Source: Octopus vulgaris (Eukaryota). Taken from it: a DNA stretch of 64,000 nucleotides. The position numbers and the translations under genes are program-made. Below, piece by piece: positions 1 to 64,000 of this stretch (positions are counted from its first letter, which is position 1; each line of letters begins with the position of its first letter). Under the pieces are notes generated by a model. That model was not told where the DNA came from, ran no database searches, and worked only from the letters and a program-made list of their open reading frames with translations. Location: the NCBI GenBank assembly GCA_951406725.2, contig OX597822.1, positions 61,070,001 through 61,134,000 on the forward strand, given 5' to 3'.

Positions 1-1329
1 TGATTGGCCCAGGGGTTTTAGTAGAAGACTCTTGCCCAAGGTGCTACACAGTGGGACTGAATCCAAAACTATGTGGCTGGAAAGAAAACTTACTTAACCA
101 TAAAGCCATGCCTGCACCCCATAATTATACTTACCATCAACATTATCATTTAACATCTGTTAACAATGCAGGCATGGGTTGGATGTCTTGACAGGATCCC
201 AAAAGACTGAGGACTGCTGAGTTACAATGTCTGCTTTGGCATAGTTTTAATGGTTGGTTGCCTTTCTTAACCGTTTTACAAAGTTTAATGGATGCTTTTT
301 GTTTTGTTTTGTTTTTTTTTTGTTTTTTTTTGTGATACCAGCACCTGTGCAATTGTCCCCCTTGACTGAGTGTCAGTGTGGCAGAAGGGTGGCTGGCTTT
401 ATGCCAGTTGTTGAAAGGCTAAAGTATGATAGACGGACAGGAACAGGTATCTTGCTGTAGAGGAGATACGTAGCTACCCTCTACTACATAATGATGGGTA
501 GAAATAGCCAGAAAAAGAGATAAGTGGTGGTGTCAGGGTACTCTCAATGTGCAATCAGGATTGAGGAAGGATGGGTGAGCAGGTGAGTTCACAAGAGTGA
601 AAGGAGAGTGGTGGATGGTTAGTGCTGAATGCAGAGAATGATGAGTAAGGGTGGCAGTGTGGTTGATGATGAATATCAATGGGCAGGGTGTAGGGAATAG
701 TAATGGGTCAGCATGGGAGGTGATAAGAGGTAGTACAGAAAGGGTGGAGAGCAGCTGTATAATAAAACTGTGGGTAGATGAGAAATAGGGAGCTGTTGTG
801 GGGAGGGCAAGGATGAATCAGATAGGGAGATCAGAGGTATATAGGGGTGGATATAGTGAGTGATGAAAAAGGTGGAAAGAGTTATCAATGGCAGATATGA
901 AAGAGTGTTACAGATGAGCTATGGCAGTCATAAGATGTAGTTCAAGGGAACAGATTAATCAATGGAAAAACAAAGTGGGAGAGGATATTTCAAGGAGAGA
1001 TAACTGGCATCACAAAAAGGGATGAAATGAATGCAGTTCTCACATAATTTCAATACTTGAATGAATTGTGCTGTATGTAAGTAGAAGAGGAATTGGTGTT
1101 AAAAAAGATGAGAGGTAGGAGAGGCTCAATAAAGACAGATTGGTTGCAAGGACAGAGATATAAACATAATGCTTTGGGATCCCATATTTATCATGACAAA
1201 GAGACCTTCTCAAGCACAGCAAATTACCAAATTATCATTGTCTTTTGTCATTTCCATAAAGCTCAACATCATGAGGTCAATCTTCACTACATCCTATGTC
1301 TTCCTGGATCTCCCTCTTCCACAAGTTCC

Positions 1330-1890
1330 ATCTACATTTAGTGATTGACACTTCTTTATGTAGCCACATCACATGGCTAAACCATCACAGTCTTCTCTCT
1401 TGTACACTAAGCCTGCTTCTCTTATGCCTAATTCTTCTTTCAATACTCTTGCACCTTGTCATACATGAACTCTAATGTTGCACATCCACCAGAGCATGCT
1501 TACTTCATTTCCTTCTCTCCTTCACATGTCCTCTGCTTTTAGGATCCACATTTCACTACCATGAATCATTGCTGGTCATACACATTCATCATACAATTGG
1601 CCCTTTAACTCTAAGACAGAAACATTTTGTTACTAACAGAGGTATATAGCTCTCTGAACTTTCTCCAGCTCATTTTTAGTTTAGTGACTATACTTTCAGA
1701 ATATCCACGTTCACTGCTAATTAACTCACTTAGGTAAGAAAAACTATCTACTATAACTGAGGATTCTCTCAGGCATTTGAGAAAACCAATTTCCTGTGTA
1801 TTCTTAACATTTATTTGCTCCTGCACCTCTGACACACACTTTTCTCTGTTAACTTTCCTGTGATTCCACTGCACCTTTTGTGAATCTATA
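1330..1890 (-). mobile_element. Degenerate RTE-clade LINE fragment (RT C-terminal part)
   Basis: ORF 1611-1874 VDSFSYLSELISSERGYSESIVTKLKMSWRKFREL resembles the RTE RT/thumb region. Confidence 0.65.
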
Positions 1891-1904
1891 GATTACACTG
1901 TAAG

Positions 1905-2275
1905 TTACTTGGTGACTTTGCTAGTGCTGGTGGTACAAAACAAGTACCCAATACATTACTGTAAAGTAGTTGGCATTAGGAAAGGCATCCAGCTATAGAA
2001 GCCATGCCAAAGATGACACTGGAGCACAATGCAGCTTGCTGGATCCTGTTAAACCATCTAATCCATGCCAGCATGGAAACATACATTAAAGGATGATGAC
2101 ACATTCACACACACACACACACTTGGAGTGGTTGGTATTAGGAAGGGCTTCCAGCCATAGAAACCATGCCAAATTAAACAGGAACCTGGTACAGCTATCT
2201 AGCTAACCAATTTCAGTTAAACTGCCTAACCCATGCCAGCATGGAAAGTGGACGCTAAATGATGATAATGATGAT
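1905..2275 (+). mobile_element. Two RTE-tail SINE-like copies ending in (GAT)n
   Basis: Shared motif GGCATTAGGAAGGGCATCCAGC...CCATGCCAGCATGGAAA...TAAATGATGAT. Related copies at about 145-330 (-), 19060-19362 (+) and 20860-20990 (-). Confidence 0.6.
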
Positions 2276-2291
2276 ATATATATCATTATCA

Positions 2292-2336
<45 letters not shown>

Positions 2337-2370
2337 GTACGTATATGTGAGTGTATGTGGTATGTATATA

Positions 2371-3600
2371 TTCATAAATAATGCGGTTTTTTTATACTTT
2401 TATTTTTCAAAATTAAGATAACAAAGTTCTCTCCTTCATTTTCTACAATGCTCTTCCATCTATCTGGTAGACTTCCAAAATTCACTTGTCCATGATGAAA
2501 AATACTCCCGCAGTACTGTTCTGACCTCATCTATAGAATTCATATTTTTTCCGTTCAAATGATTTTGAAGACTGCAGAATAAATGATAATCAGATGGGGC
2601 AATGTCCAGCGAATATGGCGGTTGGGGGATCGTTCCCCATTCCATCTGCTTCAGCCTTTATAATGTCATCCTCACTGTATGTGACCAAGCATTATCCTGA
2701 TGGACGAACACCTTTCATCTTGAAACCAAAGATGGTCGTTTTTCTTCTAGTGCTGACTTAAGCTGCTCAAGCTGCTTGCAGTAAACCCTTTTGTTTGGTC
2801 TGAGTTTAAAAGTTCTAAGTGGACTAAATCTTTCATATCCCACTAAACAGATAACAACACCTTACATAGATGAAGACTTCTTTAGCCTGGGGTGCCGGTG
2901 TTTCCCCCTTCCCTACCCACTGTCTTTGGCGCTTGACATTTTTATAGAGAACCCATTTCTTGTCACCAGTCACTATTTGGTCCAAAAAACATTCATTCAT
3001 GAGACGTGACAGCAAAGAAGAGCACACACATTCACTCTCTGCATGTGGTTCGACTGGGAAAGTTTGTGAGGAACCCATTGACTCAATTTGCTAACTTTTT
3101 CAATGACATGCAGGTGTCGATGAATAGTTGAATGACTATATCCAAGCTTCTCTGCTAGTTCTTCAAAAGTTATGATGGGATTTTGTTCCACCAGGGATTG
3201 CAGGACGTCCTTGTCAAGTTTTACAGATCTTCAAGGATGAAGCTCGTCTTCTAGACTGTAGTTTCCAGCTCAGAATTTCTGGAACCACTATTGACACTGG
3301 CTTACACTTATTGTCTGATCTCCATATACTGCATTTAATATTTCTCACACTTTCTGTTGTGTTGTTACCTTTATTGAAATCATAAAGCAAAATATGCCGA
3401 ATATGCTCCTTTGTCACTTCCATTATAGCTTTGAAAAAATAACTGTTGGAATTGAGCTGCACTCTTCAAACCTTGCACTAAGAATAAGGTAAAATTAATA
3501 GCTACTTTTATTGCAAGTTGATACAAGTAGTTTATCCTGTCCTCCTCCGACTTTTAGTTTATGCAATTGAAAGAAACATTATCTATGGGATGACTGAATA
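2371..3600 (-). mobile_element. Near full-length mariner (DD34D) transposon, pseudogenized
   Basis: Frameshifted transposase pieces MEVTKEHIRHILLYDF, WVPH, IVTGDKKWVLY, PPYSLDIAPSDYHLF. Partial TIR similarity (CATAAATAATG vs CATAGATAATG) at the ends. Confidence 0.9.
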
Positions 3601-4911
3601 TATATGGTGCAGTAAAAATGTTTTGTCAATGCTATACAGAATTTATACTACAGAATATATCTATAAATCTTTAGCCAATATTTTTGTATATAATAGATAT
3701 GGTGTCTTTACATGTCTAAACAAATAGTGTTGGCTAAATATCTAAATATATTCTGTAATGTGTGTGTGTTAAACACACACACACACTAACATGTATATAT
3801 ATAACAGAATATATTGAAACATATACTTGTATAAGAGAAAATTTGGAGAAACTGCAAATATCAATGGGGAACAAGAAACTATAAGATTAAAAAGAGACAG
3901 AAAAAGTGAGAGGAAGAAATTATTGGGGAGAGTAAATGGAGAAAAAAATTAAAAAAAGAAAACTTGCTATATATAAAATGAAAATGAGATGAGAAAATGG
4001 AGAGAGAATGAATGGATGGTTGGATAAAAAAGACAGACAAAAAGAGAGTGCATTAGTAAAAACAAAAAAAAATAGAAAGCATAAAGAATATCTCTATCAC
4101 ACAATGCAACTTACCATTAAGCAAAATGAATGAGTGTGAATGTGTGAGATCGTTAGAGAGGGAAAGAGATGGAAGTGGGGAAATTTGAGAAAGAGCTAGA
4201 AAAGAAAAGCAGGGAAGGAAGGCATGGAGAGAAAAAAATAAAAACATTTTTCAAAGATCAAGAGGAAAAAAGAAAATGCTGGAAAAACAATGAAGTGTAG
4301 CTTTTCAACTGATGTCGCTAAAGTAACTTCATTGTATTTTGGCGCTGTCTCTTTCTCTCTTCTCTTTCCTCTCCTTTTTGTTCATTGTCATGTCTTCTAT
4401 TGTTAATATATCAGGCATGACCGAGTGATTTACTTTGCTTGTAACGAAGTCCAGGGTTCCATCTCAGTGTGTGACGTCTTGAATATTCTATCATAGTGTC
4501 AAGTTGACAACGTGAGTAGAAAGGAGAAGGCCAACAGATGGGCTGTGGTCAGCTTTATCACTATACCTTGTCTATTCTACTTACCAGTATCTGAGGAATA
4601 CTCAACCACGTGCATTGTGATTTAACAAGAAGGCAGTTTAGTTGATCAATTGGGATACCATTGACAAGAAAAACAATAAAGGATGTATTAAATTCTTTTT
4701 AGGCTAAAATTTCTTTTTGCTTAGGTTTTCTTTGCAACTACGTGATTTTGAGTTGAGTCCCACAGCACAACACCCTGGACAAGCATTTTCTACTCTTGCC
4801 CTGGGCTGACCAATGCTGAGAGAATGAATTTGATAGACAGAAACTCTGTGCAAGCCCATTGCACACACACATTGCGCTTGTGTATGTGTATGTATTTGTA
4901 AGTATATGTGT

Positions 4912-5330
4912 ACAGAGCAACCTCACTTCTCAAACGTGTCACATGTCAAACAAATTGGTTTTTGAACAGAAAATTCGAGATGAATATGCCTCAGTTATCA
5001 AACAAAATTTCGGTTCTCTTACCTGAGCCAAAAAGACAGAAAAGGGAAGAAACCCCTGAAAGACAGTTACCAGAAGTTTTTATAGAAGGGGATTCGCCTC
5101 CTAAGAAACAACACACTTTTGTGTGTGTGTGTTGTTTACAGTTCAATAAGCATTAAAAACATATGCACATAATTTTGCACATCCCCACATGCACATGCAT
5201 AACAAATACATATTAGAAAAAAATGAGATGTTAAATGTTTTGTATAATTCCCAATGGAAATAAATAAATTGTTTGATTTTCACAATCAATAGCACTTGTC
5301 AATGATTGATCTGATCCATGATGAAGCAAT
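4912..5330 (+). mobile_element. Tigger/pogo-like transposon remnant
   Basis: TA-CAG start with a Tigger-like terminus; peptide PKRQKREETPERQLPEVFIEGDSPPKKQ resembles Tigger transposase C-termini (from recall, not a search). Confidence 0.45.
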
Positions 5331-6328
5331 TTAGCCCCATGTTGGACATGAATGAGCAAAATTCTAGAGATCTATGATCAAAAGCATTCCATCCATGGAC
5401 ATCCCGTCTTTTATCCTGACTACATTATTTAATGCCCTGTCCCTTTTTATTAATATGTCAGGGAATGATCTGAGATGTATTGCATTGCTAATTCTTGCAA
5501 GATGAGCTCTTCATTGGCTTATAATTGATTCAACTGACTTCTGTAATGAGAGGAAGGAAATAGGATATTAGAATGTTAATTAATATCCCAAAGGCATTAA
5601 TGAAATAATTGAAAATGTTAATGGACTGACAGAATAGAATCATTAGACAGATGGAGAAAATGTGTTGTATTAAGTTATGGCTCTTTAAGTTTTGGGTTCA
5701 AATATGGTCCAGATCAAGTTTGCCTTTTATCCATCCAGGATTGATAAAATAAAGTTTCAAATTTTGGTACAAGGCTTGCAGTTTTGAGGGAAATTGACAA
5801 GCTAAATACACTGACTTCAGTACTTGACTGGTACTTTATTTTATTGACCCTGAAAGGAAGAAAGGAAAAATCAGCCTTGGTGGGATTTGAACACAGAATG
5901 TAAGCTGCCAGAAGAAATACTGCTCAGCATTCTGTCAAGTACAGGAGATTTGATTTTCTAAAGAAAACAGGATAGAATAGCAATTATCAGGAATCTACTT
6001 CAGGCCATAGATTCCATGCTTGGAGGTTTATGCATCTCCTATTTCTTACTACTTTGATATATTTCAGTACATGAAAATGTACTATAAATTATAATTTATT
6101 AAGAAGTACCACCCTTTAGCCCTTACTGTTCCATCTAATTGGAAACTGGGAAAATGTAAACAAACATCTGCTTTTTAAAATTATTTCTGTGGACAGGAAA
6201 CAGAAACAGCAAAGCACCTACAACATGGCACCTTCCATACACACACACACAATGTATAATTTATATACATATACAAATGAATGTTCATATATTGTCATCA
6301 TTTAATGACTGTCTTCCATGATGATATG

Positions 6329-7153
6329 TCTACAACTCTTTCCTGCAATCAGACCTAGACACAATGCAGCAATGGATCACAGACTGGCAACTGAAACTGG
6401 CTGTGGACAAGTGTACCACCATGCATTTTTGGAGAAAAAACCCTGCGTCCACATACTCCCTCCACAACACTGATATCAAGAAATCCTCTTGCGAGCGTGA
6501 CCTAGGCATCACTGTCAGCAGTGATTTGCGTTGGACAAAGCATATCTCTAAAATTGTCAAGAAGGCCGAGGGTGTCTTGGCATCACTCAGCAAGACTTTT
6601 GTTAGCCGCTCTCCAGCCATCTATTTAAAACTGTATACAGCTATGGTATGACCACACTTGGAATTCGCATCATCAGTTTGGAACCCCTATCTTGCTCAGA
6701 ACATTGACCTCCTGGAATCTGTCCAGAGATGTGCAACCAAACGCATACCCTCCATCAGACACCTACCATATTCTGAGCGCCTTGTTTCCCTGGGCATGGA
6801 TTCACTGAAGCTCCGGCGTCTGGCGACGGACTTGGTGAACACCCACAAAGTTATCAACCACCTCACCAACAACAACACTGAACACATTTTTGATCTCCAT
6901 GTGTCTAACACACGTGGACATGCCTACAAAGTCAGAAAACAACACAGCTCCCATGACTTTCGGAAACATTTTTTCACGCTCAGAGTTGCTGAAGCATGGA
7001 ATAAACTGCCTGCGTCAGTTGTTGACTGCCATGACACTGCATCCTTTAAGGCCCTCATGCTTTCCGAAATCCGCCGAAACTACACCTGATTATATATACA
7101 CTTTAGATGAGTTGTAGTGCACCTGAGCACTGTACACAATTATTATTATTATT
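6329..7153 (+). mobile_element. 5'-truncated CR1-like LINE (ORF2 3' end with (ATT)n tail)
   Basis: LQSDLD..WQLKLAVDKC..ERDLGI..LEFASSVWNP..TRGH..FFTLRV..WNKLP with one internal stop. (ATT)n tail at about 7139-7153; flanking ATATG duplication at 6324-6328 and 7154-7158. Confidence 0.9.
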
Positions 7154-7307
7154 ATATGGGTTGGACAGTTTGACAAGAGCTAAAGAGCTTATAAACAAAA
7201 CATATGTTATGTATGTGACATCGATAATATTTATATATACTCATACATATATTCACACACACACATGTATGTGTAGATATGTGTGTGTGTGTGTGTGTGT
7301 GTGTCTG

Positions 7308-7642
7308 AAGGCATATGGCTCAGTGGTTAGAGTATCGAGCTTACGATCGTGAGGCTGTGAGTTCGAATCCTGGACCGGGCTGCATGTTGTGTTCTTGAGC
7401 AAGACACTTTATTTCACGTTGCTCCAGTTCACTCAGCTGTAGAAATGAGTTGCAACGTTACAGGTGCCAAGTTGTATCGACCTTTGCCTCCCCCTTGGAT
7501 GACACTGGTGGCGTGAAGAGGGGTGGCCGGTATGCATGGGCGACTGCTGGTCTTCCATAAACAACCTTGCCTGGACTTGTGCCTGGGAGGGTAACTTTCC
7601 AGGTGCAATCCCATGGTCTGTGTCATGACCGAAGGGGGTCTC
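7308..7642 (+). mobile_element. tRNA-derived SINE (family C)
   Basis: A-box TGGCTCAGTGG and B-box GTTCGAATCC head, then GTGTTCTTGAGCAAGACACTT core. Related copies at 42334-42585 (+) and 59896-60118 (-). Confidence 0.8.
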
Positions 7643-8133
7643 ATATATATATATACATATAACAGAATTCATTGAAGTAGATACTTTATGTTGAGATGTC
7701 CTTTCTATTACCAGCCATCACTGTTTCCAAGTAAGGTAATATTTCCCTTGGCTGCTTTCACAGAAGATTATTAGAAATGAAAGACATTTTATAACTGTAG
7801 CATGATTTCAAGGGGACACAAATACTCAGGGATAAAAACATCCCCACACACACCTACAACAGCCCCACCCACATATATACAGTAATCATTCGCCATGTCA
7901 TGGTCCACCTATTGTGCCCTCAGTACATCATGGATTTTTCTGGCTAATATATGTAAATTTATACTGCGGACTCCTCAGTATATTGTGGGTTTCTGCGACC
8001 AATAGGTATTTATATTTTTTTTAATTTTAATTATTTCTTTTGGTAAAATAAACATTTTCATGCCCAAAAATTAATAAATTAATAAATAAAAATATATAAC
8101 ACATTTATTAAAATATATTAAAAGAAAATACGT

Positions 8134-8275
8134 AGGCGCAGGAGTAGCTGTGTGGTAAGTAGCTTGCTTACCAACCACATGGTTCCCGGTTCAGTCCCAC
8201 TGCGTGGCACCTTGGGCAAGTGTCTTCTACTATAGCCTCATGCTGACCGAATCCTTGTGAGTGGATTTCTACAGA
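8134..8275 (+). mobile_element. tRNA-derived CORE-like SINE (family B), truncated by an RTE insertion
   Basis: GGCGCAGGAGTAGCTGTGTGGTAAG...GGTTCAGTCCC...ACCTTGGGCAAGT. Other copies at about 1-117, 9945-10265, 10647-11010, 15384-15730, 31486-31851, 32760-33040, 57840-57990 and 59380-59505. Confidence 0.8.
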
Positions 8276-9745
8276 TCGAGCAAGGCCACCTACCTGAGGG
8301 TGTGTGTGATGAGTTCGCCTTCATACTCACTCGAACTTTGGGCTTTGCTACATTGACTCTAAGTCCTTTTGATTCTAAACCTAACTTCCACACCCAAAAT
8401 TTCTTTTCTAATTACAGTAGTGATTTAACTATGAGGGCCAGGTCATCAGCATCGAGGAGCTTCCAGGGACAACCCGTCTTGAATTCCTCTGTTATAGCCT
8501 AGAGGACTATGATGAATAAAAGGGGACTGAGGATTGAACCTTGGTAGACCCCTACTTCTACTCAGAATTCTTCACTATGCTCATTGCCAATCCTAACCTT
8601 ACTAACGGCCTCCCTGTAAAGGGCCTGTACAGCCCTTATCAACCATTCATCAATCTCCAGTTTCCGCATCGCTCACCAGATAAGGGAATGGGGGACCCTG
8701 TCAAAAGCTTTCTCCAAGTCCACAAAAGCTAAGTATAGGGGTTTATCTTTAGCTAGGTATTTCTCTTGCAGTTATCGAACCAGGAATATGGCATCAGTGG
8801 TGCTTCTACCCAGCACAAAACCGAACTGCATCTCATCTAAGCAGACTCTCTCCCTAATGAGATGGGCTATAACCCTCTCAGTGACCTTCATCACCTGATC
8901 CAGCAGCTTGATACCCCTGTAGTTATTTCTATCTAGAGCATCACCTTTACCCATGTGGCAGCTGACTATAGTGCTGCTATGCCAGTCGTTGGGTATAACT
9001 CCATCATGAACTACCTGGTTTACAATGCGGGTGACTAGGCCTTGGCCCACACCACCAGATGTTTTAAGCATCTCAGCAGTGATTCCTGATGGGCCGGGGG
9101 CTTTTCCTGGCTTCATACCCTTAATTGCTTTATCTGCTAGGGAGCTGTCTATTCAGATATCTGGTCCCTCTACTAGGTCAACATTTGGCCAGCTCTCCTC
9201 TTTCCATTTATTCTCCACATTCAGCAGTCTTTCATAATGGCTTCTCCAAGCCTCTTTCTTTTCAGAATCATTAAAAGCAAGTGCACTATCATCCATGCGG
9301 ACATATTTCTCTCCTGTGACATCACAATTTTCTCTCACACACTGTCTTGCAATCCAAAATACCTGTTCTTTGGTCCTCACGTTGCTGGACATTGGCAAAC
9401 TTCTTTTCTGCTTCGCTCTTGGCTATGTATACCTGCCACCCAGCCTCCCTTTTGGCTACCTGGTACAGTTCCCTGCTACATGCTTAAAACATCTGGTGGT
9501 GTGGACCAAGGCCTAGTCACCCGCATTGTAAACCAGGTAGTTCATGATGGAGTCATACCCAACGACTGGCATAGCAGCACTATAGTCAGCTGCTACATGG
9601 GTAAAGGTGATGCTTTAGATAGAAATAACTACAGGGGTATCAAGCTGCTGGATCAGGTGCTACTCCCACCCTTCCAGGCTTTCCAGGCCTGTTTCTTTGC
9701 TCTAATGGCTTTGTCTACCATACTATTCCACCACCATCACACATA
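8276..9745 (-). mobile_element. RTE-clade LINE fragment (RT region) containing an inverted 180-bp duplication
   Basis: ORFs 8772-9116 (KAPGPSGI..NYRGIKLL..QFGF..STTDAIF) and 9153-9398 are non-LTR RT domains. Confidence 0.9.
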
Positions 9746-10646
9746 ACTGGATCATCAGAGAAAGAGCCCACAAGAAATAGTAGCCAAATTTACCTCAAAC
9801 CAGTATCCTATGAGCTTTTTTAAAATGGAAGAAGACATTGACCAACATAGCTCAAGTGGACAAATAGCATGTGTTTAGATGAACCAGATAGGTTGACCTA
9901 CTAAAATAAACTGCAATGAATTGAAATTAAGCATGAATATGATTTTCAGGTTCAGTCCCACTGCAGGCACCTTGGGCAAGTTTCTTTTCTACCATAGCCC
10001 AGGCTAATCAATGCCATGTGAGTAGATTTAGTTGATAAAAAATGGTGTGTAGGAATGTATGTATTTGTGTGTGTGTGTATGTGTGTTTGTCCACCCCATG
10101 CTTCACAACTGGTGTTGGTTTGTTTACATCACCATAGCTTAGTTGTTTGGCAAAAAAAGACTGCTAATAGAATAAGTTTCCAAAACACACACACACACAA
10201 GTGCCAGGGCCGATTTGTTTAATCAGACCTATTAAGGCAATATGCCCAGAATGGCTGAAATAAGTAAAAGAAACTAAAAGAAAGAACTAGAAAAAGAATA
10301 CAAAAACCAACCGAGCAGCAAATGTTAGTGATTCTGAAGGAAAAGGGGAGATAATTTCAGTACAGTAAGAATCATTTCCAAAGAAAATTGCTAATTTTCA
10401 AGCTTAGGAGAAAATCTGATCGTTATTAGCAGACAAAGTATGATGCTATAATAAAAAATTTTCTGGGAAATTAATTTCTATTCTTTTGATATTATCTCTG
10501 TACCACTTTGGTAGTCACTAACAACTAAAGGTAGGATTTTTTTCGCTTTCTTTCTCTAACTAATAGGCATCTATTGATTTTAAGGGTAATCTTTTGGCTT
10601 ATGCCATTGAATATATCGAAACCTATCTGATTTATCTTAATTTAAG

Positions 10647-11010
10647 TGGACTGCTTCAACCACATGGTTCCGGGTTCATTCCTACTGCGTGGCACCTTGG
10701 GCAAATGTCTTTCTTCTACTGTAGCCTTGGGTCGACCAAAGCCTTGTGAGTGGATTTGGTAGACAGAAACTGAAAGAAGCCCATCGTATATAAGTATATA
10801 TATATATGTTTGTGTGTCTGTGTTTGTCTCCGCAACATCGCTTGACAACTGATGCTGGTGTATTTTTGTCCTCGTAACTTAGTGGTTCGGCAAAAGAGAC
10901 CGACAGAATAGTACTAGGCTTACAAAGAATAAGTCCTGGGGTCGACTTACTCGACTAAAGGCGGTGCTCCAGCATGGCCGCAGTCAAATGACTGAAACAA
11001 GTAAAATAGT
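10647..11010 (+). mobile_element. SINE family B copy
   Basis: Near full-length match to the family B sequence seen at 8134 and 31486. Confidence 0.8.
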
Positions 11011-12232
11011 AACGAGTAGTCAAAACTGTTCTTAACATTTGTATATTTGATAAACTCTTTCCACTGATCAATAAGGCTTCAGATAACTATACTCTCCTTA
11101 CAAGACTAAATAGTACTGAAACATCCTTAGCCTTCACAGTGCCTACTAACAAATATTATATTTTACTCTAAACATAAAAATTTCACAATTTTCTGTGAAA
11201 TTAAGACATAATTCTTAAAATAATTATCTCCCCTTCCTTTGAGACCTGCTCACAAATACTGCAAACTCTTTCATTTTCCTTCTCAAGCACAGAACCAAAT
11301 TTGAAATAATTGAAATTCATTTATTTATTTATTTTTTGTACATGTCATTCAATACATTTCCCATTTTTCTGATGTCATGAGTAAACAAAAAGATGGATAG
11401 TGAAGGCTGGAGCATCTTTGATCATATATTTCTTCAGGCTAAATAACAACATCCATAAGCCAATAAGGGTACCTCTAAATGGTCACTTTATCTGCCAGAA
11501 ATAGTAACCAAATCTTTCTCACATCACATCCAGTCATCCATAAAAGTAAAGATTTATGAGATATATTGGATAAATTGGGCTAAAGTACACTATATTTGAA
11601 AGCTGTGAAAGACTACTTAACTATGTTACCTATAGGAGGGGTTTAATACACCCCAACCCATGTGATACTGGTGGTTTGTAACTTTCAGTTATAATACATT
11701 TGACATGGTTTGGGAGCTTTTCTATGTTTATGCACAGAGAATTTTAAGAGTCTGTCATCACATTACAACCCTCTCAAGTATGAAAATTGCATCCATGTAC
11801 ATGCTGCGTATTGCTTTAAGTGTAATTTCTTTTTATTGGTGTGATAGTAGATTGCTATAAGGTCATCACTTATTGCTTTTATGTGCATTTCAATCCTGGT
11901 GCAATTCAATACAGAAACTAAAAGCACCAGCAATTACCTACCACCATGTGAAATATCAAGTTTATACCAAATTCCAATCAAAAGATGGGTGGAGGGAATA
12001 TGACTTCCCTTGTGGGAAATAGGGTGTAATAATAACCTGAGAGGAACAGGATTAGATAATAAAGAATGGCACTAAAGGAGAGTGAGAAATAGGTGGATGG
12101 ACAAGAAACTAGGTGATTGCAGTAAATGAGAACAGTAGAGTGTGAGCTGTAGGAATTGAGTAAAAATGGTATATAAAATTGACAATAGAAATTTTTTATT
12201 AAAATATATTAAAACTGCAATTTAAGAGATTA

Positions 12233-14295
12233 CACTGGTCTGCAAGCTTTTTGGTATTTAGGAAATAGACATCATTCCCATACAAAATCGGTCTCCTGAA
12301 TTCAAATATAACCTTCTTTTTGAGCTATCAGATCTAGTTTTTAAGTTATTGAACATCTCTATAGTTACTATGTATGTGTACACATCCAGTATGCAGTGTT
12401 CATTATCTTATTCTAATTCTAAGTTTTTTTTTTCTTTTTCCATACTTTTTTGATGTTGTGCTGTACTAAGCAATAGAAAATGAGCAAGATGTCCTCTTCA
12501 AGAAAGTGTTGCATTAATTCTCCAAATGTTTTGTTATGTTTGTGGAGAATACACATTACCTGAAAATTGAAAAAAAACATCACTGATTTTGTTGAAAGAG
12601 CATATATGGCATATTTTGGGATCAAGCTGGGAGATCAAGATAAATATTGGGTACCACATAGTGTCTGCGAATATTGTACAGAACATTTGCATTAATGGAC
12701 TAAAGAGACAAGGAAAATTATGAGGTTTGTTATACCAGTGGTATGGTGGAATCCCTATAATCACGTGGATGATTGATACTTTTGTAACCTAAATTTGAGG
12801 GGTATTAACTGGAAAAATCGACAAACGCTTGTCTATCCTAATCTTGCCTCTGCTGTTAGACCAGTTCCACACAGTGAAGAGATTCCTGTTCCTGTATTCA
12901 ATGTCTTGCCTCAGATAACTTTACCATCAACCAAAGAAGATACATCACCTGAAGATGACACTAGAGATCAAGACTTTTCAGGTGAGACTTTACCTCAGCT
13001 ATTCTCCCAGGTAGAGCTGAATGATCTAGATCATGACTTGAACTGCCCCAAAAATTCTGTAGAACTGTTGGCTTCCCGACTGAAAGAGAAGAATCTTCTA
13101 GAGAATGGTATACATATAACCTTTTATCGGAGCCGACATGAAGGACTCCTTTCTTTCTTCACAAAAGGGGAAGTGTTGCTTTACTGCAGAGATGTCAGTG
13201 GGCTTCTTAATAAACTTGGCATTGAGGAATACAACACTCAAGTCACTCAACAACTCTGAAGGAAAAATATGAAGAAATTCAGTTGGTTTTAGAGAAGATA
13301 CTGTATCATGATCATAAATGGGTCTTTCTCATCAGACAGCAATCTGGTTATGCCAAATACCCATGCTTTCTATGCATGTGGGACAGTAGAGACTGAGTAA
13401 ACCACTATGTTAAGAAAGACTGGCCAGCTCAAACAAATATGGCTCCATGTAGAGCTGCCATAATATTGGAAGAACCTTTAGTTGAGTGAGATAAGATCGT
13501 TTTCTCCCCCTTTGCACATCAAACTCAGATTGATCAAACAATTCACCAAAGCTCTTGACAGAGGAGTGCTTCAAGTATATCTGCAGTGTATTTCCAGACT
13601 TGAGGATTGAAAAACTTAAAGTAGGGATTTTGGATGGACCACAGATCTGTAAGCACTTGAGGGACACAAATTTTGTGAAAATGATGAGCGAAAATGAAGC
13701 ATCAGCTTGGCTAGCCATTGCAGAAGTAGTGTAAAATTTCCTTGGGAATCACAAAAGTGAAAACTATAAAGATCTTGTTACCAACTTGATATCAACTTTT
13801 CGTGATATTGGCACGAATAAAAGCATCAAAATACTTTGGCTTTTTAGTCATCTTGATCATTTTCTTGAAAATCTTGGAGATGTTAGCGATGAACAAGGTG
13901 AACGATTCCATCAGGACATCAAGGAGATGGAAACTTGGCACCAAGGACATTGGGACGCTGTGATGATAACAGACTATTGCTGGTGTTTAAAATGAGATAC
14001 TACTGTTGCTCAACATTCAAGTGTAAATTTATTCTTTGAATTTTCTGCCAAAAATCTTTGCCAATGTGCATTTTCAATTTTGAATTTTTATTTCTACTTT
14101 GTTTTGTTTTGTGTTATGCTATATTGATTCATATTATATGCCTTTTATATGAATAAAATTCTCTATCAGGTCTAGTCAGAAAACTAGACCTGATAGAGGA
14201 AAACTGAAGTTATTTTTTAATTTAGCAGGCAAAATTACTTATGAATTCGTTGAAATATTCCAGGCACCAGGCAAAAAATTTCTTGTTGCCCAGTG
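12233..14295 (+). mobile_element. Chapaev3-like DNA transposon, near full length, pseudogenized
   Basis: CAC...GTG termini (CACTGGTCTGCAAG vs CACTGGGCAACAAG) flanked by TTA/TAA. Transposase pieces CGEYT..AYFGIKLGDQDKYWVPH, YPNLASAVRPVPH, ELLASRLKEKNLL, SDEQGERFHQDI..DYCW. Confidence 0.75.
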
Positions 14296-14333
14296 TAATT
14301 TTACATTGAGCCAAAGGATTGCTAAGAGTTTTG

Positions 14334-14401
<68 letters not shown>

Positions 14402-14484
14402 AGTGTATTTACATTATGATTATTATAAGGACATGAGGACACATACATGCATGCATAACACACTTACACACACACATTTGCACT

Positions 14485-14577
<93 letters not shown>

Positions 14578-14986
14578 ATACTTTGGTTTTTTATGGCACT
14601 AAATGGGGAACCAGTAGATGCTTTTCAAGAATTGTTCCTCATTGGAAAGCAGAGATATTGAGGCCTATTATAAAAACACTGACTGCACCTCATGTCACCA
14701 TTATAAGAACAACAGGCATTCTACAGTCAAATTTCCACTCAACCTGGTCACCATTTTGACCTCCTTACAGTTGAGCACATTCAAATTTTGAATCCTAATA
14801 ACAACAAACTATATACCCAGTCAAAATAATTGCTGCTGGTGACCAATAATTATTTTGTTGGCATATGACAACTAAATAATTTTATTCATTTTAGTTGTGT
14901 GTGTGTGTGTATATATATATATCAATATATATATATATCAATCCATGCCAACATCATGGAATATGGACATTAAAGGATAATGATGA

Positions 14987-15024
<38 letters not shown>

Positions 15025-15291
15025 CTGCAAAGGAGGAGGGATCTTAAATTTCAGCAGATACCATATGAGCACTCTGTTAAAATATGAACTTGGCTAACTA
15101 CATCAAATATATATATATATATATACATAGATAGATAGATACATACATACATACACACACATATATTCATACATACATACATATATAAATATATATATAG
15201 ACATATATTCATATATAGACATATATATATACATACACATATATATATAAATACATACATATTCATACATGTACACATATACATATATATT

Positions 15292-15336
<45 letters not shown>

Positions 15337-15349
15337 AAATATATATATA

Positions 15350-15385
<36 letters not shown>

Positions 15386-16609
15386 CGCAGACGTGGCTGT
15401 GTGGAATGTAGTTTACTTCCTAAACACTTGGTTACAGGTTCAGTTCCACTGGGTGGTACCTAAGGCAAGTGTCTACTCCTAAAGCCTTGGGCCGACCAAA
15501 GCCTTGTGAGTGGATTTGGTAGACAGAAACTGAAAGAAGCCTGTCATGTATATCTATGTGTGAGTGTCATTGTGTTTGTCCCCCACCATTGCTTCACAAC
15601 TTAGCAGGCTGGCAAAAGAAACCGATAGAATAAGTTACCAGACTTTAAAAAAATAAGAACTGGGGTCAATTCATTCGACTAAAAATTCCTCGAAGTGATG
15701 CTCCAGCATGACTGCAGTGTAATGACTGAGACGTCTTCTGCCCAATATTCGTTATTTGGTCATCCCTGAACTCTAGAAGAAGATACTCGCCCAACACAAT
15801 CTTATTCGTGAAAGATGCTAAACATCTGAACTGGTTTTGAAATCGTGCGGATACTATTGAGTTCTCTCCCCTACACTATAAAATTGATTTCTCATTTTTT
15901 TTTTTAAGTAACGATAGTAGTTTTCGAACCATTACTTGACAGCACCAATACAGTAGAAGCTGTTTATATTGATAACTTTGGGACAGAACCTTTTAGATAA
16001 CAATAACCGGATGATAACTTTTAATATAAACTGAGCTTATTCAGGATCCAATCATCGTTTGACGACCTTGTGATTATGAAAAGCAATCTCCACAAATAAA
16101 TATAAAGACGACAGCTACAATCACCGATGTCATGCGAAAAGAGAGCTTACTACGTGTAACATATTTTGATCTGGTCAATAATATATCTGCAAAGCTTCCA
16201 AACCTTTGTAATGAGAAAGAGCTATTTAGAATTGTTAAGATCCAGACAGTTCGTTCGTAATCCTTGTGGTCACCTCAACAAGAGTTTCATTTCGCATGGA
16301 AGACATCAAATGTTCCAAATGGTTTCCGAAGCCATTGGTCAAGAAGATCCACGCATGTAGGGATTGCTATATACAGCAAACCAGCAATGGTGTCCCTAAC
16401 AAGGTTGTTACTAAAAAAATAAACGAAAACTCACCGTATGATATAAATGAATAAAGGAACGATTAATAACATTTGATAAATAAAAAACAATATAAAATAC
16501 GGGATGGTTACGATCAGAATACATTTTACAGTTCTAGTAGATCAGGACAGACAAGAGAACTATAATAATAGCATGAAGTGAAAGACGGTACTGATACAGG
16601 TTTCAAATT

Positions 16610-16812
16610 TTAGCATAAAACTAGCAATTTCGGGGAAGGGTGCTAGTCGATTACATCGACCCCAGTACTCAACTGGTACCTATTTTATCGACCCCGAAAG
16701 GATGAAAGGAAAAGTCAACCTCAACAGAATTTGAATTCACAACATAAATACAGACGTAATATTGCTAAGCATTTAATCGGTCGTGTTAACAGTTCTGCCA
16801 GCTCGCCGCCTT
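16610..16812 (-). mobile_element. SINE family A copy (head-to-head with the next copy)
   Basis: Reverse complement of GGCGGCGAGCTGGCAGAA...CCTTTCATCCTTTCGGGGTCGATAAAA. Confidence 0.85.
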
Positions 16813-16839
16813 ACAGCCGGTATTAATATTACTAACCCT

Positions 16840-17246
16840 TTGGCGGCGAGCTGGCAGAATCGTTAGCACGCCGGGCGAAATGCTCAGCTGTATTTCGTCT
16901 GCCGTTACGTTCTGAGTTCAAATTCCGCCGAGGTCGACTTTGCCTTTCATCCTTTCGGGGTCGATTAAATAAGTACCAGTTACGCACTGGAGTCGATGTA
17001 ATCGACTTAATCTGTTTGTCTGTCCTAGTTTGTCCCCTCTGTGTTTAGCCCCTTGTGGGTAGTAAAGAAATAGGTATTTCGTCTACCGTTATGTTCTGAG
17101 TTCAAATTCTGCCGAGGTTGACTTTGCTTTTCATCCTTTCGGGGTCGATTAAACAAGTACCAGTTACGCACTGGGGTCGATGTAATCGACTTAATCCCTT
17201 TGTCAGTCCCCTCTATGTTTAGCCCCTTGTGAGCAATAAAGAAATA
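16840..17246 (+). mobile_element. Young dimeric SINE family A copy with 15-bp TSD
   Basis: tRNA-like head (TGGCAGAATCG, GAGTTCAAATT), duplicated body, AATAAAGAAATA tail. TSD AATATTACTAACCCT at 16825-16839 and 17247-17261. Confidence 0.92.
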
Positions 17247-18212
17247 AATATTACTAACCCTAATTTCTAAATATGGCACAAGGCCGGCAATTTTGAGTAA
17301 AGGAGGATTAATGGATTATCATCAATCCCAGTACTTGATTGACAATTTATATTATCGACCTCATAGGGACTAAAGGCTAAATTGGCCTCAGCAGGATGTG
17401 AACTCAGAACGTAAAGAGCTGGAAAAAAATTCTGCAAAGTAGTTTTGTCAACTCCCTAACAATTCTGCCAGCTCACCACTTTGATAATAGTAAATGATTT
17501 CGGAGTTTGGCACAAGGCCAACACTTTGAGGGGAGGGGTCAGTTGATCCCACTGACACTCTAACGATTTTGTCATCCCTCCACTTGAGTGATATAAATAA
17601 TTCTTTCTACTGTAGGCACAAGGCCTGAAATTTTGGGGATAGGGATAAGGGATAGTTGATTATGTCGACCCCAGTAATTACCTACATACTGTAAGTAGGC
17701 TTGATCTCTGATAACATTATGTGTGATTATGATAGGCGGCTTCCATTGCTGTTATCATGAAGGGTACATAAGGCGGCAAGCTGGCAAAATGCTTAGCAGT
17801 ATTTCTTCTGTTGCTACATTCTGAGTTCAAATTCTGCTGAGGTTGACTTTGCCTTCATCCTTTGGGGTCGATTAAATACATACCAGTTACGCACTGAGGT
17901 CCATGTAATCAACTTATTCTCCTCTCCCTTGTGGCAAAAATTTGAAATCGTTACTTTGAAGAGTACAGCTACAATGGCAGTGAGTGAGGGTGTCTCTATG
18001 TGGATGCCCGGCCGGTAGCTAACAGCAACCAAAATCTCCAGAGATTGAAAAAGGATCGTGCCTAAACACTGCAAGGTGTTTTTGTCAATCCAAATAATCT
18101 TTTTTTTTTTTAATTTACCACCAAAATAAATTAATTTATATAAAAACATATTGCAAAAGGTTATAGGACATGCAGATGTATGTATGAATATATAAGTACA
18201 AATAAAATACAA

Positions 18213-18482
18213 TGAGCAACCCACCAGCACAAGTTGAATGTCACCATCTAAACACAGAGTACCCCATGAGCAGGTGCAGGATACTGTTGCATCCGAAAGT
18301 GACTGCATGTATCCTGTTTGTTGGGTGAGATAAGAGACACGCCACATCCTCTGAGCAGATTTCTTTCAAGTAATGATAGACTACACTAGGAAACATTGGT
18401 TTTTGTTTTGTGCTGGAGATGCTTCCTAGTTATTTGGGGGCACCAGTTTTAAAAATGAAATCTGTTTAGCTCTGTCACATCA
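18213..18482 (+). ncRNA. Candidate structured non-coding RNA with H/ACA-like layout (family not recognised)
   Basis: Hairpin 18260-18327 (CAGGATAC/GTATCCTG, GAAA tetraloop), then AGATAA (ANANNA) at 18328-18333. Second hairpin with a 13-bp stem (18351-18363/18457-18469) and an 8-bp inner stem; ACA at 18477-18479. Confidence 0.4.
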
Positions 18483-19449
18483 AGATTTTTCAAATTCAAA
18501 TATCTATTTTTCATCATTTCCAGGGTTGTCACCAAATCTAAGGACAGATTTGGCTGCATCAAATGCAGATACACATAAGGAGCTAGACATAACTTAGAAA
18601 ACAGTTTCTTTTTCACTGTCATTTAAAGCAAATGCAACTACAAAAGTCATGATTTTAAATATCTTCAGTGAATAAAAAGCACCAAACTTAAGCAATTTTC
18701 ACTGTTTTCAATTTCATAATAGAAATGTTCTGTATATAATCAGATGTTAATAAACATGTTGCTGTGGTCCTTGACATCATGTTTCATATTTTTTTAATTT
18801 GTAGGTATGCCCAGTGCCTGATTTAGTGTGACTATCATTGCAAACCAGGTGAGACATGTGATGCTGAACCCTGGTAATTTGAATGGCCACTTAATGTTGA
18901 AATAATGAGGTCACATGAGTCAAAGTTATTTTTTTGTCTAGCTTGGTCAAAGAACATATATGCTCCTTATGAAACTTTACCATCACAAATCTGAATTTCC
19001 TTAATTTGTATCGGAATCAAAATCGCTCAAAAATCAATGGAAATTGTAGTCGGTCGTGATACCAGTGCCGCTGGCACATAAAAGAACCATCTGAACGTAG
19101 CCGTTGCCAGCATCACCTCGACTGGCCTCCATGCCAGTGGCACATAAAAAGCACCAACCGATCGTGTCTGTTGCCAGCCTCGCCTGGCACCACGTAGAAA
19201 GCACCCACTACACTCACGGAGTGGTTGGCATTAGGAAGGGCATCCAGCTGTAGAAACACTGCCAGACCAGACTGGGCCTGGTGCTGCCTCCTGGCTTCCC
19301 AGACTCCAGTTGAACCATCCAACCCACGCTAGCATGGAAAGCAGACGTTAAATGATGATGATGTAACTTGACATTTTTGAGAAATGCTTTTCTCCGGTAA
19401 CAACTGGCTTGAATACACGTTTCATATTTCAGAAGTACAACCAGTTGTG

Positions 19450-19980
19450 AGAGAAGAAAATGCAAAAGCAATCCCAATGTCTGCTGCATTTGTGGATGTT
19501 ACACTTTAGCTAGGCAGGGAAAAAAAAAATCAGATTTTGTAAAGAAAGCTTACCTTACTTTGACATGAAACAGTGAGTACCCCATATAGTGTATAATGTA
19601 GGAGACAGGGAGACACTGAGACTTTTTTTTTTTGAAATACTTAAGCAGAAAGTTTCTAGCTTTGCCTTGTTAGAAAATTAAGGTATGTCAGATTAGGCAG
19701 CTATTGCAGGGTGAGTAGTTTTTGGAGACTATGTCAAGCATTGAAAAAAAAAAAAAGCATGGAATGCTTTTGCTGCTGTGTCTAATTTCCTAGGAATCAG
19801 GAAGTAGTCAAATCATAAAGAATTTATGCAGATCCTGTTCAGTCTTCGAGCACAGGACTGCAACATGAGTGTAAAAGTGCATTCCCTGTAAATCTTGGTT
19901 CAATGAATGATGAGCAAGGAGAAAGCTTCCAAGATACTAACACCATGGAAACTAGATATCAAGGCAGGTGGCAGCTGACT
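19450..19980 (+). mobile_element. Internally deleted Chapaev3-like remnant
   Basis: RRKCKSNPNVCCICGCY..DFVKKAYL at the 5' part and NFLGN..NMSVKVH..NDEQGE..METRYQGRW at the 3' part. Confidence 0.65.
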
Positions 19981-20652
19981 ACTACTACTACTACTACTAC
20001 GTGTCTGCAAAGCAGCACCAAATTCACTCCTTGAGTAGCTGAAATTCCAGTTTGACAGAAATATTAATCCTAAAATGTACTATTTGATATGTTAGTTTCT
20101 CATTTCAGTATTGCATTTAAAGGCAAAACTCCTTAACGACCATTAATATCACCAATTAACCCTCTTTTGAAACACGTGTTAGAAATAGGAACCAAGTCTC
20201 TCAAAACACACATTATCGTTTTAAATAAGTATGATATCAGATAATGTAGTCCTACATTATCTGATAATAGTTATATGTCAATGCAAGGACTGCTTTTAAT
20301 CACAGGCCCACAGGATGTTTAAATTTGCTTGTACCATGAAGTCCAAGGGCGATAATTCAAATGACTGATAAAATTCCTTTCGTACCATTTTAGAACGAAA
20401 TCCAGATAATGGAATAAGTTTTTATTTAATGGTGGTATACGAGGGAGGTCAATCTAAATATGTGCATGGAAAAAAAATTACCAAAGAGCTTAATGTTTCT
20501 TGCATTAAATGTATAAATTTTAACTATTGTTTTTTTTCTGCAAATTGATTAAGTTAGCTTAGGCTTTCTTTCTTGTAGGTAAAATATATGAACGAAAAAA
20601 TTTTTTATATACATCTTTCAATTTAGTACAACGTCTAGTAAAAATATATCAA

Positions 20653-20793
20653 CTGTGACCTCTTCGTAATAATTCTCCAGAGCTACCAAATTTGAAAACT
20701 TAGTGAACATTCGATTTGACACATGTCAAGTATACTTTTGTTCACTAAGTTCTCAAATTTGGTAGCTCTGGAGAATTATTACGAAGGTCACAG
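20653..20793. repeat. 141-bp near-perfect palindrome (about 55-bp arms), MITE-like
   Basis: The arm CTGTGACC(TC)TTCGTAATAATTCTCCAGAGCTACCAAATTTGAAAACTTAGTGAACA is mirrored with one 2-nt indel and one substitution. Confidence 0.9.
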
Positions 20794-21917
20794 ATGACCT
20801 CCATCTTGATAATTGCAATGGCAGCATTGTACAGCAGGTCACAAGTAACTTGATTGCATCATCCATTCAATGCCAGTTTTCCAAAGATTAGATGGATTGA
20901 CAGGAAGGGCCACACCAGATTCAATAGTACTTTTTGCTTTGCTTTTACAACTGGATGCCCATCTTAACACCAACCACTATAGTGTATTTGGGGACTTCGT
21001 TTCAGGATATCAATTGTGGTGGACAGGTCTCCAGTACAGCAATGCACCAATATTTCAGTCATTCCGTGATCATCCAGGTCTTCCTACAACTTTCCAAATC
21101 TGCACCACGTGACCTAACTTGTGCACACTACCTTTTATGCCCAAGTTTTTCCTCAATACACCAGAACTGTTGCACATCCAGCAAAGCATAGCAACTTCGT
21201 TGCCCTAGGTCTTCACACATCCTCTCATTTGCTGAGGCTTTCCTCAATAGACATAATTGTGGCACAATTAATTATTGGAAATGCGTCCTAGAATAATGCT
21301 ATAAATTTGGTCTGGAATTCAACCAGAGCAACGTTTGGGAACAAAAAATGAAATATAGTACAGCCAAATCCATCAATATCTCAAATATCAAGCCTAAATA
21401 TAGATTCTTTTTAAAAAAGTCAGTGATTAGGAAAATATATTTCTGTTAATTGCTGAGATTTAAGGGTACATATATTAGCAGCCAAGCCATTTAATGGAAC
21501 TGGTTACATCAACAGGCCTGTCACTGCATTTTTAAGGATACGAGATATCCAAGTGACTTCCAATAACATCTATAGTTTGTAAAGGACCAGCTTGTCACAG
21601 ATAATATAACTGGATAAGTACCATCTTCTAAATTCCACTTACAAGGATTAGTGAACTAAGACAATTGTGCAATGCAGTTCGGTCAAAGGCTAAACTTGGT
21701 TTCAAAATTTAATCATGCAACCATGCCTTTACATAGTTACAAGCAATATTATCTCCCCACGAGAGATTTCATTTGTAAGCCTTTTATGCCCACATCACTT
21801 TACTGTATGCTGACCAATAAGACCAAATTATGTGCATAGTTGTACACTAAACAAAATTTTGATTTTTTTCCCCTAATCCTGTAAATTTAGCTTACTGAAT
21901 TGAAATTATCTTCCCTT

Positions 21918-22210
21918 CCGCCGGGTGAAATGCTTAGCGGTATTTTGTGTGCCGGTACGTTCTGAGTTCAAATTCTGCCAAGGTCAACTTTACCTTTCAT
22001 AGTCAATTAAATAAGTACCAGTTACGCACTGAGGTCGGTATAATCGACTTAGTCTGTCCTCTCTGTGTTTAGACCCATGTGGGTAGTAAAGAAATAGGTA
22101 TTTCGTCTGCCATTACATTCTGAATTCAAATTCCGCCGAGGTTGATATCATTGACAATCACTTTGTCTGTCCCCTCCGTTTAGCCCTTTGTGGGCAATAA
22201 CGAAATAAGA
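21918..22210 (+). mobile_element. SINE family A, dimeric, degenerate
   Basis: Family A body repeated twice, with tail GGGCAATAACGAAATA. Confidence 0.8.
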
Positions 22211-22897
22211 AACATTAGAAATTTAGTTTTTGTATCTTCAAATAACCAAATTTTGTATACAATAAACACCCATTCTCCATGCTGGCAAGCTAGAGGTATT
22301 TACCAATGTCATGGTGAGGAAAAGACAAAAAAGTCAATGTACATACAACTAAGCATAAATAATTTGTAAATCAAAATTGAAAAAATCTTTAGGTGGGAAG
22401 GAACATGCTAGAACTCAGAACTCTTGTCATGTTAAAAATGCTTCTAGTGAACTCCAGAGATATTACAGCCATGACCATCTCATCTTTTAGACATTACGTT
22501 AAGGATTACATTAATAAATGCCTCTTTCTTCAGGAGTTTAATGGATATTTAACTAATGTCCAACAAGCTGCATGATTACCAGGTAGCTCAAATGCTTTTA
22601 GTTGCCAGTATTTTGAATACATAGCTACAAGTATTACCATCATCCACCCCTTGTAACATTTCCTAGCTTTTGCTGATATATACAAAACAGATTTTAAAGA
22701 TTCTCAATAGTTAATTTTTACTTTTCATGCAATTTAGTTTCATCAATTTAGTTATAAAACAAACGACCAGAGTTCATTCACTTTAAAATGTGAAGTCATT
22801 GGCTTCTACTTTTCCTTACTGTTTAATTTCTCGCTAGTGTTAAAACCATTGAAAAAAATTAAGTAAAACAAAAAACTTTGTAGCTGATATGATTGCT

Positions 22898-22903
22898 TTT
22901 ATT
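22898..22903 (-). terminator. Candidate polyadenylation signal of alpha-tubulin
   Basis: AATAAA on the minus strand about 38 nt after the stop codon. More distal signals are not excluded. Confidence 0.4.
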
Positions 22904-22940
22904 TTCAGCTAACTCTTTTGTGCCACCGTTTTTAAATTAT

Positions 22941-28865
<5,925 letters not shown>

Positions 28866-28989
28866 GTTGTCTTGATGTCTTTTCAGTTGAAGAGAGGAAG
28901 CGAAGAATTAAAGAGATTCTGTGAGGTTTTGGGGGTGGTAAATTAACAGCGTTCGTGCTCACACAGATATGAGGTATCGTTCGTGAGTT

Positions 28990-29030
28990 TGAAAACTGCT
29001 GCTAATGCGTGAAACCTCGCTTATATAGTA
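28990..29030 (-). promoter_or_regulatory. Alpha-tubulin core promoter: TATA box plus Inr
   Basis: Minus strand TATATAA at 29027-29021; Inr-like GCAGTT with A at 28997, 30 nt downstream of the TATA start. Confidence 0.75.
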
Positions 29031-30213
29031 GTCAACCCTACCTTCCCCCTCCCCCAACTACCCACTTTTATTTTATCTCCCACTGTCTACATCACCGATT
29101 CGTTGGCGCCCTCCTCCTCGTTCGTGCTGACAATTCTGTTGGAAACAGGCAATATTATTAGATTTCACTGCCGAGCCTCATTCGTTTACAGTCTATCTTT
29201 CTTTTCCCCCCCTTTTATTTCTCTCTCTCTCTCCCTCCCTCCCTGCCTCTCTCTATCTCTCTGTCTTTCTCTCTGTTTCTTACTTGCTTACTACATTACT
29301 GACTGCTTAGTTTTAATTATTCTTTCATTTTTTCTTACACTCTAATCCGATTGACCACACACATACACACGTGGCTACACATATATACAGTACCCGTCCA
29401 CAATACAATTACTCATAAACAACATAGTTCTTATTCTTCTGCTTTATTATACCCGTTGATAGTTCACTACAGCTCTTTTTCACGTCCGTTTTAATCATCA
29501 CCATCACCGTCCTTACGAGTACTCCCGTGTGTAGCCGCTCGACTTGCTCGGTATAGCATCCTAATCTTCCTCAAATAGTCCTTATATATCAGAAATATAT
29601 ATTTCTAAGTGATCAGAAATACATATTTAAAAAATATAAAACATGATGGAGTGGTCATGGTCGGAGCGCTTTGACCAAGGTTTGCCTGTGTTTAAATAAC
29701 TACTACTACGACGACGACTAGTAGTGGGGGGGGGGGGCTCTGTGTTGACGCCCAACCTGCTTTAGCAGTTCAATCTCTTTCCAAAGGGCTCCTACTGTCA
29801 TTCATAAGCAATGAGCATGTTAGATAATGTAGTTCTTACCAACACATAAAAAGACTGCGTTGTCTCAGCTGAGATGCTTTTCACCCCTGGATGTCAGGGG
29901 TGACTGCGGAATCATCATCATCATCATTACCACCGAACTACTACGATTGATATTATTCTCACTACTAATATAATCATTATCCTCAGCATACATCATTGTA
30001 TCTGAATGCTACACCTATCTAGATATGTTATCATAGAAAAAAATGTCTCTCTTTTAAAAGCATACAGACACATCCACTGCTCACATTGCGGCGATCTCTA
30101 ATTATTGGGCTACATCCAACAAAAATCTTCCAAGTCGCAACAAATCTCCTAAACCATACCTCCAAAATAGTCGTGCAACCGATTGGCAAAGACTCGTGAA
30201 CTCACGTCACAGA

Positions 30214-30309
<96 letters not shown>

Positions 30310-30365
30310 ATCTATCAATCTATTTATCTCTCTATCTATTTCTTATTCTGTTACTATTATCCTCT

Positions 30366-30708
30366 GTGGAGGCGCAATGGCCCAGTGGTTAGGGCAGCGG
30401 ACTCGCGGTCGTAGGATCGCGGTTTCGATTCCCAGACCGGGCGTTGTGAGTGTTTATTGAGCGAAAACACCTAAAGCTCCACGAGGCTCCGGCAGGGATG
30501 GTGGTGATCCCTGCTGTACTCTTTCACCACAACTTTCTCTCACTCTTACTTCCTGTTTCTGTTGTACCTGTATTTCAAAGGGCCGGCCTTGTCACTCACT
30601 GTGTCACGCTGAATATCTCTAATTACACGTTAATTTCACGAGCAGGCTGTTCCGTTGATCGGATCAACCGGAACCCTCGTCGTCGTAACCGACGGAGTGC
30701 TTCCATCC
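30366..30708 (+). mobile_element. tRNA-derived SINE with 13-bp TSD
   Basis: Head GGCGCAATGGCCCAGTGGTTAGGGCAGCGGACTCGCGGTC..GGTTTCGATTCCC. TSD ACTATTATCCTCT at 30353-30365 and 30709-30721. A related head occurs at 52209-52505. Confidence 0.9.
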
Positions 30709-30933
30709 ACTATTATCCTCTACAACAGGACCATCTTTACAGCGTTATAGGCCTCCGAGCAAAGCAACATACAGTGACCTCTCAACCGCAGAATACGTAG
30801 ATTAGCACTCGGTCCCCCTGCTATCTCTCCTCTTCGCATTACTTCTATTGAGACGTGTCAACCAGGCTTAGTCTGGTTTAATACTCGCACCTGGTCTTTG
30901 GTTGCCTTTTGCAACTCTACTGCAAGCATTCGG

Positions 30934-31140
30934 ACGCGAGCTGGCAGAAACGTTAGCACGCCGGGTGAAATGCTTAGCCGTATTTCGTCTGTCTTTATGT
31001 TCTGAGTTCAAACTCAGCCGAGGACGACTTTGCCTTTTCATCCTTTCTGGGTCGACAAATTAAGTACCGGTTGCGTACTGGGTTGATCTAATCGACTGGC
31101 CCCCTCCTCCAAAATTTCGGGCCTTGTGCCTAGAGTTGAA
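30934..31140 (+). mobile_element. SINE family A copy (type-2 tail)
   Basis: Family A head and body with tail CCCCTCCTCCAAAATTTCGGGCCTTGTGCCTAGAG. Confidence 0.85.
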
Positions 31141-31294
31141 AATAATATTGTTGGCTTATGAACGCTGCCCATACATCCTACATGATTAAACACTTAGAAA
31201 ATAACAACAGAATCTATATGAGTTATGAGTTGTTTTTTTTGTGGGGGTTTTTTCTCAAAACAAAACTACTTTACTTATCTACCTCCAAGTCTAT

Positions 31295-31339
31295 GTTGTG
31301 CTGATGACGGCCTTTGAGCGAGAAACACGTGTTCACCAC
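31295..31339 (+). ncRNA. Minimal type I hammerhead ribozyme motif (Penelope pLTR-like context)
   Basis: GTTGTG-CTGATGA-[degenerate stem II]-GAAA-CACGTG-T-T-CACCAC. Palindromic stem III, stem I 5/6 bp, AATAAA downstream. Confidence 0.6.
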
Positions 31340-32100
31340 TATTCTCTCACCGACAAACAATAAACCTGTCCTTTTCCTTAATGGCATATCAGCTTTGTGG
31401 ATTCTTGAATCGTGAGATTATCTCTACTTTTAAATGGAGTTGGTCTTAACCGTCCAAAGAGGCGCGAATAATTTTAACGAACCCTCTTTTACTTGTTTCA
31501 GTCATTTGACTGCGACCATGCCGGAGCACCGCCTTTAGTCGAGCAAATCGATCCCAGGAATTATTCTTTGTAAGCTTTATTCCATTGGTCTCTTTTGCCG
31601 AACCGCTAAGTTACGGGGACGTAAACACACCAGCATCGGTTGGAGGGACAAATACAGAGACACAAACACACACTCATATATACATATACACGACAGGCTT
31701 CTTTCAGTTTCCGTCTACCAAATCCACTCACAAGGCTTCGGTCGGCCCGAGGCTATAGTAGAAGGCACTTGCCCAAAGTGCCACGCTGTGGGACTGAACC
31801 CGGAACCATGTGGTTGGTAAGCAAGCTACTTACCACACAGCCACTCCTGCGCAAGAATTTATGTTGTAGTTCATATACCAGTTATTTGATTACGTTGTTC
31901 AAATGTACGACATTAACATTCTGAGTTATTTCTCTCAGCTCATCTTTGTTTAAATTATGCAAATTACCTATGTCACAAATGTGTTCCTATTTATTGCGGG
32001 TCGTTCAAGCGGTATGAGTTCTTGCGTTATCTTTCTTCAGAACTTGCATTTTACTAACTAATGCTAGCTATTTTTGCCGCACACTGACATACATTTGTCA

Positions 32101-32680
32101 GATGCTGAGCTCACCTGATATTCTCCGAGTGTTACTCCCCAGATTTGCCTGTACGGTTTGGAGCATGGCCTCGGAATCGAAGTTCTTGAAACCCGAACGA
32201 AATTTCTCGAACCATCTTAATAGTGTACTGTGATCGACTGCGCTTTACCTTTCGCATTTGGTTGCTTCCACAACGTTATGGCCGATGCTGAGCTGACCTG
32301 ATGCTCTCCCTAGATTTACCTGTACGGTTTGGAGTATGGCCCCGGAATCGAGGTTCTTGAAACCTGAACGAAATTTCTCGAACCATCTTAACAGTGTAAT
32401 GTGATCGACTGCGCTTTACCTTTTGCATTTCGTTGCTTCCACGACATTATGGCCGAACTCGTCAAGCATAATTTCCTGAATTAGATTATGTTGCACATTT
32501 ATCTGTGCAGATTTCAAATCACATACGTTGTGAAGCAATTCACAACACGTCTGCACACCAACTACCATGATACTACCAGCCTCAGCTGGTACCTTGAACT
32601 GCTTCGTTCACGTGATATACATGCCGCAAAATAGCATATATTGCAAATATTGTAAAACTCTCGGCTCGCCTTTTGACTCT
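32101..32680 (-). mobile_element. Mariner 5' remnant with tandem duplication (32101-32283 / 32284-32454)
   Basis: Minus strand MLDEFGHNVVEATK..AVDH..RWFEKFRSG resembles the mariner HTH N-terminus; about 175-bp direct repeat. Confidence 0.65.
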
Positions 32681-34267
32681 TAACGTATGCAAATTTATGC
32701 TATTGACCAATTGCAGTTAATTTCCTTTGCAGATATAGCTGTGTTGTTAAAAAGTATCCCTGAGCGGTACTTTGGGCAAGTGTCTCCCACTGCAACCCAG
32801 ACCAACTAACGCTTTGTGAACTGAATTTAGTAGATGGAAGTAGTATAGAACACCGTCATTTACGTCGCGCGCGTGTGTGTTTGTCTCTCCACTTCTTGAC
32901 ATGTGTAAGTTTGTTAACGTCAGATAATTTAGCGGTTTAGTACCAGACATAGAATAAGTATTAAGGTTGATTTCTTCGACCAAACCTGTTAAGGCGGTCT
33001 AGCCTGGCCGCAGTCCAAAGACTGAACCAAGTAAAAGAATTAAAAATGATCTACAGGCCGTTGCTAATAGCTTATTCATTCGTGGCCTGCTGGCTTTTTG
33101 CGACATCACAGACTGTTTGGCCATTATTATACTATATCGGTTCGACTGATTTTTGTTTTGGCATTTAGGTACGATGCTGATCTACAGAGTGAAGATCCAC
33201 AGAAAACAGTGAAATCACGTGATAATGTTGTGCCATCCATCGGTATAGACAATTGTCTCGTCAGCCGATATAGTCACTACGCGTCAACGTGCAGTGTATC
33301 TCTGGTCGTTAGTAACAGTTTAAAGGTGATCTCCGCAACACATCCAGTTATGTTGGAGGAACTAATATTAATTGTTACCAATACTGCTATTGTCGCTAAC
33401 AGCTAATTTGAATATTATTTACAACCCTTATAAACTATAAATCAAATTGTGTGCTGATTAGGTACATTTGTGGTAGCATCTGCGGTTATACTCATGGGAT
33501 CAAGTTATGATAAAGACAAAACATGTACCAAATTGTCCTCTACATTTGCCTGGTTGTGGGAGAAATAAAAAGAATGGAAACATATTCCTTCAAAGCCTTT
33601 TTTTATGTGTGTGTGTCTTTGTATGCTTTTGATAATATTTTCATGTTGGCTTTTTTTGATGCGCCTTCGTTAACTATGGTAATACTAGCTTAATTATTAG
33701 GATATAGTAAAACTGCTTTAACATTGTAATGCGAGAATTAGTAGAGTGTTAGATCGACTCTGCTTTTAAACCATCCTGGTCAATAAAATAAATACCAGTT
33801 AAATATGAGTACTTGGCTGGTACTTTGATCGACTATATCCCATCCTACCTCACGAAATCAACTGGTTTTGTGCAAACTGCTTTCACCCATTAAAAAAACC
33901 ACACACTTATCGAGACATGGTTGTCTGCCCTGCTAGGAGTTACAGTCAAATCTCCCTCAAATCACAACCAACCTTCTTAAAAAAAAAAAGAAAAGATTGG
34001 GAAATTAGTTATAAATATACAAACAGATGAGACAGCCAAGAAGTAGGAGGACATTCCATGAGATCGTTCTGGCTTATCGGAAGGCAAACGTTTTTAATGA
34101 AGTGAAATGAAGCTGAAGCATGCTGAGACGCACTCGGTAAAAACACGGCACCAAAACAACACTCGCAGATATTCTCTGCCAAGGTCGGCCATGAGTTACT
34201 GGCGTCTTGGATAAATTTAATTTTGGCAGTCATACATAAACCGAGTTTAAAAGTGTAAAATATATTA

Positions 34268-34870
34268 GGATCTTTACTTTTTGACCAACAGATTTATAAA
34301 ATAATTTTTTGTAACTAAACACTTTCAAACATCGGACACTGGTAGAATGTGTTATATAAAACATGTTTTACTCTTAGCATTTTTGAGAAAAACTTATATT
34401 TACGAAGTTATTTCACGTTCAAGTTCTCGTATTTCGGTAATTTCAACCAATCAGTAACGTGTATTCAGCTGAATAAAATTACTGCTGTTGTTTGTCAATA
34501 ACATGTATCGGCGGTGTATTTTTCGTTTGTCACTGTTATTTATGACATAGTTCGTGCGTTTGTACTGGTTTTAAGGTTTTAGGGTTAGGGTTGTCATAAA
34601 TAACAGTGACAAACGAAATATACACCGCCGGAAGTTCTTGTTGACAAACAACAGCAGTAATTTTATTCAGCTGAATACACGTTACTGATTGGTTGAAATT
34701 ACCGAAATACGAGAACTTTAACGTGAAATAACTTCGTAAATGTAAGTTTTTCTCAAAAAACGCTAAGAGCAAAATGTGTTTTATATGACATTCTACCAGT
34801 GTTCGAAGTTTAAAAGTGTTTAGTTACAAAAAAATATTTTTTAAATCTGTAGGTCAAAAGGTAAAGATCC
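34268..34870. mobile_element. 603-bp foldback MITE with about 280-bp TIRs
   Basis: GGATCTTTAC...GTAAAGATCC termini and long inverted arms; TTAGGGTTAGGG in the centre; imperfect 8-bp flanks ATATATTA / ACATATTC. Confidence 0.9.
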
Positions 34871-35324
34871 ACATATTCACTATAAGACTAATAAAATTTT
34901 TTATCTGAAACGTTATACACTTCTAATGCGAGGTCAACTTCGACAATGTCACACCTTCCACAAGAAACGTTTTGAATATTCAGTGACAGCTGTCGTGTTT
35001 TCTATATATATATATATTTGCTTTTTATTTCTGAAATTTAATACTTAACTGCATTGACGAAGATATTAATGGCATAGCAAGGTTCGAAATTGTTGCTATG
35101 AATACTTTATATTGTGATTATATTATGTGACATTTCATCATGCGTATGCTCAACCAGTAGTCAATGTATGATAACAAATATCAAATGGACTCGTTACTAC
35201 TTACAAGAAGCGTTCACAACAAGACATATGTCGCGAAAATTGAAGATGACACTGGAAAAGGCAGTTGAAAGCAGTTCATTTTACAAAAAGCTCACCTTTT
35301 AAATTCATGTTTTTATCGGGTCGA

Positions 35325-35402
<78 letters not shown>

Positions 35403-36487
35403 GTGCGCGTGTGTGTGCGTGCATACTGCCCATGGACAACTACTCTTTCATTCTGAAGTGTGTTGGCTATCTGGCTGCAAAGTACATATAATATTCGAGT
35501 TGTATATTAGAATATTTGAGTTGTTAACTATTTTTCTTGAAAAAAATCATTCGATGAGAGCGAATGGTCCAATAGCTTTCCCTAGCTAGATATGGTAGCA
35601 TTATATGTCTGACATTTTAACGCATTTAAATGACCTAAATTTGAGCTAACAATGAGCGATCTGTAACGATTTTTAAAGTGGAAGTTAAAGTGGAAGCCAT
35701 GATTATGAATAGCTGTGTGTGTTGAATATTCATTCGCTGGTTGCACTAAATCGTTTGGTCCCAATTTGGCAACGTAGCAGGGAAAATGACATGGCCGATA
35801 AATTCAGCCTAGTATTGCCACAACTCGGATTTTTGCTACATAATTGAAAACATTGTTAAGGTCAAACCAAAATATTCTAAAATGCTACAAAGAAACAATG
35901 TTACTGATGAAAAAAACCCAAATAATATGCATATCGGATACTCCAAGATAAAGCAAAAAAAAAAAAAAACATACAGCTTATGAGAGAAGAAAATCTAAAT
36001 AAAGTTATCTGTGTGGAAACGGGTAATATATGTATTTCATTGCTCCGTGATTCCACCTAAGGGTAAATTTTTATTACTTTATTCTTGTTTCAGGAAACAT
36101 AAAGAGACAATAACAACTAATTATGTATTTATATACGAAATATATAGCAGTAAATTGTATCTTATTTAATATTTTATGTATTTTTATTCTTATATCAACT
36201 TTCAACCGCAATCATTCAGTTGATATACTTCTGACTCTGAGGTATTCATCAACCCGAAAGATAGTACTATCGATCCCTAAGGATCGATATCGACCACTTT
36301 GGCGTTATCTGATATAGCATAGCGGCTATCCGTTTTGGCTCGTAGCTTCATTCCTGTTGTTTTTCTTGATTGAGCAGTATTTTATGAAGGTATTCTAGCC
36401 ATTTGTCTTTGGACCTTCATGTCTAAGATAACAGTATCCAATGTGTCCTTGCCCATTGAAAAACGGTAGAGTGTAATCTGAGAGAAA

Positions 36488-37075
36488 GCGGTGAGTTGGC
36501 AGAAACGTTAGCACGCCGGGCGTAATGCTTAGCGGTATTTCGTCTGCGTTACGTTGTGAGTTCAAATTCCGCCGAGGTCGACTTTGCCTTTCATCCTTTC
36601 GGGGTCGATAAATTAAGTACCAGTTACGCACTGGGGTCGATGTAATCGACTTAATACCTATGTCTGTCCTTGTTTGTTCCCTCTGTGTTTAGCCCCTTGT
36701 GGGTAATAAAGAAATAGGTATTTCGTCTGCCGTTACGTTCTGAGTTCAAATCCCGCCGAGGTCGACTTTGCCTTTCATCCTTTCGGGGTCGATAAAATAA
36801 GTACCAGTTACGCACTGGGGTCGATGTAATCGACTTAATCCCTTTGTCTATCCGTGTTTGTCCCCTCTATGTTTAGCCCCTTGTGGGCAATAAAGAAATA
36901 GGAAACGTTAGCACGCCGGGCGAAATGCTTACGTTCTGAGTTCAAATTCCGCCGAGGTCGACTTTGCCTTCCATCCTTTCGGGGTCGATAAATTAAGTAC
37001 CAGTTGCGTATTGTGATTGATCTAATCGACTGGACCCCTCCCCCCAAACTTCGGGCCTTGGGCCTAGATTAGAAA
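36488..37075 (+). mobile_element. Trimeric SINE family A array
   Basis: Three tandem bodies; two end in the type-1 tail and the last in the type-2 tail. An inverted copy follows at 37410-37616. Confidence 0.88.
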
Positions 37076-37999
37076 AAAAAAGTGTAATCTGTGAGGTTTA
37101 GTTGCTATTTTTAGCAGGTTGAGTGATTACATAGAGACTTACACCTTTCTTGTGTTTTATGTATACAGTTTGTGTTAGTGGGACTGCTTTCACTACGTTT
37201 AGGGTGTTGAATGTTCCAGCCTTCTTTGGGTGTCTTCTGTCCAACTCAGTTGTATCGGAATTTTGAGCCTAACTCTTTCTTTGATCCACGCAGGTTCACT
37301 GTTCTTATTCCATTCTTTCTGTTTGCTTCAGTTAATTTTTTGTGAATTACCTTAGTGCCATGCCTGGGATTGAACTCAGAACTTCTAGGTGACTACAGTA
37401 CATACGTTTCTTCGCTAGGTACAAGGCCCAAAATTTTGGGGGAAGGGGCAGTCGATTATATCGACCCCAGTTAGTAAATGGTACTTAATTTATCGACTCC
37501 GAAATGATGAAAGGCAAAGTCGACCTCGGCGGAATTTGAACTCAGAACATAAGGACAGATGAAATACCGCTAGGCACTTTGCCTGGTGTGCTAACGTTTC
37601 TGCCAGCTCGCCGCCTTGTGACATTATACAATGTCTTTACTACGCTATGCCTGTAGTCCGACTGTTATAAACAGTATACATAACAAAAATTCATCATCTC
37701 AGAAATATAGAATTGTATTCCATATTTTGTTCATTTTTGACGGAGTTGAAAGACGTTTTAAAGATTGAAGTGAATACAGAAGACATATATATATAAAGGA
37801 CGTAAGTAGTTAATGCTGTTTTGCTCCAAATCAATCTTGATCGAGCAAACCTAAAATCAAAAGTGTTTCACTCATGACCATCCCGTATTTTTAGGGGTAG
37901 CTAGGACGAAATTATTGTATGTGTCCTTTTTTTCTTAAAGATGGTAACTGTGATTCGGGAAGATTTTGCTGCTACTTTTAGTCGGTCTGTTAAAAGCAG

Positions 38000-38800
38000 T
38001 GGATACACTCAAGGTCTCTGTTAATAGAATCAGAGCATGTTTTGCGTATGGCGTCTAGATTGCTTATGGGTGAAGCATGGCCGAGGAAAGACAGAGAGAA
38101 ATGAAGGCTTGCATCATCTGTGTAAGATTGGACGTTATTGGAGAGGATAGCTGGTAACCATTGTAGAAAAGAAAGGGAACAAACTGAACTCTAAGGCTAA
38201 CCAGAGTTGGGAGGGGTATAGAAAGGTCTCCGTTAATGCCTACTGTGATGATACGATCTGAGAGAAGGCTAGAGCTCGTAGGCGGGAAGTTTCGGCAGAA
38301 GATTCGCATTGGTATCTAGGGCAACAACATTGCTTTCGTCAAACTTCTCTGAAGCGAGAACCTACTGGTGAATTACATAAGAGAGGTTTCTAGAGGATCT
38401 GGCTATAAGGAAACCATGTTGGTGGTCATTCAGGAAAATGTGAGAGAGAACTAAAGAGAGAGAAAAAGGGGGGAAAGAGTGATGCAAGGTGTTGTAAATG
38501 TCATTGTTAAAGGCTGTCTCCATTACCTTAGAAATGTTGAAAATAAATGCTATAGTACGATAGGTGGTTGAGTCAGAGAGATTGTGTTTTTCAAAAGACC
38601 TTGTTTATCTTCGTAGAAAGTGAGTGATTTAAGAATTTGGTTGGTACAAGAGTAAGTTTTGTGGAACAATGTTTGAATGTAATGGAAGAGACATTGTTAG
38701 GGCTGGTGGCTAACGAGATATATTTTAGCGCTTGACGTGTGTGTATGGAAATTGGGGTCGGGTGTCCTGGAGGGAGTCTATACAGTAGAGACCCACATAT
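38000..38800 (-). mobile_element. Highly degenerate non-LTR (CR1/Jockey-like) RT fragments
   Basis: SSLLSDRIITVGINGDLS resembles the RT region before motif B; adjacent LYRLPPG segment. Confidence 0.4.
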
Positions 38801-39157
38801 GTTATATAGTGATTCGAAAAACTTCGATTCACTGATATTATTCATGCAAATTAATGAACAAAAATTTCATCAGTGTTTAACATTTCAAAAAAAAAAAAAT
38901 TCAAGGAAAATAACTCCAACAGAATCAGCTAATGGAAACTTTTGTCAAATAAAGCCGATGCAGACTGGAGTAGATCTTGTCTTTAAAGTTAATTAGTGAA
39001 AGCGGGAGACTGGTTTCAGTCTCATCTTCTCGGCGAAGAAAATTCTATTTGGATGGCAAGTTTTAAGAAGCAATCACTACATATGCACGCGCGCGCACAC
39101 AGAGAAATACACACATGTTCTTATGTATGTATGTGTGAGAGTGTGTGCATATATATG

Positions 39158-39631
<474 letters not shown>

Positions 39632-39646
39632 AGAGGTAGATATGCT

Positions 39647-40120
39647 TCTTTATTAGCCACACAGGGCTGCACACAGACGGGACAGATTACAAAGTAGAGC
39701 TTTTCTTTATGGGGAGAAAAGAAGGAAAAAAAGTGGGGTAGGTTTTCGATCAAAAGGGATCGTAAAAGGGAAAGAAAAAAGGAAAGAAAAGAAAAAAAAC
39801 GATCAATAGAGACCGCGTATCACAGAAATGTCATGATGTAAAGTGTAAAGGGGGAAGCAGATAGGGTTTATCCGTGGAAAGAAAAGCCTACGGAAAAGAC
39901 CACGGTAACCTCGGTCAATAATGTCACCTGTTAACACATTTGTTTGCAAGTAGGTAACCCTCTGTTTTAAATTTTTCCGGGTTCATAGGATTATGCTCAA
40001 GGTGGCTTCGTCATTCATACGTGCCATCCTTGCTACATTCACCCATCTTTTTTTGAAACATTCGCTAGACAAAACTTGCTTCTCTACTCTCACTTTCCTT
40101 TTCAAGTGATACTGGAAGAA
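39647..40120 (-). mobile_element. 3' end of a non-LTR retrotransposon (Tx1/L1-like)
   Basis: Minus strand FFQYHLKRKVRVERQVLSSECFQKRWVNVAR followed by a T-rich UTR and AATAAAG, ending at the (GATA)n array. Confidence 0.5.
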
Positions 40121-40339
40121 AAAAAATTGCCACTGGCCAGATAGATAGTGATGCTCATATTGAATATCAAGAATATGTCTGAGAGGAAAAGAAAGTTTCT
40201 CAGGATCTGAAGGTATAAGTGGTTGTGGCAGGACGCTCAGGTGCTGCTTATTTGGTGCCGCTGTTTCTCTCCACCTCTCTCTCTCCCTCTTTTTCTCTCT
40301 GACTTTCCTTTTTTCCTTTCTTCTTCTTCCCCCAACACT

Positions 40340-40456
40340 ATTACTACAACTGCTGTAACCACTACTACTACTACTACTACTACTAATACTACTACCACCA
40401 CCACCACCACCACCACCGCTGCCGCCGCCACCACCACCACCACCACCACCACCACC

Positions 40457-40511
<55 letters not shown>

Positions 40512-40545
40512 ATACTACTAATAATAATAATAATAATAATAATAA
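40340..40545. repeat. Compound trinucleotide repeat (ACT/ACC/AAT)n
   Basis: Direct reading; explains the spurious poly-T and poly-V ORFs. Confidence 0.95.
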
Positions 40546-41505
40546 TTTTGCCACAAGGGCAGTAATTTTGGAGGAGAGGGATGAGTCGATTACATCGACC
40601 TTAGTATTCGACTGGTACTTATTTTTATCGACTTCGAAATGATGAAAAGCGAAGTCAACCCCGGCGGAATTTGAACACAGAAACGTGAAGACGGACGAAA
40701 TGTCGCTAAGCATTTGACCCGGCGTGCTAACGATTCTGCCAGCAATAATTCTACATGTGTTTTAAACTACTTCACCAGAGATCGAGCGAATCTATTATCA
40801 AAGCTGTTCCAGCTGTGACCGTTTCATTGTATTTCATTCGTCACTCGGTTTGCCTTTACACTACATTATCTCGTACGTCCTATTCTTTTAAAAATTATTT
40901 TTTTTACAAAGCCAAATGGCTCGCTTGTTCGTTTAAATGTTAAGGTCAGGCGGCAAGTAGTGCGACATGAAAATACACGCGTACACACTTGCGTACACAC
41001 ATACAAATACACACGAACGTACAAATATATATATATATATATATGCACACTCGTGCGCATGCGCATACGCACGCGCACGCGCGCACACACACACACACAC
41101 AAACGAGAAGCGAAGCAAAGGAAAAATGAACGCGCGATGTTCTATAAGTAACTCATGACGTAATCATGTAGCGGGTATTGTGAAGAGACATGGTGTGATG
41201 TGACGTAACGGAGTAGTAGTTGTAGGGAGAGGAGATGAGGATGAGGAGGAGGAGGTGGATGCGGTAGCGGTGGCAGCGTCGGCGCGGCTGTCAGGTGTAA
41301 CAGGTATTCAAGTTTTGAGACTGGGTGTCGGCGGAATAAGCTAAGGTGCACCGCACGGTTCATGTCACAAAATTGAAAGAAAACAAAATTACGAACTAAC
41401 AGACTGACACAGCACACGAATACACACACGCATACACACACACACGTATACACACACACACGTACACACACACATGTGCGTTATGTACATAGCTAGCTAG
41501 CTAGT

Positions 41506-41560
<55 letters not shown>

Positions 41561-41880
41561 TCATACTCCTATATACAGACAAGGTCCAGATTAAGGCTAA
41601 CTGATGCCCTAAGCAATGCTCAACACTGGTGCTCTCGATAATTTCATTACCCGACAAGACATACATGAAGATATAAGTAATATATATAAAGTAAATTCAG
41701 TTTCCATAATTTTTATTCATCAAAATAGTAAAACTTTTATAAGTTAAAATACAATCACAGAAAATTATTGAAAACAATTGACGTTAGAGGAGAGTGAGAG
41801 CGACATAATTCAGATTAGTGCTAAATGGGGAACGTAAAAAATCTACATTGGCTTCTTTTAATTATCAAAACGAATAAGTA

Positions 41881-42660
41881 CCGTATATCTTCGAGTATAG
41901 TCCGCCCTTGAGTATATTATGCAGGGGATTTTTAGTGGGGGGTGTACCTCTGAAAAACCTAAACCTTGTGTATGATACGCACCCCTTCTATAACTTGAGT
42001 CGTGCGTAATTAAACCAGCAGCACCTAGTCGAACAAATACTTCCGCGCATGCGTAATACGATAATGGTGGTGTTCTTAACTGTTATATGGGAATGTAAAT
42101 ATGTTTGCAAATTGTTTTTGTTACATGTTATTCTGTGTTCTGAATACTTTTATTTTAATAAATGTTGCTTACTGCAAGTTATGGATGATTCTTTTATGAC
42201 TTCATTGCTTTCAGGCTTAGCTTAAGGTATTTTCGCGCCCGACATCCCCAAATGCACCTGAATAAACATTGCCGGACAGCAAATAGAGACTAGGACGTTG
42301 CTTAGAAAATATTTTTTTTCATTTTTAACCTCGTGAGGCGCATGGCTTAGTGGTTAGGGTGTCAGCATCATGATCGTAAGATTGTGGTTTCGATTCCTGG
42401 ACCGGGCGACGCGTTGTGTTCTTGAGCAAAGCACTTCATTTCACGTTGCTCCAGTCCACTCAGCTGGCAAAAATGAGTAACGCTGCGCTGGACTGGCGTC
42501 TCGTCCAGCTGGGGAACACATACGCCATAGAAACCGGGAAACCGGGCCCATGAGCCTGGCTATGCTTTAAAAGGGCCCATTTATTTTTATATAGTACGCA
42601 CTAGGGATTTTGACCCTTAAATTTTGGGGAAAAATGCAGATCATACTCGAGGATTTACGG
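41881..42660. mobile_element. Tc1/mariner-pogo-type non-autonomous element with TA TSD, with a nested SINE at 42334-42585
   Basis: TA|CCGTATATCTTCGAGTAT...ATACTCGAGGATTTACGG|TA terminal inverted repeats. Confidence 0.85.
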
Positions 42661-42803
42661 TAAATGCTTCAAAATAAGTAAATCGTGCACCCCATCCATA
42701 TTTTTGATGTTTTTAAAACAGATTTTGGGTTCCTATGCTTAGAATAGCGGAGAACACGATTGTACGTTTGATTTTTCATTTTCTTTTCTTTTTTTTTCTT
42801 TTT

Positions 42804-43217
42804 GGTGCTATTTTGGCGTGTGGTCTACAACCTCAAGGGCGATCACTTTAAATAACTTTTTTGTTTCCTTGCGTTGCAAAACTTGGGGCTGCCAAACTTG
42901 AGCGATCTACGCGCTTATTCTAATTATTATATTGTTTATTCTATGTTTCTTATTATTATTTATTAAAGCTGGATGGATAGATGGATTGATGGATGGATGG
43001 ATGACTGCAGCTCAATAAATTAGACATGGTTTCATTATTAAAATAGTGAGAATTTTGAAAAAAATACATTTACAATGTTCAGTATGTACAAAATAATTTA
43101 TTGTTAAAAATCTGTAGCCAACGTATTTAAATGTTTTTTAGAAATTGAGAAGTGAACTAAAAAAGTAACCTAAAGTAATCGCCCTTTAAGTTGTAGATCA
43201 CACGCCAAAATAGCACC
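42804..43217. mobile_element. MITE-like element with 47-bp inverted repeats
   Basis: GGTGCTATTTTGGCGTGTGGTCTACAAC... is mirrored by ...GTTGTAGATCACACGCCAAAATAGCACC. Confidence 0.75.
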
Positions 43218-43812
43218 CTTTTTAAAAAAAACAACTTTTTGCACCATCGGAATCTCCGACATTCAAAACGGAAAATCAATAAACAAAAATATAAATAAAT
43301 AGCATTCTCTATACTTTACTAGACGTGGATATAATAAAGAAAACCACAAAACTGTGTGAAAGCTTCTCGTATAGACGTATAGTACTGAAGTGCACTGAAG
43401 CGTATATATAGCAGACGAAAAGTGTCCAACAGCGGTTGCGGAGTTAATTAACTAAATCCGGATTTTTGTGTCTTTGCATGTCATCAGTAACAAGTATCTA
43501 ATCACAGTCGCATGCCTAGACAAATTTAATCTCTACTAATACATAGAAAAACGGTGATTAAGAAATTACTGGTGTCGCAAATAACTGGCGTGCTGGGTAA
43601 AAATTCATTATTAACGACGGAAGTAGTATCGGCTGGGAATAGCATTCTATATATTTTTTTTCTTTACTTTCTTCCACTTATAAAGTGATCAAACAACTAA
43701 TTTATATTTCATGCTCCCCTGATTTTAACAACTAGCAAAACATTCTTATTGACATTTTTTACTGCATCATTAAACAATCGCGTGAGCAACAAGATGGGCG
43801 CTTCTTTCTTTG

Positions 43813-43862
<50 letters not shown>

Positions 43863-43945
43863 CTGAGCAGACAAACGAAAGAAGGGCATTCAGCATATTT
43901 ATTGGGAGTTACAATAAATGGATCAAAACAACAGTCTGATCCATT

Positions 43946-44002
<57 letters not shown>

Positions 44003-44227
44003 AGTGCATTACTATACATAAATGCCTCACGCCTCAAGGAACTCTAAAAGTAAAAACTACCATAATACACACATAAAATTAATATAAACAACTGGACGCA
44101 ATATAAAACTAAAAAGGAAAACTTTAATCATCACTAATTGAGACTGAGGATGCCGAAGCACCTACATTGCTACATTGTAAGAAATAACAGTTAAAAACTT
44201 TTAATGCTGTATAAAGCGCACAATATG

Positions 44228-44260
<33 letters not shown>

Positions 44261-44415
44261 GTGTGTATATATATATATATATTAATCAGCCGAAATTGCG
44301 AAGATGATCTGGTTCTTGACTGATGACTGAGAGCTTCGAAAGTCCCGTCTGTGTTTTTTTGTCGTCTTCTAAATGTTTCACGTTCTTGTCCCAGTTTGTG
44401 TATTTTTTAAACTTT

Positions 44416-44454
<39 letters not shown>

Positions 44455-44784
44455 CATACATACATACATACATATATGCGTACATACATACATACATATA
44501 TGCGTACATACATACATACATACATACATACATACATACATACATACATACACACAAATGTATATATATTAGAGGAGCATTTTATCTGTTACGATGATGA
44601 GGGTCCCAGCTTATACGATCAACGGAACAGCTTGCTCGTGAAATTAACTTGCAAGACACGCGTACGCTTACTTCATTTCATTTTACTATATATACTATTT
44701 ATACAATATATTCTATATTCTACATTAATATTATAAAGGATATAAATAAAACATAAAAACAGAGTTGGAATTTCTTTGAATAAT

Positions 44785-44826
<42 letters not shown>

Positions 44827-44855
44827 TTGTATATAAATGTGTACACACACTTATA

Positions 44856-44904
<49 letters not shown>

Positions 44905-44907
44905 ATG

Positions 44908-44974
<67 letters not shown>

Positions 44975-44993
44975 TTATAGGCGGGTGGATCAA

Positions 44994-45030
<37 letters not shown>

Positions 45031-46259
45031 AGCTGGTTGGCTGGTTGGTTGGCTGGCTGGCTGCGCAGAATGTTATAGTTGGCGCCTTTTATTGTAGGTG
45101 TTACAGTATTTTTTAGTGAACCTTCAAATGATGTTTCATTCCTGACGGACATTCTTTTCCACATTCCCCGCAAGATAAATGCCTATAATACAGCGCTAAG
45201 AATTTCTCTTGTGCCTGGCTTCTCTGATGACTTCTAGGCAGAGGTGCAGCCATATTCTAAAGTAAGAGGGAGCCAGCACATAAAAAAACCGCGCCAAACA
45301 ATTTTTAACTCGCTTCTTTTAATTACGTGAAATATTTCATTAGTTATACTATACTTAATTGCATTCTACAGTCATGAATTTCATGTTTCAGTAACAATGT
45401 CATTATGTATGAAACTTACAACTACTGATATAGGTGTGACGTGAAAAGGATGAAACTCCACAGGATTGTCCAGTATCGAAAGGCTATGACGTCAGGCTTT
45501 TGGCTCTTCATATGTCAGCGATTATCAACACATCAAACAAGATTGAGCAGACAAAAACACGGGAGGTTGTTCAAATAAAGTAATGACTCCAGAAAGTTCT
45601 TCTAAGGTCACGCGATTAACAAAGAGAGAGAGAGAGCGGGGTGGAGATTCAACTTTTATCGCACAAGTGAACTAAATAGTTAAAAATATTGCTGGAAAGG
45701 CACCAATTATGAAAAAATGTGATGGGGGCAGGAGAGCAGTCGCACTCCTTGCTCCTCTATTAGTTACGCCACTGCTTGTAGGGCCTGCCTTTGACACAAA
45801 CTTTTACAAGTTAAATCGAGCTGTATGCAAGATAGTCGTGCAAATTAACATCGTTACCCATAAAAATATCACTCCGGAGCTTTTTATAAACGATACGATT
45901 TTGTTTAAATTCCTTCCTCCCAGCATGCACTATTTTCCTCCACGATGAACAATCTAGAGCAAGGTTTATCCGTCCATTTTCCAAGATTTTGCCCTTCAGC
46001 GTATTCTTGATGCAGTCCTTATACTTTAATTTTGATTTATGCGCCGGTTTTCTTTTTATGTATATACTAACTTACTGTACAGAAATTGCTTAGGGATCCG
46101 ATCGTCCTAAATCCTGAAGTCGTAACCACTCTATACTAGAAGTTAACGTCATATGAATGCATTTGCTATCAGATACCCAGTATATGGCGGGGAATCTATA
46201 TATTTTCATATATTTCCGGTAAGTAACTCAGGTCTTACATGACTATAGCAATGAAGACA

Positions 46260-47330
46260 AAACAAATATTGTAGACTTTCACTTTTGCCTCAACTGAAAT
46301 TCCGTGCCTAGATCATAAACGTCTGCCCAGTTTTCCGAATGCATTACAAGCTTTTTAATTCAGAGAAACACTTCATCATAAAGAGTATTTATCATGTTCA
46401 TAGTATTGCTTAAGTACATGAATTTATTCACCATCTGCAATTTCTGTCCATGTACACAAATATTTGGCTCAGAGTAGGCTTTATCTAGTAGTGCATATGG
46501 GTACATCGCGACTGTCATTTTTAGGCTGATTCATAGATCCCAATACATTGTATGCTGTCAAGAATGAGTCTATAAGATGCTCCATGTAATTCTGGGAGTG
46601 AGCAAGAAATCGTCAGCATACATGAATGCGATGAGAAAAGCTTTGTTTTGGCAGCAGGCCGTCTTATATTCAACATCCTACACGTCGTTCAGTATCTGAC
46701 GTAGACCCCATGTAAGCAACCTTCAAAAGCCGTCAAAGAAAAGCCATAGCAAAGTACCATACGAACAGATTTATTTCTGATATATCCCTTTGCTTAACAT
46801 CATTTTTGCTAAAATTGGGTCAGAGAGTTTGCTATCCACAGTAAAACAGTTTCATTTCATTACAGAGATGTCTAAATACACAGACAAACTTCTCAGGACA
46901 CCCAAGCTTCTTCAGATTGTTCCATAAGGCATTTCTACCCACAATATCAAAAATCTTAGTCAGCTCAACAAAGACTTAGTACAGGTCCATCTTCTGCTCA
47001 ATACATTTTTCTTGAAATTGCATAACAGAAAAGTTCACATTCGTTGTTCCCTTGCCATTACTGAGACTACACTGAAACTCAGGGAGCATTTCATCAGCAA
47101 TATTGTTGAGACGTCTGTCCAACATGATCCTACACGACACTTTATCTAGAACAGAGAGGAGATATTCCACGGTAATTTCCACAATCGTCCTTCCTTGTAC
47201 AGAGAACCACCGTTAGCGCATCTTTCTAATCATTTGCGACACTGTCTTGAATCCAAACCTTTTGTATTAAGTTAGACGTTGAAGTAGGATTTGATTTCCA
47301 TATCTCAAAGCCTCAGCACAAAGACCATTC
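46260..47330 (-). mobile_element. Degenerate RTE (BovB-like) LINE fragment
   Basis: LLSVLDKVSCRIMLDR..EMLPEFQCS..GTT..FSVMQFQEKCIEQKMDLY is a typical RTE RT segment. Confidence 0.8.
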
Positions 47331-47677
47331 TTCCCAAACAACTTAGTAAAATAAGTATATGCATCTAGAAAAGAGTGCACCACAGCTTATTTATTTATTT
47401 ATTTACTGTGTTGTAAGTGGTGCAATACTGATGCCGACGATGCACAAACTGGACCTTTTGTAATCCTCACGTTCCACACTTAATTTCATCCCCTACATGT
47501 ATCTCTCAGCGACACACGGACACTCCAAACATCTATAATCTCGTCTTCACATCCAAATCGAACATCTGCCTGGCCATAAGTCTTTCTGCAACAAACAGAT
47601 CATCCGACCTCCGCCGCATCACAACTACTCACTACACATCAAAATACTACACAGTGCTACAAACGCACACACACACG

Positions 47678-47775
<98 letters not shown>

Positions 47776-48136
47776 CACACACACAGAGAGTCTCTGGAGA
47801 TTACAGTATTGCAAGTCAGTGAGCGTCTGCCGTTTTGTGCTATCATAGATAACTTTATTCGCATCGATACTTAATATTGCCGTCAGAACATCTGCAATGT
47901 ACCTAAACACTTTGACATTCACTGTCCACCTATATATAGCCGTGAATAAATACCATGAGAGTAAGCAGCAGAGACAACACTGAGTAATTGGCCAGACTAT
48001 TTGCATTTGTCTTGTCTCATTGACCTTAAAGAGAAACGATGTCTCCAGTGATGACTCTACGGTGCAGTTATACAACCAGTAAACAATAGCAACAAGACAA
48101 TGCATAATTAGAGCAGGCAAAAACGGAAAAGTTATG

Positions 48137-48353
48137 GTTACCATGGAAACAATATTGGAAAAATAACTGCTTTCGGAATACGCAGATTAATTTATACTCG
48201 TGGTCATCGCAAACAGGAACTTTCATTTGCCGTCTTTGACGTCATCGGTATCTTCGTTGCCATCGTCACCACTAACCATTATCATTGTCATTATCATAAC
48301 CATCAGTGTCGTAGTCGCCGTGGTGGTGGTCGTCATCGACGGTGTCATCATCG

Positions 48354-48385
<32 letters not shown>

Positions 48386-48480
48386 GTCATCATCATCATC
48401 ATCATCATTGTTGTTGCTTTCGTCATTGTTTCCCTACTAATCCGATTCAGTTAATCTTGTAGTGTATGTATGTATGTATG

Positions 48481-48513
<33 letters not shown>

Positions 48514-48692
48514 GTGTGTGTATGTGTATATGCACACGCACAATACGCTCACACATACACACACACATACACATACATACATACATACATACATACGTCC
48601 ACACATAAGCTGATTATTTATACATTCGCGTGTGTACTCTCACTGACATACAGGCACGCACGCACGCACGCACACACACACACGCACGCACG

Positions 48693-48756
<64 letters not shown>

Positions 48757-48862
48757 TAGCGTCAACTCTCAAATGCCTGTATTTTTCTGATTGGCCATTG
48801 AACGCCTCCCACTCGCACTCTCTTCCTCAACCAGAGAACTAGAAACCGCAAACGAACCAATG
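48137..48862. promoter_or_regulatory. Candidate enhancer/promoter cluster: RFX X-box, CRE and two CCAAT boxes
   Basis: GTTACCATGGAAAC at 48137-48150, TGACGTCA at 48237-48244, ATTGG at about 48790, CCAAT at about 48857; CpG-retaining DNA. Confidence 0.4.
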
Positions 48863-49048
48863 AGAATGCTAGTAGACGGTCGTACGACGTGGTAGAAAGG
48901 TCGAATCGATTTCAAATCCCACCCTTCTATCTTAAAAAATCCAGCATGTTAATTTTTTTTCTTAAAAAGAAAAATGAATGTGTTGGAATGTTGAACTTTG
49001 GATAATACACACGCGCGCGTGAGTGTATTTGCGTGTATTGTCCAGAGT

Positions 49049-49116
<68 letters not shown>

Positions 49117-49320
49117 AGAGAGAGAGAGAGAGAGAGAGCAGTAGGAAAATGGAGGGGATCAATAGGTGATTCATCAACTTTTAGACATTATATTATGTCA
49201 ATTTATTCATTTATTAACTAAAATGACAATTACAAGAATATACATACATGTATAACATATTATGCTTTACATATAAAATATATAAAAATACCAGTAATTA
49301 TTAAAATATAACATACAGGA

Positions 49321-49506
<186 letters not shown>

Positions 49507-49976
49507 ATCCAAACGTGAAAACACAAAGAGAAAACACGACAACGCGAGGACGTGGAACAAGTATAGTGTTATAGGACGCTCAGGAAAGGAAAGAAAGATG
49601 AAGGATTTAACGTTTCGAGCGGAGCTCTTCAAGCACGCCGGGTGAAATGCTGAGCGGTATTTTGTCTGTCTTTATGTTCTGAGTTCAAATTCCGCCGAGG
49701 TCGACTTTACCTTTCATCCTTTCGGGGTCGATAGATTAAGTACCAGTTTCGTACTGGGTTCGATGTAATCGACTGGCCCTCTCCCCCAAAATTTCGGGCC
49801 TTGCGCCTAGAGTAGAAACAAAAAGTATATATATATGGCCAATGAAAAATATATCAGAAAAGAACACTCTAAAGAATAGAACAGTAATTATTAAAAGAAA
49901 AGGTTAAATTCTAGTCATAGAATTACAAAAGGTTCCGTATCCGCTAAAGCCACAGCCTTGTGGACAGCTTGTCCGG

Positions 49977-50035
<59 letters not shown>

Positions 50036-50416
50036 TTTATTGCCCACAGCGGGCTAAGAGTAGAGGGGACAAACAAGTACAAAGGGTTGAAGTCGATTTT
50101 ATCGACCCCAGTACGTAACTGGTACTTATTTAATCGACCCCAGTACGTAACTGGTACTTATTTAATCGATCCCGAAAGAATGAAAGCCAAAGTCGATCTC
50201 GGCGGAATTTGAACTCAGAACGTAGCGGCAGACGAAATAGCGCTAAGCATTTCGCCCGGCGTTTGTACACACACACACACACACACACATACATATATAT
50301 ATATACACACATAATACATACATACATATGTGTGTGTGTGTGCGTGCGTGTGTGTGTGTACACATACATTCACGTACATGTATACATATGCATTTCTATC
50401 TCTCCCTCTCACTCTA

Positions 50417-50454
<38 letters not shown>

Positions 50455-50487
50455 CATATATACATACATACATACATACATACATAA

Positions 50488-50558
<71 letters not shown>

Positions 50559-50970
50559 ATGGGGCAGTAAGAGCTTTTGGAAGCGCTTAAAGAAATATAT
50601 TAATAACGATGGAGAACTAAGATGGAAGTATCTTTACTTTATATACACAAACGTAAAATGTCTGGATTTTCCCAAGGAAACACTCAAACACTGCTTATCA
50701 ATTTGTATAGCTACAGTGTTTGCCGCCCGGGGCGGAGTATCTTCCCTCTCACCCACCCACAGCCCCTAACTATGCTACTGTGCTTATCTTGTTTTTTTAA
50801 ATTGTTCTATCGTTGTTGGAAAATACAGACTCTATGATTGTATATAAATAAAGACAGAAAGAAAGAAGGAAAAATCACCTCCGTCTTCTGGCTTATTTCT
50901 TCATCATTATTAATGTCTATGTGAAGTTAGAATCGTAAGCACGCCGGACAACTTGCTTAGCAGCATCTCC

Positions 50971-51120
50971 GGAAAGACTTCCGCCCGCCCCCTCCCCCCG
51001 GTGGTTTCTGTAAAAAAAACCAAAAAAACCACAGAATCGAACCGTCCGCATCTTTGGCCGAAAACGTGGGTTTCTGGAAAAAAATAATAAAATTCGGAGA
51101 TGGGTTGGGGGAGTCTTCCC
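50971..51120. mobile_element. 150-bp MITE inserted in a SINE head, 8-bp TSD
   Basis: TIR GGAAAGACTTCC / GGGAAGACTCCC; TSD GCATCTCC (50963-50970) / GCATCTCG (51121-51128). The host SINE resumes on both sides. Confidence 0.8.
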
Positions 51121-51186
51121 GCATCTCGTCCGTTTTCAAGTTCTGAGTTCAAATTTCATACTTTCAGGTTCGATAAAATAAGTACC

Positions 51187-51418
51187 TATTTCTTTATTAC
51201 CCACAAGGGGCTAAACACAGAGGAGACAAACAAGGACAGACATAGGTATTAAGTCGATTACATCGACCCCAGTGCGTAACTGGTGCTTAATTTATCGACC
51301 CCAAAAGGATGAAAGGCAAAGTCGACCTCGGCGGAATTTGAACTCACAACGTAACGGCAGACGAAATACCGCTAAGCATTTCGCCCGGCGTGCTAACGTT
51401 TCTTCCAGCTCGCCGCCT
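51187..51418 (-). mobile_element. SINE family A copy, CpG-intact
   Basis: Full head-to-tail reverse complement of family A. Other copies at 40548-40743, 49632-49820, 50035-50261 and 61751-62152. Confidence 0.88.
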
Positions 51419-51951
51419 TATGGCAAAATACATATTATTAAAAGTTAGGGTAGAATATGCATCTGCTAGCATCGATAAAATAAGTACCACCTGAGCATTG
51501 AGGTTGATGTAATCGACTTACGTCCTACCCTGAAACTGCAGGCCTTGTGCCAAAATTTGAAACCATTTTGATACGCATATATTTATGTTTTTGTGTGTGT
51601 GTATTGTGCGCTAGTGTGTGTGTCTTGTGCGCGCGTGTGTGTGTGCGTATGTGGTAAGGCGGCGACTAGCAGAATCGTTACTTTGCCGGACAAAATGCAT
51701 AGCAACATTTCTTTCAGTTCTTTGCGTTCTGAACTCACATACCACATAGGTCGACTATGCCTTTCATCCTTCCGGGGTTCGATAAAATATGTTCCAGTTG
51801 AGCACTGGGGTCAATGTAATCAACTTCCTCCTCAAAATTGATGGCCTTGGCCCAAAATTAGATTACATTATTGTGTGCGTGCGCATCCGGATGGACGGTG
51901 TGTGAGAGAGGAGGGAGAGTGGGGGATAGAGGTGTGTGTGTGTGTGTGTAT

Positions 51952-52014
<63 letters not shown>

Positions 52015-52956
52015 GTTGTGTGTGTGTCTGTGTGCGTGTGAAAGCTTGTATATGAGCTAAACCTACTGACGAAAAATATATGTACTTGAGGCTACGTAAC
52101 AACAGATTTGCATAAAAGCCTAAAATAACTAACTAGGATTCTCCAAAAATGAACAAAGCAAACTGATTAATAATTCTTCAAATACAATTGATTTCTAGCT
52201 CTCTACTAGGCACATGGCCTAGTGGTTAGAGCAGCGGACTCGCGGTCGAGGGATCGCGGGTCCGAATTTCAAAGCTGGTGATGTGTGTGTTTATGAGCGA
52301 AACACCTAATCTCGACGCGGCTCCGGCAGAAGGTAATGGCGAACTTCTGCTGACTCTTTCGCCACAACTTTCTCTTACACTTCCTCCTGCATCTAGCAGC
52401 TCACCTGCGATGGACCGGCGGCGTCCCGTCCAGGTAGGGAACCTATACGCCAAAGAAACCGGGAAACCGGCCCTTATGAGCCAGGCATAGCTCGAAAAAG
52501 AACAAACAATAAATTTGTAAAACATTCTTGAGGTTTCTTGACCTGACACACACACACACACACACACACAATCACATTCCCATATGAAATACGTATACAC
52601 ACCTACATAAGCACAACTTATGCACTAAAGTGACATGCGCACCCATTACATGAGTGCAAGTTTACAGACACACACACACGTATACACACACATGCATACA
52701 CACACATGCACACACATCAACCAATTCAGGTATCTACAAACCCTAAGGGTTGTTCTAACTTAAACATTCTATTAGTGACAAGTTTGAATCCTACAAAGGA
52801 ATAAGCTTAAGTATATTCCAAAAAGAAACATAAATACATATATTTATATATACATATATATACATAGGTACGTACATACACTCATATATACATACATGCA
52901 TGCATGCATACATACATACATACATACATACATACATGGAAATGTAGATACAATAC

Positions 52957-53025
<69 letters not shown>

Positions 53026-53149
53026 CCCACAAGAGTAAACAAGAGAGACAGAGACAGGCAGAAACAAGGAAAATGCCACTTGTATCTGAGCACTATACAA
53101 ATATTCTTTAAAAAAACTTTTCTTTTAATTTTTCTAAATTTAATTATCT

Positions 53150-53201
53150 AATTGTTACAGTTGAAAAAGTCTCAATGACTGAAACCGGTACTGAAATGTT
53201 T
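53150..53201 (+). ncRNA. Minimal type I hammerhead ribozyme motif, U3-A8 core variant
   Basis: CAG-TTGAAAA-AGTC(TCAAT)GACT-GAAA-CCGG-T-A-CTG. Perfect stem II, palindromic ACCGGT stem III, GUA triplet. Confidence 0.7.
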
Positions 53202-53242
53202 TTCATAAAATTAGTTTAGCATTTTCTATCTTGACTTTTTTT

Positions 53243-53363
<121 letters not shown>

Positions 53364-53426
53364 AAACATACATGCATAAAATTATACATACATATATATA
53401 TACATATACAAATATAAATACACATG

Positions 53427-53457
<31 letters not shown>

Positions 53458-53750
53458 ACATATACATATAACTATATACACACATATATATGTATATATA
53501 CATATGCATATATACATATATACATATATGCACATATATATATATATATACATATACACACATATATATGTATATCTATATGTATATATGCATATAAATC
53601 TATATATATATATATACATCTATATATATATGCATCTACATATATGCATATACATACATATATATGTACACATATATACACACATATATACATGCATATA
53701 TATATATACATACATATATATACACATATATATACATATATTATACATGC

Positions 53751-53781
<31 letters not shown>

Positions 53782-53825
53782 CAGATGTATATATATTCAT
53801 ATATACACACACACACACATATACA

Positions 53826-55919
53826 TACACTGGTCCCACTCCTGAACTATATGGTCGTTATATTGACGACATTATCGGTGCCACCTCACTCTCCCGCGAA
53901 CATCTAGATTCCTTCCTCTCTTTCGTCCAATCTTTCCATCCAGCCCTCCACTTCACTTCCACTATCTCCAACACCTCTGTCTCCTTCCTCGACATTTCGG
54001 TTAGCATTCTTCACTCCACTCTTACCACCTCCATTCACTACAAACACACAGACTCACACTCATACCTCAACTTCTCTTCCTCCCACCCAGAACACACCAA
54101 GCTTTCCATCCCCTATTCCCAATTCCTCCGTCTACGTAGGCTCTGTAGTGACGACCATGACTTTGAGACTCAGTCTCAACGTATGGCTCACCACTTCACC
54201 CTACGTGGATACCCCCTCACCACTATCCACACCGCCCTTGCCAGAGCACGGTCCGTGGACCGTGTATCTGCTCTCTCTCCCCGAACCCGCCCTGTAGTCT
54301 CCCGCCTCCCTTTTCCCCTCACTTACCACCCCACGACCCTACGTCTCCAACGCACCATTCTTCGAGCTTTCCGTCATCTCCAGTCCGACCCGTCCACTTC
54401 ACACCTCTTCCCTAACCGACCCCTCCCCTCTTTCAAACGAGCCCACAACCTTCGAGACCTTTTGGTCCATAGCTCCTTCCCTGACCCTACCTCCCAACCC
54501 GGCTCGTTCCCCTGCTCCCGCCCACGTTGCCGCACTTGCCCTTACCTCTCCAACACCACCCGCCTCACTAGCACCCACCATCGACCCTATCCCATCATCC
54601 ACTCCTTCACCTGCACCTCCAGCAATATTATCTATTGCATCTCTTGCTCTCTCTGCAATTCCTTGTACATCGGACAAACGGGACGCCGCTTGGCTGACCG
54701 GTTCGCGGAACACCTTCGTGACATCCACCTTGCGAACGACACACCGGTCTCACGCCATTTCCGCTCCACCGGTCACTCCTTGCAACACCTATCTGTGTTC
54801 GGTTTGTCCTTACACAGAGGCCATCCGGATTCCCGTTTGCGCCGTGAACAGGAATTAATCTTCTCTCTTCGCTCTTATACGCCATTTGGTCTCAACTCTC
54901 CCCCCTCCTCATCTAACCCCCCTCTCCCCCTCCTCACCTATCCTTTCTCCCCCGACCCCTACCTCTTCAGTCCTTCATCCTTTCACCCCTACTCCCCTTC
55001 CCTTCTTCCCTCTTTCTCCCTCCCTCTTCCCCTTCCCTCTGCTCCCTCACTCCCTCTCTCCCCTTCTCTCTCCCCCTCCCCTATTTCCTCCTTCATCCCC
55101 CTCCTCCCCTTCCTTCTCCCCCTTCCTTCTCCCCCCTCTTCTTCCCCTCCCCTTCTCCCCCCTTCTCTCCCCCCTCTCCCCCCTCTCCCCCTCCCCCTCT
55201 CCCCCCTCTTCTCCCCCTCCCCCTCTTCTCCTCACTACACCACATGACTTTACACATCACATCACATATGATGTGCCATACTAATACACACACCAACTAA
55301 TACATACTAATACGTACTAATACATACTAGTACATACTAATACTTACACCAACCCTATACATACACACGTCCAGACCCCGCATACGCACTTATACTCTCT
55401 CTCACACACACACACACCTATACATACCAATACGTACTAATACATACTAATACATACTAATACATACACCAACCCCATACATACGCACGTCCAGGCCAAT
55501 CCTACGCACTAATACTCTCTCATACACACACACACACACACACACCCCCTTATACATACTAATACATACACCAACCCTATACATACACACATCCAGACCC
55601 CTCCCACGCACTATTAGCTGGTCCCTCAACCCTTTTATCAACCCTATTATCTCCCCTTATTTCGCTCTGGCGTCTCATGTTTGATCTTTGACCTCTGGCC
55701 GAAATCAGATCGCCATGTTGATTCGTTAGCTACTGCACGCATTTTTTTTCTCTCCTTCTTTCTGTGTTTTTCTCTCTCTGTGTATCTTTCTGTTGAAGAG
55801 CGTAGGCTCGAAACGTTAAAGACTTGTTTTATTTATATTTCCTGAGCGCCATACTAATACAATTGTTCGTTTGTTTTCCACCTGCCTTCGTCTTTTGTTT
55901 ATTTTCATAAAGCTTCCCG

Positions 55920-55920
<1 letters not shown>
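53826..55920 (+). mobile_element. 5'-truncated Penelope-like element (Neptune-type): RT C-terminus, Zn linker, GIY-YIG endonuclease, repeat-rich 3' region and pLTR
   Basis: GRYIDD (RT motif C), [35 protein letters not shown] linker, [29 protein letters not shown]. Bounded by (TA)n-rich arrays. Confidence 0.93.
55785..55822 (+). ncRNA. Hammerhead-like motif in the PLE pLTR (A6U core variant)
   Basis: TCTTT-CTGTTGA-A-GAGC(GTAG)GCTC-GAAA-CG-T-T-AAAGA. Second copy at 56061-56097. Confidence 0.6.
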
Positions 55921-55990
<70 letters not shown>

Positions 55991-56194
55991 TATATACATG
56001 CATATAGATCGCTAGCCTCTACACTTTCTTTATTTTCTCTCCTTGTTTCTTTCTGTGTTCCTTTCTGTGGAAGAGCGTAGGCTCGAAATGTTAAAGACTT
56101 TTTTTACTTCCCGAGCGTAATACTAATACATCTGTTTGTTGTCTACACCACCCGTCTTCGTCTTTTTTGCGTGTGAATTCTCCCCATATATATT

Positions 56195-56400
56195 ATATAA
56201 AATCCGTTCTGTCCGTCTGTGTGTGTGTCTTCTAGGATCTCGGGCATCCTCAATCCGATTGCGCTCAAATTTGATATGTAGATACCAACGGCGTCAGGGC
56301 GTGTATAAGTCTTGAAAAAATTACAAAAATCGATTCCAGGTGAGAATGCGATCGATAAAGCCGTAGGAAATCGTTTTTCTTTGGAATAGAAAAAAGTCTA
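56195..56400 (+). mobile_element. Helitron/Helentron (DINE-like) non-autonomous 5' end
   Basis: TATATAAAATCCGTTCTGTCCGTCTGT...CCGATTGCGCTCAAATTT pattern typical of DINE/HINE elements (from recall). Confidence 0.35.
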
Positions 56401-57095
56401 TCTTTATTTCTTCTTTTGCTGGTGTCTCAAAATTAGGTTAAATCAGTGTTTCTCAAAGGGGAGGCCTATGGGACGGTCGAACAAGTTGTTTAGAGAACAA
56501 GAAGTTGAAAACTGAGGAAAGAAGTTGAAAATAGTTTTGCCCCATGACACTCCATGGACCCTAAGTTGTGTATCCACCTACTTAAATCACACGCCCATTG
56601 TATGTATTGTCCTAGATTATCCCTAAAAGGACGGTTTGCTGAAGGCTGGAATGTCTTTGATGATACGTCTGCAGTATCAGGGTTTATTTGACAACAACAT
56701 TATGGTCAATTTCTATATTGACACCCGCACGATTTTCACAAAGAAAAAGAATTTGATTTTTTTGCGTGGTATCAAGTACCCTGAGCTCCTAATTAAGTTA
56801 CTTAAGGTGATCCTGGTAACTGATGGTTCTGGGATCTTGTTTGTAACTTATGGTGAGCCATGGTACAACCAACAACATGGTAAAAAATCCCTGCCATTAA
56901 TTTGGTGTGGATGGGTAATATTAAATAATTCAATCACAACATATATTTAAATTAAACACACAAAAAATTGAAATATTATCATCACTTACATGGAAAAATT
57001 GAAATATTATCTTTCAGTATTTTATAAGGTAAAATCTTAAATTATTAACTGACACATTATTAATTATCTTATAGCAGCAATGCCTGGAAAAATGG

Positions 57096-57822
57096 ATTAC
57101 ATGGTAAAATGCGAGCATGAAAAGTCATATTCTTAAAATTATAAACCTGGAAAAGTACAGGGCAAGTTATTACACCTGTAAAAGTATAGGACTAGTTATT
57201 ACTTCTAGTAAAGTAAAGAATAAGAGTCAAGACTATTGAAAAGGTTGCAAGACGCAATGAAAATTTTAGGAAAATAAAATAAAGAAATAAGTGGAAATTT
57301 TACCGGTGAGTGTGTTACATTATAAGGCGCAAAAAGAAAATGACTCTCCCCAGACACAACAGAATATGCTTCAACACACGAACTCATATAAAGAACCTTG
57401 CAAACCAAATCCAAAAACGAAAAGAATAAGACACTTTTTTCTTAAAATATTGCAGCTAAAATTAAAATTTGAATATTAAAAATTATTTTATTATAGTTTA
57501 CAAATAACACTATACTTATTTAAGTAGAATTTGGCTAATTTACTAACTTAAATACAGAAAAAAGTGACTAATTAGACAAACTTACACGTTACCTGAACAA
57601 TTTTATACAATAAATTTAAAAGATGAGAACTGTAAAGAATGATTAATTAGAAGAGCTGGCATTCTTTGCTGCAATATTTTAAGTAAAAAGTTTCTTATTC
57701 TTTACTTTACTAGAAGTAATAGCTTATCCTATGCTTTTACATGCGTAATAATTTGTCCTGTACATTTCCAGGTTTATAATTTTAAGAATATGACTTTTCA
57801 CGCTCACATTTTTCCATGTAAT
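57096..57822. mobile_element. Foldback element with about 165-bp inverted arms, left arm interrupted by a 195-bp insertion
   Basis: 57096-57225 plus 57421-57460 mirror 57662-57822. Confidence 0.8.
57233..57269 (+). ncRNA. Minimal hammerhead-like motif (U3-A8) inside the 195-bp insertion
   Basis: CTA-TTGAAAA-G-GTTGC(AAGAC)GCAAT-GAAA-AT-T-T-TAG. Confidence 0.5.
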
Positions 57823-59551
57823 TAATATATATTTATATACGACGAGTTTCTTTCAGTTTTCGTCTACCAAATCCACTCACAAGGCTTTGGTCGGCCCGAG
57901 GCTCTTGCCCAATGTGCCACGCAGTGTAACTGAACTCGGAACCATGTGTTTGGGAAGCAAGCTTCTTACCACACAGCCACTCCTGCACCTATTCATTTCT
58001 TCTTTTACTTGTGTCAATTATTAGACCATGGTCATGCAGGGGCACCGCTTTAAAGAGCTTTTTAGTCGATAAAATCGCCCCCAGTTCTGGGACTTACTCT
58101 ATCGATTTCTTTTTTCCGACCTACCAAACTACAGATACATGACCAAATCTACATCGCTGCCAAGCGCTAAGAAATACGCACGCACGCACGCAACACGTAC
58201 ACTTACTTGCAAGGCATTGGTCATAAAGCCAAACTAGAAGACACCTGTCCAGAGTGCCGCATACTGGGATTGAACGCGAAACACCTGTGACTATGAACGA
58301 ACGTCCTAACTACAGCTCTCATGTCTGCTTGTGTGTGTGTATGTGTCTTTGTATTTAAAGAATTCTTTAAAAAGAGATTAGATTTTGTTTAGACAGGTGT
58401 CTAAAGAGACAATCGCGGTTGAAAGCACTTACACAAAAATTTTCTTCATATCATCCATCAGGTCTGTGTTAATCTGTTTTTAAACAGATAATTTTTGTTT
58501 GATAATTTTAAATTAAAAAAAACAACAACAGATTTCTGAGATATCATAAGCGCACTAAGTACTTTCTTCCAAATCTTCAACAATATGCATACGTACGTGT
58601 GCAAGTGTGTGCGTATGTGCGCGTACTATGTCTGTATACAGTACGTCGATATATAGTTAAATTTCGACGGCTTGAACAAAACAGATTGAGAGTATTTTGT
58701 CTGGATAACTGATTTTTCTGATAACCGAGTTTTGACTATATCAGTATCATTATCAGTATCATCTCTATCGCCACCGCATCAGAAGTCTCATCATCTCCAT
58801 CATTATCATTTCTATCATCAGATGTTTATCCCCCACTTTCCATCGACATTAGAGCTGTAGCAAGTCTGAACAATAAGTTGTGAACGTTTGTGTTATTACC
58901 AGAGTATTTAATCATATAATTGGGTGTGCCAAAGGAGTAGACGCTATGTGTATGTTTGACCTGCTAAAAATAGCAGTGAAATATACTCCACTATCTTGTC
59001 TTATCTTCTAACATTTCATTCGCTTCTAGGACGCATTATAGGAATATTAAATCGACCCCAGTACTTCAGTGATACTTTAATTTGTTAACCTTGCGAAAGA
59101 AGAAGGGTAAAGCTGACCTCAGTACGATTTGAACTTAGAATAATAAAAGTAGAAGTACTGAATCTGAATATAAAACGGAATAGTCATGAGTGGAACATTT
59201 ACGTTCGCAGATCTATTCAACTGTGACTGACAACAATAACTACATACATCATCTGAGAGTGAAATGAACCTAACCAACTGTGAAATGAAAAACTGGGTTA
59301 CGAAATTAGGCAGACGTTTGTGAAGCGGCGGATGCGTGCGCACGCAAACACACACACATACATAGATCATGGGCTTTGGCACAGTTTTCGTCTACTGAAT
59401 CCACTCACAAAGCATTGGTCAACCCTGGACCATAGTAGAAGACACTCGCCAAAGGTGTCTTGCAATGGAACCAAACCCGGTATGACATCGTTGCGTACAG
59501 TCATGCCTACGTCTGTCTGACTGTCTCTCTATCTTTCTCGCTATATATATA

Positions 59552-59617
<66 letters not shown>

Positions 59618-59641
59618 TATATATATATATACATATATATA

Positions 59642-59673
<32 letters not shown>

Positions 59674-59700
59674 CATATATACATACATATATATACATAC

Positions 59701-59756
<56 letters not shown>

Positions 59757-59834
59757 GCATATAAGAATTTTTTGCGTAACGAGCTAAAAACCAAGGCTGT
59801 GTAGATATTAGAATATATATGCATATATATGCAC

Positions 59835-59899
<65 letters not shown>

Positions 59900-60120
59900 T
59901 CATGGGCCCGGTTTCCTGGTTTCAGTGGTGTATGTATTCCCCAGCTGGACGAGACGCCAGTTCATCGCAGCGTTAATCATTTTTGCCAGCTGTGTGGACT
60001 GGAGCAACGTGAAATGAAGTGTTTTGCTCAAGAGCACGACGCGTCGCCCGATCCACGAATCGAAAGCACAATATTTCGATCATGATGCTGACACCCTAAC
60101 TACAAAGCCACGCGCCTCCA

Positions 60121-60261
<141 letters not shown>

Positions 60262-60718
60262 CCTGCTGTCTTTCACCTCTGCCTACTGCTGTCATGTAAC
60301 CAGCGGCCAGTTCCTTTTTTTTCTTCCTTCCTTACACTGACCAGTCCGAAATTCTCTGTCTCTCCGTTCTCCGTCCTTCAAGACATTCTCTAGGCGTTAC
60401 CCACTATTCTCGTCTGCTTGGCCCCAAAGCCGTATTTTGTTCGACTGTTCGTCCTAATCCACTGTCCTAAATCACACTCTGCGTCATTTTGCCTGTTTTG
60501 TTTTGTTTTGCTTGCTCTTGTCCCTAATTCTCCGCAAGAAAACTTTTCTTGTGAGCACCGCCAATCGGGAAGCACTCGGTTTTATCGTTAAAGGTGCGAG
60601 ACTGAACATTACGAGTTAGTCGACAACTGATGAAGAATTACGGATCTTCTGTTTGTCTCCCGTTCGTTTTTACATTCAGTATATGTTACGTCGTTTGTTT
60701 ATACAATTTTCACTTATA

Positions 60719-60752
<34 letters not shown>

Positions 60753-61653
60753 TGGTCATTCTCCAAGACCGCTTGTCATCCGATGTTCGTTTGCTTACAT
60801 TCCCGTAATTTTTGCGGGTCGACAAAAGAGACTGATACGACGTCTTAAGAATAAGTACTGGAGTCGATTTGTCTGACAAAATCTTTTAAGGCGGGATCCA
60901 AGATGGCCGCAGACCACTGACTGAAACGAGTAAAAGATAAATGATTTAACAAAGTACACTGACAATAAGTTCTTATTCTCATACATAAAAGACCTACGAT
61001 GTATGTATGTGTGCGACTGAATGTATAAACTGAGATAATTTCCCGTCTTGCTCGTGTAATTAGATAATTACCCTACATCTGGTTAACCTACATTTGCGAG
61101 AAGTCTGCGGCAAAAGGTTAACTTCCTCTCATCAGTCATGGAAAACCTGTACATGGTCACGGATGCTGTTGATCTTCTTGTAGCTGAATTATAAATTATA
61201 CATGACCATCACGATTACCGCCATCTTTACCAATGGCGTTAAGATAAAAAAAAGAAGGAAAGAAAGAAAAAAGAAAAGAAAGAGGAAATTAAAGAAAAAA
61301 AATAAGATAAATAATGTTGAAAATAAAGAAAAATAGAATGAATCGGTAGAAGGATGGTACGAAGGGCAGTATGAAAGTATGGAAGAAGTGAAGCAGGCAG
61401 GAAAGGACGAGATAAAGAGAGGAGTGGAGAGAGTAAGAGAGAAAAGAGAAAGACGGATGGGATTCATTAAAAAAACATGAAGTATTTAACCGTGACTCAT
61501 TAATAACAAGATGGCTTCTAGTCCATATATACATACATGCATGCATGCATATATACATACATACATACATACATACATACATACATACATAGACACACAC
61601 ACACACACACACATACATACATACATACATACATACATACATACATACATACA

Positions 61654-61684
<31 letters not shown>

Positions 61685-62199
61685 TTAGACTAAATCATGT
61701 GCGGAGGAGAATGTTAGATTAATTGTTCCATTAGAGATATTGCTATTTGAAGGCGGGGAGCTGGTAGAAACGTTAGCACGCCGGGCGAAATGCATAGCCG
61801 TATTGCGTCTGTCGTTACGTTCTGAGTTCAAATTCCGCCGAGGTCGACTTTGCCTTTCATCCTTTCGGGGTCGATTAAATAAGTACCAGTTACGCACTGG
61901 GGTCGGGGTCGATATAAACGACTTGATCCAGTTGTCTGTCCTTGTTTGTTCCCTCTGTGTTTGGCCCCTTGTGGGTAGTAAAGAAATAGGTATTTCGTCT
62001 GCCTTTACGTTCTGAGTTCAAATTCCTCAGAGGTCGACTTTGCCTTTCATCCTTTCGCGGTCGATAGATTGAGTACCAGTTACGTACTAGGGTCGATCTA
62101 ATCGATTGGGCCCCTCTCCAAAATTTCGGGCTTTGTGCCTAGAGTAGACAAGAGATATTGTTCTTTGATGCTGAAACTGCGATTCTATAATAGTATGCT

Positions 62200-62745
62200 G
62201 GTGTATTAGTGCTGTGAAGGTTTGGTATGGTGTGAAGGCTTGGTGGTATGTTGTGTTGGTATGGGAACAATGTGATGGTGTGTTATGATGGCGTTGTAAT
62301 AATCGTGTAATTGTGGTAAGGTTGCAATGATGTGATAAAGTAATGGAGTTTGTTATAATGTTGTGATAATGTTGTGATGATGCAATGGAATAGTACTGTG
62401 ATGGTATTGCAATAGCGTGGCGGTATAGTGATATAGTGATGGTGTTGTGATGCCGTGATGGTGTGACGTTGTCTTGATGTTATGTTGTGATGATGTTTTA
62501 GTTATGATGGTGTAATATTGTAGAGTTGTAAATGCGTGATGTATAGTGTTGTGACAATGTTATGGTATTGTAATGGTATTGCAGTGTTGTGATGGTAGAG
62601 TTGTAGTATTGTGATGGTATTTTAGTGTTGTGTTACGTCGTACTGAATTGTAGCAGAGATATAATGGTGTGAGATTGGGATGGCGAAATTTATGATAATA
62701 CTGCGGTGTTTGATGGCGTTGGCTTGTGTTGGAGTAGTGTTGTGA
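62200..62745. repeat. Degenerate GT-rich (GTGAT/GTGTT)-type low-complexity tract
   Basis: Direct reading of the sequence. Confidence 0.75.
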
Positions 62746-62746
62746 T

Positions 62747-63030
62747 CAGGCCCATCGAGGCCCTAAGCACTTAAAAGATTTTGGTGTCCCTATAAAAGAT
62801 TATGTAATTTAAAATATGAACAATAACAAATCATAAAATACATTTTTATTTTTCAAAACGAAACAAAACAGTAAGAGGGAAAATAATGTTTATTTTTGTG
62901 TACTTTCACTTTATTTATATTTGAAAAGTTTCTTCCTACTTTTTTTAAATACAAAGTCTTTGTTCAGAGCTTCAAAATTAATCTTAGGTAACACATCTGC
63001 ATCTATACTTAGTGCCGTAAACCATCCTTC
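62747..63030 (-). mobile_element. hAT transposon 3' end remnant
   Basis: LSIDADVLPKINFEALNKDFVFKKSRKKLF resembles the end of the hAT dimerization domain; CAGGCCC..GCCCTAAGCA terminus, with a similar end at about 41580. Confidence 0.55.
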
Positions 63031-64000
63031 CCTTGATGTCGTAAGCACAAGGTTATTTTGCTTAATGGTTAATCCAGTGCTGGTTGTGATGGTGTGAAGC
63101 ACTGCTCAAGGACTTATGGACGGACGAACTGTAGACAGGAACTTCGGTGCGAGATAGCTGGGGAGCTGGTCTGCAGTGAAGCGGACTTCCGGTGAGGCGA
63201 AACTTCTTCGAAGCACGAGATGACCGACGGCTCCCACCCTCATGCGTTTAACTAAATGTAACTAAATAAATCTTTCGCCAACACACTGTGATTCTCCGTT
63301 GATTTTTTTGTGTATAGCTCAGCTAAAGCTATAATGGTATGATTTTTGTGATGACATGATGTCATAGTGTTGTTTGCGAGAAACCGCCAGTGATATTTGG
63401 AATCAGAACTTTAGTTTGAGCTGTAATAAAACCCTTTACGTGATAATTTCTTTTCCCTTCTTTTTTTTCTTTTTTTTTTTAGTGCATACTAATTTGATAC
63501 GGTGACCCTTCATAATAGCGATTAGCAATGTTAAAAACAGTGCGTGTGAATGTAACTAGGAGTGCTTTATTTTGACATCCTTTAGGAGTAATTTCATTGT
63601 TGTCAACAACAAAGCACATGAATTGTTCCCCACGTCCTAATTGGTTTTTCAAGTCACATTAACTCATGAAGTGGCTTTCATCACATCGCCAAATTCTGAG
63701 CTAAAAACAATGCAAAAATAAAACCCAGCTCACTATGGCTTATTAATGTTTGCACATCACATGCCCATTCCTGACCAATCGGCGATGAAACACATTCGGT
63801 GCAATTTACTTTTAGAATGCTGTCGCTTGGAGTCCACGTTTAATCAATAAATAGAGATGACATTATTTCATTTTCTAGAGCAGTGAACCGACAGAATCGT
63901 TAAGAGCGCTGGAAAAATGGTTTGCGGGATTTTTTCTGGTATTTTACATGCTGAGTTCAGATCCCATCGAGATCATCATGACCGTTCATCCCTCAGTGAG

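What the first reader, a model, noticed from the sequence alone, without database searches (positions are those of the whole stretch)
57215..57431. 195-bp mobile insertion with an 11-bp TSD carrying a hammerhead-like motif (retrozyme-like mini element)
Seen: 57226-57420 is flanked by exact AAAGAATAAGA repeats (57215-57225, 57421-57431). The mirror arm of the host foldback element (about 57662-57710) shows the uninterrupted empty site, so this is a true insertion. Its first 45 nt fold as a minimal type I hammerhead: stem I CTA/TAG, core UUGAAAA, stem II GTTGC/GCAAT, GAAA, palindromic AATT stem III. It has no tRNA head, TIRs or poly(A). Known: non-LTR retrozymes and Penelope pLTR derivatives are short non-coding hammerhead-bearing retroelements, some producing circular RNAs. 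Inference: a non-autonomous, ribozyme-bearing family mobilised in trans by Penelope-like elements.
Basis: partly seen in the sequence, partly recalled or inferred. Interest (0 to 1): 0.75.

Follow-up and report, generated by a model that had tools for sequence, protein, structure and literature searches.

The report
Solo end-piece of a Penelope retrotransposon
This 195-base insertion is a lone copy of the end-piece of a common protein-coding Penelope-type jumping gene, carrying a known kind of predicted self-cutting RNA motif; such short copies tend to begin at the same base, likely because the copying enzyme runs off the start of its RNA template.

Summary
The insertion, 11-bp duplication and empty site are real. 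It is not a separate mini-retrozyme. The same 195 bp forms both pseudo-LTRs (pLTRs) of full-length RT + GIY-YIG Penelope-like elements in this genome, and its last 81 bases are the first 27 codons of their ORF. Copies show the known Penelope marks: two 3' ends, inverted 5' arms, duplications mostly of 7-15 bp, and no head-to-tail arrays in 199 loci. The hammerhead is the published U3-A8 minimal type. It sits at the same place in two sister families, with 6 of 11 pairs changed on both sides and none broken. Cleavage is untested, and copies do not pile up at the cut site. One less ordinary feature: 0 of 115 arms from 70 tail-bearing loci pass 24 bases upstream of position 1, and 23 start within five bases. 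Run-off to the transcript's 5' end is likely but unproven. This scan noted the same fixed start in other genomes. New member of a known kind.

The parts
57215..57225 (+). Left copy of the 11-bp target-site duplication; its last 3 bases also match the family's 5' start (microhomology)
57226..57420 (+). Solo pLTR + tail of a Penelope-like element (true ends possibly 57223-57422)
57233..57269 (+). Minimal type I hammerhead motif: stem I 57233-35/57267-69; core 57236-42 (U3-A8); extra G 57243; stem II 57244-48/57254-58 (first pair G.U in this copy, G-C in most); GAAA 57259-62; palindromic 15.2/16.2; predicted cut 57266|57267
   Evidence: PMC4209133
57340..57420 (+). First 27 codons of the element's ORF (ATG at 57340); in full-length copies the ORF runs on to RT and GIY-YIG
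57360..57368 (+). Second, tail-less 3' terminus of the family, where inverted arms and some direct copies end (element positions about 134-149, mostly 139-143)
57368..57422 (+). Tail (about 55 bp) between the two termini
   Evidence: PMC11167929, PMC8557442
57421..57431 (+). Right copy of the 11-bp target-site duplication
57096..57225 (.). Left arm of the host fold-back repeat (interrupted; continues at 57432-57459)
57665..57822 (.). Right (mirror) arm of the host fold-back repeat with the empty site

Best explanation
The 195 bp is a solo pseudo-LTR plus tail of an endonuclease-bearing Penelope-like retrotransposon family, likely inserted by that family's own RT/GIY-YIG protein and likely a dead end. 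Shown: the same sequence stands at both ends of full-length elements, carries the first 27 codons of the ORF, and has the family's duplications, two 3' ends and inverted arms. Inferred by analogy with the anole element PAc: the protein nicks AT-rich DNA and starts reverse transcription inside the ORF start, which fixes the 3' end. Inferred here: when it starts at the site near the 5' end of a transcript, it copies only about 200 bases and runs off the RNA's 5' end, probably the transcription start, which fixes the 5' end and gives thousands of short copies. The hammerhead is a passenger inherited with the pLTR. Its fold is conserved between families, it is predicted to be weak as a monomer, and its cleavage is probably not needed for these insertions.
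For: Parent: longer copies carry RT motifs (PTDKSG, SMDVISLY, YVDD), a C-X4-C-X2-C linker and GIY-YIG (Pfam PF01541, 28.1 bits, cut-off 22.6) upstream of the 195 bp. In 5 of 30 loci found with ORF sequence, the 195 bp runs straight into shared coding DNA. Three of the six regions extended show pLTR-ORF-pLTR at 4.3-4.5 kb spacing: L124, L126, L127. Penelope marks: duplications of 10 bp or more in 27 of 52 short copies against 0.9 in shuffled flank pairs (max 5; four of the 27 are (TA)n sites); inverted arms in 39 of 56 loci. Copy number: 1,802 exact 35-base motif matches and 2,379 exact tail 28-mers, controls 0. Fixed 5' end: among 70 tail-bearing loci, 23 of 115 arms start at -2..+2 and none passes -24; about 19 of the 26 forward arms that reach +10 would pass -25 at the downstream truncation rate, P about 1e-15. 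Among 40 motif-selected loci, 19 start at -3..+2. A third family has 14 of 45 arms starting 110-116 bases before its ATG, the same distance. Hammerhead: 11 pairs compared in three families, 6 changed on both sides, 0 broken; the 3-8 pair is U-A, C-G and G-C (stem II). Short and long copies interleave on the tree.
Against: The transcription start was not seen: only contig runs were served, and they cannot show RNA ends. The boundary is not absolute: 7 of 40 motif-selected arms extend to -58 or further. In the youngest sister family 40 of 98 arms pass its pile-up at -195..-203, where only 11 start. The sample was picked by an exact 28-mer from this copy's subtype and from one contig. The tree rests on 195 columns and is poorly resolved; one large part is mostly short copies, which a short master copy would also give. 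No intact ORF of this family was seen in the loci examined. Rfam finds no hammerhead here at E up to 10, the whole 217-nt strand folds no better than shuffles (z 0.06), and its best fold pairs stem II's 5' strand with the tail instead. The need for RNA downstream of the RT start is taken from a different clade (PMC11167929).
Confidence: 0.8

Rival explanations
1. The short copies are a non-autonomous mini-element: a short or internally deleted master is transcribed on its own and copied in trans by the Penelope protein.
For: Short copies greatly outnumber long ones: 0 of 70 tail-bearing loci are long. They share a 5' end. One part of the tree is mostly short copies. pLTRs alone can direct integration in trans (PMC3846280, passages).
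Against: Long copies sit inside the short-rich part of the tree (L005, L010, L012, L013, L021, L022). No diagnostic base among 17 variable sites is confined to short copies. The same short, fixed-start copies occur in two sister families with long open ORFs. In PAc the template needs ORF sequence beyond the RT start (PMC11167929), which solo copies lack.
Confidence: 0.2
2. Ordinary 5' truncation of long cDNAs, with a strong RT stop or template-switch point just upstream of the hammerhead (structure, or the 6-base complementarity between the 5' start and the bases just after the ATG).
For: 5' ends between +11 and +144 are spread evenly, as for ordinary truncation. The boundary lies 13-22 bases before the hammerhead core in two families. 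The 6-base complementarity is visible in the sequence.
Against: Long copies read through the same sequence. In the sister family the pile-up is about 65 bases before the core. A near-total stop is needed (0 of 26 against about 19 expected).
Confidence: 0.2
3. A non-LTR retrozyme: tandem units cut by the hammerhead, circularised and re-inserted.
For: Size (about 200 bp), low G+C, a type I hammerhead and long duplications fit the description in PMC7229834 (passages). Retrozymes derive from pLTRs and have monomeric offspring (bioRxiv 10.64898/2026.07.22.740005, first part and passages).
Against: 0 contiguous head-to-tail arrays in 199 loci; 7 same-strand pairs, the closest to a dimer having 88 unrelated bases between copies. 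The motif is minimal, not canonical. Copy ends are not circularly permuted and do not pile up at the cut site. The unit includes the ORF start.
Confidence: 0.04
4. Solo pLTRs left by recombination between the two pLTRs of full-length insertions, as with solo LTRs.
For: This would keep the duplication. Solo pLTRs by recombination or deletion are suggested in PMC3846280 (passages).
Against: None of the five ORF-linked 5' pLTRs examined starts at the common boundary. Most short copies have ragged internal 5' ends and inverted arms. Full-length-type sequence is far rarer (194 first-look candidates).
Confidence: 0.04

Closest known systems
Endonuclease-positive Penelope-like elements with pLTR, tail and inverted 5'-truncated arm (PMC8557442 passages; Adineta Pen2a, PMC3846280 passages); Neptune/Nematis type
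   Same: RT then C-terminal GIY-YIG; CX2-5CxxC linker; cysteine pair inside the nuclease motif; pLTR containing the first codons; optional tail; head-to-head arms; about 10-bp duplications; (TA)n targets; N-rich stretch in the ORF.
   Different: The tail is about 55 bp rather than 30-40. Short solo copies dominate and share a 5' start. The clade was not placed by a tree.
[quoted passage not shown]
   Same: U3-A8 core variant, extra base between 9 and 10.1, G10.1-C11.1 in most copies, palindromic 15.2-16.2, short stem I; most motifs there also occur as single, probably truncated copies.
   Different: Stem I is 3 bp and stem II 5 bp, shorter than in the Schistosoma motifs (4-5 and 7-8 bp). This copy has G.U at 10.1-11.1 (T in 10 of the first 100 exact matches).
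Poseidon_Ac (PAc) of the green anole (Frangieh et al. 2024, PMC11167929, parts 1-2 of 4 read)
   Same: Two fixed 3' ends inside the ORF start that bound the tail; AT-rich targets; no sign that the cut RNA is the inserted template.
   Different: PAc is Penelope/Poseidon clade and its hammerhead overlaps the start codon; here it lies about 70 bases before the ATG. In the parts I read, that paper does not describe a fixed 5' end of short copies.
Metazoan non-LTR retrozymes (PMC7229834 passages; bioRxiv 10.64898/2026.07.22.740005 first part and passages)
   Same: Small, AT-rich, type I hammerhead, long duplications, Penelope link.
   Different: Retrozymes are tandem, non-coding units, mostly with canonical hammerheads, that yield circles. 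This is dispersed, holds the ORF start and is the pLTR itself.

Membership tests
EN+ Penelope-like element (terminal fragment) | Sequence is the direct terminal repeat of an RT + GIY-YIG ORF | tested here: met
   pLTR-ORF-pLTR in L124, L126, L127; GIY-YIG above Pfam cut-off; RT motifs by eye and 34% identity to P0004, which carries PF00078. Pfam itself gave no RT hit on the fragments.
EN+ Penelope-like element (terminal fragment) | Optional tail made of the ORF start; two 3' termini | tested here: met
   same two ends in both sister families
EN+ Penelope-like element (terminal fragment) | Inverted 5'-truncated arm and target-site duplication around the whole unit | tested here: met
   39 of 56 loci with an inverted arm; 27 of 52 with a duplication of 10 bp or more. 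The window copy has the duplication but no inverted arm.
Neptune or Nematis clade | CX2-5CxxC linker before the nuclease | tested here: met
   C-X4-C-X2-C in L034, L127 and others; definition from PMC8557442
Neptune or Nematis clade | Placement in an RT tree with reference elements | not tested
   No named reference proteins were at hand
Minimal type I hammerhead | Core words, 3-8 pair, stems I and II, palindromic 15.2-16.2, covariation | tested here: met
   only three families compared, and the sister motifs were located by eye
Minimal type I hammerhead | Self-cleavage | not testable with these tools
   No pile-up of copy ends at the cut site in three families; minimal motifs cleave poorly in vitro (PMC4209133)
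Non-LTR retrozyme | Head-to-tail tandem units with a hammerhead in each | tested here: not met
   0 contiguous arrays in 199 loci; first 100 of 1,802 motif matches are dispersed or head-to-head. Not a whole-genome tandem scan.
Non-LTR retrozyme | Non-coding unit separate from an autonomous element | tested here: not met
Non-LTR retrozyme | Expressed as a circular RNA | not testable with these tools
   Only contigs were served

The most novel reading that the evidence does not exclude
Solo pLTRs are integrated 'strong-stop' cDNAs. Penelope RT starts inside the ORF head near the 5' end of its mRNA and runs off the transcription start; long copies would arise only when that cDNA jumps to the 3' pLTR or the template is tandem or circular. 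Genomic copy ends would then map both the RT start sites and the transcription start of any Penelope family, and explain why the tail is made of the ORF start.
Probability: 0.45. Interest if true: 0.55.

Novelty: new member of a known kind. Interest (0 to 1): 0.27.

Why it matters
As an element it is ordinary: one of thousands of end-pieces of a Penelope-like family, with a hammerhead type published in 2014. Two things have some value. The three related families give a natural series at the 3-8 core pair (U-A, C-G, G-C) for testing what these weak ribozymes do. The fixed 5' start of short copies gives a testable handle on how Penelope elements copy themselves, which is still poorly understood, and a young sister family with intact ORFs makes the test feasible.

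Tried and rejected
Rfam scan: no hammerhead family at E up to 10. Whole-element folding: not better than shuffles on either strand. Pile-up of copy ends at the hammerhead cut site: 4 of the first 30 sister loci looked suggestive, but 0 of 40 further loci added any; none in the focal family or the third family. Rejected. Idea that a weak hammerhead causes short copies: the third family has a 7-bp stem I and is also mostly short. Rejected. Intron from about 57306 to 57353: it would remove the ATG that is conserved in three families and leave a frame that stops early; contigs showed no such joint. Dropped. Expression: no RNA holder listed; contigs cannot show starts; the second laying returned nothing, so RNA ends remain open. 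PDB sequence search: no match. DNA search for the sister tail returned nothing because its words are too common; an exact pattern was used instead. L129/L130 held ORF pieces but no pLTR. Rows left out: in each 70-locus sample, three of the first 73 listed places were skipped because they lay in loci already held; the focal three have arms starting at -16, -25 and +52, and the sister three belong to full-length elements. L377 and L378 of the third family share flanks and are not independent.

Full report
Numbering: element position 1 is window 57226, position 0 is 57225, and so on.

1. Observation. The 195 bp and the exact 11-bp repeats are as described. The host's mirror arm lacks the insert, and so do 9 of 11 other host copies; 2 do not cover the site. 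It is a true insertion. The motif has a 3-bp stem I, a U3-A8 core, one extra G, a 5-bp stem II, GAAA and a palindromic 15.2/16.2 pair. My descriptor, written after seeing the motif, hits it once in 64 kb and in 0 of 20,000 shuffles. Rfam does not find it, and the whole strand folds no better than shuffles. The isolated 47 nt folds stems I and II as its best structure.

2. Family. The first search gave 1,140 candidates; the 40 scored each gave a near-full-length match at 94-100% identity. Exact patterns give 1,802 motif copies and 2,379 tail copies, so the family has several thousand copies. Forward copies end near position 197. Many have an inverted arm at the 5' side whose outer end is near 139-143 (39 of 56 loci). 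Duplications flank the whole unit: 27 of 52 short copies have 10 bp or more, against 0.9 in shuffled flank pairs; four of the 27 are (TA)n sites.

3. Parent. Walking upstream from a longer copy led through a CA-rich 3' region to a GIY-YIG domain (28.1 bits, cut-off 22.6), a C-X4-C-X2-C linker and RT motifs. Pfam gave no RT hit on the broken fragments; the nearest proteins are labelled RT by a source or by PF00078. In 5 of 30 loci found with ORF sequence, the 195 bp continues into shared coding DNA. The frame starts at 57340 and matches the N-terminus of an intact 1,311-aa sister ORF. L124, L126 and L127 have the repeat at both ends of the ORF, 4.3-4.5 kb apart. This is the pLTR, tail and inverted-arm layout described in PMC8557442 and PMC3846280 (passages). 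The linker points to Neptune or Nematis; no tree was built. P0001, labelled Octopus vulgaris by its source, matches this genome at 100%, so the host is probably an octopus.

4. Hammerhead. PMC4209133 (parts 1-2 of 4) describes minimal hammerheads in pLTRs with U3-A8, an extra base before stem II and a palindromic 15.2-16.2, mostly as single truncated copies, with low activity even as dimers. U3-A8 is a known natural covariation (PMC3088659, passages). Within the family the motif is not clearly more conserved than its neighbours, and position 11.1 is T in 26 of 82 arms of a sample biased to this copy but in 10 of the first 100 exact matches. Two related families carry a hammerhead before their ATG too. 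Across the three, 6 of 11 pairs change on both sides and none is broken; for stem II, 30 of 30 cells pair. That is good evidence for a selected fold, from only three families. Cleavage is untested. Copy ends do not pile up at the cut site; an early hint in the sister family failed to replicate. This agrees with PAc, where uncut RNA is the inserted template (PMC11167929, parts 1-2 of 4). The window holds only one copy, so no dimer partner lies in cis nearby.

5. Not a retrozyme. Retrozymes are tandem, non-coding units that give circles (PMC7229834 passages; bioRxiv 10.64898/2026.07.22.740005, first part and passages). In 199 loci there were 7 same-strand pairs and no contiguous array. Short and long copies interleave on a weakly resolved tree, and none of 17 variable sites separates them.

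6. Fixed 5' end. In 70 tail-bearing loci (70 of the first 73 listed on one contig), 23 of 115 arms start at -2..+2 and none passes -24. At the truncation rate seen downstream, about 19 of 26 forward arms should pass -25. In 40 motif-selected loci, 19 start at -3..+2, 8 at +4..+9, 6 at -8..-34 and 7 at -58 or beyond. The third family has 14 of 45 arms at 110-116 bases before the ATG and 5 beyond. The sister family has 11 of 98 at 195-203 bases before the ATG, but 40 beyond. In a probable DNA run, summed contig depth over the pLTR is hundreds of times that over the ORF head, and loose ends gather at position -2; this is not a copy number.

7. Mechanism. Shown: identity with the parent's pLTR, two 3' ends, duplications, inverted arms, the 5' pile-up, covariation. 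Taken from PAc: cleavage of AT-rich DNA and internal RT start. Inferred: RT that starts at the site near the transcript's 5' end runs off after about 200 bases, and the product integrates as a solo pLTR that lacks the downstream ORF sequence needed for another round. I put identity at about 0.95 and the run-off step at about 0.55. The main rivals are a short master copied in trans and a strong RT stop.

8. Novelty. The element class, solo copies and the U3-A8 minimal hammerhead are in print. I saw no account of a fixed 5' start in the listings or in the passages read; most subscription papers and all supplements were not seen. Unchecked notes of this scan report the same fixed start in other genomes; I had reached that reading before looking. 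Verdict: new member of a known kind, interest 0.27.

Noticed in passing
L131-L160 (e.g. L136): A young sister Penelope family (about 99% identical copies, open frames up to 1,311-1,312 aa with an N-rich stretch, 2,065 exact tail matches) whose hammerhead has C at core position 9 in place of A.
   Followed up: partly
L161, L162, L165, L371-L400: A third family (2,174 exact tail matches) with a natural G3-C8 core pair and a 7-bp stem I. A search for G3-C8 gave one unrelated-looking listing, not read.
   Followed up: partly
window 55759-55834 and 56034-56109: Two direct copies, 275 bp apart, of another repeat with a decayed C3-G8 minimal hammerhead; related copies in L135 and L143. Probably a further Penelope pLTR family.
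   Followed up: no
window 56901-57822: The host fold-back repeat (867 first-look candidates) is not a simple two-arm element: in 6 of 11 other copies homology runs at least 180 bp left of the left arm, and the right end abuts TA-rich DNA. Type not determined.
   Followed up: partly
window 57243-57251 with about 57397-57406: In the best fold of the whole element the 5' strand of hammerhead stem II pairs with the tail, which would block the ribozyme fold.
   Followed up: no
window 57306-57316 with 57373-57383: A GU-rich word before the ATG pairs with an AC-rich word between the two 3' termini in this and the sister family; the third family has similar words. Many 5' truncations fall 14-30 bases before the ATG in the sister family. 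It may be the RT recognition stem.
   Followed up: partly
L136:1-10: Just downstream of the sister family's 5' pile-up lies a word resembling a YY1 site (resemblance recalled, not tested), which would fit a transcription start.
   Followed up: no
window 57854-57986 and five other places: Another dispersed repeat borders the host element on the right and recurs in the window at 26, 8133, 10652, 15381, 31676 and 59382.
   Followed up: no
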